The position numbers and the translations under genes were made by a program. From Eledone cirrhosa (taxonomy: Eukaryota), in contig OZ024741.1 of NCBI GenBank assembly GCA_964016885.1, positions 310,124,001 to 310,188,000 on the forward strand: a stretch of 64,000 nucleotides of DNA, given 5' to 3'. The notes under the pieces were generated by a model. The model did no database searches and was not told where the DNA came from. It worked only from the letters and a program-made list of their open reading frames with translations. Below are positions 1 through 64,000 of the stretch, piece by piece; positions within the stretch are counted from its first letter, which is position 1; every line of letters starts with the position of its first letter.

Positions 1-57
1 CATAAAATTATATAAATTAACATATTTCTCCCCTTCTATTTTTTTTATATCTTGTAG

Positions 58-177
58 ACAAGTGAATTGAAAGCTAAAATGAGTCAATCTCCTGAAGATA
101 GTTTAACCAGTGCTGCATGGCATGCAGATGGCAAAGAATTTTTCACAGGAGGCACTAGAGGACAATTCTACCAATGT
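58..177 (+). CDS. WDR26: WDR26 internal coding exon ([40 protein letters not shown])
   Basis: Pyrimidine tract + AG at 56-57, GT at 178; 120 nt, phase 0/0. Translation matches the recalled WDR26 segment [39 protein letters not shown]. Upstream exons lie outside the window. Confidence 0.95.
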
Positions 178-708
178 GTATGCTATATTTTCTTCTTTCA
201 ATTTTGATATATACGCACACACATCAGCAGCATTACTTGACATTGGGCATGGTTTGGATGGGTTGGAGAGATTTGTTTACTATTTCCATATGCTTTTAAT
301 TAATTTTGAAACAATGAGCTTATTCATAAGAAATGTGCCAAACTCAAGACTCTTGGTATTTTGAATTGTGAATGTATAACAGTGGAGATATTACATTGTA
401 AACCTTTTGGATGTATGTATGTATTTATGAATCCATATCTCCTGTTGAATGGAGTTGTAGGGGTGCCATGATGATATATGGCATGTCATAGATATTTTAA
501 TGGAGCCCATTCTGAGCCCATTCTGACTCCAAGTCTGAAGACAATTTCTTCTGGAGAAATAGGAAGTAAGAGATGTAGAGAAAGGCTCACCCCAGTACTG
601 AACTGGTGCTTTTCTTTATCAACCTCAAAGGAATGCAAAGAGTTCTGTCTAATATTCTAATGACATTCATCACACTTCCCTTGGATATTATACTGTATAA
701 TCTATATA

Positions 709-830
709 GCATGTGACCTAATGGTTCGTGTTGGACTCATGAATATAAGGGTGTTGGTCCGATTCCTGGACTAGGTGGCACTTTGGGTTCTTGAGCAAGA
801 CACTTCATTTGATGTTGACTTTCATGATAG
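709..830 (+). mobile_element. Degenerate tRNA-derived CORE-type SINE in WDR26 intron
   Basis: A-box-like gacctaatggtt, B-box-like ggtccgattcc, then ttcttgagcaagacacttcattt; the same family is seen more intact at 35033-35175. Confidence 0.55.
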
Positions 831-1245
831 GAGTGGTGTCTCTATTATGAAAACACCCAAGAATCCTCCTGCAAGACGTAAACTCGTTGGACACCATCTA
901 AATCCGCATAGGTGAGATCTGATAAACTATTCGCACAATAAACATTTCCAGAAGATTTAATATCTATTCTCCACAGTTAGGTGAACTGAGGCATGTAGAA
1001 ATGCAATTTTCCCATCTCTATTTAATACTTATTCTCTACCCATTATTTGTTTCCCTTATCAATTTTCTTTTTGCTCACATCTGTCTAATATGAAGTAATG
1101 TTTCTTGTATACTTAATTTTGTGGCAATTATTATCTCCCTTTAGAAACAAATGCGCACTCACACACAGACATAAATAAGTACACACAAATACATATGCAC
1201 ATACGCATATTATAAAGTAAATGCTCTTGTTATTTGAACTTTCAG

Positions 1246-1391
1246 GATCAAGATGGTAATTTTTTTGATAATTGGGAAGGTGTTCGAGTCCAGTGCCTTG
1301 CATGTCAACACGATGGGAAAGCCGTTTTAGCTGCTGACACCCACAATAGAATAAGAGGCTACAATTTTGAAGATAAATCAGATTTTCATAT
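1246..1391 (+). CDS. WDR26: WDR26 coding exon ([48 protein letters not shown])
   Basis: ttcAG acceptor at 1244-1245, GTGAGT donor at 1392; WEGVRVQCL and [13 protein letters not shown] motifs of WDR26; ends in phase 2. Confidence 0.95.
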
Positions 1392-2194
1392 GTGAGTATT
1401 TCTCATGTTATTAATGGGAGCAAATTTCAATTGATGGGTGTGGGTAGTAGCATTGCATCATCATCATCATCATCGTTTGATGTTCATCTTCCACACTACC
1501 ATGGGTTTGAATACAGGCTGTTGAGAAAAATCCATTTCAGCAGTTGGATTAGTGGGTGCATTGGGTATGGTTGTATGATAGACAAATTGCTGAGATTGGA
1601 GGGTTTGTCCTATGGACTTTGTTACATGTCAGCCTCGTCTGCTACTATTTTGGCAACTGTCAGCAAACTGGAAGCATTCCAAGTCTTTTGAGCCATGGAG
1701 GAGAGATATTTCTTAGGAAAGACCCAAACATCATAGGCAACTTCAACTCTGCTGAACACAGTGTTGAAGATTTAGGCAAAGATGTTCACCAAGAGGCTGG
1801 CACTTGTTTGAAATGATTTAATTCAAGACATACAAACTTCTATAACAACAACCAATAGATCACCTCATGACAACCTCTATTTCATGCAATTCATTGTAGA
1901 CTGAGTTTGCACTAGATCTAGCTTCAGTGGGGCTGTGCTCAATTTAGATCAGCCCAAAGTATAGAACAGGCTTGATCATGGCTACCTGACAGCTGCCCTA
2001 AGAGCAGCTGTTTTTTGTCCCTTCTTTTAAGGTTAGAAAGAGTCATCTGTTTGGTGGACAAGCTAAATGGATATTTATTTACATCATGAAACATGAATGT
2101 GTTGAAACACATCTAAAGAATTCTGTCCTTTTTTGATAAGCAAATCTTAATTCATTAACTTCTAACCAACTGTTGACTTATATGCATTTTATTT

Positions 2195-2516
2195 AAGGTG
2201 GTAGTGCTGGTGCCATAATAAAAACACCCACTCCACTCTGTAATATGGTAGTACTAGTACCACAACAAAAGGCACTCGGGCAACCCTATAATGTGGTAGT
2301 ACTGGTGCCACAATAAAAAGCACCCAGTTTACCTTGTAAAATAGTAATGCCAGATTCATGATAAAATGCTCCCAGTACATGTTATAAAGTTGTTGGCATT
2401 AGGAAGACCATTCAGCCACACAAACTAAGTCAAAAACAGAGCATATAAGCAAGACATAGTCACCTAACCAGTCTAGCCCATGCAAGAATGGGAAATAGAC
2501 CTTAAACAATGATGAG
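2195..2516 (+). repeat. Interspersed SINE/LINE-tail-type repeat with ~48-bp internal tandem units
   Basis: Units gtggtagt.ctggtgcca.aataaaa.cacccag then gttggcattaggaag...cccatgc.ag.atgg...aaac.atgatga; related copies at ~13330-13515, 34820-34990 and 35200-35397. Confidence 0.6.
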
Positions 2517-2739
2517 AATTTGATTTATTTTTACTGCTATGACCATAGTGTCTCCTTCTAATGATTTCATAGGTCTGTTACTAAATACTATCTAAATCCA
2601 CTAAATACACCTTAAGAAATCAACTGTAGTTGTAAAATGTTAAGTGAATAAAAGCCGTAATGAATTGTTTTTGAAGTTTTACTTCTAGCTCTCTTAACCA
2701 TTTTTATTTTGACCTTTTTTTTTTTTTTGTCTTTTTCAG

Positions 2740-2818
2740 ATTACAAGAAGATCATCCTGTTATGTCCTTTACTTTAGATGAAACTGGAAAATTAGCGTTA
2801 TTAAATGTGGCAACTCAG
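2740..2818 (+). CDS. WDR26: WDR26 coding exon ([27 protein letters not shown])
   Basis: Long T tract + CAG acceptor (2737-2739), GTGAAT donor at 2819; phase-2 start matches the previous exon; QEDHP..SF and LALLNVATQ motifs. Confidence 0.95.
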
Positions 2819-3210
2819 GTGAATATTCCAATTACACTGATTCAGTATTTCAATTGAATATTGTTATTATATATGAATTATACCATAGCCTCAGAGCTTA
2901 TTTACACTTAGGGGAATTAAGCCATTGAGAATTAAGTCTTATAGCTAATGGAGCTAGAACTGTTGGGGGTTTATGAACTATCTGCATTCTATTTGGTTAA
3001 ACTAAACCTCTATCAGCTTGACCTGCTATTTCCTATACATTATACTAAACTTAAATTTTACACATCAGGTATATCCTGTATGGTGGTTGGCATATGGGAG
3101 GGCATCCAGACATAGAAACCATGCCAAATATGGAATGTAACCAGCATGATTGGCCTCTCAACCCATCTGGTCCTTGACCATGACAACCTGTCCAGCCCAT
3201 GGACTTGCAT

Positions 3211-3540
3211 GTATACATCATATCATATATCTTTGAAAAGATGTGAGGCTAACAGAGAACACCTCAATGACTCACATGTATATTATAACTTCCATATAAA
3301 AAGTTTGAAGCCTTGTGTAGCCCACAGAAAATACCTCAATAGCTTAGATATATTTAATATATCTTACATATAATACTTTTAAAAGATAGGTTCACAGAGT
3401 ACCTCAGTGACCCACATGTATATTATATCATATCTTACATATAATCATTTGAAAAGGTTTGGGGCCCCCAAAGAACACTTCAATGACCCACATGTATATT
3501 ATATCATACCTTACACATCAAAGTTTGAAATGGTGTGACC
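3211..3540. repeat. Intronic minisatellite, ~70-bp unit x ~4.5 (diverged)
   Basis: Recurring gtatattatatcatatcttacatat...tttgaaa...acacctcaatgacccacat at ~3211, 3278, 3350, 3418 and 3494. Confidence 0.7.
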
Positions 3541-3705
3541 CCACTCCCTGTTGCTAACCCCAGGCATAGATGCTTCTCTGTCTGGTTAAATTGGGATACT
3601 GCAATCTACTGGTGCTCTTCTACCTTTTACAGTTAGTAAAGTCAGTTTTTGAAATAAATTAAGAGGGAAAGAAAAAATTGTTTATTCTTTTTTTCACCTT
3701 TTTAG

Positions 3706-3835
3706 GGAGTCCATTTGTGGGATCTTAAAGATCGCTGCCTTCTTCGAAAATTTCAGGGTGTTACCCAGGGATTCTATACAATACATTCTTGTTTTGGAGG
3801 ATTAAATCAAGATTTCATTGCCAGTGGTAGTGAAG
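3706..3835 (+). CDS. WDR26: WDR26 coding exon ([43 protein letters not shown])
   Basis: tttAG acceptor at 3704-3705, GT donor at 3836; WD40 repeat nearly identical to recalled WDR26 [43 protein letters not shown]. Confidence 0.96.
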
Positions 3836-6169
3836 GTATTTTCAATTTAACTCCAGTTTCTAATTCATTGTTTTTTTTTTTGTTTTTTTTTTATTTTCTC
3901 ACTTTTTTAATTTAAAATGTTATGTTTGTGGCATATTTTAAAATTTTGTACAGCCAGTTTAGACCTGATAAGTTGTAGTTGTTGTTTAGTCCTAGTCAAG
4001 CAGACCTATGTATAATCATGATAACAGGCTTGTTGCTGATGTTGGTCAGCCCTGGTCAAGCAGACCTTTGTACAGCCTAGAACTGATAAAACTGTTGTTG
4101 TTTAGCTCTGGTCAGGTAGACTATGATCATAAATGTTCCAGACATAGCTATTTCTTTTTTAAAATGTTTTGTTCAGTTATAGTTTATGTAGAACTAATTA
4201 TCCAATGGTAGGGTGTGATTTGATAACAATTTAGCTGCTATTTACAAATGATTAGATAAACCATTGTTTATAGTTATCTGCATTGTGGCAACTATATTCT
4301 CAAATTTCAAGTTTCCCAATGCTTTGTAATTCAACCTAATGTTTTTCTAGATAAACACTTTAAAATAAACATCTTTGAATCATAGAACCATGGGCAGTTT
4401 TGAACCAGAATGGTCAAGTGGATTGCTAATGTTTAGGTCCAAATAAGGCCCAGTTGAGCAAAGCTAGACAAAATCATTTCAGCAATGATCATGTCTCCCC
4501 CCCCCCTTTTTTTTTCAGGTATGTTATACTGTTGTTATATTAGCTGATGTGTCCTTCCTATATTTTTAGCACAGTGGGGTGAAATTTGGAGAATTGGCTG
4601 TTATTTCTAGGAAGTGACAAACTATGTATAGGCTTTCTCACTGACCTGAGTGAAGTGTTAGACAAATTCATATGTGGAGAGTTAGCTTCCAAGAAATGCT
4701 GAGTGCATGTGAGCCAGGAAAATAATAAGGCATTGTTAGGTGATGAATGTAGTATACACAGCTGTGTTATGTATTTTATAATACATAACAAAAAAAACAG
4801 CCAAATATATGTTCTAACATAGTACTAGTTCACTGTGGAAAGCATTGATGGTAAAGTTGAATGAGTAAAGATGTGGATCATATATCAATGTTGTGAAAGT
4901 ATTGATAGTAAAGTTGAACCATTGACTTGGATAAGATATTTTGAGAACATATTTGTGCCTTGTAGTGAGGATAATTTAGGTGTGAAACAAATAGGGAGAT
5001 ACTGTATTTGCAAATTTGCAAACCTCTCCAACATTTCATAATGTTGTTATTACTATAGATCTAATTTATCTTTATAACTAACAACTAGTTATCGCTCTAC
5101 ATGGCTGAATATAATAAATCTAATCTGAGTTTTTCGAATATTAATAATAATATTTGATTCGTTTGCAATGATGCAAACAGCCTTTTTTATAAGCCAGTAT
5201 ATATGTCAGTAGAATAAGCCCCTCATTCTTGCTCTTGTGTTGGCATGCAAACAGAACTGCAGACACTAATGTTTCTTTAATAATAGGCATTTCAGTCATG
5301 GCAAGTGAACTGGTGTTGCCAGTAATGATGGCAACTTTTTAGAGTCCAGGATTGGTATACCAGGATTACTGCATATATGAACAATAATATAAACTGGAAA
5401 GTTTCCATTTTGATAAATGTATGGTTTACATACAAGAATCCCTATAGTTTGTTTTATTTCTAGGATATAATTACAGAAATTTTGTGTGTACAAGTGACAT
5501 ATAGGATCATGAGTAACTTTGGAGAAATAATTATTTAGCAGGACAAATGTAGGGTGAGAATCCAGGATCTTGTGATTGGAAAGCGAACTTCTTATTGTAG
5601 CAACATGACTGATATAGAAAATTCATTGTGTGTAAATTTTAAAGTGTTACAGATGAGGATATATACAAACCCATGTAGTATATAATTATAGTTGATAGTC
5701 TATCTAGGATTACCTTATCCATTGTGTCCTTCTTTTTTTAAAATGGTAGGGGGTGATTTGTGAGAATTTTAGATGTTATTTCTAACAAGTTGAGAAATCA
5801 TAGACTCCTGTTTGGCTCATTACTATTCTAGTTGTTTAGCTCTACTAGATCAGGGTAGGTACACTGTAGTCCTGCGTGTTATAAGAGACAACTAAATGGG
5901 TTAGTACCAAGAAGGGTATCTGGTTGTAAAACGTCTCTAAAAGGACCCCATGGTAAGTATGAAGTTTGTCATGAGGCCTGCAAAGCTAACCACTGCTTTG
6001 CTCATGAAGGTAACTATCTTAAAACACTTGTAGTAGTTGTAGGTCAGCTTTGATTGATCAAATCTACGATTAGATTTTCCTGATGTGACCATTCATTTTC
6101 AAGTTTTTTTTTTTTAAAATCTTTTTTCCTTGGTGCTGGTGATCATATTTTTTGAAATTTGTTTTCTAG

Positions 6170-6343
6170 ATCATAAAGTTTATATTTGGCACATTCGTAA
6201 AGAAGTTCCAATAACTGTGTTGGAGGGACATACTAGAACTGTCAACTGTGTACACTGGAATCCTAAAGTGCCTAGCATGTTGGCCAGTGTTTCAGATGAT
6301 GGCACAATTAGAATATGGGGACCTCTTGATAAAACCAAAAAAG
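6170..6343 (+). CDS. WDR26: WDR26 coding exon, last WD40 repeat ([58 protein letters not shown])
   Basis: ctAG acceptor at 6168-6169, GTAAAT donor at 6344; phase 1/1; [27 protein letters not shown] motif. Confidence 0.96.
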
Positions 6344-6599
6344 GTAAATTGTTTTTTTATGTTTTATTAATACTATTTTTATTGTGAATGTTGAATAAAA
6401 TACCCTTCAGTATTTGTTTGTGATTTTTACATTCTGAGTTCAAATCCTGTCATGGACAACTTTGCCTTTCATTTTTCTTGGATCAATAAAATATAGTACC
6501 AGACAAATAGAGGGGTTGATTTAATTTATTTCCTCTATCAAGATTGCTGGCATTTATGTCTTAATTAGAAACCATTATTGTTATTATTCTACTTGGAAT

Positions 6600-7460
6600 G
6601 AAGGCATTGAAAACAGTGTTAGAGAAGAGGATAAAGAAAAGTGAAGATTGATGAAATGCTCTTCAGATTTGTGTTATGAAGAGGAATGAGTGGTGTAATT
6701 TTTATTGAGAGAAACACAAGGAAGAATTTTTTTGATGTATTTTTTGATCTGGAAAAAGCTTTTGATATGATTCTATGTGAAGTAGTAACATTGGCATTGA
6801 GGGTGTTAAGGGATTATTAAATAATGTCATTTTACATTTAAATGTAAAATGTGTATGGTTGGGCTACAGATGGCGAACATGTTAAACTGGATCTTGGGGA
6901 GTGATGTGAAGATGGGAGGTGTGAAAATGTTTTGTTACCTAGGAGACATTAAATAGAGAAGGTGGATCAGACTCGGCAACAGTCGCTATAGTGAGGTGTG
7001 CATGGAAAAAGTTCTGAGAACTCGGTAGTGTGCTAATGAGGGGACTTGCTGAAACTGAAGGGAAAGGTGTTTACTGCATGTATGAGAAGTGCCATGATTT
7101 ATGGGAGTGAGACATAGAACAATAGAGAAGGCTGGCAAGAACAGAAATGAGAATGATTCAGTGAATGAGCAGAATATCACTCCATGAGAGGAAGACAATG
7201 AATTGCTGAGGATGATGGGAATAGTGCCAATGATGTATGTTGTGGGAAGAAATTGAATTAGATGATTGGGTCATGAGTTGAAGAAGGGTGAAAGTAACTG
7301 GGTGTGAGGAGTGATGAAAATGGATGTTGAAGACATGGCTAAAGATGGAGGAAAGCTTGATGATTAGTAAAGGGGTGGGGTGCAGATAATAGGACAAAAT
7401 GCTTTCCATGGGGCCTGCAAGGCTAACTCTTGCTTTAGCAGGGAAAATAACCTTAAAAAG
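6600..7460 (+). mobile_element. Highly degenerate RTE-clade LINE 3' fragment in last WDR26 intron
   Basis: Remnant FFDLEKAFD and V..FCYLGD RT motifs (~6740, ~6925) and an RTE-like 3' end; many stops and frameshifts. Confidence 0.65.
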
Positions 7461-7518
7461 CTTCTTGTTGGTATAATATTGTTATACTCATCAACTTTAT
7501 TCTTTTACATTTTTACAG

Positions 7519-7550
7519 ATAACGAATCTGGTCGAAGTACACCCGTATAA
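7519..7550 (+). CDS. WDR26: WDR26 terminal coding exon (DNESGRSTPV*)
   Basis: Pyrimidine-rich tract + acAG acceptor at 7517-7518; phase 1 matches the preceding donor; TAA at 7548-7550 followed by unique 3'UTR-like sequence. Confidence 0.8.
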
Positions 7551-8584
7551 TGAAGGATGAAGTATAAATGGTTATTCAAAAGAACAAAAAAATTTTCCAT
7601 TTTTTTACTCCTCCCACCTCCTCCTCCATTATTTGATAAGAAGCATTTATAACTAACACTGCTCCGCTTCCTTCAGCTCTCCCATTTGATCATAACTTAA
7701 GAACACGAGTGTGGATTTAGTAAAAGTGCAAATAGCCCCCTCCTCTCTATCAACTGTTTGTGGGGTGCCTTTTGCTGTAAAGGAGTATGATTTAAACTTC
7801 CTAATTTTAAAAAAATTTTAAATCTGGAAAGGTAACATGTACAAGTTTTTTTTTTTTAAAGACATAAAATTCACAGCAACCGCAGCAGTGACACACAAAC
7901 ATACATACATGCCAAAAACTTCTTATACAACACAACAAAATATGGAACAAAATTTAAAAAATATTCCTTTAACAATTTTTTTTTACTTCCCCTTCATCAT
8001 TTGAATTTGAGCTTCTTAGCTCTGTCGGATCCTGTACTGTGAGCCCTGCCTCCTCCAAAAAGTCAACTTGTGATGTTGGCGTGAGGACTTTTTGAAAGTG
8101 ACATTACCACAACTACAGCCAACACCAGAACCACAACCAATAATGATATCGACAAAAACAATAAAAAAAAATAAACAATACTAAACTGACCAATAAAATT
8201 GACCAAGCAAGAAGGGCAGACACACTAAAAAAAAATGTGAAAATTGCCACATAGCATCACCATCTTGCCCACTTCCAATAAATAAAACACAGCAACAACT
8301 ACTATAACAAATTGCCACCCACCACTACCAGTCTGCCCACAATATAGCAACAACAAACATAACACAAAAGAAATATATATATATAGAGAGAGAGAGAGAA
8401 AGGAAAAAAAAAACTGACAAAAATTCCTCTCCCTCCACCTGTCTGCTGCCAGGAAGAAATTCAACACCACCACCACCACTGAAACAAAAACAAACTGTCA
8501 TTTGTTATCTCTTTGAAATTTGGCCAGGATTTTGAATGGAAGTGTTTTCTTAAAGTGAAGATGGGGTTTGTGGGTTGGGAAGGG

Positions 8585-8587
<3 letters not shown>

Positions 8588-8652
<65 letters not shown>

Positions 8653-8924
8653 GTATATATATATATATGTATATTTATGTATGTGTGTATATATATATAT
8701 ATGTTTTCTTAAAATGAAGGTGGGAAGGATATGGGGATATATACACATGTATATATATATGTTGTGTGTGTATGTATATAAATATATATACATAAACATA
8801 AATGTATATATATATATATATATGTGTGTATATAATATGTGTATATGTATGTGTGTATATATGTACATATATATATACATATGTGTGTGTATATGTATGT
8901 GTTTATATATGTACATATATATAC

Positions 8925-8955
<31 letters not shown>

Positions 8956-9684
8956 AATGCATATATATATATGTATGTGTGTATACATATGTATGTAGAC
9001 CTATGTAATATACATACATGCATACACACACATACATTAGGCTATATATATGTGTATATTAACATATATAAAAGGAAAATAATTTCCTGTTTTTACAAAC
9101 TTACATGAAAAAAAATGGAAATAAATGAAGAATGCAAACAATATAAAAAAAAACAATTTAATACCCACCCCCCTCAACAGATGTGGGGTGGGGGACAGAA
9201 GTAGTGATTGGAGAAGAGAAAAAAAAAGAAAATGAATTTATTGTGGAGTGAACGAAGGCTTTTTGGTCTTTTCTTTCTTTTGATAATCTATTCTGTCCCC
9301 ACTTGTGATATTTGCATAATGATTTCATCATGTCACCTGCAAAAAACACTTGACACATCATACACACAGACATATACTTACACACTGATGCATACACATA
9401 TATATATAGAAACAACGATCTCAACTGCTAAACTAATTGTTCAATTTCATGCTCTCTATCTCTGGCATACTCTCTCTCTTTTTTGCTTGTGTGCTCTCTC
9501 TCCTCTCACATTTTCTCATTCTCATATTTCTTTCTTTTTTCACTGAGTATGTGTGCGTATATATATATATATATATATATATACAAGTTAAAACAATGCA
9601 GACTAGACCCCATAACTAACTGTCGATAATTCTGTGTGTATATATACATATATATACATATATATACACTATATATAGGTAGGT

Positions 9685-9722
<38 letters not shown>

Positions 9723-9800
9723 ATATATATATATATATATACTATATGTAGGTAGGTGTGTGTGTGTGTATATGTATATATGCACACAAATATACTCAGA
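8588..9800. repeat. Compound (TA)n/(TG)n microsatellites downstream of the WDR26 stop
   Basis: Long pure (TA)n at 8588-8650 plus mixed TA/TG tracts to ~9060 and at 9550-9790; they account for the YIYI/CVCV pseudo-ORFs. Confidence 0.95.
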
Positions 9801-10804
9801 TAGACGTGCACACTCACACCCACATACAGACAGATTAGCATTTGATTGAGTGCTTAAGTAATTTGCTTTGTAATCATGCAGTAACGTGCTATGTTTGGGG
9901 CCCACTGCTTTGGATCTTATGCAAGTATCTTCTACCTTAGCCTTGAGTCAAACCAAGCTTTAAAGGGAAATTGGTTAGTTGGAAACCGGAAGTTCATAGG
10001 ATAGAGGATTATACCTTGAAATTCAAAGAGCCAGTTTTGTCCTACATATTTTGTTTTGGGGTTATATTAAGAGAATAAATGCTGTGTAATACTTAGCCAT
10101 TTATGTGATAATTCAAGTATGTAGGCATTTGGGTTGATAGGATAACTGAAATATACATAGAAACTGAAAGTTCCATCATATGTATCTGTGTGTGTGTATA
10201 TAAATATTACATACATATATTTACAATAGGGCATCCAGCTGTAGAAATCAAGCCAGAATCAGTTCGCGTCCCACTCTTGCAAGCAGGGAAAAAGCGGACG
10301 TAAAATGAAATGAAATTAATGAAATGTGTGTGTGTATAGACACACACACACACATATATATGTGCGTTAAACAATGAAAGAATAAGAAAAATCGTTGCGA
10401 GGTAATTAGTTAATCCATGTTTTACGATCGTTTCAGAGAGCAAAAGTGCCAATGTGCAGACTAATCAATGGTAGTTATGTAACTCCATTTCATTAGCCTC
10501 GATAAAGCACGTCTACTCTGCTGTTGTTTCTCAGACACAATGTATTTGTCTCGTCTCTTTGCATTCAACATCGCAGGCAGTAATATTTGTTTTGTGTAAG
10601 CAGAGATCTAGCTGCTCAGCACTTATACATGGAGAGATCCATACCTTGCTTTAAAAAAAAACATAAGTGTTGGCATCGGGAAAGTCATCCAAAGAATTCT
10701 GTTTCAAAAATGTTGTCTAATTCATGCCAACATGGAAAAATATGTAAAACTGATGTTGACACACATAAATACACACACGTGTGTGTGTGTGTATTTATGT
10801 ATGT

Positions 10805-11040
10805 AGAGTTGGAAAATGACTTTGACAGTACTGTGATTTGTTAACTTGTGGCTCTTAAGGAAACTAGGTGTAGATGAGTGGCTTGTACTGAGGAGAAGTC
10901 AGCAAAGTGAGAGTAGCTAATGAGCTTAGTGAAAAACTCAATGTGCAGGTAGGTGTTCATCAGAGCTTTGTCCTTTGCTCCCTCTTGTTATATATATAGC
11001 TCCAGGCTATAACAAGAATTTAAGACTGGCTGCCGTTGAG
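10805..11040 (+). mobile_element. RTE LINE RT fragment (degenerate)
   Basis: Translates approximately as ELENDFD...WLLRKLGVDEWL and QVGVHQSFVLCSLL (the GVxQGxxLSPLLF RT motif region). Confidence 0.55.
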
Positions 11041-12889
11041 TGAAGATGTGCCAAGAGATCCCAGTGAAGGGAAGCTATTTGTTTTCATGTTATCCATGAA
11101 TAAGTCAGATTGTTAATACAGAATTAGAATTTCGTTTTTCGCTCTATCATAGCGGATATGTAAATGCATTTGTGAATTTGATTTCGAATGATAACAATAT
11201 TTGATTCATTTGCAAGCAAACAGCCTCATTACGCTATGTTTTACAGATGACCATTGCCATCCTTTTGTTCTAGCGGTGACAGAGAGAAACATTCTCTGCA
11301 AGTTAGGACTGTTACCTATTCTTTTATTAAGCCTCCACTCCTCTCTCTCTCTCTCTTTCCTTCTTTGCTTCCATTGCAATGTGTACACACACACACACAC
11401 TTTCCCTTTTTTCCTTCCTTGCTTCTTTCTTTCCTTCCTCTCTTGCTTCTTTCTTTCCTTCCTCTCTTGCTTCTTTCTGTCTCTCTATGGTGAAACTCTT
11501 ACTTCTCTCAATACTACAGCTACACACCACTTGAACAACACAAATATTACTGACAGAATTAATACCTTTACTTCTCCACAGGATTTTATAATGTGATTCA
11601 ACTGATCAGGTTATCATCCTCATCCCTACTGTGTCACTTGATCACATATATATATGTATATATATATATGCACACATAGACGTGTTTTTACTCAGCATTT
11701 AATTGGGAACAAAAATATCTAAAAAGTATATATATTTCTCTCTATATCTGTTTTGCAGTCTCTCTCTTTCACCCCCTTTCTTTCTCCTATCTCTTTCTCC
11801 CCCCTCTCTCCTCTCTCCACACACGTTTATTTCATTCTCTCTCTCTACTATTTTTCTCTAGCTACTTTGTCTTTATCTGTTTCTCTCCCTCTCCCTCTTA
11901 TCCTTATATTGGTTAGGTTGTTGTTTAGTCCCAAATTAACCCTGATTGAGCAGATCTCTGATCAGTGTCATTCCAGCTGTGGCCATCTCTAAATATTATT
12001 TAATGTCCTGTTTTTAAAAAAAGTGTTTATATTGTAACTTGAGGGAGATAAGGCTGCTATTTTTAACACGTAGAGTAAATATGTAGAGGCTCCTTTGTCA
12101 GCTCATATGCCTGGCAGTATGTACTTCCATCTGCCTGTGTGTATGGGGGGAGGGGAGTTCAAATGACACAAAAGCTGGGGGGGGGGGTCCTCTTTTATGT
12201 CTTGGGTTGATAAACTAAGTACCAGTTATAAATTGGTAAGAATATCAAACTAATTATTGGGTAGATACAGTGAAAGCATGTGAGTAAGTAATTGGGGTAT
12301 TGGACTCTATCATAAAGTCATTACAGAATTGGGCAGCATGTGTTCTTGAGTAAGACATTTCATTTCATATTGCTTGGGAACACTATCATTAACTCTTTTG
12401 ACACCAACCTGCTTCTGTTTCTATGAAATAAAACCACCCATTTTAAAGGATTCCTATTTAAATTAAAAGCTTCCAACATAATTTGACATGAGAACTAATT
12501 ATGTTACAAGTGACATCTAATAATTTTAATGATTCTTTCCAAATTCTTAATTCACCATCATCATCATTGTTGTTTTAACTCTCTGCTTAGAAGTATGGAA
12601 ATGAAAGGGTTAAAATACACAAATTTCTTATGTGATTTAAATTTGTATGAGGTCAGTTGAACCTGCATAAGAGTAAGCTGTAGCATTTCATTTTATTTTT
12701 ATTTTTCAGATAGATACACCATCCATACTTATGTAGGTTTGTGTCAATGCAAGAAATCTGATTCAAGTTATGGGTTAACCCCACCTAAAGTTCACTTAAA
12801 TACTCTGTTGGAGAAAGTTCAATCAGCCTCACTATGCCACCTTTCTTGTTCAGAAAGGTATGAACATTACAATATCATTCCCTTTCTTT

Positions 12890-13320
12890 GTGGATTAGCA
12901 GAATTGTTAGAGCAGCAGACAAAATACCTTGCTGTATTTATTTTGACTCTTTATGTTCTGTCTGCAAATCCCTCCATGGTCAACTTTACTTTTCGTCCCT
13001 TAGAAGTTGATAAATGAAGTACCAGTTGAGTACTGGGGTTGGTTTAACTTTCCTCCTTCTCCGAAAATGCCGGCCTTGTGCCTAAATTAGAAACCAAGGG
13101 TGGTGAATTGTCAGAATTTTTAGAGCATTGGACAAAATGCCTTAAGGTATTTGTTCTGACTCTTTACATTCTGAGATCAAATCTAGCTGAAGTCAACTTT
13201 ACTTTTCATCCTTCCAGGGTTGATAAAAATTAAGTACCAGATATGTACTGGAATAGATTTTATCAACTTCCCCTCTACTCAAATTATTAGCCTTGTGTGT
13301 ATTGGTAATCATCATTATTC
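12890..13320 (+). mobile_element. Two tandem copies of a tRNA-derived SINE (octopus-type)
   Basis: Each ~210 bp: agcagaattgttagagc...ttctgagttcaaat (B-box)...tcaactttacttttcatcc...gttgataaa..aagtaccag...ggccttgtgcctaaattagaa. Further copies at ~6400-6580, 14175-14390, 16315-16560, and inverted at 17270-17560 and 49750-49855. Confidence 0.75.
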
Positions 13321-16300
13321 AGCCCCAAAAGCACCCAGTACACACTGTCAATGTATTTGGCAGTAGGACGGGCATCCAGTCGTAGAAAACCAGCCAGAAA
13401 CACTCCTATAATAGCGAGACACAGTCACCCGACCCAACTTGCCTCTAAATGGGACCCATCTAACCCATGCTAGCATCGAAGATAGTCGTTAATCGAGGAT
13501 GATGATGATGATGATTATTGTAGTGGAGTGTCAGACTGTGTTGCTCTACCACCAAGTATTTAATTTTCATTCCTTTAGGTTCCACTTTTTTTACTTTGTT
13601 TTTCACCTCTCCAGGGTTAGAATAAATACACTGTATCATAGATCCAATGTATTATGTTCATTACCTACGAAAGTTGACCGAGTGGTGGGATGCAAGGTGG
13701 TAAAGTGCTGGTCTTAAGATTTTGATTTTATCCCTCTTAGTTTGGAGTTCAAAACTTACTTAACTCTCTTGGGTTGATAAAATATGTAGTTATTGTACAG
13801 TCCCTGGTCAACCTTGATTGAGCAGACCTTTGCTCAAGAGCATTTCTGATGTGACTAATGATTAAACTGATAATGATGATCATGATTATCTCTCTCTCTC
13901 ACACATGCATTTTGGTGCTGTAAATAGTATTTCATATTAACATAAGCACATATGCAAACATATTGCATGGTTTTATGTTTTGATTTCACCTTGATACATT
14001 ATGCGAGACTCTTCTACCATAGCTTTGAGTTGACCAATATCCTTTAAGTGCAATTTGATTGATGAAAACTTTCGAAGCCTGTCATGTATTTATGTGTATT
14101 GAACCTTCCAATTCCCATAATATATACACACACGCACACACTGTCCATGTTTCTATCACCTATGTATATCAGCAAGGTGGTAGAGTTGTCAGAACATTGG
14201 ATAGAATGCTTTGCACCTTTCATCCTTACCCTTTTCTTGCTAAACAAAATTTCAGTGGGGTCGATTTTTCCTCAATATTTCTTGCTAATTTTCTTTCACT
14301 CTCCCACCCTCTCTCTGAAAGAAATCAGTTGTGTTCAGACCTGGAAAGGGATGGGCCCCACCAGGTTTAAATACCATTACAACTCCATCAAGGATTAATC
14401 CTTTCATTCATTATCATATTACTAATGAGAGACATTTTGAAAACAACAAATTGTAGGAGTATAGTAATGTAACAAATATTCTTATTATAGAGTTGGTGTC
14501 AGGAACATAAATTAACAAAGGTTCTTACTTAAATTTTGATGGAAGGTTTTCAGATATATATATATATACACTATAAAATTGTTTTATATTGTAGAACTAA
14601 GAATGGTTTTAAGTGGTGGGTATCAAAAGATATTGGCTCTTCCTGACATCAACCTTTTTAGTAGTCTCTTACAACATGGTGAAATATATGAAACAAAAGA
14701 ATAGGGCACAAACATATAAAAAGCAGAGTACACAATCTGGTTGAAGCCAACTTGATTTGTATCATGAGTATCATTGACAAAGCCATGCATGTCACACACT
14801 CCTGCATGTCCTTTTCCTCCTATATTTGTGAATTATCTAAATAAGGAAGTAATAGCATATGTATACACACAAAAATATACATGAGTTAACCAGGGAGCTT
14901 CTATATGCAATTGTAACTTACTGAAAATACCAGCCAAATCTCCCTCAAACCATGCATTATCCTACCAGCTTATAAAAACCGTAGGACAAATTGTATAATG
15001 TAGTGCTGGGTACATTATGCCTCCCACCTAAAAAAAAAATGTTCATAGCTGGAATGCTTTTGAAGTTCTATCTAGATCAACTTGGGGTACAACAACAGTT
15101 CTATTGACAATGTGAGTTCTTATTGGGGGTGGGTTTGGGGGGGGGGGGGGGGTAAGCCACAGCTTTATATAGTGTATGTGCTTACTTTGAGGTTAATCTA
15201 CTCTCTATACACTGTTTATTAGGTGGTTAAACAAATTTATATAAACTGTTTACATGGGGGGGGGGGATTAAACAATAACTATATAAACTCTGTATGTGTG
15301 AGTGTTTACTAAGGGGTTTAACCATAACTATGTACACTGTTTACTTAGTGTATATATAGTTGTTTGACCCTATGTATGTTTACTTACGGGTTAAACAATT
15401 CTATATACACTGAGTGTTTACTTCTGATCTGGAACAAGATTTTCCAAACAATTCTGATCACCTGCATCTCTGCAGACATCTGTTCTTACTTGAATCAACA
15501 GGAGCTTCTTACGTGGTCATTCTATCTGCTAGAAATAGCAGCCAAATCTTCATATCACACCATAGCAGTTTAAAGGAGGAAAAGCACCTTTGTTAATGAT
15601 TTAATTTTAGATGTATTAACCTAGGACAGAAAGCTCCCCAGTCTCATGATGGTCGAGTCCGGAACCCCCTTATATTAGCTTTGACTTTATGCTAAACAAC
15701 ATTGTTTTAGCTGGTTCTTGTTTTTCTTATCCTTCCTTCTCTGATAATGATACATCTCTCTTGCCTGGCCCTGCCCTCTCAATTATCCAACCTCAATCCC
15801 CATCTGATATCCTCTGCCTAATCCTCCCCTCTCAAACACCTCACCAATGTTATCCTCTCTTTGATATCAATTCAGTATTTTCTCCTTCACCGATATAACA
15901 CCAGTGTTCTCTTGGCTAGCCCTTTCTCCTTTTACTGTTCTTTTGGAGCCCATTCCTGTAAACATACAGACCTTACTACCAGTTATCATTTAACCCCAAA
16001 TCAACTCTGATGAAGCAGACATACAATCATAAGCATTCCAGTCATGAATAGACTACCCATTCTCTACTTTCTTTTTCAAGCTTTTAATTTAAGGGAGATT
16101 TAGCTGCTTTTTCTAGGCAAGCTAGATGTGTCTTCTTAACATGGCGTGTATTATGTACATCTACTCTTTCTATCTTTATCATCTTATTTTTACATGTATG
16201 CTCAGGTCCCAAATAATGTGTGTGGGGGGGGGGGTGTCTGAAAAATTAATTGGTGGTGGCGATTATTCAAGACCTAAGAACATGTGTTTATATGCATCAA

Positions 16301-18759
16301 ATTTATGTATGTAGACAGCAAATTGGCTGAGCTTTTAGAATGTTTGATAGAATGCTTTGCAGTGTTTGTTCTGAGCTCAACTTTGTCTTTCAGTCTTTCA
16401 AGGTTGATAAAACACCAGTCCAGTACTAGGATCGATTCTTCCACTATATCTCATTCTCATCTATGTTCAGATCTGGAGAATTGATGGGCTTCACCAGGTT
16501 TAAAGTGCCCAAGCAACTATATGTCACTATGGCGCCCCTAACGTTGTCATTAGTGGAGAGAGAGTTTGACAGCTTTGGATAGACAAGGCAAATGTAAAGC
16601 CAGTGATTCATCAAAATTTTGCAAGCATTTTCATTACATGTTTATGTATGTGTGTATATATATACACACACACAGACAAACATTAGTTGGTAAACATGAC
16701 ATGAGTTCTATTTTACTTATATTGGAAATTGCGAAAAGAATTATGGTAATTTTCATAAAATTATGATAAACGGTAAATTGTTTTTTTTTTTAACTTACCA
16801 TGAATTTGAATTTTTTTTAAACAACTGACATTGTGAAGACGTCGTTTAGTTTTTAAAATTTATCACGAATTTCAATTTTTTTTTAACAATCTCTGTTGTA
16901 AAGGAGAAATATAGTTCTTTTGGGGTTTCATCAAGGTATGATTAAGAAGTATGCTTTACACCCCTCATGGTTTCAAGTTAGGTTGCTTGTGGGGTACCTT
17001 TGTACAAGTGTCTTCTATCAAAGCCTCAGATTGACCAATACCTCTTGAATGGAATTATTTTGATAGAAACTGATTTTATATATATATATATATATAAATA
17101 TAAATTTAGCGAGAATCGCATTTCGGCAGGTAGAAATTAGCGAAACGCAACTTCCATATTGTGCAGACAAGCGCTCCATGGATATGAAGAAGATACCAGA
17201 GCTATAAACATAAGTTAAAATGGTCATACACGCTGAGACGATGGTTAAGAAGCTATATATATATATATTAATGGTCCCCTAACTCCTGATAGTCATAGGG
17301 GCACCATATTGACATACATTTCTTGGGCATTTTAAGCCTGGCAGAGCCCATCCCTCTCCAGGTCTGAGTACAGCAGATTTCTTCCAGAGAAAGAGGAAAT
17401 GAAAAAAAGATATAGAGGAAGAATCAACCCAGTACTAGACTGGTACTTTTTTTTTATCAACATCGAAAGGATGAAAGGCAAAGTTGACTTTGGTGGGATT
17501 TGAATTCAGAGAGCTGGAACGAATACCATAGAGCATTCTATCTGACGTTCTAATGACTGTCCATTTGATACCTCTCTCTCTATATGTATATCCCCTTTCT
17601 ACATCCATCTCACACCTCCCAGGACAGGTCGCTGGCCCATTACCAGTTTTTCTGGAGATTGCAATATATTTTTTGACTGGGCTGCTCTACTTAATGTGTG
17701 TGTGTGTGTTTTTTTTTCTGTGCGTTAATGCCCATGTATATTGGGGAGACAATCACAGAAGTTGATGCATCTAGAACAAAGACTCTTACAATATATAATT
17801 GTTCTACACCGAGTTACAGGCATTCACTTGTCACTCTTGCCATCAGAAATGCAGTGATTAGTTGTTTGGAAACCTGTAACTGATGATGCTGTTGTTTACC
17901 AATTGCGTTATAAAATTTATTCAAGATTCAGAAGAAATACAAAAGAGAAAACAACTTGTTTGCAGTCTCTTTCTAATTAATTATAATTAATTAGTCTATC
18001 AAAAAGTCAACAGTTGATTTCATACATCACGTATATTTTAGGATACCATTTCTTGATTTAAAAAAAAAAAAAAAAGAATCATTGACTCTTTTTTTTTTTT
18101 TTTAAAATAATTTAATTATTATTTTTTCAATGTTAAACTGTCAAAACTTTTTGATGCAATTAACATGGCTGAAATCTCCACTTCAAAACAAAAAAATTAT
18201 GTATGTTTGTGCTGTGTGTGTATGCTTGTATTGTGTGAAAGTGTGTGTGTTATGTATGTGTTGCATGTGCAGTAAATATACATAAGGAATACCTCATTAT
18301 AAAATACTATTCTGATAATTATTAAATGCTCATAAAGTTGGTTAGTTTCTCAGGGAAAACTTTTTCCAACTTACCTGAAAGATGTCTTTAAATATATAAT
18401 ATATATATATGATATGATATATATAAAGAATATATATAATATATATACAAGAAAGGAAAATAAAACTTCATTAACCTTCTCATTTATTAGACTTGCAATA
18501 AATAGCAATAATGGCTTTTATGCAAATAGGTTGTTTTTATTTTATTTTATTACATACAAAATGAAATTTCATCATTATTAATCATTATCAAGTTATTAGA
18601 TAATTTCAATTAAGAATTTTTAACTGGCAAAATAAATAAAAAAATACAACACACACACAGTGCAGGCATGGCTGTGTGGTTAAGGAGTTCCCCTTGCAAC
18701 CAGATGATTTTAAATGCCTTGGAAAAGTGTCTTCTTCTATAGCTTCATGTTGAACAAAT

Positions 18760-19910
18760 CTCCGGATAACAAAATCAGGTGGCAGTAGGAAGAAACATAA
18801 AAAGAAAACCAGTGTTGGAGTTACCTTGGAAGAGATTTATTGGTCCCTATATTTCGGATTTCACATCCATGGACGGACGGATGGGGTGGGGGTTCTCAAG
18901 AGAAATAGGTATATCGGAGAAGGGTAAATGTGTGGCTCTTTATCTGCAGTTTGCGTATTATTGAATGATATCGTGCATCAGTGACTATTCTCTATTGAGC
19001 GTGCAGTATCGGTGCAGTCATTTAAGTTCGTTAGAGTTAGTAGTCATTCTCACTAGAGCGAGGAGTGGTAGGTTTGCGTGACCACACCAGTGTTGCTGAT
19101 TCCTTATGTTCTGGTAGTTAGGTGGGTGTAAGATGGTGACATGCAGTGTCTGTGAGTATGTCAGCTAGTGATATATACAATTTACAATAACATTCACTCG
19201 TCTGTTATTGTGTGTGATTGTTCTATTTAAACCAGCCATCTCGTTTCACTCCTCTCGGATCAATTATTGATTGGTGGTTCCAGTTGTTTTATCTAAAGTG
19301 ATTTGTTGATCCTTAGAGTTCCGATGTTGCGCTCCATTGCTAGTACTGTGACAGTGAGTCCTCTGTCCTTATTTCTGCATTTGGTGATGTATTTTAGCAA
19401 AGACGAAGCTCTAGTGCTAACGTGCTCTTTGATCTGGATGTGCACGATCAAATGGTGCTGCCAATGTAGAAATCCTTGCACTTGTCACATGTGATCTTAT
19501 AGACGATGTAGGTGCACAAGCAACAGTTTGTTTGGCATATTAGGCAGTTGAGGGAACATTTATTATCTGCGTTGTAAAATTTCCTGGAGAGGCATCTCCG
19601 TAGGGAGGGTCTTGTGTGGGCCAAATGGATGTTGAGACCCTCCCTACGTATGGATCTGCGGATAGTGCTGGGAGTTTCTTTGGCCCAGGAGCATGATCTT
19701 GAGGAAGCACTTATCCTTCAGGTATCTCTGCCTCCTGTGTCTGGGGTCCCTTAGTTCGTTAGTAAAAGATGCTGGGTAGCTGTTTGTTTCCAACACCCTG
19801 TAGAACGGCTTGGTTTGGGTGAAACTATTCAAGGGATCACTCTGGTCTATCTCTTATTCGCGTGACATCATTGTGATGTACCCTCTTTTTGCAGTGTTAG
19901 GGAGGGTGGA
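18760..19910 (-). mobile_element. Penelope-like retroelement 3' fragment (GIY-YIG endonuclease remnant plus pLTR-like tail)
   Basis: Minus strand ~19300-19560 gives CLICQTNCC...IVYKITCDKCKDFYIGST...IKEH, a PLE-type GIY-YIG motif; frameshifted. Confidence 0.7.
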
Positions 19911-20322
19911 TCAACTTAAACACACATTTATATATATACATATATATTTTACACACACATGCACACATATACATACAATTATAATGAGTGTAATCGAAGT
20001 TGCAGATTTGCATCCGATTTTCGAAGGCTGTCACAAAGCACTCTATGAGAGAGTAATTAATAAATTACTCGTCAGAGTGAGCACAATATGTTAAGTAATA
20101 GTGATACAATGAACAATGCGTCCAGAGGTATGTTGCTACATTAATACTACAACAATGAAAAATGTATATATATATATATATATATGATGATGATGGATGC
20201 AATTTTGAGTAATGCCATCGCTTGACACTTAAGCATGAAAATCGTAGAAATCATACGCACATGAACGTGTCAGCAAGATGTATTCATCTGACCAGTTTCA
20301 GAACCTGACAAACCGTTTAAGT

Positions 20323-21460
20323 CACAGGTTCTCAACCCATTTAGGCCAAAGCCCCCGACTGCAACTACAAATAAAAAAATTGTTAGTTTGCTTCATAACA
20401 ATAGCATATCCAAGTTTTTGAATAAATCGACTTATTTTAACTTTGACCTCATTTCAATGAGACGTTTGAGCTTCATGGAGTCTAGCTAACACTGACGTCG
20501 GGCTGAATTTTCTAAGATGAAGGATTTTTAATTATAATTACATTGTAGCAGTTGCGAGCCTTACTGTGCACTCTGGAAATAACGCCAAACCTCCTCTCGA
20601 CTAAGTATGAGCTTGGAAAAGGCAGAGCAAATTTCTTAGCCTCTGCATGTAGGAGTGGAAATCGATGCTGAAATTCCTCTTGCATCCAAAAAAAGGGTTC
20701 ACATATTTTGGAAAATCTAATTTTGATCATGTCAGCTGTTTGAAGTTCAATGAATTCTTCCTGAAATTTAACGTCCAAATCATTGACGTTAGCTATGAAG
20801 GGATCTGCTATCCACATTGGGATGTCCATCTGCAAAAGGTCAACAAACTGTTCTTCTCATGTTATCTTGTAGCGCATGGAGGTGAGCATTATAAATTTAG
20901 AGTTGAACATTGGCGACACTAGGAAAATTATAGAAGTCCCGTTGACAAAGATTCCTTTTGATGACATTCAATTTGGCCAGGAATGTTTTCACAGCATTCC
21001 TTGCTTTAAGCAAGGTGATCTTCTCTCCCTGCAAAGCCATAATGAGGCTATTGCATTTGTCAAAGATGTCGGCAAAGTAGGCACAGTCTTGCCTCACATC
21101 GAGGGTTTTCTTGTACAGTTCTGTGTTGCATCCTTGAAGAAACTCTGATAGAGTCGAACGGTTCAAAGAAGCAAGTAAGGCACTTGCGCTTTGAAAGCCA
21201 CCTCACTTCAGTATGAAGGAGCAACTCGAATTCTTCGTCAATATCTTGGCACAGTAGCCAGAAAATTCGTTCATTGAGGGCATCGCGTTTGATAAAATTA
21301 ATGACATCAATGGCCACCTGCAAGGACTTGTTCAGCTTCTTCGCAGTCAAGTGTTGTCGATGAATGACACAATGAACAGCAAATACAGATGGATTTCCTC
21401 TCTTCAGAAGTGAGACGAAACCCTTATGTTGGCCGACCATTGCTCTTGCGCCGTCCGTAG
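20323..21460 (-). mobile_element. hAT (Buster/Charlie/ZBED8-like) DNA transposon, 3' half, pseudogenised
   Basis: ORF pieces IATDGARAMVG, VHCVIHRQHL, LLHTEVRWLS, PFPSSYLVE and C-terminal HEAQTSH*; TIR-like cacaggttctcaacc at ~20323; 5' part lost at the junction with the Gypsy LTR. Confidence 0.88.
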
Positions 21461-22012
21461 CAATATTCAAGTTGAACATTGAATGATAAAATCTATAACA
21501 TGAAATATTCGTACAATGAGTTGGTGGCTCTACGATCCACGTAAATGCAAGTATCACAGAATACGATTATAATATAATTTGTATTGTATCTGAAAGATAC
21601 AATATGACAGACAGAATTGGTGCGTGTAAAATGCAAACAGTGTGAACTTACTATGTGTGTGTATTAGTATACTTTCTTGTCTTAGCAGTAGTAGGATTCA
21701 ATCAGCCAGGCGGGAATGGCGTGAGAAATTAGTGGGCAGACTGGTTTTTTCGTGGCGAGAGCGTGTAAATGAGACCTGTCTTGTCTGCAGTCTCACTTTT
21801 TCTGCCCGGCGCAAACAACCTTTGTATTTATAAGAGTTGCAGTTAGAAGGATAGATATATCATCTGACCTCTTTTCTGCCAGGCGTAAACAACCTCTGAC
21901 CTGTGTTTAGCATCTCCCAAGGGGTTGGTCTGCCGGGCGTAAACAACTAACCATGGCTTGTCCCAGAGGCTGGAAAGCTCAGATTCGGTTTCGAATCTTC
22001 GCCGCCGTTATA
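21461..22012 (-). repeat. 3' LTR of Gypsy A (truncated ~125 bp at its distal end)
   Basis: Aligns to 26548-27152, including the terminal agattcggtttcgaatcttcgccgccgt. Confidence 0.85.
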
Positions 22013-22336
22013 GTACCCTCTTCCAGTGAGAAAGCTAAAGATAAATTAAGATAGATATGACTAGAAAATCAAAAAAATAAAAATACATTAAAGTCATTTA
22101 CAAAATGGCTAAATGAAAGAAAACATGCAAAGCAAAACAAATTTACATGCAGGAAAATGTACTGTGATGTTACATAAAATTGAAAATGTTCATACGAAAA
22201 GTTCATTCATTTCATAGAAATGGAAAAATGTTCTTTTGTCTGTTCTTTTGATGTGTATGATGCACAGAGTCAATTAATTTGTGTGTAGCGATAGTTCATG
22301 ACCACAGAAATTGGCCGATTCGTTGAAATGTACAAA

Positions 22337-25300
22337 TTAGCCGAAATGTCGACCAGGTGCATAATTTGTACTTACCCGATAAACTTGTAAGTATCGCGTG
22401 GGCCATCGAACTGTTCTTCCAGATTTGGTGTGTCGGGGTTGTGCAGAATTTGTCGTGTTTGTGTCGGGCAAAGTTGGTGAGTTTGCTGGAGAAACGGTGG
22501 GTACTGGTGGTAAATCCTGTTCCATGAACACTTTTTTTAAACGGTCAATGGAGACAGTATATCGTTTCCCGTTCAAGTCGAGGACGAAATACTTAGGGCA
22601 TTTCTGTATCACCTTATAGGGCCCAGAATACGGTGGACGAAGTTCTGATAGAATACCGTCATTTCTAACGAAAACAAGCGTCTATGTATCAATGTCTTTT
22701 GGTATGTGCGAAGTAACGTGCTGTTGTTTAGGGGCTGAAGGAAACAGATGTGACATCGATGACCGTAAACGGTGCACATATTTTGTTGGGTCTGGAAATT
22801 CTTGTGGCGAAACAGGAGCGATCACTTGCCCGGGTAGAGCGAGTACGGTGCCATAAACTATTTCAGCCGGAGAATGTCCGACTCCCTCCTTATCAGTGGA
22901 ACAAATACCAAGAAGAATAAGTGGGAGGTATTCGAACCAGTTAGTAGAGTCTGCGTAAGCCTTGATGGCTGCTTTTAGCTGACGGTGGAAACGTTCTACC
23001 ATGCCGTTAGCTGCAGAGTGATACGCTGTTGTACGGATGTGTTTACACCCAAGGAGATGAGTCAGCTCGGTAAAGAGGTGCGAATCGAACTGACGTCCTC
23101 TATCCGTAGTGATGGTCGCGGGTGTGCTGCCGAAACGCGAAACCCAGTAAAACACTAGCGTTTTGGCGACAGTTTCCGCGGTAATATCCGTCAGGGGAAA
23201 AGCTTTTGGCCAGCGAGAAAATCTGTCAACACAGGTGAGAGGATGAATGTAGTTGTGAGAAGGAGGCAAAGGTCCAACGATGTCTATGTGCACATGTTGG
23301 AACCGTGCATCAGGTGTTGCGAAAGAACCGATCGGGGCTTTGATGTGCCGGTGAATTTTCGCCTTCTAGCACGCGATACAGTTCCTAGCCCATTCGCGGG
23401 TGTCCTTGTTGATGTTGGGCCACACAAAGCAAGCAACCATTAGTTTCTGCGTGGCACGGACGCCAGGATGTGCCAGAGAATGCAGTGCCGAAAAAGAGTT
23501 GTGTCGATGTTTCCGGGGCACGTATGGGCGCTCGTGGCCTGTGGAGATGTCGCACCAAATATAACCCGAAGAAGAGGGCAGCGAGCATTCCTGCAATTTC
23601 AAGGAGGATTTCCGTAGCTGTAGCAATTCCTCGTCATCCTGTTGATCCGCAGCAATCTTCTGGAGATCGATAGTGGCAGTGGTGTGGATTGCGTTAAGCT
23701 CCATGTGCGAGAGGGCATCAGCTGCTGAGTTGGTAGCACCCTTAATGTACCGAATGTCAGTAGTGTACTGAGAAATGAAGTCCAGATGTCGGACCTCCCT
23801 GGGTGAGTAGCGATCAGGCTTGGCGTTGAACGTGTACACTAGTGGTTTGTGGTCGGTGTATATGGAGAACATACGACCTTCTAGCATGTGTCGAAAATGC
23901 TTGACAGCAAGGTATGCTGCCAATAATTTACGACTGAATGTGCTGTACTTAGTTTCGGCGGGTTTTAATCGCTTAGAGAAAAAAGATACAGGGCACCAAA
24001 TATCGCCAGAGAGTTGTTGAAGCACACCCCAAACTCCGAAATCGGATGCATCAGTCAATAAACACATTGGGGCGTCAGGTTTGGGGTAACTTAGCATTGT
24101 AGCCTCGGACAACATTTTCTTCAACTCAGCGAAAGCGGTACATTCTTTTTCACTAAGATTGATGTTCGCGTTTTTGGTTGTATGCTGCCGCAGCAAATCT
24201 GTGAGCGGTTGGGCTGTCTCTGCACAGTGAGGGTATAAATCTTCTGTAGAAGTTCACCAGGCCAAGAAATTCTCTCAGTTTGCAGAGAGATGTGGGCTGT
24301 GGAAAATCAATGATGGATTTGACTTTCTCCTTAAGTGGGCGAATGCCATCTTCATCAATGATGTGTCCCAGAAAATGAAGGGACGCAACTTCGAACTCAC
24401 ACTTGCTGGGGTTGATAACAATTCCATATTCACGCAAACGTGCGAATAACAGGTGCAGGTACCTCTCATGTTCTTCATCGGAGCCGCTAACCACCAGTAA
24501 GTCGTCGATGTATGCGTATACAAAAGGTAGACCTCTGGTGACTGTATCGATGAATCGTTGGAATGTCTGCGCTGCATTACGCAACCCGACAGGCATACGC
24601 AGGAATGCGAACATTCCAAAGGGTGTTGTGACGGCGGTCTTCGGAATATCAACGGGCTCCACAGGTATCTGATTGAAAGCTCGCACAAGATCGATCTTCG
24701 AAAATATGTGAGCTCCGTGCAGTGAACTAGAGAAGTCCTGTAGATGAGGCACTGGATAAGGGTCAGGCACGGTGCAGTTTTTCAGTGCACGGTGGTCGCC
24801 ATAGATTCGCCAGTCGTTTGACGACTTCTTGGGTACACAATGTATGGGTGAGGACCAGTTGCTGCAGTATGATGCCGAGATCTAGTATGTGTTGAAATTC
24901 TTGTCTGACGGACTTCAGACGGTCTGATGGTAGCCTTCTTGGTCGTGCAGCGACAGGTGGGCCGTGTGTTTTTATGTGGTGGGTGACGTCATATCTTACA
25001 GGGCAGGCGTTGAATACTGGTCGAGCTACGTCTGGGTATTTGTTGATTATATAGCTGTGCCGGGTTGTTGTTGCCGATCGTGAAATAACTGGACTGACTG
25101 TGGCTGTCCGAGCGGCTATGCCGCGCACAGCGAGACCAGTGGAGTTGTCAACGAGTCATTGGTTTTTCAGGTCCACTAGCAGTGAGAAGTGCTGAAGAAA
25201 ATCAGCTCCTAAAATAGGAGTCGGTAGCTTAGCCACAATGAATACCCACTGGAAAGTGCGGCGTAGTCCTAAATTTAGTGTCAGGGACTGCTCTCCGTAG

Positions 25301-25520
25301 GTCGGAATATGTGAATGATTCACCGCTTGGAGCCAGGCTGGTGTTTCTTTCCTTTTTCCAGGAACGCAGGAAACCGGGATAATGCTGACTTCAGCACCGG
25401 TGTCGACCAGGAAACGCGTGCATGTGACGCGATCTTGGATGTAAAACAGGCGACTTTGATTATTAGGGCCAGAAAAGTCCGTCGCATTCAGTTTTCTGGC
25501 TGTGTCGTTTCCCTAATTCG
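22337..25520 (-). pseudogene. Gypsy A pol (aspartic protease, RT, RNase H, integrase), frameshifted
   Basis: FLVDTGAEVS (PR); [19 protein letters not shown] and YIDD (RT); TDASD and YTDHKPL (RNase H); [21 protein letters not shown] and NGMVERFH (IN). Confidence 0.9.
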
Positions 25521-25650
25521 ACATCGACACAAATGAACAGGGATGGCTGCTCTTGCGCGCCCGTCTTCCGAATTTTTGGTGGTACCAATACATTTCCGGT
25601 GAATCATGGGATGCGTTCGGACTTCTTGAGCAACCACCAAATCGGCGAGT

Positions 25651-26370
25651 TCAACTGTTAGACCGACGCGTAGCAGGGTTACCCAGTGATAAGGCCTGAA
25701 TTTGTTGCGTCAAGGCCTGTATCTGTGTTGTTTGCTGTGCCAGTAACTGGTGTAGATCGGGCATCTCTGTGGAACTGGAGGGCTGAAGAAAAGGATTGGT
25801 GGGAGGCACGGCTGGCGTCACATTCGCTAAAGTTGAGTGCGGATGTGGTACCTCCATGATCTTATCTGCCAGCTCGGTGAGTTCTTCTATGGTGGTGGAC
25901 TCCCTGGTGGATGCTAGTACAACTTGTGTGGCAGAAGGCAATCGCTGGAGGAAGAGTTGCTTGAAAATTTCATCCGGGAGTTTATGTTCACCCAGAAGCT
26001 GCTTCATTCGCCGTAGGAGTTGCGTCGGCTTTTTATCTCCTAATTCCTCCGATATGAGGAACTGGTGTAAACGCTTCTGCTGCGACTTCGACGTCCGCTT
26101 AACTAATGTTCTTTTAAATGTGTCATATGACACAGAGCCGGGTGGTGCTAAAATGAGGTCTCGAACCTCATTTATAATCTCTGGAGGCATCGAACCGATG
26201 ACATGTGTGAGACGGGATGCCTCGCTAACGATCCGGTTCGATGCGAACTGCGCTTCGATGTGTGCGAACCACAGTGTTGGATCGTGCACCCAGAATGGTG
26301 GAATCCTTAATGTAAATGCCGCCCTGACTGCCATTTCTGCCGTAGATGAATCGTCGTGTGCTAGAGACAT
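25651..26370 (-). CDS. Gypsy A Gag (capsid region open; a premature TGA precedes the CHCC-like nucleocapsid segment)
   Basis: IPPFWVHDPTLWFAHIEAQF...EELGDKKPTQLLRRMKQL...LFLQRLP motifs; the same frame continues after the TGA into YWYHQKFGRRARKSSHPC. Confidence 0.85.
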   Translation of the reverse strand: MSLAHDDSSTAEMAVRAAFTLRIPPFWVHDPTLWFAHIEAQFASNRIVSEASRLTHVIGSMPPEIINEVRDLILAPPGSVSYDTFKRTLVKRTSKSQQKRLHQFLISEELGDKKPTQLLRRMKQLLGEHKLPDEIFKQLFLQRLPSATQVVLASTRESTTIEELTELADKIMEVPHPHSTLANVTPAVPPTNPFLQPSSSTEMPDLHQLLAQQTTQIQALTQQIQALSLGNPATRRSNS

Positions 26371-26384
26371 CGTTTGTAGTGGAT

Positions 26385-26421
26385 GATCAGAAGGTTGTGT
26401 GTCTGTTTTACGGGATCACCA
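26385..26421 (-). promoter_or_regulatory. Primer-binding site of Gypsy A, tRNA-Trp, bipartite/extended
   Basis: Plus strand cgggatcacca (26411-26421) matches the tRNA-Trp 3' end CGGGGTCACCA; gatcagaaggttgtgtgt (26385-26402) matches tRNA-Trp GATCAGAAGGTTGCGTGT. Confidence 0.85.
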
Positions 26422-26423
26422 GT

Positions 26424-27152
26424 TGTAACGGATTATTATGTGTGTTTGTAACGATAAGTGGATGGATGGATGTAACTGTTGGTATGGTGGTTTCGATGTA
26501 AAGAAAAATACCAGGTTTGTGTTGTTACAAAGTTTATTTTATTATAACAATATTCAATTTGAATATTGAATGATAAAATCAGTAACACAAAATATTCATA
26601 CAATAATTTGGTGGCTCTTCGAGCCACGTAAATTCAAGTATCACAGAATACGATTATAATATAATTTGTACTGTATCAGAAAGGTACAATATCTGTAAAC
26701 AGAAATGGTGCGTGTATAAATACTCAACTCAGTATGAATGCGTGTGTGCGTATGAGTATATTTACTTGTTTGTATTGCAGGAGTCAGCGATCAGCCAGGA
26801 AGGCAGACTGGTTTTTCGTGACGAGAGCTTGTAAATGCGACTTGTCTTGTCTGTATATCACTTCTTTTCTGTCGGGACGTGAACAACCCCTGTATTTATA
26901 AGAATTGAAGTTAGAAGGATAGATATATCCTCTGAACTTTGGTTAGTCTCTCCCAAGGGATTAGTTTGCCAAGCGTAAACAAGTCAGAAAGATGGATATA
27001 TCCTCTGACCTATTTTCTGTCAGGCGTAAACACCTCTGACCTGTGTTTAGCCTCTCCCAAGGGGTTAGTCTCTTGAGCGTAATCAAGTTACTACGGCTTG
27101 TCCCAGAGGCGGGAAAGTTCAGATTCGGTTTCGAATCTTCGCCGCCGTAATA
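26424..27152 (-). repeat. 5' LTR of Gypsy A
   Basis: Plus strand begins TGTAACGG 2 nt from the PBS and ends CCGTAATA; carries an internal tandem duplication (~26910-27085) absent from the 3' LTR. Confidence 0.88.
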
Positions 27153-27413
27153 ACGTCACTCGTCAACATCGTTTATTTCCGTATTACTACCACGCGTAAG
27201 TGGAGTTTTCACGCGTTTTTTGAGAGAGAGAGGAAAGACTTAAAAGGGCCAAATTAGAAAACAAATTTAAGTTAATTAGAAAACAAGTCATGGTTATCAA
27301 TGTAGAAAACATAAATTTAAGTTTTATAATCAAATTTTTTTCACCAACAAATATGACAGTTAATAGCGTTGTAGTGCCCGCAATTCTGTATCTTTACGTA
27401 TATTGCGCATAGA

Positions 27414-27720
27414 TACGAGGGTTGACAAAGATACTCTCATGGAATGTGACCAAATGAGGTTTATTTTTCAACATAGTCTCCCTTGCGTTCCACACACTTC
27501 TTCCATCGGTGTTGCAGAACTGAGATCAATGTTTTCCTCGATAGTGGCAGTTGTAGGACGTCCAGACATTGGGTCATCTTCAAGAATCCCCTATCCTTTC
27601 CTAAATTCGGCTGCCCACTTTTGCACAAAGGAAAATTGTGGTACAATATTGTAAGGTCTGCTTATAGCATTATCCATCTTTCAAAAATGAAGGTCCACAT
27701 TTCGTCGACTTCAATACATT
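27414..27720 (-). mobile_element. Mariner-type DNA transposon remnant (internally deleted)
   Basis: TA+CGAGGG TIR start at 27414; minus-strand peptide LQHRWKKCVERKGDYVEK* is a typical mariner transposase C-terminus. Confidence 0.8.
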
Positions 27721-28334
27721 TTATTACATTTTATTGTATTGTAAACATTAACTTTTATGGAAATTTTATTACAAAATTTCAATTTAGTTCGATTTTTTGG
27801 AATTTATTTAACAAACATGGAAAAATAAGAAAAAGAATAAAATAAAAAATAATTTGATTGCCTTTAATAAAGAAGATAAATAAAGTGGAACTGATTTCTA
27901 GGTCATACTAATGAAACAGGGTTTTTTCCATTACTGATATTATCTGTCTGCCGCAAGTCCTGGTAGAAGATGTTACACGAACTAAAGTATTTTACTGAAG
28001 GACGCAACATGCTGCAGGATCGAAGAAAAACGAGCCCATGTCTTTATAATGGTTAGTCCAGTACCGTAACCCCTAAGGTATGTGCCGTCACAGAGGAAAG
28101 GTAAATCATATTATAACAGATTAGATGGGTACTATATTAGATATTACTATGTGTCATATTATACCAAAGAGGAAGTGTGCTGTATAATAAACATTGATAT
28201 CAGGTTGATTCAATAACTACCCGGTCCCAAATATGATCCCATGAACTTATGGTCGTCAGTCAAACACTTTTACCATTGTATGTATGTATGTATACACGTA
28301 TGGATGGATGTATGTATGTATACATGTATATATG

Positions 28335-30848
28335 TAAGTATGTATGCGTGTATGAGAACAACTGGAAGGACTTCAGGAGCTCGGTCTATGAGGCTTCAGC
28401 AGAGGTCCTTGGCTTTGTCACAAGAAAACAAGGACTGGTTTGATGAGAATGACCAGGAGGTCAAGGCTCTGCTAGACAGAAAACAAAAGGCACTTGGTAC
28501 AGTTCTTAAAGGTGGTAGCTCTGTTGGTGACAATTATGAGCGTTACAGACAGGTAAAGAAGGAAGTGCAGGTGAAACTCAGGGCTATGCAAAATACCTGG
28601 TGGAGCAACAAAGCAGATGAAGTTCAAGTGGCATCTGACGGCAACAATGTGAAACTGCCGCACTTTCTACTCACAGAGGTGTATGGCCCTTTCAGCTCTC
28701 CAGTGGCCCCTTTGAGATCGAAAGATGGCAAGCAATTACTGCGCGACCCAAAAGACACTCGACAGATAGAGAGATCACTTTGATGAGCTCTTAAACCAGC
28801 CATCCCAGGTTGATGATGATTTCATTTGTTCCATTCCTATTGAACCAGTGAAGCATATGAGATGGCTAATGTATCTTCTCTTGCAGAGGGGACTTCTGTT
28901 GTGCATAAGCTGAACTGTGGTAAGTCTCCTGGTATGGATGGTCTGAGTGGAGCGGTTTTGAAGTGTGGTGGTGAAAACTTCACGCAGCGCCTGACTGACC
29001 TCATGAAAATGGTGTGGGAAGATGAGAATGTCCCACAAGAAGGATGCGCTCATGGTGATTCTCCATAAAGGAAAGGACGGCAAGGACAAATATGGCAATT
29101 ATCATGTCATATCCCTTCTTTCAGTAGTTGGTAAAGTCGTGTCGAATATTGATGGATAGATTGATCCCAAGAGTTGCTCTGAATGTGTTGCCTGAGTCGC
29201 AGTGTGGGTTCAGAAACGAAAGAGGAACAGTGGATATGATCGTTTCTGCTCGGCAGCTGCAAGAAAAGTGTATCGAACAATGTATGGACCTTTACCAGGT
29301 CTTTGTTGACTTGACAAAGGCCTTTGACACTGTCAATTCAACTGCGTTGTGGGAAAAAAATCCAAGGTAGGGTAGAAGATTCTGCATCTTTTCCATGATG
29401 ACATGAAGGCTTTGGTCAGTATTGGTGGTAGCATCTCTGAACCAATATCAGTTGAAAATCGAGTGAAGCAGGGGGACATTCCGGCTCCAACTCTGTTTTC
29501 CTTACATTTTACGATAGTGTTTCTCATGGCATTCAAATATTGTTCTCATGGGGTTTACATCAGGTATCGCACTTCAGGAAGGTTGTTCAACACCAGGCGC
29601 TTTGGTACAAGCACAAAGGTATTAACATCTATAATCCGAGAGTTTTTGTATGCAGACGACTGCGATCTTTTTGCACACTCACAAAGTGACATGCAGCATA
29701 TTATGAACTCTTTATCTGCAGCTTGCAGCACTTTGGGCGTCACAATAAGCTTGGAAAAGACTGTTGTGATGTATCAGCCAGTACCTGGAAACGAGTACAT
29801 TGCACCAAGTGTGTACGTGTACGGAAAGAAGCTAAAAGTTGCTGACAAGTTTGTTTACCTTGGTAGTACGTTGAACACTTTATGCACACATGATAATGAA
29901 ATATCCTTAAGAATCAAGAAAGCCAGTGATGCTTTTGGACGGCTGCATCAACGACGAGGTATCACTATCGAAAACAAGGTGAAAGTGTATCTGACTTGTA
30001 TCGTCTCCTCTTTACTTTATGTTTGTGAAACGTGGGTCACATACAGAAAGCACCTCAAGGATCTGGAGAGATTTCACCAACAATCTCTTCATAAGTTACT
30101 TGGGGTGTGGTGGAAAATGTTCGCCAGTGATTTGGAAGTTCTAGAACGGAGCAGGTGCGTGACTATAGAGAGCATAATCTTTCGGTATCGGTTGAGGTGG
30201 TGCAGTCACGTGGTCCGGATGTCTGATGATCGTATTCCAAAGCAACTTCTCTATGGAGAACTGTGTGAAGGAAGGCGACCACCACATAAACCAAAAAGGC
30301 GGTACCGGGACTGTGTCAGGAGCACCTTGGCTTGTGCTGGAATTTCATCTGACGAATGGGAGAAAATGGCTGGAGACGTTTGATCAAGTCAGGTGGTGAA
30401 CACTTTGAAACTCGTCGGAGAGAACACCTTACACTGAAATGGAAGGTAAGGAAAGGAGACTGTTCTAAACTGCCTGCTGTTGAAATCATCTGGTTTGCCA
30501 GCACTGTGGTCGAGTCAGCCTGAGCAAAGCTGGTTTGATTAGACATGAACAAAGTCATATCAGTAGACCTCATGTAGATTATGATCTGAAAAGGTGTAAG
30601 AAATGTACAAGCATGGGAGGTCTTAAAAGATACATGTGAACATACAGCCAGAACAAAGCAATGGAAGGTTTCAGGGGAGCCTAAAGTTGCCATGTGTGTG
30701 TCAGAGGGTGCAAGTATTTGGCTGGTTTAAAGAGTCACATTTGTGCTTCACATTTTTGAACATTTTATCGGGCGATGGCAATACTTGAACACGAGTTTGC
30801 AGCCATCATGTATGTATGTATGTATGTATGTATGTATGTATGTATGTG
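28335..30848 (+). mobile_element. RTE-clade LINE, 5'-truncated, frameshifted ORF with RT and C-terminal C2H2 fingers, (ATGT)n tail
   Basis: NKDWFDEND, GKSPGMDG, LPESQCGFR, FVDLTKAFD, VKQGD, YADD, FVYLGS, RLRWCSHVVRM..DRIPKQLLYGEL; the 3' end runs into (TGTA)n at ~30809-30845. Confidence 0.92.
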
Positions 30849-31514
30849 TCAGGTCACCAGTTGGTGCTACTGGTAACATGTATCCCAGTACAACCTGTCT
30901 CATGGTCGGGTCGTTGGCGACTAAACTGGCAACCCCACCAAGGTTTCTTGGTGAGGAGGGTGGCTTTGGACATCCTGCAGGACTAAAAACAAAACCTGTC
31001 AAAAGGCAAAGGGGCTCTTAAGAGTCAATAGCCATCCAAAATCACCGGGAGAGATGACCCATTAGCCTTTGTCAAGGCAGAATTCTAGGAGAAGGAAAAC
31101 TCTGATATAACACCTGCAACCCTGATGGTATCCAATGATGTTGAATTGTTCTTCTTTTTGGTAAATATCATCTTGGTTAAGAGAGTGGGACTGGCTTTGT
31201 GCAGTGCCTTTGCTCACTATAAAAGCTTCACAGCACAGGCATTGCTTTATATCTGGACATCTCTCTGCACTTGTCGTCACATGGTACCATGGGCCCAGCA
31301 CTATGTGTCAATAATTGTCACAAGTGTAGTGTTTGTACCAGAGTTTTCAAGTCGCTGGCTGGACTAAAAAGTCACACTCATTCAGCGCATTGGTAGGGGT
31401 TCTCCTACATGGATATAAAGTAGTGGCCGTACTCGAAAACGAGTTGGCAGCGACCATGTATGTATGTATGTATGTATGTATGTATGTATGTATGTATGTA
31501 TGTATGTATGTATG
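30849..31514 (+). mobile_element. Non-autonomous RTE-derived element (5'UTR + 3' tail), copy 1
   Basis: 5' ~190 bp shared with copy 2; contains the RTE-5'UTR-like ctaggagaaggaaaactctga; 3' end ggccgtactcgaaaacgagttggcagc..ccatg(tatg)n resembles the LINE 3' end at 30777-30845; no ORF. Confidence 0.7.
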
Positions 31515-32165
31515 TCGGGTCACTCTTGAGAGCTATTGGTAACATGTAACCCAGTACAACCTGTCGCATGGTCGGGTCGTCGGCGACTAAACCGGCAACC
31601 CCACCAAGTTTACTTGGTGAGGAGGGTGATTTTGGACACCCTGCAGGACAAAAAACAAAACCTGACAAAGGGCGGAAGATCTCATAAGAGTCAACGGCCA
31701 TCCAAAAGTGTGTAAATATGTATATACACATGTACATATGTATGTATATGTATATGTGTATATACATGGGTGCATGTGTATGTACATGCGCGGGGACATA
31801 GAAATAATCGGGCTGGACACCCTATTGCGCGGTTAAACCACTGGGAGTGAAGGACTCCTAGCCTTTGTCAGGGCATTCTTCTAGGAGAAGGCAACTCAGG
31901 AAACTGGGATAACTCCGATATAAAACCTGCGGCTCAGTAGTTACCGATGATGTTGATATTTTCTTCTTTTCGGGTTATAGCTACTGACGCTCAGAGAGTG
32001 GGATTGGCTCAGTGCACAGTCTTTCCTCATTAAAAAAAATATCTTCATGCACAGGCATTGCACGATAGAATTAATTAATAATTATTAATAATGGTATATC
32101 ATGCAATGGCCATACTCGATAACGAGGGGGCAGCCATCATGTATGCATGCATGCGTGTATGTATG
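31515..32165 (+). mobile_element. Non-autonomous RTE-derived element, copy 2
   Basis: Same 5' leader as copy 1 (ggtcac...ggtaacatgta.cccagtacaacctgtc...aaaacctg.caaa), ctaggagaaggcaactc, and the tail ggccatactcgataacgagggggcagccatcatgtatg. Confidence 0.7.
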
Positions 32166-32195
32166 TGTGTGTGTATATATATGTGTGTGTGCGTG

Positions 32196-32237
<42 letters not shown>

Positions 32238-32384
32238 CATGTGGGTGTGTATATATATATCTCCATATACATATTTATTCAGCTGATATAGGCTGGATTG
32301 GTTGGAATATTCTGACGCGAATTCTTTCTGCTCTGTTAAATCGAAACAAATCTTGACTTTTTATTTGAGGTTTTCTATATAAGA

Positions 32385-33025
32385 GACCGGGAGACCATGT
32401 TGATACTATAAAGGCCATTTGTCCTAAGCCGCCTGGACTATTGCTCCCAGCTGTGGTCACCCCATAGTATGAAACTAACCACGGAACTTGAGACAATCCA
32501 ACGAAGCTACACCAAGAGGATTGCACGATGAAGGAGATGAGCTACTGGGAGAGGCTAAAAGAACTGAAACTCTACTCCTTGGAACGAAGACGGTAGAGAT
32601 ACGCAGTGATATACATATGGAAAATCCTGGAGGGACTATCGCCAAACTTTGGTATTGAGAGCGGGACCAACCCCCGAACAGGACGTCACTGTGTGGTGAC
32701 AAAGGTCCTGTCTTCCACATCTAGAACAAGAAGCAGATATTGCAATAGACTGGGGTTCAAAGGCCCTCAACTCTTCAACAAACTGCCGAGGGATTTGAGA
32801 GATCTACATGGTGTGGCCGTGGATATTTTCAAGAAACTTCTCGACACCCTGTTATCCAGGATCCCGGATGAGCCCACATCACGGTACGAAGGTAACCTAA
32901 GGGCAGCAGCAACGAACTCCCTCTTACATCAATGGCCAGCCAACACAGGCTGGAGATAGAATGTGTAGCAACAAGGGCAGTGCCCAATCATGGTCTCAGC
33001 CGGATGGCTGGAACAGCTAAAAGAG
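32385..33025 (+). mobile_element. CR1-like LINE 3' fragment
   Basis: MSYWERLKELKLYSLERRR.RYAVIYIWKILEGL...GPQLFNKLP..LR...FKKLLD..L..IPDEP, the C-terminus of a CR1-group ORF2. Confidence 0.8.
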
Positions 33026-33279
33026 TATATATATATATTTGAAATAGAAATGGCTTCAACAGGACTAGAACTGTTTAATTCGGAGGAAATCATCAGAAAA
33101 GCCGACTGTCAATGTAATATGGTGGTATTTATACATTTTCTGGTGGTAGGGGAGGGTAGTAAATTGATGTTAAGTAGACAAACACATACACACTGACAGG
33201 CACTCCTAATTTTCAAGATTCATTTATTCCAAACAAAGGGTTTTCATTGAGTGGCAATATTAAAATGCTCTGCTAAAAG

Positions 33280-34040
33280 ATATAAATATGTGTGTGTGTG
33301 TTTGTGTATGTGTGTATATATATATGTGTGTGTGTGTGATGTGTGTGTGTGCAAATTTCAATAATATTAAGATACCCTAATGAGGGTTAAACGCCCTATA
33401 GTGAAAAGTTTGGCCAATAAATGGAACAAGATTTTACGAACTCCTCCTATGGTTTTGGAGATAGACCCCCATAACCATATATATTCTGAAACTACATTGC
33501 CCAGGTACTTGTATAAGTATATTTCATTTAAAATACCCTAATGGGGGTTAAACCAGGGGGCACAAAATCCCCGCTGAAAGTTTTTTCGGTTCGATTTATA
33601 TGCAATTTAAACCATAGATAAATGAAGAGATATGATGCCTATTCACAAAATTTCAATACTATAAGACACCTTAATGGTGGTTAAACCCCCTATTAGGGTT
33701 CCCCGGGGGTACAAACCCCCGCTGAAAACTTCTCTCTTTCGATTTATATGAAACTTAAACCATAGGTAAATGACAAGATATGATGCCTATTCACAAAAGT
33801 TTTCAATTGATATTTTGAAAAAAATTATTTACAAGAAACAAAATAAGAATAAGATTTAATAATGCAATTTTGATTTGATATATTACAAAAAATGATGTTT
33901 TCCAATTTTTCATGCATTATATTTTACATTGAGTAATATTGAGTTTTTCTCCATAAATTATATCACTGATTTAAAATCAATCATCATTTTCTTACAAAAA
34001 AAATGTGTGAAACGCAGCAAGGCGCTGGTAATTTGGCTAG
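33280..34040 (+). mobile_element. Probable non-autonomous Helitron
   Basis: Subterminal hairpin cagc-aaggc-gctg then CTAG (34037-34040) followed by T; internal ~150-bp duplications; 5' end uncertain. Confidence 0.55.
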
Positions 34041-34074
34041 TATATATGTATATGTGAGTGTGTGTATATATATG

Positions 34075-34760
34075 TGTGTGTGTGCTCATTATGTAGGAGA
34101 GGTGTAGGTAGAAACTCCATCCTCTGCCCCATATGCAAACTATGGGTACACAAGAGATGTAGTGGGATCTCAGGAAGTTTAGTTAAGAATGTAGGCTTTA
34201 CATGTAGCAGTTGCACCAGGACAGTAAGCAGCAAACAATCACTGAAAACAAGTGACATCAAAGTCTGGGAGGACTTGGTAAAAACAATACCGAATTAGCA
34301 GTGGAGGGGGGGGGGGGGGTTCTGGAAGAAGTTGAGGGAGCTACTGCCACAGCTGGATACAAAAGGCTTTTCCCTCAGAATAAAAGGTAGACTGTATGAT
34401 GTGTGCATATGAACGGCAATGTTGCATGGCAGTGAGAGCTGGGCGCTGTGTGTAGAAGACTTGCGTAGATTAGAAAGGAATGAAGCTTGTATGCTCCGAT
34501 GGATGTGTAATAGTAATATACGCGAACAGCAAAGCATAAACAAACTGAAAGAGAAACTAGGTATAAGAGGAATCAAATGTTGTGTGCAGGAGAGGAGATT
34601 ATGTTGGTATGGACATGTGATTCGTATGAAGGATGACAGCTACATAAAGTCCCAGAAAGACTTGAGATGAAGTGATAAAAGCCGACCTTGCCCAAGAGCT
34701 CTGGCGTTATGAGGTAATACAGAAACCCCAACTTCCCACGGGCCCAGGCCAAGGCTGAAA
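34075..34760 (+). mobile_element. RTE LINE 3' fragment (PHD-like CRRGVGRNSILCPICKLWVHKRC insert; MLHGSESW; RRLCWYGHV)
   Basis: Peptide motifs in ORFs 34062-34298 and 34419-34670; internally deleted. Confidence 0.75.
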
Positions 34761-35032
34761 CATACATACAGTATGCACCACTCCATCCCACCCGCCAATA
34801 TATCTTTCATGAGAACAGGCGAAACACTGTAAAGTGGTCGTGATGGTGACACGGTAAAAAACACCCAGTCCATACTGTAAAGTAGTCGTGGAGCAATCAC
34901 AACAAAAAACACCCAGTACTCACTGTAAATGAGCTTGGCATTAGGAAGGGCATCCAGCTGTAGAAACCAACCCAAAATCACTTCTTTATGAGCAAGACAT
35001 GGTCACCTGACCTAACATTGCCAACAATAGAA

Positions 35033-35303
35033 GGCACATGGCTCAGTGGTTAGAGCATTGGGCTTGCAATTGAAAGGTTGTGAGTTTAATTCTCGGACCG
35101 GGTGATGTGTTGTTTCCTTGAGCAAGACACTTTATTTCACATTGCTCCAGTTTACTCAGCTGTAGAAATGAGATGATAGGACTGGGGTCCCTATCATTCC
35201 ACTGCAAAGTGGTCGTGGAGGTGCCACGGCAAAAAAAAAAACACCCAGCACTCACTGTAAATGAGGTTGGTGTTAGGAAGGGCATCCAGCCAGAATCAGT
35301 TCC
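35033..35303 (+). mobile_element. tRNA-derived CORE-SINE fused to a second repeat; inverted near-identical copy at 35838-36149
   Basis: tggctcagtggttagagc (A box), B-box-like gagtttaattc, ccttgagcaagacactttatt (CORE-like). Confidence 0.75.
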
Positions 35304-35439
35304 CGTATGAGCAAGACAAGGTCAGCCGACTGGACACTGCCCACAACAGGACAACCCATGCTAGCATAGAAGAACTGACATAAAATGATGATGATGAAAT
35401 ATAACAGAGTTTTATAGCTTGCTTGAAGCATTGATGAAT

Positions 35440-35790
35440 AGGAAACACAAATTTAAATTTTGAAAACCAAGTTGAGGGCCTTTGAACCCCAGGCTATTGC
35501 AATAGCTGCTCCTGATTCTAGATGTGGAAGACGGGACCTTTGGTACCACACAGTGACGTCCTGTTCGAGAATTGGTCCAGCTCTCAATGCGAAAGTTTGG
35601 TCTTAGTCCCCCCAGGATTTTCCATATGTATATCATTGCATATCTCTCCCGTCTTCATTCCGAGGAGTAGAGTTTCAGTTCTTTTAGACTCTCCCAGTAG
35701 TTTATCTCCTTCATCGTGGCAACTTCATTGGATTGCTTCAAGCTCCATGGTTAGTTTGATACTATGGGGTGACCACAGCTGGGAGCATTC
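35440..35790 (-). mobile_element. CR1-like LINE fragment (same family as 32385-33025)
   Basis: ORF 35412-35636 IYIWKILGGLRPNF..ES.TN.RTGRHCVV.KV.SSTSR is highly similar to ORF 32606-32959. Confidence 0.8.
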
Positions 35791-36217
35791 ATCACTTCAT
35801 TTTACGTCCACTTTTCCCTGCTTGCAAGGGTGGGACAGGAACTGATTCTGGCCTGATTTCTACAGCTGGATGCCCTTCCTAACACCAACCTCATTTACAG
35901 TGAGTGCTGGGTGCTTTTTTCCCGTGGCACCTCCACATCCACTTTACAGTGTGGGCTGGGTGCTTTTTTGCCGTGGCACCTCCACGACCACTTTGCAGTG
36001 GAATGATAGGGACCCCAGTCCTATCATCTCATTTCTACAGCTGAGTAAACTGGAGCAATGTGAAATAAAGTGTCTTGCTCAAGGAAACAACACATCACCC
36101 GGTGTGAGAATTGAACTCACAACCTTTCGATTGCAAAGCCAATGCTCTCAATATGTATATATATATATATATTTATATATAAACTAATACACACACGCAC
36201 ACACACACACACACACA

Positions 36218-36268
<51 letters not shown>

Positions 36269-36269
36269 T

Positions 36270-36830
36270 AATAATAATACATATGAAGACTAAAATCCAA
36301 AGAGGGCTAGATAGGGATAAATATATATCAATTATATAAGAACCGTAGAGCAAATATTTATTAAAATAACAGATTAAAGTTTAAGCAAAGAATCGGCTGG
36401 TTTCACCCTTAATGGGATCTTCTGAAACTAAAAAAAAAATCAATCTGAACGCAGAAGTAAATATTTCGAAAAACGTTGCAACCGAAGGAAGATAGGAAGG
36501 CGATACTTTGGTTCGTGGAGACGTAGTTTTAGGTATTTCTTCCTGCTTGGTACGGGTATGTTCTTTGTAGAAATATTCAGATGTTTCTGCATGATGAATA
36601 TAAGTCAATAGAGTACTCAGTCAAGGGAGCCCAATAGTAATAATAATAAATTTGAAGACTAACATCCAAAGAGGGCTCGATAAGGATAAATATATAAGAA
36701 CCGTAGAGCAAATATTTATTAAAATAACAGATTAAAGTTTAAGCAAAGAATCGGCGGCTTTCACTCTTAATGAGATCTTCTGAAACTAAAAAAAAATCAA
36801 TCTGTGAACGCAGAAGTAAATATTTCTAAG
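36270..36830 (-). repeat. ~360-bp-period direct repeat, each unit with a hammerhead-like motif
   Basis: 36270-36470 and 36640-36830 are near-identical; HHR-like motifs at 36390-36430 and 36748-36788 (minus). Confidence 0.6.
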
Positions 36831-38819
36831 CCGACCTTTTCCAATTGCACCTCTCAAGGGCAATGACACACGACCATGACCTCTGGGGTCACACAGTAAT
36901 ACAGAAGACCCAACTTTCCACAGGAACATGTAGACAATGTTTGTTTTCCTTTGTTTTTTTATGTCTTATCAACTAATCCGACCTCCAAAATGCTTGCAAT
37001 TGACTATTTTTTTTAGCATATTAACAACAAATATGATTTCCACTGCAATTAAAAATGACTAGCTTTGTGAATGGTTTTTCCACCCACTTTCTGCCTTCAT
37101 TTTGCTACAAAGCTAATCATTGACGATAGATTTCAAAGTTATATTCATTCATAATATGTGAAAAAAATAGTCAAATAGCTTGGTGTGATGTAGTATGGTG
37201 TGGTTTGGTGAAGTTTCTACAAAGATAGTCACTTTCGACAGGTTTCCATGTCATAATTATTGATATGTGAAAAAAAAAAGTAAATTGGGAGCACCTTTAA
37301 TGTCAGATTGGGTGGTAAGCACACAGAAAGAAAAAAAAAAGGAAACGGGAAAAAAATGTTTCACACCAAGATCAATAGCTTGGTGCAATGTAGTATGGTG
37401 TAACTTGGTATGGTGTGGTTTGGTTTGGTTTGGTGAAGTTATGAAATGGAAACCAATTGTAAACGATAGATTCCCATGTCATATTCATTGATAATGTGTG
37501 GGAAAATAGTCATTTGCAAGCACCTTTGATGTTAATTTGAGGTGGTAACCAGAAAAAAAAAAAAAATGCAGGTAGCAAATTTGTCACATTGATGTCCGTA
37601 CCATGATGTGATGTAAATGGTAGGAGTAGGTGTTCTGTAATAAATTTACCATATAGTGAAGTATGGTTATGGTGAAGTATATGGTGTGGATTGGGGTAGA
37701 TTAATGTGCTGTGGTGTGCTTTGTTATAAGTGAGGATTTAAATTTCCACTTTGATTTATGTTAGAAAAAGAATTTTTCCTTCATTTTTGCATGTGCTATC
37801 AACTTCCAAGATGCTCGCAGTGGACTATGCTTTTAGCATATTAACAAAAAATATGACTTCCGCTGCAATAAAAAATGACTAGCTTTGTAAATGGTATTTC
37901 CACACACATCCTACCTCTTTTTTCTACAAAGCTAGTCATTTTCATCAGGTTTCCATGTCATAACCATTGATAATATGTGCATAAAATAGTCATTTGCAAG
38001 CACCTTTGATGTTAGTTTGGGTGGCAACCACAAAAAAAAATAAAATAAAAGCAGGTAGCAAATTTGTCACATTGATGTCCGTACCATGGAGTGATGTAAA
38101 TGATAGGAGTAGGTGTTCTGTAGTAAATTTACCATAATATGGTGCTGTTTGATATGGTGTGGTTTGGGGTAGATTAATATGGTGTGGTGTGCTTTGTTAT
38201 AAGTAAGGAATTAAATTTCCACTTTGATTTATGTAAGAAAAAAATTTTTCCTTCACTTTTGCATGTGCTATCAACTAATACAACTTCCAAGATGCTCGCA
38301 GTGGACTATGCTTTTAGCATATTAACAAAAAATATGACTTCCGCTGCAATAAAAAATGACTAGCTTTGTAAATGGTATTTCCACCCATATCCTCCCTCTT
38401 TTTTCTACAAAGCTAGTCATTTTCGACAGTTTTCCATGTCATAATTATTGATAATATGTGCGAAAAATAGTCAATTGCAGCACCTTTGATGTCAGATTGG
38501 GTGGTAAGCACACACACACACACACAAAAAAAGAAACAGGAAGAAAATTGTTCACACTGAGATCAAAAGCTTGGTGTAGTTTGTTAAGGTGTGGTTTGGT
38601 TTGGTGTAGATTGGTATGGTTTAATTTGGTGTAGTTATAACATGGAAACCTATCATAAATTTACCAAGGTATGGTATAATCTGGTTTGGTGTAGTGTAGG
38701 TTAGTGTGGTGTGGTGTGTTATTGTGTTGCATCGTATAGCGTGATTCTCTTTAAATTAAAATCATTAAAATGTAATGCCTATCTTCTATATCTTAAAGAG
38801 TGACCTTAAATGCGATTGC

Positions 38820-41800
38820 AAATGACTTTTTTCGCTGGGTTAATGTCAGATTTAGGGTTAGTGTTAGGGTAAGTTTTACTGTTAATGGTAAGTTTATTGT
38901 TAGTGACTGTGTTACTGTTAGCATTACTGTCGCTGTTAGTTTTACTATAACTGTTACTCTTACAGTTACTGTTTGCGTTACTGTCTGCATCAGCGTTAGC
39001 ATTTGCATAAGCGTCTATGTAAGCTTTTGTGTTAGTGTCTATGAAGACTGGTGTTAGCATCTACGTTAGTGTTTGCGTAAGTCTCGGCATCTATGTCAGC
39101 ATTTGCGTCAGCGTCTGCATTGGTGATAGTGATTGTGTCATCATTTCCCTTAGCGTCTGAGTCAACATTAGTGTTAGCATTAGTGTTTGTTTCAGTGCCT
39201 GCGTCTACGTCAGTTTCTGAGTCAGCATTATCATTAGCGTCCGCGTCAGCACTTGTGTCAGTGTCAGCGTTTGCATCAGCGTGCACGTCAGCATTTGCAT
39301 TAGTGTTTGAGTCAGTGTTAGCGTCAGCGTTTGCATTTGTGTAGGGGTTAGCATTTGAGTCAGCATCTGCATCAGCATTCACATTAGCATTAGCGTTTGC
39401 GACAGCGTTTGTTTCCTTTAACGTCTTTGTCTGCATTTCCGTTAGCGTCTGTGTCAGCGTGTACGTTAGTTTCTACGTCAGCATTTCCGTTAGCATCTAT
39501 GTCAGTGTTTCCGTTAGCTCCTACGTCAGCGTTTCCGACCGCATCTGTGTCAGCGTCAGTATTTACATCTACATCAGCGTCAGCGTTTCAGTTAACGTCA
39601 GTGTTTACGTTAGCGTCTGTCAGCGTTTACGTTAGCTTCTACGTCAGCATTTCCGTAACGTCTACGTCAGCGTTTCGGTTAGCATTAGCGTTTCCATTAA
39701 CCTTTCCTGTGGCGTCCGCATCATTGCAGCGTCTGCATATCCCATGTAAGCGTTAACTTCAGCATTTGCGTCAGCGTTAGCCTTAGCCCTAGCGTCCGCA
39801 TCAGCATTTGCGTTAGCGTCAGCATACACGTCAGCGCCGGCAAAACTGCCTCAACATTTGCGTCAGCGTTAGCTTGGCTTTGGCTTCAGCAATCCGCATA
39901 AGGATAAACGCGGTAAGGATAAACGCTAACTTCTACGCCTGCTTCTACGTTAACAACTACGTCAGCGTTTTGTTAGCTTCTACGTCAGCGTTTACGTTAG
40001 CTTCTACGTCAGCATCTACGTTAGCTTCTACGTTAGCTTCTACGTCAGCGTCTACGTTAACATCTACGTCATCGTTTACGTTAGCTTCTATTAGCTTACA
40101 TTAGTGTCTGTGTCAGCGTTTGTATTAGCTTCTACGTCAGCGTCTGTGTCAGTGCCTGTATTTACATCTACATCAGCGTCAGCGTTTACATTTGCGTCTG
40201 TGTCAGCATTTACGTTAGCTTCTACGTCATCGTTTACATTAGCGGCTGCGTCATCATTTACGTTAGCGTCTGTGTCAACGTGTGTTAGCATCTGTGTCAG
40301 AGTTTATGTTAGCGTCTGCGTCAGTGTTTATATTAGCATCTGCGTCAGTGTTTATATTAGCATCTGCGTCAGTGTTTACGTTAGCATCTGTGTTAATGTG
40401 TGTTAGCGTCTGTGTCAGCATCTGCGTCAGCATTTTCATTAGTGTTTGCATCAGTGTTTCCTTTAGCTTCTACGTCAATGTTTACGTCTGCGTTAAGGTT
40501 GTAGCAGTTGCCTCCCTTGTTGTGACTCACAACCCCAATAGAATAACAACATCTAGACGGGAAGTAGAACCCTTTCTGTAACTTCCGGTCAGAACCCTAT
40601 AAAACTAATAACTTTAAGTTCTCACTCTCTCATTTGCCCTTCCGGCGCCTGGCCTTCGCCAGACGTCTTCTGCCAGCCTGCGTTTGCCTGGCAATCAAAA
40701 CGGTAACTACTAACTTTGCTTCATTCTTTCGTTTATTCATTGACATGTCAACTATACTGTTAAATTGTTGATTAAATATTATACACACAAACGATGTCTC
40801 CTTGCCACTTTCATACACTCAGTCAAAGAAATGAACACACCACGCACATGTGAAATTCGCGTTCAGACAGACTTTTTCTCTCACGCATCAACTAACTGTC
40901 GCATTTCACGATATATATATATATGTTTCTCGTTTCTTACAACGAACACTTTCAAAACAACAAAAAAAAGAAATTTGATATTTTTTTAAAAACATTTCAA
41001 CAGGAACATTTATTTTCGATGAACCATTGCCTTTTTTTTTTTTTTTTTTTTTTTCATCGTTTTCTTCATCGTTCAAGTTTTTTTATTCCAAAGTTCACAC
41101 CAATAATTATGCTAAGTGAAGCCTTTCTTTTTCATCATTGTCACTTTCACACTTGCACTATCATTTTCTCGCGCGGTAGAAATATTATTTTTTAAACCTA
41201 ACTTAACCTTGTATTGGCACGTGTAGGCAGCACATATTCTCGACTCACAGAGATAGCCGCACGCCAGAGATAACGTTTCTCGCCAAGGATTCTTCAGCCT
41301 TAAGCTATATTCTCCTATTTGCCGGTTTAAAAATTTACCACGTAAATTTGCCGTTGAAAACTGCGCATTTATTCAGAATGCTTATTTCTTTGGTCGCTGG
41401 CCTCTTGACCCTTCCAGGTCAACACATTCTCAACATCGACCATCAACTTCGGCTGTTATTTCTAGCACTTTGCGCAACTCATTTTTTCTGAAAAATTTCT
41501 TTTTACTGTGAATTTAAACACCGAATACGCTCACTCCGCGAGACAACAACATCAACGGCAACACAGCTTCACCAACAACCAAAACCAGCAGAACAAGCCA
41601 GAGAATTTATTTTTGCAGCACTCTTCCTGTGAGAAAATCCATTCGGAGGTTGGAAATTTCACGATATACCACAGAACAGAAACCACCTGCATTCATTCTC
41701 TGGAACACACTTTCTTTCCTGCTGTCATGTGATTGCACACCTGTGAACTATATTTTGTACATTTGAACTTTGAGCTCTTCTCTTACTTTATTACATTGTA

Positions 41801-44060
41801 TCTTTGGGTGATGGATAGATAGATGTCCAGTCGTTCTCTGGCCAAGAGCGGTTGGCTACCTTGATATCTATCATTGATTTTTGCAAACATTCTTTTGTCG
41901 TAATTTTCATGCCTGTTACAACATTCTCGCCAACTTGCTACATATTTCATTCGATTTTTATATTCTAAAATTCTGGCGGGAGGTTATGTAGCAGTTGCCT
42001 CCCTTGTTGTGACTCACAACCCCAATAGATTAACAACATCTAGACGGGAAGTAGAACCCTTTCTGTAACTTCCGGTCAGAACCCTATAAAACTAATAACT
42101 TTAAGTTCTCACTCTCTCATTTGCCCTTCCGGCGCCTGGCCTTCGCCAGGCGTCTTCTGCCAGCCTGCGTTTGCCTGGCAATCAAAACGGTAACTACTAA
42201 CTTTGCTTCATTCTTTCGTTTATTCATTGACATGTCAACTATACTGTTAAATTGTTGATTAAATATTATACACACAAACGATGTCTCCTTGTTACATTCA
42301 TACACAAGAGTTCTCCGCTATAAGGTTCACATTAGCATCGCTGTCATCGTTTGTGTCAGCATTTGCGTTTGCTTTAACATCTGCATCAACATTTGCGTCT
42401 GTGTTTGCATTAGTGTCTGCATTTGCTTTAGTGTTTGCATCAGCGTGAGCATTTGTGTCAGTGTCCACGTCAGCGTTAGAGTCTGTGTAGCATTTACATC
42501 AGCGTGTGCGTCAGAGTCTTTGTCAGCATTCGCCTTTGCACCTGCAACAGTATTCACGTTAGTGTTTGTGTCAGCGTAAGCGATTGTGTCAACATTTGCG
42601 CAAGCGTTTGTGCCAGCATAGCTATATTCGCCAGTGTCAGCGTTGGCGTTAGTGTTAGTGTTTCCATTAGTGTTCGTGTTAGCGTTTGATTTTGTATTAG
42701 TGTTAGCATTTTTGTTAGTGTTAGTGTTCATGTTAGTGTTAGTGTTTGTGTTAGTGTTCAGGTTAATGTTGACTTAGTTTTCTGGTTAGTGTTAGTTTTC
42801 AGGTTAGGGCTTGTGTTACTTTTAGTGTTAGTGCTCAGGTTAGTGGTTTATGGTAGTGTTAGTTTTAGTGGTAGTGTTAGTGTTAATGTCAGTTTTAGTG
42901 TTAGTGTTCAGGTTAGTGTTAGTGTTTACGGTAGTGTTAGTGTTATTTTTTCCATTAGTGTTAGTGTTTTATTTTGTTTTAATGTTTATGTTAGTGTTTC
43001 CATTAGTGTTAGTGCTAGTCTTTGTTTTTCTGTTAATGTTAATGTTTGTTTTAGTGTTGAGGTTAATGTTAGCTTAGTTTTCTGGTTAGTATCAGTTTTC
43101 GTGTTAGTTTTAGTGTTAGTGTTAGTGTTTTTTGTGTTAGTTTTTATGGTAGTGTTAGTGTTACTGTTAGTGCTCAGATCAGTGTTAGTGTTTGTGTTAC
43201 TGTTTATGGTAGTGTTAGTTTTAGTGCTAGTGTTTAGGTTAATGTTAGTTTTAGTGTAAGTGTTAATATTAGTTTTAGTGTTAAGGTTAGTGTTAAAGAT
43301 TGTGTTAGTGTTAGTATTTGTTGTGATAGTATCTCTGTTAGCATTAGTGTTTGATGTTTCCATTAGTGTTAGTGATTGTGTTAGCGTTAGTCTTTGTTTT
43401 TGTGTTAAGGTTAGCATTAATGTTAGCATTAGTATTTCTGTTAGTGTTAGCATTAGTGTTTATGTTAGTGTTCAGGCTAATGTTAGCTTAGTTTTCAGGT
43501 TAGAGTTAGTGTTCAAGTTAATGTTAGTTTTAGTGTTAGTGTTGAGGTTAGTGTTAGAGATTGTGTTAGTGTTAGTGTTTGTGTTAATATTTGTGTTAGT
43601 ATCTCTGTTAGCGTTAGTGTTTGTTTTAGTGTTGAAGTTAATGTTAGCTTAGTTTTCTGGTTAGTATCAGTTTTCAGATTAGTGTTTGTGTTAGTGTTAC
43701 TTTTAGTGTTAGTGCTCAGGTCAGTGTTAGTGTTTATGGAAGGGTTAGTTTTAGTGCTAGTGTTCAGGCTAATGTTTGTGCTAATGTTAGCTTTAGTGTA
43801 AGTGTTCAGGTTAGTGTTAGTGTTTGTATTAGTGTTTACGGTAGTGTTAGTTTTAGTGCTGGTGTTCAGGTTAGTGTTAGTGTCAGTTTTAGTGTTAGTG
43901 TTCAGGTTAGTGTTTGTGTTAGTTTTCTATTTAATGTTAGTTTTCAGATTTTGTGTTTGTGTTAGTTTTCATGTTAGCGCTAAGTTCACTGTTAGAGCAT
44001 GTGTGAGTGCAAGTGTTAGAGCATGTGTGAGTGCAAGTGTTAGGGTAAGTTATTTTTAAA
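38820..44060. repeat. Degenerate hexamer satellite (GTTAGC/GTCAGC grading to GTTAGT), interrupted by the LTR mini-element
   Basis: 6-nt periodicity throughout; it produces the stop-free NANT/ASAS/VLVL pseudo-ORFs on both strands. Confidence 0.9.
40500..42322 (+). mobile_element. Non-coding LTR mini-element (TRIM/LARD-like), copy 1; TSD AGGT
   Basis: Direct repeats ~40500-40820 and ~41986-42322 start with TGTAGC; PPT-like ctggcgggaggtta precedes the second; ends GCTATA; AGGT on both flanks (40496-40499, 42323-42326). Confidence 0.88.
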
Positions 44061-46104
44061 GTTCGGTTTTAGCTTAAAGTTAGGTTTTCTACTTTCCAGG
44101 AAAAAAGTTGATCCTCTCTAACTTGAGTGGTGTGATATAGTGTGGTAAAGTATAGTGTTTCATAGTCTTGTGTGGTGTTGTCTATTTTTGTATAGTGTAG
44201 TATGGTATATTGTTTCATAACATGGTCTGATGTGAGGTCGTACAGTGTTTCGTAGTGTGGTGTTGGATAATGTGGTATGGTATAATGTTTGTCAGTGTGG
44301 TGTGGTATGGTATAGGTTGATGTAGTGTGGCTTAGTTTGATTATAATAATACAAATAATAATAACAATAATAATAGTAATAATAATTGTTCTTCTTGTTC
44401 ATTTTCTTTGTCTTCTTCTGTGCCTTTGTTTTCTTCTGTGCCTTTGTTTTCTTCTGTGCCTTTGACTTCTTCTGTGACTTTGACTTCTTCTGTGCCTTTA
44501 TCTTCTCCTCTGCCATCTAAATACCAAAAACAAAGAATGTAAAACATATATGTTGCCTATCTCTCAGACTTTACAAAGTGCTGAGGAGATAAAGTTAATT
44601 TAAAGAGCAGTGTGCTCATGCACTGTGATCCTATAATGTAGGTTATAAGCGATTTCATAACTAAAAAACAATGTCAAACATCAACAAAAGTATATACAAA
44701 TATCTTTGAATGTTTAAGTTAAACCTAAATAGATCGTATCTACAGGTCATTTGGTTAAGACTGAACTAAGATCATATCTATAAATCATTAGGTTTAGACT
44801 GAACTGAGATCATACTTTCTTCTTCTTTTCGTCATCTTCGTTTCCCGTGTTTTCTTTGTCTTTGTTGTCATTTTCATTTTAGTCGTCTGCTTCGTCGTCT
44901 TTTTCTTCTTTTCCATCTAAATATAAAAAAAAAATTGTAAACAAATATATAGCTGATCTCTCAGACTTTCATGAAACACCGAGGAGATACAGTTAATATA
45001 ACGAGTGGGGAGCTCATATATATATATATGGTATAGCATGGTGTTATGTGGTCTGGTGTGGTACAACATGGTGTGATGTGGTGTGGTATGATATGGTGAG
45101 GCGGGGGGGGGGGGGGCACAATGTTAGATTAATGTTAACAATACACATGTAGCATCCACATGTCATGAGAAGGGGGAAACAGTGTTTAACTAATTTTAAC
45201 ATTACATGTAGCATCCATCTACAGGTGATTAAGTTAAGACTGAGGTGTAATCATATGAAAAGGTCAATTTAAAATTACACTGAGATTCTGCTTAAAATGA
45301 TGGTCAATGAAGTGTTTACTTACTCAGATCCTTTAAATAACTTTCTTTCTCTTACTGTAACTGGACATACCTACGAAATAGAAAACAGTCGAATAGACTG
45401 TGGTGTGGTGTAGTGTGGTGTGGTGTGGTGTAGTGTAGTCGAGTGTGGTTTAGTGTAGTGGACAATGGTGTGGTGTAGTGGAGTGTGGTTCAATGTAGAG
45501 TGGGGGATATGGTGTAGTGGGATGTAATGTGGTAGCATGTGGTGTGATGGCATGTGATGTGGCGTAGCGTGGTGGAATGTGATGTGATGTAATGAAATGT
45601 GGCGTGGCGTGGTGAAATGTGATGTGATGAAATGTGGCGTGGCGTAGTAAAATGAGGCGAGACGAGACGAGACGAGATGTGATGTGGTGTGATGTGATGT
45701 GAAATTTTTTCATCCTATTTTTCATGTGCTATCAACTAATCCAATCTCCAAGATGCTTGAAACTGACTTTTTCCCCCCAGGAAAACGGCGGGGTGAGGTG
45801 GTTCCCCCTTCACCCGGATAACCCCTGCTTACTCAGAATTTTCTCTTTGATTCTATTTTCATGCGTTATCAGTGAATATGACTTCCAAACCAGTCAAAAA
45901 CAACTAGCTTTGGAGAAAGAGGAGAGGGAGAGGGGAAGAGTTTTGCAGATCTACACCCCACTCACATGTTGTGGGACTTAATCATTTTCGGTATATTTCC
46001 TGTGCTATTAATTTCCTGTGCTATTTCCTGTGCTATTTCCTATGCTATTTCCTGTGCTATTAATTAATCTGACCTCCTAGATGCTTCCAATCAACTTATT
46101 TCCC

Positions 46105-46450
46105 TGGGTTAGGTTTAGGGTTTAGGGTTTAGTTTTAGGGTTGGGGTAAAGTTTAGGGTTTAGTTTTAGGGTTGGTGTAATGTTTAGGGTCAGGTTTTAG
46201 GGTTGGGGTAAAGTTTAGGGTTTAGTTTTAGGTTTGGGGTAAAGTTTAGGGTTTAGATTTAGGTTTGGGGTAAAGTTTAGGGTTTAGTTTTAGCGTTGGG
46301 GTAATGTTTAGGGTTTAGTTTTATGGTTGGGGTATAGTTTAGGGTTTAGTTTAAGGGTTGGGGTAATGTTTATATTTAGATTTAGCTTGGTTTGGTTTAG
46401 ATTTAGAGTTTAGGGTTGGGGCTAGATTTAATTTTATGTTTAATTTAGTT
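46105..46450 (+). repeat. Interstitial telomere-like array, ~30-bp unit (TTTAGGGTTTAGTTTTAGGGTTGGGGTAAAG-like)
   Basis: About nine to ten units built of TTAGGG/TTTAGGG/TTGGGG variants. Confidence 0.8.
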
Positions 46451-47708
46451 TTAGTTTCCAAATCCCAGAGAAAAAAAATTGATTCAGAGCAACTAAAAGG
46501 TCAGATTAGTTGACAGCACTCAAAAGGAGACCGAAGAAAAATCATTAGGGTATATATCTACAAAACGACAATGGTTTTTCCACCTGCTTTACCCCTCCTT
46601 TTTCCTAGAACAACTAATCATTTCCAACTGGTTTGGAGGTCATATTCGTTGATAACATGAGCAAACTCTGGGGTTAAATGAGAGAAGTGCATCCACCTAA
46701 GTTTTTCATGAAAAGAGAGTCAATAACAAACATCTTGGAGTTCGGATTAGTTGATAACACATGAAAAAAAGATGAGGAAACATTTTTTGGTGTTATTTGG
46801 TGCGTGTGGTGTGGAGTAGTGTGGTGTGTTTTTATGTGGTGTGATGTAGTGAGGTGTGGTGTGTTGTGTTGTGGTGTTATGTGGTGTGGAGTAGTGTGGT
46901 GTGTTGTAGTGAGGAGTGGTGTGTTGTGTTATAGTGAGGAGTGGTGTGTTGTGTTGTGGTGTTATGTGGTGTGGAGTAGTGTGGTGTGTTTTTATGTGGA
47001 GTAGTGTGGTGTGTTCTTATGTGGAATGATGTAGTGAGGAGTGTTGTGTTGTGGTGTTATGTGGTGTGGAGTAGTGTGGTGTGTTTTTATGTGGAGTAGT
47101 GTGGTGTGTTCTTATGCGGTGTGATGTAGTGAGGTGTGGTGTGTTGTGTTGTGGTGTTATGTGGTGTGGAGTAGTGTGTTGTGTTGTAGTGAGGAGTGGC
47201 GTGTTGTGGTGTTATGTGGTGTGTTGTGGTGAGGAGTGGTGTGTTGTGTTGTGGTGTGGAGTAGTGTGATGTGTTCTTATGTGGTGTGATGTAGTGAGGA
47301 GTGGTGTGTTGTGGTGTGTTTTTATGTGGTGTGGAGTAGTGTGGTGTGATATAGTGAGGAGTGGTGTGTTTTTATGTGGAGTGGAGTAGTGAGGAGTGGT
47401 GTGTTGTGTTGTGGTGTGGAGTAGTGTGGTGTAGTGTTGTATGTTTTTATGAGGTGTGGTGAAGTGTGGTGTGATGTGGTGCGGTGCACTGTGATGTGGT
47501 GTGGTGCAGTGCAGTGAGGTTCTTCATCTTTATCTTTCTCTTCTCCATCTTTGAATTCATCTTTGTTTTGTCTTCCATCTAAACAAAAAAATATATATAT
47601 AAAACATATATGTAGCCAATCTCTCAGACTTTTACAAAGCTCCAGGGAGATAAATTTAATATAAGTGGTGTGTTCCTGAACAGAGATACTACAAAATAGC
47701 TTAAAAGC

Positions 47709-47742
<34 letters not shown>

Positions 47743-47900
47743 AATAAATATACACGGGTGTGTATGATTGAGTATAGAAGATTATATTAATAAAAGGAAT
47801 TCCAACTTTGTCTGATTTACTCGTTTTATTTACAATCTTTAAAATTATAATGGTATTAGAATGAAATAGTATGGTAGAATATTAAGTGTTAAGTGTTAAC

Positions 47901-47939
47901 TGAACAAGTAATTTCATGCTTTCGCAATCTTCAGGTTCA
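47901..47939 (-). ncRNA. Minimal type I hammerhead ribozyme in inverted pLTR
   Basis: Reverse complement reads TGAAC-CTGAAGA-TTGCGAAAGCAT-GAAA-TTAC-TT-GTTCA. Confidence 0.8.
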
Positions 47940-48823
47940 TATTCTGTGGTGACAGTCAAGTTTACAATTTTCAACTGTAATGAGATGGGTAAATTTTGTG
48001 CCTTATATACAGTGAAAAGCGGCTACAGAATGCTAAATTTTGCAAACTGTATTTCGACCAATCGGTGTGTAGTTTCACTGGATTACTGAAGCTGATTGGT
48101 TTAGCCCTATTCAAAGCATCAATTGTTTTGCTATTTTTAGAAATGATGAAAATAGCATTTTCTAGGGTTTTTATAGCCCTAAGAATTATTAGTGTTCATT
48201 TAGCTTGGGTTGGAATTTTGAAAAATATTCCCAAATGCAAATATGAACTGCAAAAGCAGAAATCTAATTTACTGCATTAAATGCCCGAATTATGAAGAAC
48301 TATATGTCGGTCAAACTGGAAATGCACTATCGGAACGTGCACGGGTGCACCGACAGCAAATCAGAGACCCAAATGTCCGTCAGATACCCCTGAGTAACCA
48401 TCTAGCAACATGTGGTCAGAAAATATTTATAATATTTCCATTCAACAAATTACACAGGCCAAGTGAAATCAAGAGAAAAATCAAAGAAAAGAACTTTATT
48501 GATAAATTCCAACCCAAGCTAAATGAACAATAATAATTCTTAGGGGTATAAAAACCCTAGAAAATGCTATTTACATCATTTCTAAAAATAGCAAAACAAT
48601 TGATGCTTTGGATACAGCTAAATAGAAGTCGTTAGACATGCTCAATCAACCATGACGCCTAAACCAATCAGCTTCAGTAACCCAGTGAAACTACACACCA
48701 ATTGGTCGAAATACAGTTTGCAAAATTTAGCATTCTGTAGTCGCTTTTCACTGTATATAAGGCACAAAATTTACCCATCTCATTACAGTTGAAAATTGCA
48801 AACTTGACTGTCACCACAGAATA

Positions 48824-48862
48824 TGAACCTGAAGATTGCGAAAGCATGAAAGTAATTGTTCA
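48824..48862 (+). ncRNA. Minimal type I hammerhead ribozyme in PLE pLTR
   Basis: TGAAC-CTGAAGA-TTGC[GAAA]GCAT-GAAA-GTAA-TT-GTTCA: perfect 5-bp stem I, intact CUGANGA/GAAA core, UH cleavage site. Confidence 0.8.
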
Positions 48863-48926
48863 ATTAACATTTAACACTTAATATTCTACCATACTATTCA
48901 GATTACATCTATAAAATTCAGATACA

Positions 48927-48970
<44 letters not shown>

Positions 48971-49289
48971 CAATCTGTATAGGATTCCTTTCCCTTTGCG
49001 CACATAATTTACAGGGAATAACGCGACTCTATGGCTCCGTTAATTTATCTTCATATATATATATATATATACATATATATACATACACACATATATATAC
49101 ATACACACACACACATATATGCATACACACACATATATATATATACATACACACACATATGCATACACACACATATATGCATACACACATATATATACAT
49201 ACACACATATATACATACACACACACATATATATATATATACATACATATATATACATATAAATAGATTCATACATACACACACACACA

Positions 49290-49372
<83 letters not shown>

Positions 49373-49855
49373 ATAAAGTACTTGACGATGAGCATTCTAG
49401 TTGTCAATGAACCGATTGAATAATACAAATGATGTTTTAATATACAGATTCATTATTTGTGTATATATAATATATACAAAGCATATAAATAAATTTACAG
49501 TAGAATAACATACCAAATATGTTTTAAATATATACATAAATAACATTACCAATGCTTAAATAACATTATAAATTGCTCGCGATTCTTTCAGAAGGATATA
49601 TTCCTTTAATGTTGCAATATTAAAGAAAATATACGTATATATATATACATACATATATTTATTCAACTAAGGAAAGTTGGTTGATTGAAAATCTGCCGAC
49701 TCTTTCATAAGAGATGACAAACACTCAACAGTTTATGTTTATCCTAATAATAATTGTTTCTACTTTAGCACAAGGCCAGCAATTACCCAGTGTATTACTG
49801 GTACTTTATTTTATCGACCCCATAAGGATGAAAGTCAAAGTTAACCTTGGCGGGT

Positions 49856-50128
49856 TATAATAATAAACAAGAAAGACGGTATCATTTGCCCATCCCTATT
49901 TATTTTATTATGCGCATTTCATTTGTATAACATCTGCCCTACGTGTTCTCATATCAACGGATATCAACGAATATCTCATATCAACGGATATTTACATCTT
50001 GCATGGATTTTTGTCGGAACAAAACACGTAGGGCAGATATTATACAAATGACATATGTCTTCGAAATAAGTATAATAAAATAAATAGGGATGAACAAGTG
50101 ATACCGTCTTTCTTCTTTATTATTATAT
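49856..50128. mobile_element. Foldback/MITE-like element with ~90-bp imperfect inverted arms
   Basis: tataataataaa.aagaaagacggtatca.ttg..catccctatttattttattat...tcatttgtataa.atctgccctacgtgtt is mirrored at ~50024-50128. Confidence 0.7.
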
Positions 50129-50200
50129 ACACACACACACACATATATATACGATATACTAAAAAATGGAAACTATATTTATAAAACCATATTTATTTCA

Positions 50201-50254
50201 TTATACATATTTCAAGGACACCAAGTTAAATTATGGTGTGCTTTCATCAGATAA
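50201..50254 (-). ncRNA. Degenerate hammerhead ribozyme motif downstream of the PLE ORF
   Basis: ttat-CTGATGA-aagcacacca[taatttaact]tggtgtcctt-GAAA-tatgt-ataa; 9/10-bp stem II; cleavage triplet imperfect. Confidence 0.55.
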
Positions 50255-52637
50255 AATATAATATAGGCAGTTTTATAAATAAATATTGACATACCCTTAA
50301 AGAATGCGACCATTACTGTTGGAAGCTCCCGGATAATGGGGTTATAAATTTATTTATACTATTATGTAAATTAGTTTTGGATATTTTAAAATCAGAGTAG
50401 ATTTAAATAAGCCGTTGGGTTATGGAGAAAGAGAGAGAGAGAGAGAGAAAAAAACAAGAGAGAGAAAAAAAGAGTGAGATATAAAAAAGAGAAAAAAGAG
50501 CAAACTCTAAGAAGAAAATAAGAAAAGGAGAGAGAGAAAAAGAAAAGAGAAAGCGAAAGCTCTAAGTGATAGGTTGTTGAATTATCTTAACTTTTGAGAT
50601 GAAGTGAAAGAATAAATATTTAATGGATGAATAGAGAAGTGTAAATAAGCGTGAATGGAAAATACATACATAAGAGGAGAATTTTACCCATTGTTTAAAT
50701 ATGATTAAATGTTTAGTTTATCATTTAAATTATTGAGATCTATACATTAAAAATTGAGATTTATATATTATTAAGAAATCTATATATTATTAAGACTATA
50801 TATTATTAAAAAATCTATATATTATTAAAAGAATATATTCATATATATATACGCACACACAGATATATATACATATAAATATATATACATACACCTACAT
50901 ATATATACATATACATACAAAGTATAAAGGATTTTTTAATTTAAGATATAGGAATTTTCATAAACTTATAGATTTTTCTGAGAAAATCTTAGAAAAAACA
51001 GAGAAATCATTTCTTTGTAATATAAAAACAGCGTGAAGGAAATTACGTTATTTAGTTATATAAATGTTACAAATGTTAAGATAGTAAAGGAAATTTTAGG
51101 TTATACACACTTTATGTTATTATACAATTTTTTTTAAATATAAGTTTTATATCTAATAAATCCACCTGTTATGTAGTTGTGACTGTTAATATAGGTTTGT
51201 TTATCACGAACCTTAAGAAAATCCTTATAAACGAGTGCAATCGAATTGTATGCATATATATATACACACAATCCCCACATAGATACACATAGACGTGCTT
51301 ACACATAGGTAGATATGCATCACACATATATATATATACATACATACACACATATATACATACATATATATATATATACACACATACATATATAGAGAGA
51401 TATATATAAATACAGTACATAGTATGATTGAAGTACATAATATATATAATATAAAATAAAATAAAATAAAATAAAATGCAATGAAATAAAAAAAATATTA
51501 AAAAAATAAAATAAAAATAAAAAAGAATTATATTACGATTTGGAAATATAATTATAAGCAATATAACTTTAAATCAATATAATTTTAAAAATATTATAGA
51601 ATATTTCAAGTTATAATTTTAAAATAATAATATGTTTAATAGATTCAGTATAAACATTTTCTTCGTATGTTTAACTTAATTTTATAGCCATAAGAGAAAG
51701 AAAGAGTGACTTTCAAAAGAGAAACTTTAAAAAATAGTAGAAACTTTCAAATAAAATATTTTCCCCCTTTAAGAGATTTCAGTATGTTTCTCTAGAAGAG
51801 TTTTTTATTTTTATTTATATTTAGGAAGAACATTTTTTAAACTTTAGAGTTTAAGCAGTCAAATGAAGGAATCTAATGATTTATCGATAGGTTCAATATA
51901 TTAATAGAATTAATTAATTATATATTACATTTTAAATTTATATTTAAACGTTGAGTTCAATCTATGTCTGCAGCAACTGAATAAATTATTCCTTAGGTTC
52001 AGGGAATTTTTGGTCTTTAATATAAAGAATATTTCCTCTATACAAAGATCACAATTTTCTGAAGAGGAGTTAAAAGGAGTAGCTTTTGAAATAATATTCC
52101 AAAGCAACGAATATTTAACGTTCTTTAATTTGAGGTCCCATAATAAGCTAAATAGAGAAGTTGAAGATTTTATTGTTTGGATGTGTAAAAGAGTTATGAT
52201 TATTGAAACGGGATTTAAAATCTGTGGAAGTAGATCCTACATAATTAAATGAATTTAAATTAGTTTTTACATTACAATTATATACTATATTTTTAGCTAA
52301 GCAATTGTTATCTAACGGACAGTTAGATTTATTTCTACAGTTACATTTATCAAATTGGATATTGCTTGGGTTATTAGTGGTATTTTGGTTAGGTTTTAAA
52401 TTTCTATTATTAATTTTATTAATATTTTGCGCTAAATTTTTGGTGGATGAATAAGTTAATTTTATAGTATGTCTATTAAAAATTGAGCAATATCTATGTG
52501 TTCTAGGGAAGCATTTGTCCGAAGCTTTAAAGAATAGTATAGCAATAGGGGTTTTAATATTTAATGAGAAAGGAGGAGCGAACCATAATATATTCCTAGT
52601 TCTATTTCTTTTTTTGTTTTTGTAAGGTTTTCTATTA

Positions 52638-53513
52638 TCTATATATATAAAACTGTGGTTGTCTGTCTGTCTATCGATTTTTGGCACACATCTCCTCTTA
52701 GAATCTCTCACGGAATTGCACCGAAATTGCTATACTTGTACATTGAGCCCTAGCGAAGACATCGGAAAAAAAAATTTCAAATTGACCCACCCTATGTGAC
52801 GAAATCGAATATAATGTATCGATTTTTGAGCGTAAGTGATCAGTTATTTCCCTTTGTTCTGTTTACATTGAGCGTCTTACGTAAAAAATTACGCTGGCAA
52901 AATATTGACCTGCAAAATTCATCAGTTCGAACACTAAGCTTCCGTTTTGCTTCATTTCCATTTAAAAGCATTTTAAAACAATATTTTTACTTGAAAACAA
53001 GTCTATTTAAAGATTACGTAAAACAAGCAAATATTTCGTCGTTAGGCGTGCAGACAGACAGTCGTGCAGAGAGGTGATATAGGCGTGCAGACAGACAGTC
53101 GTGCAGAGAGGTGATATAGGCGTGCAGACAGACAGTCGTGCAGAGAGGCGATATAGGCGTGCAGACAGTCAGTCGTGCAGAGAGGTGATATAGGCGTGCA
53201 GACAGACATAACTGATAATTTGATTACGCTAATGTTTTTCTCTGCGTTGCAGTGTTTACATTTTCGATCTTTGTTAATAAATAACCAGTGCAGTTTCTAT
53301 CCCCAGCATCCTCTTTTGTTATAACATTCGGGTTATCGTTATGTTTTCTTAACTTCATAAGGCATATTGTTGGTTGAGGGAATATTAATCAAAAACACCA
53401 CATGCAAGTCTGCACAGTAGACACTACAGTTTTTAAGCCAAGAAAGAAACTTAACATTGTAACTTTAACACAGCTACTGAGCGACCCCGAGCAACGCGGG
53501 GCTTTACTGCTAG
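52638..53513 (+). mobile_element. Non-autonomous Helitron inserted in the PLE ORF
   Basis: A|TC 5' end, ccccg-agcaacg-cgggg hairpin, CTAG|T 3' end, no TSD; removing it restores the PLE reading frame. Confidence 0.88.
53043..53208. repeat. 37-bp minisatellite x ~4.5 inside the Helitron
   Basis: taggcgtgcagacagacagtcgtgcagagaggtgata starting at 53043, 53080, 53117, 53154 and 53191. Confidence 0.95.
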
Positions 53514-54150
53514 TAGTTGTTAAAATTGTTAAGATTATGGTTAGTTGTTATATTATTATTATCAATGTATTTAATTTTATTTCTATACCCAGCTCTACCT
53601 AACGCTTCGTTGTAATAATGTGCTTTATCATCAAATATATTCTTATTAGCTGAAATTCTAGAAATGCGTTGCTGTACAGAATTCCCTATAGTATTTTTAA
53701 CGGATCTGGGGTGATTAGAGTTAAAATTAACGTAGTTTAAGTTCTCGTTTAGTTTGTGAAATGGATAATGAAGACATGTGTTTAGGTTTAATGTTACATC
53801 TAGAATGTTAACTATTTTATGGTTTTTCTCTATTTCTACTTTTAGATTAAAGTAATTAAAAAATTGTATAATTTCTTTTCTTTTCCTATTTAATTCACAG
53901 TTATTATTTTCGATAAGTAAAAGCATGTCGTCACGATATAAACCTCCGGTCATCTCATATATATATATATAATATGTTGAAAAGGTAACATACTAGAGAG
54001 AGATATACAGTGCGCTATCAATAAAACTGGGAAAAAACCACCAGTGTATGGAATCTATAACCTATGAAAGGCAGACTATAGACACGATAATTAAAAATAT
54101 AAATTAAAGCGTAAATAAATACCTCTATAACTAAATAACACACGTACAAA

Positions 54151-54219
54151 TCCAAAGAGATCTGTTTCGCCAGTAAGTTGTTGACAGAAATGGAATAACC
54201 CCGGTTCCTCAGCTTCAGA
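54151..54219 (-). ncRNA. Degenerate hammerhead ribozyme motif
   Basis: tctgaag-CTGAGGA-accgg[27-nt loop]ctggc-GAAA-cagatc-tc-tttgga; stem I register is off by one nt. Confidence 0.5.
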
Positions 54220-55937
54220 CAACACTAAGAGAATTTTGGCGCCAAACTTTTCCTTTTGAAAGAAAAATGGCGCCAAACTTTTCCTTTTGAAAGAATAATG
54301 TGATTTGTCACGGGATATTATCTCTAAATATGTGAATACGTACACAGCATTCTCCTCACGAAGGGCGAGAGTGGCGATCGCAAACATATATACATATACA
54401 CACAAACACACCACACATATATATATATATATACACGCAAAAACACACACATACAATAACGACGAGTACTTCGATTCTGGAGGGCGAATGATGGAGAAGA
54501 TGAAGCTCTCTGCCGCAGAATAAATGGTATTTAATTTTAATAATAATACTAATAATATATATATATATATATATATTTCTTAATTGAATTGATTATCATT
54601 ATCGTTTTTATGGCAAAAGATAGACAGAGAGGGAAAGAGATAGACAGAGGGAAAGATTTTGACATATATATATATATGTAGCGACGTGGTTAGTCAGTCT
54701 AGTCACTACTTCTGATCAGATCCGAGATTAGCCCTTAGAAGGACTTTTATCGCATACGGTCTGATCAGATCTGAAGATAGCCCTTAAAAGGACTGTTGTC
54801 GCATATAGCCTTTAAAAGAACTGTTGAGGATGGACAGACGAAAGCACAAGTTGAAAGGACGAAGCAAGGCGAGATGTAAATTCGATCAGCTATTTATTTT
54901 TACATGAAGCGACGATACGAGGTACAAGGCGTGTGTGCGTGACAAAGCGTGGCAGAGTAAAGGAACAACGATGCGCTAGCTGACTCTGCCAAAAGTCGAC
55001 TGGTGAAGTGTTTGGAACCACTCTATTTATACAGAAATAATCGTTTGATGTTTAGCCGATGTGTAGGCGTTTATTCTGGTAAGTTTTAAGGGTTCTTTTG
55101 TTTCACGTTGAGGTAGCTAGCTAACAGGTAGATGGCGTTGTATATTTCACAGATGTTATTTCCGGTGGCTGTACATTATCCCCCTGCCAGATCTTTTGTA
55201 TAACAAAAGAGCGAAATATCGAATAGTAATGGGCTAGTGGTGCATTTGTCATGACAATAGCCCAAGGAGTGTCCAGCATGTTGTGAAATTTCGTGATCAT
55301 CGAGTACAGGACAGAGTCGTTGTAGAGATGATATGGCAAGATGTGTGTGTCAGGAAGAGAAAAAAGAAATAAACTATAAAATGACTTTGACCAGATTTAT
55401 GCAGGCGTGATAAATGAGCCTGTTGCAATTTGGGTTGAGCTGCCTGTGAATTGCGTGACAAAAAGTCTAACTGGGCAGTGAAAATAACCGTAATGTGTGA
55501 ACTGAATGGCCGTAAGCATGCTGCCTAAAAGTAACAGTTTGCTCCACAGCATATGACTTGAGCGAATGCATGTAGTAAAAAAAAATAGCGAGGCATTCTC
55601 GAGCTATTGAGTGAATGTGTACGTGAAAAAAGTGTTTTGAGGCTGCGATTTGTGAAATGCGTGATCAAAGAGAAAACATTTTGTAGTGTAAGAGTTAGAG
55701 GGACACAAATATCTATTGCTCAGTGTATGAACTAAAAGGTGAAACAAACGTGGTTTTGTAGTGTGCATGAAAAACAGGATATGTACACGCCTTGTAAGTA
55801 TATACAAATTATGGCAATTACACAATCAATGTTACAGAACAAGAAAAGTATAAATTTTGCAAAACAAGAGAGTGAAGAAAAAAAAATGTTATACACAATG
55901 ATATACACAATGTTTGTTCTTAAATAGAGTTTGTAAT

Positions 55938-57525
55938 TATAGCGGACTACTCGTGTGTATGAATGTAACAAGGAGACATCGTTTGTGTGTATAATATTTA
56001 ATCAACAATTTAACAGTATAGTTGACATGTCAATGAATAAACGAAAGAATTAGGCAAAGTTAGTAGTTACCGTTTTGATTGCCAGGCAAACGCAGGCTAG
56101 CAGAAGACGCCTGGCGAAAGACAGGCGCCGGAAGGGCAAATGAGAGAGTGAGAACTTAAAGTTGTTAGTTTTATAGGGTTCTGACCGGAAGTTACAGAAA
56201 GGGTTCTACTTCCCGTCTAGATGTTGTTAATCTATTAGGGTTGTGAGTCACAACAAGGGAGGCAACTGCTACATAACCTCCCGCCAGAATTTTAGAATAT
56301 AAAAATCGAATGAAATATGTAGCAAGTTGGCGAGAATGTTGTAACAGGCATGAAAATTACGACAAAAGAATGTTTGCAAAAATCAATGATAGATGTCAAG
56401 GTAGCCAACCGCTCTTGGCCAGAGAACGACTGGACATCTATCTATCCATCACCCAAAGATACAATGTAATAAAGTAAGAGAAGAGCCCAAAGTTCAAATG
56501 TACAAAATATAGTTCACAGGTGTGCAATCACATGACAGCAGGAAAGAAAGTGTGTTCCAGAGAATGAATGCAGGTGATTTCTGTTCTGTGGTATATCGTG
56601 AAATTTCCAACCTCCGAATGGATTTTCTCACAGGAAGAGTGCTGCAAAAATAAATTCTCTGGCTTGTTCTGCTGGTTTTGGTTGTTGATGAAGCTGTGTT
56701 GCTGTTGATGTTGTTGTCTCGCGGAGTGAGCGTATTCGGTGTTTAAATTCACAGTAAAAAAAAAAATGTTCTGGGAAAAAATGAGTTGCGCAAAGTGTTA
56801 GAAATAACAGCCGAAGTTGATGGTCGATGTTGAGAATGCGTTGATCTGGAAGGGTCAAGAGGCCAGCGACCAAAGAAATAAGCATTCTGAATAAATGCGC
56901 AGTTTTCAACGGCAAATTTACGTGGTAAATTTTTAAACCGGCAAATAGGAGAATATAGCTTAAGGCTGAAGAATCCTTGGCGAGAAACGTTATCTCTGGC
57001 GTGCGGCTATCTCTGTGAGTCGAGATATCTCTGTGAGTCGAGAATTTGTGCTGCCTACACGTGCCAATACAAGGTTAAGTTAGGTTTAAAAAATAATATT
57101 TCTAACGCGCGAGAAAATGATAGTGCAAGTGTGAAAGTGGCAATGATGAAAAAGGAAGGCTTCACTTAGCATAATTATTGGTGTGAACTACTGGGTTGTA
57201 TGAAAGTAACAAGGAGATTTGGTTGCTGTGTATAATATTTAATTAACAATCATGGATATATATAGAACAGTATAGTTGACATGTCAAAGAAATAGATGAT
57301 AGAATGAAGCAAAGTTAGTAGTTACCGTTTTGATTGCCAGGCAAACGCAGGCTGGCAGAAGACGCCTGGCGAAGGCCAGGCGCCGGAAGGGCAAATGAGA
57401 GAGTGAGAACTTAAAGTTGTTAGTTTTATAGGGTTCTAACCGGAAGTTACAGAAAGGGTTCTACTTCCCGTCTAGATGTTAATCTATTGGGGTTGTGAGT
57501 CACAACAAGGGAGGCAACTGCTACA
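55938..57525 (-). mobile_element. Non-coding LTR mini-element, copy 2, nested in the 3'UTR of Gypsy B; TSD TAAT
   Basis: Reverse complement of the 40500-42322 element (repeats 57525-~57190 and 56273-55938) with ~270 bp less internal sequence; TAAT at 55934-55937 and 57526-57529. Confidence 0.88.
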
Positions 57526-57741
57526 TAATAAATAATGTTCATTATAAATAATGTTCTTCGTAACATGAGCACATGGTCACTAAAAATTGCAATTGTTCAA
57601 GCAGAAAGTTCATTGTATTTGAAACTGGAAATAGTAAACACAAGAAAAATGGAAATGTTTTGCACGAAGACTGATTAAGAAACTCACTTGAGGTTAACGG
57701 TAATTCACATATTGTGCCAACTTTGCGGGCCAATGGACGCG

Positions 57742-59311
57742 TCATCCGCTTCTCGTGACTGGAGATGAAACAGGTGGCTCGCTGTGACAGCAATCTGTTG
57801 GAGTTTCTGGTGTAGAGACTGTAACAGTATCCATGATGGCTTTTTTTAATCTGTCCACGCTGACAGAATTCTGTTTACCATCTAGATAGAGAATAAAATA
57901 TTTCGGATATTTTTTTAGAACACGATAAGGGCCAGAATATGTAGGTCGAAGATGAGCTGAGATGGTGACGTTTCGAACGAAAACGTGTGTCCAATCTTTA
58001 ATGTCTGAAGGTACGTGTGTGGCCGTGTTCTGTTGACGGGTGCTTGCAGGAGCAAGGTGAGACATATATTGTCGAAGACGGTGTACGTATGATCCTGGGT
58101 CTGGAACATCCTGAGGAGAGATGGGAGCCACCATCTGACCAGATAGAACCAGGGTGGTGCCGTACACTAATTCTGCAGATGTGTGTCCGAAATCCTCCTG
58201 AACGGTGGATCGAATGCCCAGAAGGATGAGTGGTAGGTATTCAAACCAGTGGGTCTTGTCTGGATATGCTTTTATTGCAGCTTTCAATTGGCGATGGAAT
58301 CTTTCCACGAGACCATTAGCTTGCGGGTGATAAGCTGTCGTGCGGATGTGTTTACATCCTAACAGGCGAGTCAGTTCCCTGAAGAGGTGGGAGTCAAATT
58401 GGCGTCCTCTGTCCGTTGTTATCTTCGCTGGGGCGCCATAACGTGATACCCAGTGTAAAACCAAAGTTTTAGCGACTGTTTCCGCTGAGGTATCATTTAT
58501 GGGAAAAGCCTCAGGCCAACTGGAAAAATCGATCTATGCAGGTGAGCAAGTGTGTGTAGTTCTGTGATGGTGGTAGCGGTCCGACGATGTCGATATGCAC
58601 ATGATGAAAACGTGCATCAGGTTGCGCGAATGTGCCGAGTGGAGTTTTGATGTGTCTGTGGACTTTGGCTTTCTGGCAGGCAATGCAGCTCCTGGACCAG
58701 TCGCGCACGTCCTTGTTAATGCTAGTCCACACAAAACGAGCAGAGATGAGTTTCTGTGTAGCCCGGATTCCCGGGTGAGACAAGCAGTGTAAAGCAGAAA
58801 AAACTTGTCGACGATGCATCTGTGGTACGTACGGTCGTTCATGACCGGTAGAAAGGTCGCACCAAATTTGTCCCGGAGAAGAAGGAATGGGAACTTGCTG
58901 AAACTTGAGGGATGGCGAATCTCGGAGCTTGATAAACTCTTCGTCAGTCTCTTGGTCAGCTGCGATCTGTTGAAGGTCGATGCCTGAATGCACATGTATT
59001 GCGTTCAGCTGGATTCGGGACAGGGCGTCGGCTGCTACATTGTCTGATCCCTTGATATGCCGAATATCAGTTGAATATTGGGAGACAAAATCCAGGTGTC
59101 GGAGTTCTCTCGGTGAATGTCAATCAGGTTTGGTACGGAACGCATAAATTAATGGTTTATGGTCCGTGTAGATCACGAAATCTGATCCTTCGAGCATGTG
59201 CCGAAAATGCTTAACCGAAAGATAGGTTGCCAAGAGTTCGCGGCCAAAGGTATTGTATTTCGTTTCTGCCGGTTGCAACCGCTTAGAAAAGAAGGATAAG
59301 GGTTGCCACAC
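57742..59311 (-). pseudogene. Gypsy B RNase H + integrase (broken by a few frameshifts and a stop)
   Basis: FGRELLA, YTDHKPL, HPG...[31 protein letters not shown] motifs across ORFs 59120-59311, 58511-58993 and 57742-58464. Confidence 0.9.
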
Positions 59312-61086
59312 GCCGTCGACATGTTGTTGTAGAACGCCTCCAACCCCGTGTCTGATGCGTCCACTAGCAGCGAAAGAGGAGCGCCAGACCTGGGGAAAAC
59401 GAGCATGGAAGCGTTTACCAACATTTCCTTCAGGCGGTTAAAAGATATTAATTCTTCGTCGTTCAGAGTGATCTCTTCGTTTTTGCGAGTCCGGTTACGA
59501 AGAAGGTCCGTGAGGAGTCTGGCTGCGTCGGAACAATGAGGGATAAAACGCCTATAAAAATTCACCAGACCGAGGAATTCACGCAGTTTCCGAAGTGATG
59601 TAGGTGCGGGAAAACTGCGGATAGCTTCTACTTTCTCGGGAAGTGGACGAATGCCGTCTTTATCGATGATATGCCCGAGAAAGGACAGTGAAGGAACGCC
59701 GAGAAGGCACTTGCTGGGGTTGATGATGATACCGTACTTAGCCAAACGTCGGAAAAGGATATCTAAGTGCTTCTCGTATTCATGCTCGGAAGTACTTGCT
59801 ACCAGCACGTCGTCAATATACGCGTATACGAAGGGTAGATCGCGTAACACGGTGTCAATAAACCGCTGAAAAGTTTGTGCAGCGTTGCGCAGACCGAACG
59901 GCATTCGCAGGAATTCGAATAAACCGAACGGTGTTGTGATTGCGGTCTTCGGAATGTCTGCAGGCTCCATAGGTATCTGGTTATATGCACGCACCAAATC
60001 TACCTTGGAAAAGATGCGTGCGCCTTGCAGAGAATCAGAAAAATCGTGCAGGTGAGGTACAGGGTAATTATCGGGCACTGTAGAATTGTTATGTGTACGA
60101 TAATCCCCACATGGTCGCCAATCATTCTCGTTTTTTTTAGGAACAAGGTGTAGGGGTGCAGACCAGTTGCTGGAGGAAGGGCGAATGATTCCGAGGTCCA
60201 GCATGTGTTGGAACTCATGCTTGGCGATTCTCAATCGGTCTGGAGGCAGTCTCCTTGGTCGGGCAGCTGTGGGTGGTCCCCTTGTCTCGATGTGGTGCGT
60301 GACACTATGCTTAATGGGACCATCCTTAAATACCGGGCGAGTGATGTCTGGGTATTTCTGGAGAATGCCGTTGTACCGCGAAGGTTCTGACTGGCAAATT
60401 ACAGGGCTCACTGGGGATTGCGTGGTAAATATACCTCTCACAGTGAGGTTTGTGGTGGTGTCGATAAGCCTCCGGTTCTTCATATCCACCAGAAGGTTGA
60501 AGTGGTGGAGAAAATCGGCTCCTAGGATAGGGGTCGGCAGGTCTGCCACGACGAACACCCATTGAAAACGCCGCCTCAGGCTTAAATTGAGGGTCAGGGA
60601 TTTCCCCCCGAAAGTGGGAATTGACGATCGGTTCACTGCCTGCAGAAAGGACGGGGTTGGGTGTCTTTTTCCCGAGATTAGTGAAACAGGAATAACACTA
60701 ACCTGGGCTCCTGTATCCACGAGGTAACGGATGCCTGTCGCCTGGTCGTTAATAAAAAATAGACGACTTTTCTTTTCAGTACCAGGGGTGAACGTCGTCG
60801 CCAGGCCCTGGGTGGCATTCCGGAAAGAGCACGGGGCCTTGCACTTAGATGCCTGTGCGCCGAAATTTGTTTGATACCAGCAGATGTTGCCAGGCACACG
60901 ATTTTGACTGGGACTACTGGATCTTCGACTGTGAAAAGGCCTGGATCGACTGTTGCTGCGTCGCCGGTGTGTTTGAAAGGTCAAGTTCTCTACTTGATTC
61001 GGGAGGGCTTTAATTTGACCAACCCGCTCTCTGATCATAGCCCGCAGCTCTGAAATCACGGCCGCTGTCGTTTGTGACATGTCCAT
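59173..61086 (-). CDS. Gypsy B fused truncated-Gag(NC)-protease-RT ORF, 637 aa
   Basis: [18 protein letters not shown] (CHCC-like, H->Q), [31 protein letters not shown]; shifts out of frame after VDASDTG at the start of RNase H. Confidence 0.9.
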
Positions 61087-61111
61087 GTTGATATTTTCTT
61101 AGGTGCTGTCT

Positions 61112-61143
61112 GGTTGCGCGTTCGAGTCACGTTCGGGTCACCA
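61112..61143 (-). promoter_or_regulatory. Primer-binding site of Gypsy B, extended 32-nt tRNA-Trp match
   Basis: Plus strand ggttgcgcgttcgagtcacgttcgggtcacca versus recalled metazoan tRNA-Trp GGTTGCGTGTTCAAATCACGTCGGGGTCACCA; 2 nt from the LTR. Confidence 0.9.
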
Positions 61144-62023
61144 ATTGTAGCGACGTGGTTAGTCAGTCTAGTCACTACTTCTGATCAGATCCGAGATTAG
61201 CCCTTAGAAGGACTTTTATCGCATACGGTCTGATCAGATATGAAGATAGCCCTTAAAAGGACTGTTGTCGCATATAACCCTTAAAAGAAATGTTAAGGAT
61301 GGACAGACGAAAGCACAAGTTGAAAGGACGAAGCAAGGCGAGATGTAAATTCGATCAGCTATTTATTTTTACATGAAGCGACGATACGAGGTACAAGGCG
61401 TGTGTGAGTGACAAAGCGTGGCAGAGTAAAGGAACAACGATGCGCTAGCTGACTCTGCCAAAAGTCGACTGGTGAAGTGTTTGGAACCACTCTATTTATA
61501 CAGAAATAATCGTTTGGTGTTTAGCCGATGTGTAGGCGTTTATTCTGGTAGGTTTTAAGGATTCTTTTGTTTCACGTTGAGGTAGTTAGCTAACAGGTAG
61601 ATGGCGCTGTATATTTCACAGATGTTATTTCCGGTGGCTGTACATATATATATATGATAGAAAGAAGAGAAAAAAACGAGACCCTTAGAAACGAATAAGA
61701 GTCATCAAAGCGATCATATGCATTGCTTTAAACTGTAATGCGAAGGGATACACTAGTATTTGAGGTATAATCATTTAGGATTTTAACCCTCGGACTTTTC
61801 ACTCCCGGTTTTGAAATTTAGGGGTGACTGGGAATATTACATAATGTAGGGATTTTTTTTTCCTTTTCTATCATTTCTTATTTATGTATTTATATATTTA
61901 TTTATCTACTCTCGTGATTGATATTCCAACAAATGTTAGGGGTGTATTTTGGTTTTTTATTATGTCAGGTATAGCATCCAAAAATTTCTCCCTTCCTCCA
62001 ATATATATATATATATATACAAA

Positions 62024-62098
62024 CAGTGTCCCAAAAAATGTATACACACTTCAACAGCAAAGTAATTAAAGTGTGTATATATTTTGGAGGGGACACCG
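62024..62098. mobile_element. Tiny Tc1/mariner-type MITE (~75 bp)
   Basis: Inverted repeats cagtgtcccaaaaaatgtatacacactt / aagtgtgtatatattttggaggggacaccg within a TA-rich tract. Confidence 0.65.
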
Positions 62099-62402
62099 TG
62101 TGTATATATATATATGTGTGTGTATGTATGTGTAACTAGTAAAACTAAAAACGCAGCGGTATATTCTAATTTGGCCCTTTTAAGGGCCACCTATATTTTC
62201 ATTTAAGTAACTCCACTTACGCGTGGTAGTAATACGAAATAAACGATGTTTTGCTTTCATCGGCTGCTTCGACTGACAGCTAATAGCGTTGTAGTGCCCA
62301 TTTCATTTACCATAGCTTCGCGTCGACCAATTTTTGAGTGGAATTGGGTTGACTGTAATTCACGATGTCTATGGAAAGCTCATCTACTTGCACGTTATTT
62401 TC

Positions 62403-62847
62403 ACGAGCAGTGTCTTGACCGAACAACTGCGATACTCATCGTCGAAAGCGGATGTCCTCTCCAGTCTCTTATTTATTACACCGATAACAAAGATAGGATA
62501 ATCATGGCATGAACGCCTTTCCAGTAATACACTAGCCTTGTGCCAAAAGTAGAAACAATTATATCTGCTGAATCAGAGATAGACTAAGGATAAAATGCAC
62601 CTTAAAGAAATCTGATATTTGAAACGAGCAGTGTCTTGTTGACCGAACAACTGCGATACTCATCGTCGAAAGCGGATGTCCTCTCCAGTCTCTTATTTAT
62701 TACACCGATAACAAAGATAGGATAATCATGGCATGAACGCCTTTCCAGTAATACACTAGCCTTGTGCCAAAAGTAGAAACAATTATATCTGCTGAATCAG
62801 AGATAGACTAAGGATAAAATGCACCTTAAAGAAATCTGATATTTGAA
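62403..62847. repeat. Near-perfect tandem duplication, 221-bp unit x2
   Basis: 62403-62623 repeats from 62624 with only a 3-nt insertion visible. Confidence 0.9.
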
Positions 62848-64000
62848 CTCTCCCTCTCACACCGTTAATTATCTATACCGGTGTTATAGTCCCGTCTGTT
62901 TGGACGACACTAAAATATAAATGAATTTTAGTAGGCTTCATACCTCAAGTTTGTAGTAATGTGAAAGAAAGCAATGTGGATTTTATATTTTAATCAAAAG
63001 TATTCCTCCTCCCCCTCCCCCCCAAAAAAGAAATAAGAAACTCTTATGTATAAGCTAAAAAACCATAGGTAATTTGGAAGACATGGACTTAACAAATTCT
63101 ATTTATATCATCACATACACACACATACAAGTACATCATTATAGCTTAATGTATTTGCATCCGTTAACACTTTTACGTTATAGTTAAGTATTTGGTTGGG
63201 TTTTCAGTCCGTATTTGAAATCAGTGATAGAGCTACGAGTTATTACCCTTGTATACATCAAGTGTATTTATAGTCACAATGATATATTGATCAAATAGGT
63301 ACAGAGTAGATTGTATCATATAATTTTTACTAAACAATGGTGCCTTTGTAGGTATTGCTGTTAGTAATACTGTGTATTCAGTAATATGTTTTTCCTACGA
63401 GGGCACTGTCGACTCACATGCGGCCAAATATTTTCCGGCTGCTCTATTCGCACTCAGACATTGCTGCCCATTTCTGTCGGGGAATTTGATCGTTTCAGGT
63501 CAATGTCGTATCCACTCACTTTGTTATCAAAAATTTTAGTAAGACATAGATCGAATTTCTACTCTGTCTGCTTCTACCCCCACTTTAAAACAGCTGACGC
63601 AGCGATATCTTTATCAAGGACGTTCAGAACGACCCCTGCCATGCAGGGTTTAAAACAGTTGCTTGTAGATGTCCCTATCCCAACCAGGTTACCATGCCGT
63701 ACATACAACACAAGCTTTTGTCAACCACGGTCAATCTCAATGTCACATTGGAAACTCGGTGGCTCTTTCGGGCCCTCCTCTTCTAACACAAAACATTCTA
63801 TGTATTCTTGTTGTTTACCCAACTTAACTCACCGGATACTATACAAACCTCAGACCACCAACACACAGAGCAAAATTTTCGTATCGTCAGACACAAATCG
63901 TACAGACAAAGATCAAAGATATCGTCTCACGAAAGACTTGGTAATATAACTGTTTTTTAATGAAACTGCTTGCTATAAACATATCGTTATTTTTATTTTT

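Follow-up and report, generated by a model that had tools for sequence, protein, structure and literature searches.

The methylated adenine at tRNA position 58 (m1A58) normally stops the copying of a tRNA primer at 18 bases, and this 18-nt limit is treated as a rule of LTR element replication. In HIV-1, according to the portions of two reports used here (PMC13191261, PMC8599865), the plus strand stops mainly before m1A58, with minor products running to positions 55, 54 or 37; only products up to 54 are transferred, aided by a primer over-extension sequence, which in lentiviruses reaches psi55. The lentiviral and spumaviral over-extension sequence is credited to Muthuswami et al. (2002), as cited in the same portion of PMC13191261. 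Among retrotransposons, the CsRn1 clade of Ty3/Gypsy elements (CsRn1, PwRn1, AgCR) has a tRNA-Trp primer-binding site (PBS) among its clade features, in the text of PMC2582038 that we compared.

We analyzed a window of 64,000 nt from the Eledone cirrhosa genome (contig OZ024741.1, positions 310,124,001 to 310,188,000), which contains a decayed CsRn1-type Gypsy element (family A) on the minus strand and a second Gypsy element (family C), spanning about 57742-61600. Their features are as follows.

26424..27152, minus strand: 5′ LTR of the decayed CsRn1-type Gypsy element (family A), with its CA end at 26425-26424, 2 nt before the PBS
26411..26421, minus strand: PBS, complement of tRNA-Trp(CCA) 76-66 (10/11 against host genes plus CCA)
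26403..26410, minus strand: 8-nt spacer, read as decayed tRNA 65-55 that has lost 3 nt and, in the tRNA sense, has T in place of A58 (by comparison with L134, L078, and L093)
26385..26402, minus strand: second block, complement of tRNA-Trp 54-37 (17/18, T47 isodecoder; shuffle P = 2e-4)
25651..26334, minus strand: gag (DUF7041), with an early stop in the window copy (PF23055, E = 4e-26)
22682..24881, minus strand: broken pol fragments, with RT first, then RNase H, then integrase (RVT_1, RT_RNaseH, Integrase_H2C2, rve; three separate frames)
22016..22024, minus strand: polypurine tract ahead of the 3′ LTR (read from the sequence)
21458..22012, minus strand: 3′ LTR, which ends short at 21458 (LTR alignment)
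61112..61143, minus strand: long PBS of family C, a contiguous complement of tRNA-Trp 76-45 with 4 mismatches (shuffle P = 4e-4)

The family A copy in the window is old, since its two LTRs are alike at only 456 of 524 letters (87%; 27152-26545 aligned to the 3′ LTR). Two traits of the CsRn1 clade are present, the tRNA-Trp PBS and, between the LTRs, the Gypsy order RT-RNase H-integrase; the CHCC signature in Gag is partly recognizable by eye, behind the early stop of this decayed copy. The nearest named relatives of the Gag are Octopus proteins (about 70%), and we infer that the DUF7041 Gag belongs with the CsRn1 clade. Elsewhere in the window, a long run of 6- and 12-nt repeats (38900-40000) might, on the minus strand, code for a protein segment of low complexity.

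The initial annotation had described a PBS matching tRNA-Trp at 10 of 11 positions and, behind an 8-nt spacer, an 18-nt block matching positions 54-37 at 17 of 18. The genome contains host tRNA-Trp(CCA) genes (77 near-full copies; e.g., L031 and L033); they match both blocks, and both figures were confirmed against them, the second for the isodecoder with T47. This isodecoder is minor in the host (position 47 is C in 70 genes, T in 6, and A in 1), and against the major C47 isodecoder the block matches at 16 of 18 positions. Position 57 is A in 52 genes, G in 24, and T in 1; A58 and G37 are each present in 75 of the 77, and CCA is encoded in none. The odd base in the window PBS could form a G-U pair, and most family copies match at 11 of 11. 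When the downstream leader was shuffled 5000 times, the block score was never reached (P = 2e-4, the floor of this test). The spacer is not foreign sequence: it can be aligned to tRNA 55-65, from which it differs by several substitutions and the loss of 3 nt, and intermediates (L078, L079, and L093) retain all 11 spacer positions. The “bipartite” site would therefore be a worn 40-nt tRNA copy; judged by its sequence, the array of PBS, spacer, and block is better read as a single decayed copy of positions 76-37 than as two sites.

Two arrays, one of about 100 kb and one of about 40 kb, contain most host tRNA-Trp genes (L197-L210, C4). One clustered gene copy without CCA (L209:4790-4865) has changes at positions 32, 37, 49, and 58, like the reverse-transcribed copies described below. 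Dispersed, near-identical tRNA-like sequences with varying anticodons (L053, L055-L063) are likely a tRNA-derived SINE family.

Family A was searched with leader and LTR anchors that take no account of the intervening segment (95 matches, 3 of them unrelated). The block seen in the window copy recurs in recognizable form in all 92 copies, and five of the 92 contain an unbroken tRNA copy from position 76 to 37/38. A 1-nt gap in the block is found in 29 copies, and six of the seven tested share flanks, as duplicates of one insertion; since the gap-bearing copies are mostly duplicates, there are about 60-66 independent family A insertions. A tree was built from leader and gag DNA with the tRNA-like part left out, using 59 of 67 rows (the eight dropped had fewer than 300 aligned letters, the full copy L084 among them). 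The six full-copy rows on the tree need six changes, a single clade is rejected (p-AU 3.8e-8), and every full copy is nearer to some spacer-bearing copy than to another full copy. For example, L134 shares 98.7% (LTR side) and 97.8% (gag side) identity with spacer-bearing copies, and only 91.5% and 92.6%, respectively, with the nearest full copy. Because the full copies are scattered among spacer-bearing ones, the segment appears to have been re-copied repeatedly, and its renewal from the tRNA itself, several times over, is strongly supported. L089, L133, and L134 carry C47 and A58, which are absent from the decayed form and present in most host genes. L070, L084, and L137 retain their subfamily's A at position 37, so the renewed tract there would have stopped before 37. 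T58 in L070, L084, and L091 is common to the decayed spacer, and G57 is present in all seven family A full copies, so that some of them may carry an old allele rather than a fresh renewal.

One internally deleted family A insertion has been amplified together with its flank (L340-L345; contigs C16, C19, C20, C23, and C27). C20 has 14 listed copies of it at distances of about 100-350 kb, which suggests that a tandem or segmental repeat of very large size is present. L155 consists of tandem repeats of about 49 nt, each with an LTR end, PBS, and second block. Assembled contigs of four runs show block-bearing variants, also under a second organism code; they may include the window's own sample and are uninformative on expression.

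Near-exact tRNA copies were sampled across the genome as all 40 places with exact tRNA spacing over positions 46-66 and a CCA end; with five partial or degenerate ones left out, 35 remained, all bearing the CCA that no host gene encodes. Position 58 is altered in 13 of the 35 (seven T, four C, and two G), against 2 of the 77 genes (P = 3e-6), and in 10 of the 29 copies outside family A; it shows 11 transversions in 35 copies, against 4 in 630 readings of other sites (P = 2e-12). Methylated A58 is misread by reverse transcription in just such a way, and the altered position 58 is likely the expected trace of read-through at m1A58. The change of G49 to A is also raised (7 of 35 copies), without an explanation. 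From general tRNA knowledge, we take the host tRNA-Trp to be modified at 58, 37, and 26, with m1G37 and m2,2G26.

The initial annotation had the match end exactly at G37 and proposed this base as a second roadblock to RT. The leader in the window does end at G37 (an older subfamily ends at A38), whereas most fresh tRNA copies continue past 37. The roadblock idea is upheld only in part: among the 18 copies that match positions 41-38, 17 also match position 36, and G37 is altered (to C or T) in 6 of the 18, compared with 2 of the 77 genes. G37 thus seems to be no hard stop, and its alteration looks like misreading rather than stopping. In eleven of the 18, the tRNA copy ends at 35-37 (in ten cases at 35 or 36); six others continue to 27-29, and one comprises the whole tRNA; the observed ends adjoin positions 34 and 26 and the tRNA 5′ end. 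Two copies, L130 and L156, span the whole tRNA and have G26 altered; L130 is also changed at position 58 and shows a gap of 2 nt near positions 8-9. Intact tRNA must prime at least sometimes, since some copies reach 27-29 or the whole tRNA. In L090, five bases are skipped across position 37.

Many of the 29 copies outside family A consist of an LTR, a tRNA copy, and unrelated, repeated, or folded-back DNA. For example, L068, L082, and L085 each contain the whole LTR of a family with a degenerate leader; a near-exact tRNA copy follows, and the sequence behind it differs from that leader. The DNA past the tRNA copy folds back or repeats the LTR end in L072, L094, L073, L080, L082, and L092, as expected of self-priming or template jumps before joining to the chromosome. 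In several families (L147-L152, L072, L075, L130, and others), what appears to be the inner end of the 5′ LTR reads AA in place of CA; these AA-ended families supply many of the LTR-tRNA junction pieces. G57 occurs in 24 of 37 LTR-attached copies and in 24 of the 77 genes, which hints at uneven isodecoder use.

Long blocks are not confined to family A. When copies were selected by Gag only (70 of the 150 PF23055 places listed were examined, 62 of them with a PBS), all five Gag-anchored families proved to extend past position 58 and to carry long blocks. Family A reaches 37/38 (24 of 24 copies in the main leader group), family C reaches 45 (30 of 31 copies), and three small families reach 42, 39, and 37-38; two single rearranged copies score low for the long block. 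Three of the five families keep the block with a spacer 3-5 nt shorter, and further families found by pattern keep it with unlike spacers, the pattern itself having demanded positions 42-46. Family C retains T47, although 70 of the 77 host genes have C47. From other hosts, we obtained 80 metagenome loci, 73 of them with a tRNA-Trp PBS, falling into 26 leader groups; a clear long block is present in one of the 26 (L274, P = 0.001), and one more is marginal. With five of five families here and one of 26 groups elsewhere, the trait is concentrated in this lineage.

A short in-register extension to positions 57-53 in other animals (55 of 130) stands out against a flat 27% but is weak when compared with shifted registers (mean 39.9, sd 7.0, maximum 56), and we do not claim it. 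A candidate third block, complementary to tRNA 27-36 and located where gag begins, was rejected, since it reached P = 0.03 in a single copy and gave no signal in another 10. As controls from other LTR lineages, PF03564 and PF19259 had no match in the genome, nor PF19259 in the control genomes; a generic pattern running from T-loop through CCA to LTR gave 3 matches in the genome and 2 in its control; and no relatives were found in the viral contigs searched.

Our preferred reading, which we consider rather probable, is that the site is one decayed copy of tRNA positions 76-37, renewed through read-through of m1A58, and that the block likely serves as a landing site for over-long DNA. We are considerably more confident of the origin of the segment by read-through, which is very probable; capture of tRNA sequence in this way, one of the initial annotation's suggestions, is strongly supported, and as a recurrent process rather than a one-off event. 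Priming by tRNA-Trp at the 11-nt PBS is established for the clade. To judge from the genomic products, plus-strand synthesis would enter the attached primer, in some rounds pass position 58, often with misreading, and end mostly at 35-38. The 3′ end of this strong-stop DNA may then pair with the minus-strand copy of the block, and transfer could be completed despite the mismatched spacer. At times the heteroduplex would be resolved to the tRNA version, yielding the full copies seen in about 5 of the 60-66 independent insertions. Products without a partner, extending to 27-29 or over the whole tRNA, would give the observed LTR-tRNA pieces joined to unrelated DNA. Selection would retain the block for its landing job. 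The genomic products of family A fit plus-strand transfer of over-extended DNA, and by analogy the block most likely corresponds to the primer over-extension sequence of lentiviruses, in a far longer form. Against a landing site, most junction copies end at 35-36, 1-2 bases beyond the block, so the 3′ ends would need trimming or mismatch extension; in addition, about nine in ten family A copies carry no inherited tRNA, so most rounds would use another route, as Ty1 and Ty3 do (the portions of PMC5371799 used here), with less need for a landing site. Also against this reading, family C ends at 45 and others at 41-42, and 25 of the 26 leader groups from other animals show no clear long block.

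Given the same read-through origin, the block might instead owe its retention to annealing at initiation, when it would pair with the primer's variable loop, T-stem, and anticodon-stem strands, as the extended PBS of Ty1 does; inheritance would then be a side effect. We consider this unlikely but a real rival, and such extra annealing would be compatible with a landing site rather than exclusive of it. The predicted duplex has -48 to -50 kcal/mol with the block and -22 with the PBS alone (about 26 added), and the lowest-energy structure predicted in a context of 160 nt is the bipartite one, but any complementary stretch yields such energy, and the prediction ignores modified bases. Annealing is also favored by the shorter spacers of the three Gag-anchored families that keep the block, by the persistence of the spacer-bearing form across subfamilies, with full copies single and at the tips, and by a precedent in Ty1 (the part of PMC3592414 used here); it leaves unexplained why the block ends within 1-2 nt of the ends of fresh copies. 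The selected second annealing site of the initial annotation thus gains from the predicted energies, but not from conservation within the family, which does not show selection: among 17 Gag-anchored family A copies, the block has 0.033 changes per site and the neighboring leader 0.036. This equal divergence would also suit a neutral relic without function, left in the source lineage by its most recent re-copying, as would the mere 5-6 or so changes that separate spacer from tRNA and the lack of a block in most relatives from other animals. Inserted copies evolve neutrally anyway, however, so that equal divergence is uninformative, and in several families whose leaders are dissimilar, 55-65 has changed while 54-38 is spared (many of these families were found by the pattern demanding 42-46); we regard a relic as distinctly improbable.

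More doubtful still is priming by a 3′ tRNA half that arises by a cut in the anticodon loop, or a role of the site as a target or sponge of these halves, with 35-36 as the half's 5′ end. The cluster of junction ends at 35-37, ten of the eleven at 35 or 36, fits anticodon-loop cleavage. Nearly the same ends are predicted by a stop before 2′-O-methylated C34, a modification reported for tRNA-Trp(CCA) of yeast and human in the part of PMC10275265 used here; and 7 of the 18 copies, as well as L156, run to 27-29 or the tRNA 5′ end, which requires intact tRNA and disagrees with the earlier suggestion of priming by 3′ halves alone. Gene conversion by genomic tRNA-Trp genes, or recombination between elements, is scarcely credible as the source of the full copies: about 100 anticodon-arm matches are available as donors, and three family A copies could have a common old allele, but the genes' lack of CCA and their nearly constant A58 (75 of 77) largely refute conversion already, and neither route explains the excess of changes at 58 and 37 or the LTR-tRNA junction pieces.

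If our preferred reading of read-through and a landing site is correct, its bearing goes beyond this element. Against the 18-nt rule, the genome shows primer copies of at least 40 nt, both inherited in elements and frozen at dead-end insertions, and the changes in them fall at positions that are usually methylated. Such copies offer an in vivo test bed for the handling of tRNA modifications by RT; they are likely a genomic record of these modifications, so that DNA assemblies could yield both tRNA modification and primer choice, and they are a plausible source of CCA-bearing tRNA-like sequence in genomes. PBS tools limited to 18 nt overlook half of the site. More tentatively, it could well be that these cephalopod Gypsy elements have evolved a 40-nt over-extension site, that plus-strand stops in the anticodon loop are productive, that RT reads m1A58, m1G37, and m2,2G26, and that LTR-attached tRNA copies are a datable record of germ-line modification and isodecoder use, minable in any animal assembly.

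The arrangement is a variation on known primer over-extension and extended PBSs; the 40-nt inherited primer copy itself is apparently undescribed for Gypsy elements in the literature searched, which lay outside subscription journals, Repbase notes, and image supplements. Two reports, in the parts compared, describe tRNA-like sequence in LTR elements: in Helenus TRIMs it is promoter-like, lies inside the LTR, and is unrelated to priming (PMC10886601), and in Culex cqgypsy_1 it is one insertion of two head-to-head tRNAs (PMC3286476); unlike the segment in family A, neither is a recurrent primer copy. The CsRn1 clade and the element described here are alike in tRNA-Trp PBS and Gypsy domain order. 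In the text of PMC2582038 that was compared, its PBS alignment aside, only a tRNA-Trp PBS is given, whereas complementarity here extends over 32-40 nt. Ty1 and Ty3 likewise combine a short PBS with further primer-complementary boxes (bipartite or extended PBS), but according to the portions of PMC5371799 and PMC3592414 used here, their primer sequence is not inherited, while it is inherited here in a minority of insertions; also, unlike these boxes, the extra block copies the tRNA colinearly. The lentiviral and spumaviral over-extension sequence shares with our families a complement of the primer that lies right behind the PBS and passes position 58. In HIV-1, it reaches only 55/54, and the product stopped at 37 is unusable, whereas the families here reach 37/38 (A) and 45 (C); moreover, the host of the sequence here is a retrotransposon, and the inherited products are visible in the genome.

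Follow-up and report, generated by a model that had tools for sequence, protein, structure and literature searches.

Capsid-deleted Ty3/Gypsy elements and their complete relatives in Eledone cirrhosa: a likely non-autonomous companion subfamily

Gag-deficient LTR elements and the CsRn1 clade

Gag-deficient non-autonomous LTR elements are already known, among them Tos17, BARE-2, Cinful and IAP 1-delta-1, and a Ty3/Gypsy element of Eledone cirrhosa can be compared with them, which lies in the 64,000-nucleotide stretch of DNA analysed here as a whole (the window). BARE-2, a plant Copia element, is reportedly Gag-deficient, shares its LTRs with an autonomous partner and is said to outnumber or parasitise this partner, in which it would resemble the subfamily of the window element. 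It reportedly loses its Gag via the start codon, whereas the window family does so by an in-frame excision of the capsid. On barley BARE-2 and BARE-1, the study "Life without GAG" (Tanskanen et al. 2007) is cited in the portion of PMC13570524 used here. Tos17 and RN304 are described in the cited sections of Sabot 2014 (PMC3977881) as rice Ty1/Copia elements without gag. Like the window family, Tos17 has one long pol ORF, an intact LTR, PBS and PPT and no capsid-coding gag, and a related complete element is proposed there to supply its Gag. According to the same sections, however, Tos17 is a Copia element with 2 copies and no gag remnant, and its proposed partner Lullaby has 57% DNA identity, whereas the window family is of the Gypsy type, has a knuckle fused to Pol and more than 100 copies, and recombines with partners of 93-96% identity.

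The mouse IAP 1-delta-1 element is non-autonomous, yet the source of most new insertions, and an internal deletion has given it a Gag-Pol fusion ORF, as in the window family (PMC6466679, in the passages cited). Its 1.9-kb deletion hits both gag and pol, and Pol is needed in trans, whereas the pol of the window family is whole and its fusion is due to another event, in which the frameshift site was lost with 17 nt. In maize, the cited part of PMC8547701 presents Cinful (pol only) and Zeon (gag only) as mutually dependent parts of one family; there the partner is gag-only, whereas in the window family it is a complete element. Among the Athila elements of Arabidopsis, too, non-autonomous LTR lineages have persisted for long while retaining part of their ORFs and exchanging sequence with other lineages by recombination. 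As far as the cited part of PMC2410132 covers them, however, these families have lost pol and retain gag, in some cases together with env, so that they are partitioned in the opposite way to the window family.

Judged from its sequence, the window family appears to be CsRn1-like, as it has the CX2HX9CX3C Gag knuckle and the 4-bp target site duplications (TSDs) that the cited sections of PMC2582038 give for the CsRn1 clade. According to these sections, fused and -1 frameshift gag-pol layouts both occur in the clade, with small indels at the frameshift site named as a route between them, and the fused forms retain the whole Gag, unlike the window family. The clade is common in cephalopods, according to the portion of PMC6238403 cited here. 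When a deleted-type ORF was searched against proteins with its first 260 residues, the best identity was 61%, which is uninformative about other species, and a gag-pol protein of Clonorchis sinensis with DUF7041 was matched at 41% identity.

The window element and its two deletions

The whole element occupies positions 54677-61644 of the window on the minus strand, to which all coordinates below refer, and it possesses the Ty3/Gypsy hallmarks of paired TG..CA LTRs, with the PBS following the 5' LTR and the PPT ahead of the 3' LTR. Alignment of the LTR pair and reading of its ends place the 5' LTR (TG..CA, 499 bp) at 61146-61644 and the 3' LTR at 54677-55175; both are about 500 bp long and 492 of 504 aligned positions are identical. 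The primer-binding site (61119-61143) begins with TGGTGACCC, 2 nt past the LTR, with a complementarity of about 25 nt, and its start is presumably of the tRNA-Trp type, the type to be expected in the CsRn1 clade. When the tRNA genes of the assembly were compared with the 21-nt extended PBS complement, no match was obtained, and both patterns found element copies only. The polypurine tract GGCAGGGGGA (55179-55188) lies a few bases ahead of the 3' LTR. A preliminary description of the locus had considered LTRs, PBS, PPT and TSD intact, of which the first three could indeed be located, but the TSD (TATA) falls within a stretch of (TA)n and is therefore uninformative for this copy.

A 637-aa open frame (59173-61086), whose ATG at 61086 follows 32 nt after the end of the 25-nt PBS-like stretch, contains in this order a Gag remnant with its Cys/His knuckle, protease, reverse transcriptase and the start of RNase H. 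Pfam identified the aspartic protease domain at 60496-60735 (RVP, residues 118-197, E=8.3e-5) and the reverse transcriptase domain at 59665-60144 (RVT_1, residues 315-474, E=2.5e-31). The integrase follows at 57742-58993 in two frames, with the zinc-binding part (Integrase_H2C2, E=8.6e-17) before the core, where rve scored under the cut-off; in the 1060-aa ORF of copy L046 the Pfam order is RVP, RVT_1, RT_RNaseH, Integrase_H2C2 and rve, which is the Ty3/Gypsy arrangement of the Pol domains. The frame had been described as staying open, which holds up to residue 637 but not beyond, where pol has 2 CpG stops as well as 2 frameshifts and is further broken by a nested insertion of 1.59 kb (55938-57525); the window copy is a dead element. 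This insertion stands outside the family structure and occurs in the window copy only, being missing in the 16 of 20 other copies that extend beyond its site, and in L046 the site is empty, with an overlap of 4 bp. The additional sequence past the integrase is this private insertion and not a capsid relocated within the element.

Both losses in the window copy are real, as is confirmed by complete elements with the same LTR, PBS and pol. Relative to these, 567 nt (189 codons) are missing from the window copy, where about 180 aa of Gag had been proposed to be absent in frame, as are 17 nt with the GGGAAAC slippery site, for which about 20 nt had been estimated. Short direct repeats flank each deletion, and a single leftover repeat forms each junction as located by family comparison: a 7-nt repeat at 61055-61061, which is CCGAGAT in the family and CCGTGAT in the window copy, and CCAGGG at 60806-60811. 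The original comparator was Gypsy A, another element of the window, whose gag-pol junction also has GGGAAAC. This pointed in the right direction, but Gypsy A belongs to a different family and, having only 67% DNA identity and this in pol only, is the wrong yardstick. The 17-nt loss takes the heptamer together with its spacer, and pol thereby continues the frame of the Gag remnant. The heptamer of complete elements is followed, 6 nt further on, by a hairpin (z=-2.3).

The larger deletion removes Gag residues 11-199 and with them DUF7041 (residues 26-108, E=2e-25). In an AlphaFold model (mean pLDDT 74.8), the lost part includes all helices between residues 34 and 177. A comparison of this model with solved structures by VIA-align yielded retroviral, retrotransposon or Arc-type capsids as the best 30 of 48,161 solved chains, with a best Z of 9.3 and with all 30 matches within residues 7-191. 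The lost 189 codons represent the capsid fold, and the deleted form is incapable of encoding a capsid-forming Gag. The remnant of 100 residues consists of a long helix, an Arg/Ser-rich stretch and the knuckle (60829-60882; motif as in the cited part of PMC2582038). This knuckle is also present in complete Gag, and 19 of 21 deleted copies retain its four ligands in the reading frame; in the window copy the His codon is CAA (Gln, 60871-60873), a change that is confined to this copy and not a trait of the lineage.

Copies, complete partners and exchange

The deletions could have been private to this locus, which would have spoken against the preliminary description, but the capsid-deletion junction was found at 136 genomic sites on many contigs. 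The complete-gag junction was found at 51 and the slippery-site pattern at 57 genomic sites, with 0 matches for the reversed controls of these searches. Both deletions occur with the same breakpoints in 21/21 copies of a first sample and in 16 of the 18 classifiable copies of a second one, which makes 37 of 39 classifiable copies with the capsid deletion that also have the 17-nt loss. The second sample comprised 19 new copies, 8 of which a regular expression left unclassed for the 17-nt state; 7 were then classed by alignment and L179 was left unclassed, and L188 was left out of the counts. Matching 4-bp TSDs were present in 13 of 17 rows, 8 of them distinct and not TA-only. As the deleted copies stand at different loci with different TSDs, which the preliminary description had named as support for a replicating form, the capsid-less form has replicated many times. 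The LTR pairs of sampled deleted copies are 90.2-99.6% identical. There are old capsid-deleted elements with full-length pol, whose LTR pairs are 81-97% identical and whose LTRs have about 76-80% identity to the modern type, and there are young capsid-deleted elements with LTR pairs of 99.4% identity.

Complete, capsid-deleted, frameshift-site-deleted and doubly deleted forms coexist. The doubly deleted subfamily comprises about 120 copies in E. cirrhosa, whereas the capsid deletion stands alone in at least 15 copies and the 17-nt deletion alone in at least 4; mosaic copies were also found (L123, L124, L130, L154 and L155). An uninterrupted pol was present in none of 40 deleted copies (21 + 19) and none of 20 complete copies examined, so that the family may be no longer active.

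A search for Gag-only partners of the deleted form had been suggested, but the partners that were found, with the same LTR, PBS and pol, are complete elements. They share LTR, PBS, leader and pol with the deleted form at 93-96% identity and carry the additional 567 nt and 17 nt, and a gag ORF of at least 293 aa is kept in 11 of 20 sampled complete elements. A single pol clade of deleted copies was rejected by the AU test (delta lnL 143, p=0.00025), and 42 polymorphic pol sites, of which 27 are non-CpG, are common to deleted and complete copies; L034 (a duplicate of L033) and L041 (rearranged) were excluded from the trees, and copies with less than about 2.4-2.9 kb of pol sequence were left out of the tree and pol alignments. 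In the first sample, 24 of 25 near-fixed differences between deleted and complete copies lie between the two deletions, a divergence that is overstated (24 sites versus 15) as this sample consisted of the best matches to the window. In the second sample, 15 of 16 lie within positions 1001-1500 of the complete reference element, which contain this block, and the other ~5 kb of the reference has 0. Synonymous divergence between deleted and complete copies is 0.283 in the block and 0.062 in pol. A marker 36 nt from the capsid deletion is shared by 32 of the 34 deletion-bearing copies and by 0 of the 18 capsid-bearing ones, and together with the identical breakpoints this argues for a single origin of the capsid deletion. 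Apart from the ~250-nt block that separates the two deletions, there is no differentiation of deleted from complete elements, which points to repeated recombination, likely by co-packaging; gene conversion between genomic copies could be the route of exchange instead.

The window element is a dead copy of a CsRn1-like Ty3/Gypsy subfamily, and we think it likely that this subfamily propagates as a non-autonomous companion of the complete members, with a predicted use of their Gag and, at least sometimes, also of their Pol. The Gag of complete members is predicted to act in trans, for which the missing capsid fold and the analogy to known systems speak. Each deletion may have arisen by a template jump of the reverse transcriptase between the direct repeats. 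Deleted and complete RNAs would be packaged together in particles made of complete Gag, where template switching could keep LTRs and pol common to both. By the 17-nt loss, Pol would have become independent of frameshifting and been made constitutively as a knuckle-Pol fusion, which perhaps favours the deleted RNA.

Selection on pol and the standing of the deleted form

The preliminary description had seen in the two losses a selected Pol-only lineage. That the capsid-less form replicated often agrees with this, but the two deletions are separable and selection on its own pol is unsupported. As a semi-autonomous lineage, in which the fusion acts in cis, the own pol is under purifying selection and only Gag is borrowed, the deleted form would be possible, though in our view rather improbable. 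Pol has remained full length across the entire history of the capsid-deleted lineage, disabling lesions are mostly private to single copies, doubly deleted copies exceed those with only the capsid deletion by 16 to 2 in the junction sample, and cis action has been reported for the IAP 1-delta-1 fusion protein (PMC6466679, in the part cited). Also the dN/dS of the Gag remnant is below 1 (0.35-0.54), and together with the retained knuckle this suggests that the remnant may exceed the needs of a passive parasite. The purifying selection on pol that had been expected was, however, not detected within the deleted lineage: the non-CpG pol variants private to deleted copies (60 nonsynonymous, 28 synonymous) have a near-neutral N/S of 2.14, which is like that of singletons (3.1, p=0.12) and unlike that of variants common with complete copies (1.02, p=0.006), and gene flow from complete elements alone can make pol appear constrained. 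A reading from the first sample, that pol lesions are not inherited, had to be dropped when the larger sample contained L174 and L175, which have unrelated flanks and two transversion premature stops in pol in common. These two copies stem from a source with two pol stops, so that Pol can come in trans, at least sometimes, and with the near-neutral N/S this leaves the maintenance of a Pol-only form by selection on its own pol not established. The other shared pol lesions are CpG stops, indels in homopolymers or dinucleotide repeats, and single coincidences; sources mostly with intact pol would thus fit too.

The remaining readings have far less in their favour. If the direct repeats were deletion hot spots, each deleted copy could be a dead-end by-product of one round, and indeed such repeats flank both deletions, the block haplotypes that carry the 17-nt deletion are of at least two kinds, with the full-like L156 and L157 among them, and the pol tree intermixes deleted and complete copies. 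But 15-24 near-fixed sites, and the high synonymous divergence given above, set the block beside the capsid deletion apart from that of contemporary complete elements, the linked marker is absent from capsid-bearing copies, and old and young capsid-deleted copies have one breakpoint and form a graded haplotype series, so that we consider recurrent dead ends very improbable and such an origin strongly disfavoured for the capsid deletion. We know of no LTR retrotransposon that replicates without a capsid. That the remnant fused to Pol suffices without a capsid shell might be read from the constraint on the remnant and from the deleted form being the most numerous, yet age-matched complete elements stand beside deleted ones at every level of the pol tree and exchange with them is pervasive, and we find this autonomy scarcely credible. 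An assembly artefact, or spread by segmental duplication alone, has a negligible probability and is refuted for the family as a whole: two or three pairs are likely duplicates (L033/L034, probably L025/L026 and L032/L037) and homopolymer frameshifts may reflect assembly errors, but against this stand the many junction sites with their empty controls, the distinct TSDs, and contigs of four public runs that span both junctions, although these runs may derive from the assembled sample.

Within the preferred reading of a companion of complete elements, one could go further and propose a long-lived obligate satellite that recombines with its complete parent, with only the ~250-nt block separate and with a cis-marking fusion by which it outnumbers this parent; this we regard as a speculative and rather unlikely extension. 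If it were true, satellite and parent would hold all but these ~250 nt in common, as template switching in the particles they share would keep mixing them, and with the later loss of the frameshift site the knuckle-Pol fusion would have become constitutive, marking in cis the RNA that encodes it.

With this family, a cephalopod offers a clean animal case of Gag deficiency in an LTR retrotransposon lineage: both founding deletions are readable to the base, and all four structural combinations survive in one genome. As differentiation is confined to a short block, past recombination between helper and parasite becomes measurable from sequence alone. For annotation, this means that at least one third of the pol-bearing copies of the family are not autonomous, and that the division into deleted and complete elements would be wholly invisible in trees based on reverse transcriptase.

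The window copy and its complete relatives

The window copy, a minus-strand LTR retrotransposon (54677-61644), has LTRs of 500 bp each (492 of 504 aligned positions identical), and a PBS-like stretch, TGGTGACCCGAACGTGACTCGAACG (61143-61119, minus strand), begins 2 bases past the 5' LTR. From the ATG at 61086, an ORF of 637 aa (61086->59173, minus strand) joins a Gag remnant, which includes a stretch rich in Arg and Ser and a Cys/His knuckle, to protease and reverse transcriptase, whereas RNase H and integrase are encoded in frames different from this one. As compared with other copies, its pol is broken by two stops (both CGA>TGA) and two frameshifts of 1 nt, and behind integrase there is a foreign insertion of 1.59 kb that is absent in all of the other copies reaching that far (16 of 20). 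This non-coding insertion (55938-57525) lies in the 3' region of the element with a 4-bp target overlap. It has terminal direct repeats of ~340 bp that are 88% identical, the LTRs of the host element being more alike (98%), and both repeats match a ~300-nt stretch (83% identical) in L086, a copy of another Gypsy family. Just beyond the end of the window copy, a 37-bp tandem repeat is found (53043-53227, ~5 units, 97-100% identical), and at 62415-62847 a 209-bp segment occurs twice with 100% identity, 224 bp apart. The regions 29376-30383 (plus strand) and 20512-21566 (minus strand) hold a 335-aa open frame with a reverse-transcriptase-like YADD motif, likely a fragment of a non-LTR element, and further open frames that presumably resemble C-terminal parts of hAT-type transposases.

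The preliminary description had used Gypsy A, the second Gypsy element in the window (~21458-27152, minus strand), as yardstick. This choice was rejected, as the DNA identity to the window copy is 67% and confined to pol. Gypsy A is an older element and belongs to another family with DUF7041 Gag. The pieces of its LTRs are 78-89% identical, its 254-aa gag ORF is still open, its pol is spread over 6 or more frame pieces, GGGAAAC is present at its gag-pol junction, and its Gag has more than 100 genome matches at 85% identity or above. Searched with this Gag, the genome yielded 151 matches that fall into several identity classes, and 20 were fetched from the lower classes. Nine of these (49-55% class) proved 93-96% identical to the window copy in LTR, PBS, leader and pol, and have additional sequence downstream of codon 10. 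In base-level alignment, these complete elements contain 567 nt (189 codons) between 7-nt direct repeats, CCGAGAT, of which the window type retains a single copy, and a further 17 nt flanked by CCAGGG. Their gag encodes 293 aa and ends ..CAG GGA AAC GGG CAG ACC AGG GCC TAG, where G GGA AAC, read in the gag frame, has the standard heptamer form X XXY YYZ, with pol in the -1 frame and a hairpin predicted 6 bases 3' of the heptamer (z=-2.3; 5 of 200 shuffles fold equally well). The 17-nt loss (18 minus 1) has the frame effect of a -1 slip, so that Gag remnant and Pol form one ORF. The two losses described previously are thereby confirmed and more sharply defined.

In the complete Gag, residues 26-108 match Pfam DUF7041 (E=2e-25). 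An AlphaFold model from 72 aligned homologues (mean pLDDT 74.8) consists of a helical region (34-177), a long single helix (201-231) and the knuckle (262-279). When it was compared with 48,161 solved chains, the best 30 matches were without exception capsid proteins, of retroviral, retrotransposon or Arc type, and all span residues within 7-191; they comprise rat Arc (Z 9.3), MLV CA (8.7) and the MLV CA-CTD (Z 8.2, rmsd 2.8 over 77 residues), as well as Copia, dArc1, Ty3 CA-NTD and PEG10. The assignment follows from the uniformity of these 30, the Z values themselves being moderate for helical proteins. The lost part of Gag is accordingly the capsid: the deletion takes residues 11-199, and with them this region, and spares the long helix together with the Arg/Ser stretch and the knuckle (CX2HX9CX3C).

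Multiplication and age of the deleted form

Of 610 first-look candidates for a 501-nt query spanning the region, 40 were scored as matches, at 94-100% identity, and both deletions were found with the same breakpoints in 21 of 21 copies, i.e. the window copy and 20 fetched whole. Genome-wide junction patterns, with 2 mismatches allowed and no hits for reversed controls, located the capsid-deletion junction at 136 sites, the complete-gag junction at 51 and the undeleted slippery region at 57. A second sample of 19 copies, taken from exact junction matches and unselected for likeness to the window copy, comprised 16 copies with both deletions, 2 lacking the capsid part alone and 1 unassigned; these proportions indicate ~120 copies of the doubly deleted form. 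Matching 4-bp TSDs are present in 13 of 17 rows (including GATA, TACA, CATA, GATG, CAAA, CATC, TGTC and GACG), while in 3 copies (CA)n directly succeeds the 3' LTR and no TSD matches, and one copy continues straight on into another. The deletions are thus not private to this locus, and the earlier lineage-level reading was right in its main point: the deleted form is a replicating lineage. The two LTRs of an element are 90.2-99.6% identical to each other in the deleted form (16 copies) and 92.8-100% in the complete form (12 copies).

In L036 (G000:C1630), the 3' LTR is directly followed by PBS and leader of a second copy, a tandem pair with one common LTR. About 40-50% of the sampled family insertions lie within microsatellites of the (TA)n type, so that such targets seem to be preferred; examples are the window copy (61645-61660 and 54660-54676), L035, L036, L039, L045, L047, L103, L106, L109, L112, L174, L176, L186 and L187.

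Each of the two deletions also occurs without the other, and that of the capsid dates far back. Among 17 slippery-site matches unpaired with a complete-gag junction, 13 have the capsid deletion with the frameshift site intact, as have the 2 copies of the second sample, and of 11 fetched complete-gag junction matches without a slippery-site match, 4 have a whole gag minus the 17 nt. Several capsid-only-deletion copies are old, with LTRs ~76-80% and pol ~89-91% identical to the modern type, own LTR pairs 81-97% identical and pol collinear at full length; others are young recombinants (LTR pairs 99.4% and 98.8%). The breakpoint common to all capsid-deleted copies, together with a nearby marker found in 32 of 34 of these and in none of 18 copies that retain the capsid, argues for a capsid deletion that arose once. 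The 17-nt deletion occurs on at least two haplotypes (those of L156 and L157 are full-like), which may reflect either recurrence or transfer by recombination.

Exchange with complete elements and constraint on pol

The pol tree has a ladder-like topology in which copies of the deleted and complete kinds intermingle at all levels, with old copies of both together at the base, and constraining the deleted copies to a single clade lowers the log-likelihood by 143 units (AU p=0.00025). At 42 pol sites (27 non-CpG), the same two letters are polymorphic in both groups. Differentiation between the groups is confined to the stretch of ~250 nt between the deletions: in the first sample it holds 24 of the 25 sites at which allele frequencies differ by 0.8 or more, and the less biased second sample has 15 such sites in 1001-1500 and 1 in 501-750 of L101, a complete reference copy, and none in its remaining ~5 kb. 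At synonymous sites, doubly deleted copies diverge from modern complete ones by 0.283 in this block and by 0.062 in pol, and five mosaics (L123, L124, L130, L154 and L155) change haplotype within the block. The pattern is most simply explained by recurrent recombination between the two lineages, which would proceed by template switching between co-packaged RNAs; the exchange could instead have occurred through gene conversion between genomic copies.

It had also been proposed that the deleted elements are a selected Pol-only form, and the variant counts do not establish such selection on their own pol. Variants at non-CpG sites were counted in 27 doubly deleted and 19 complete copies, with a neutral expectation by sites of ~3.2 for the ratio of nonsynonymous to synonymous variants (N/S). 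Singletons come to 419/132 (3.17) in deleted and 274/89 (3.08) in complete copies, and variants common to both groups to 94/92 (1.02). Variants confined to at least 2 deleted copies (60/28, 2.14) do not differ from singletons (p=0.12) and do differ from the shared class (p=0.006); those confined to at least 2 complete copies (16/12, 1.33) differ from singletons (p=0.04). No uninterrupted pol was found among the 21 first-sample deleted, 19 second-sample deleted and 20 complete copies, the longest ORFs being 1060, 1045 and 859 aa; a gag ORF of at least 293 aa is kept in 11 of 20 complete copies. Shared disabling pol lesions are mostly CGA>TGA or repeat-length changes. L174 and L175, however, have two transversion stops and other rare letters in common despite unrelated 5' flanks, so a source with broken pol gave at least 2 insertions. 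The independent, doubly deleted L046 and L180 have a 1-nt pol deletion in common, and in L046 only, a 1-nt insertion 77 nt downstream restores the frame of what is the longest ORF (1060 aa). For the Gag remnant, dN/dS is 0.35 against modern and 0.52-0.54 against old complete copies, as compared with 0.28 between complete and old complete copies. From these sequence comparisons we conclude that the constraint signature on pol is a property of the shared pool and that Pol can come in trans.

Relation to known elements

BARE-2 is reportedly a Gag-deficient, pol-bearing LTR element that depends on a partner. Published studies describe the same for Tos17 (PMC3977881), Cinful/Zeon (PMC8547701) and the mouse IAP 1-delta-1, in which a deletion fused gag to pol and to which most new insertions are due (PMC6466679), and they report long-lived, recombining non-autonomous lineages in Athila (PMC2410132). 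The family of the window copy has the CHCC knuckle and 4-bp TSDs of the CsRn1 clade, which, according to the PwRn1 paper, includes fused and -1 frameshift gag-pol layouts connected by small indels at the frameshift site (PMC2582038). This clade is common in cephalopods, according to a paper from a narrow search of the octopus gypsy LTR/gag literature (PMC6238403) in which the term "non-autonomous" is absent. Gag-deficient, partner-reliant, pol-bearing LTR elements are already published, and the present deleted lineage is an unusually legible example of them.
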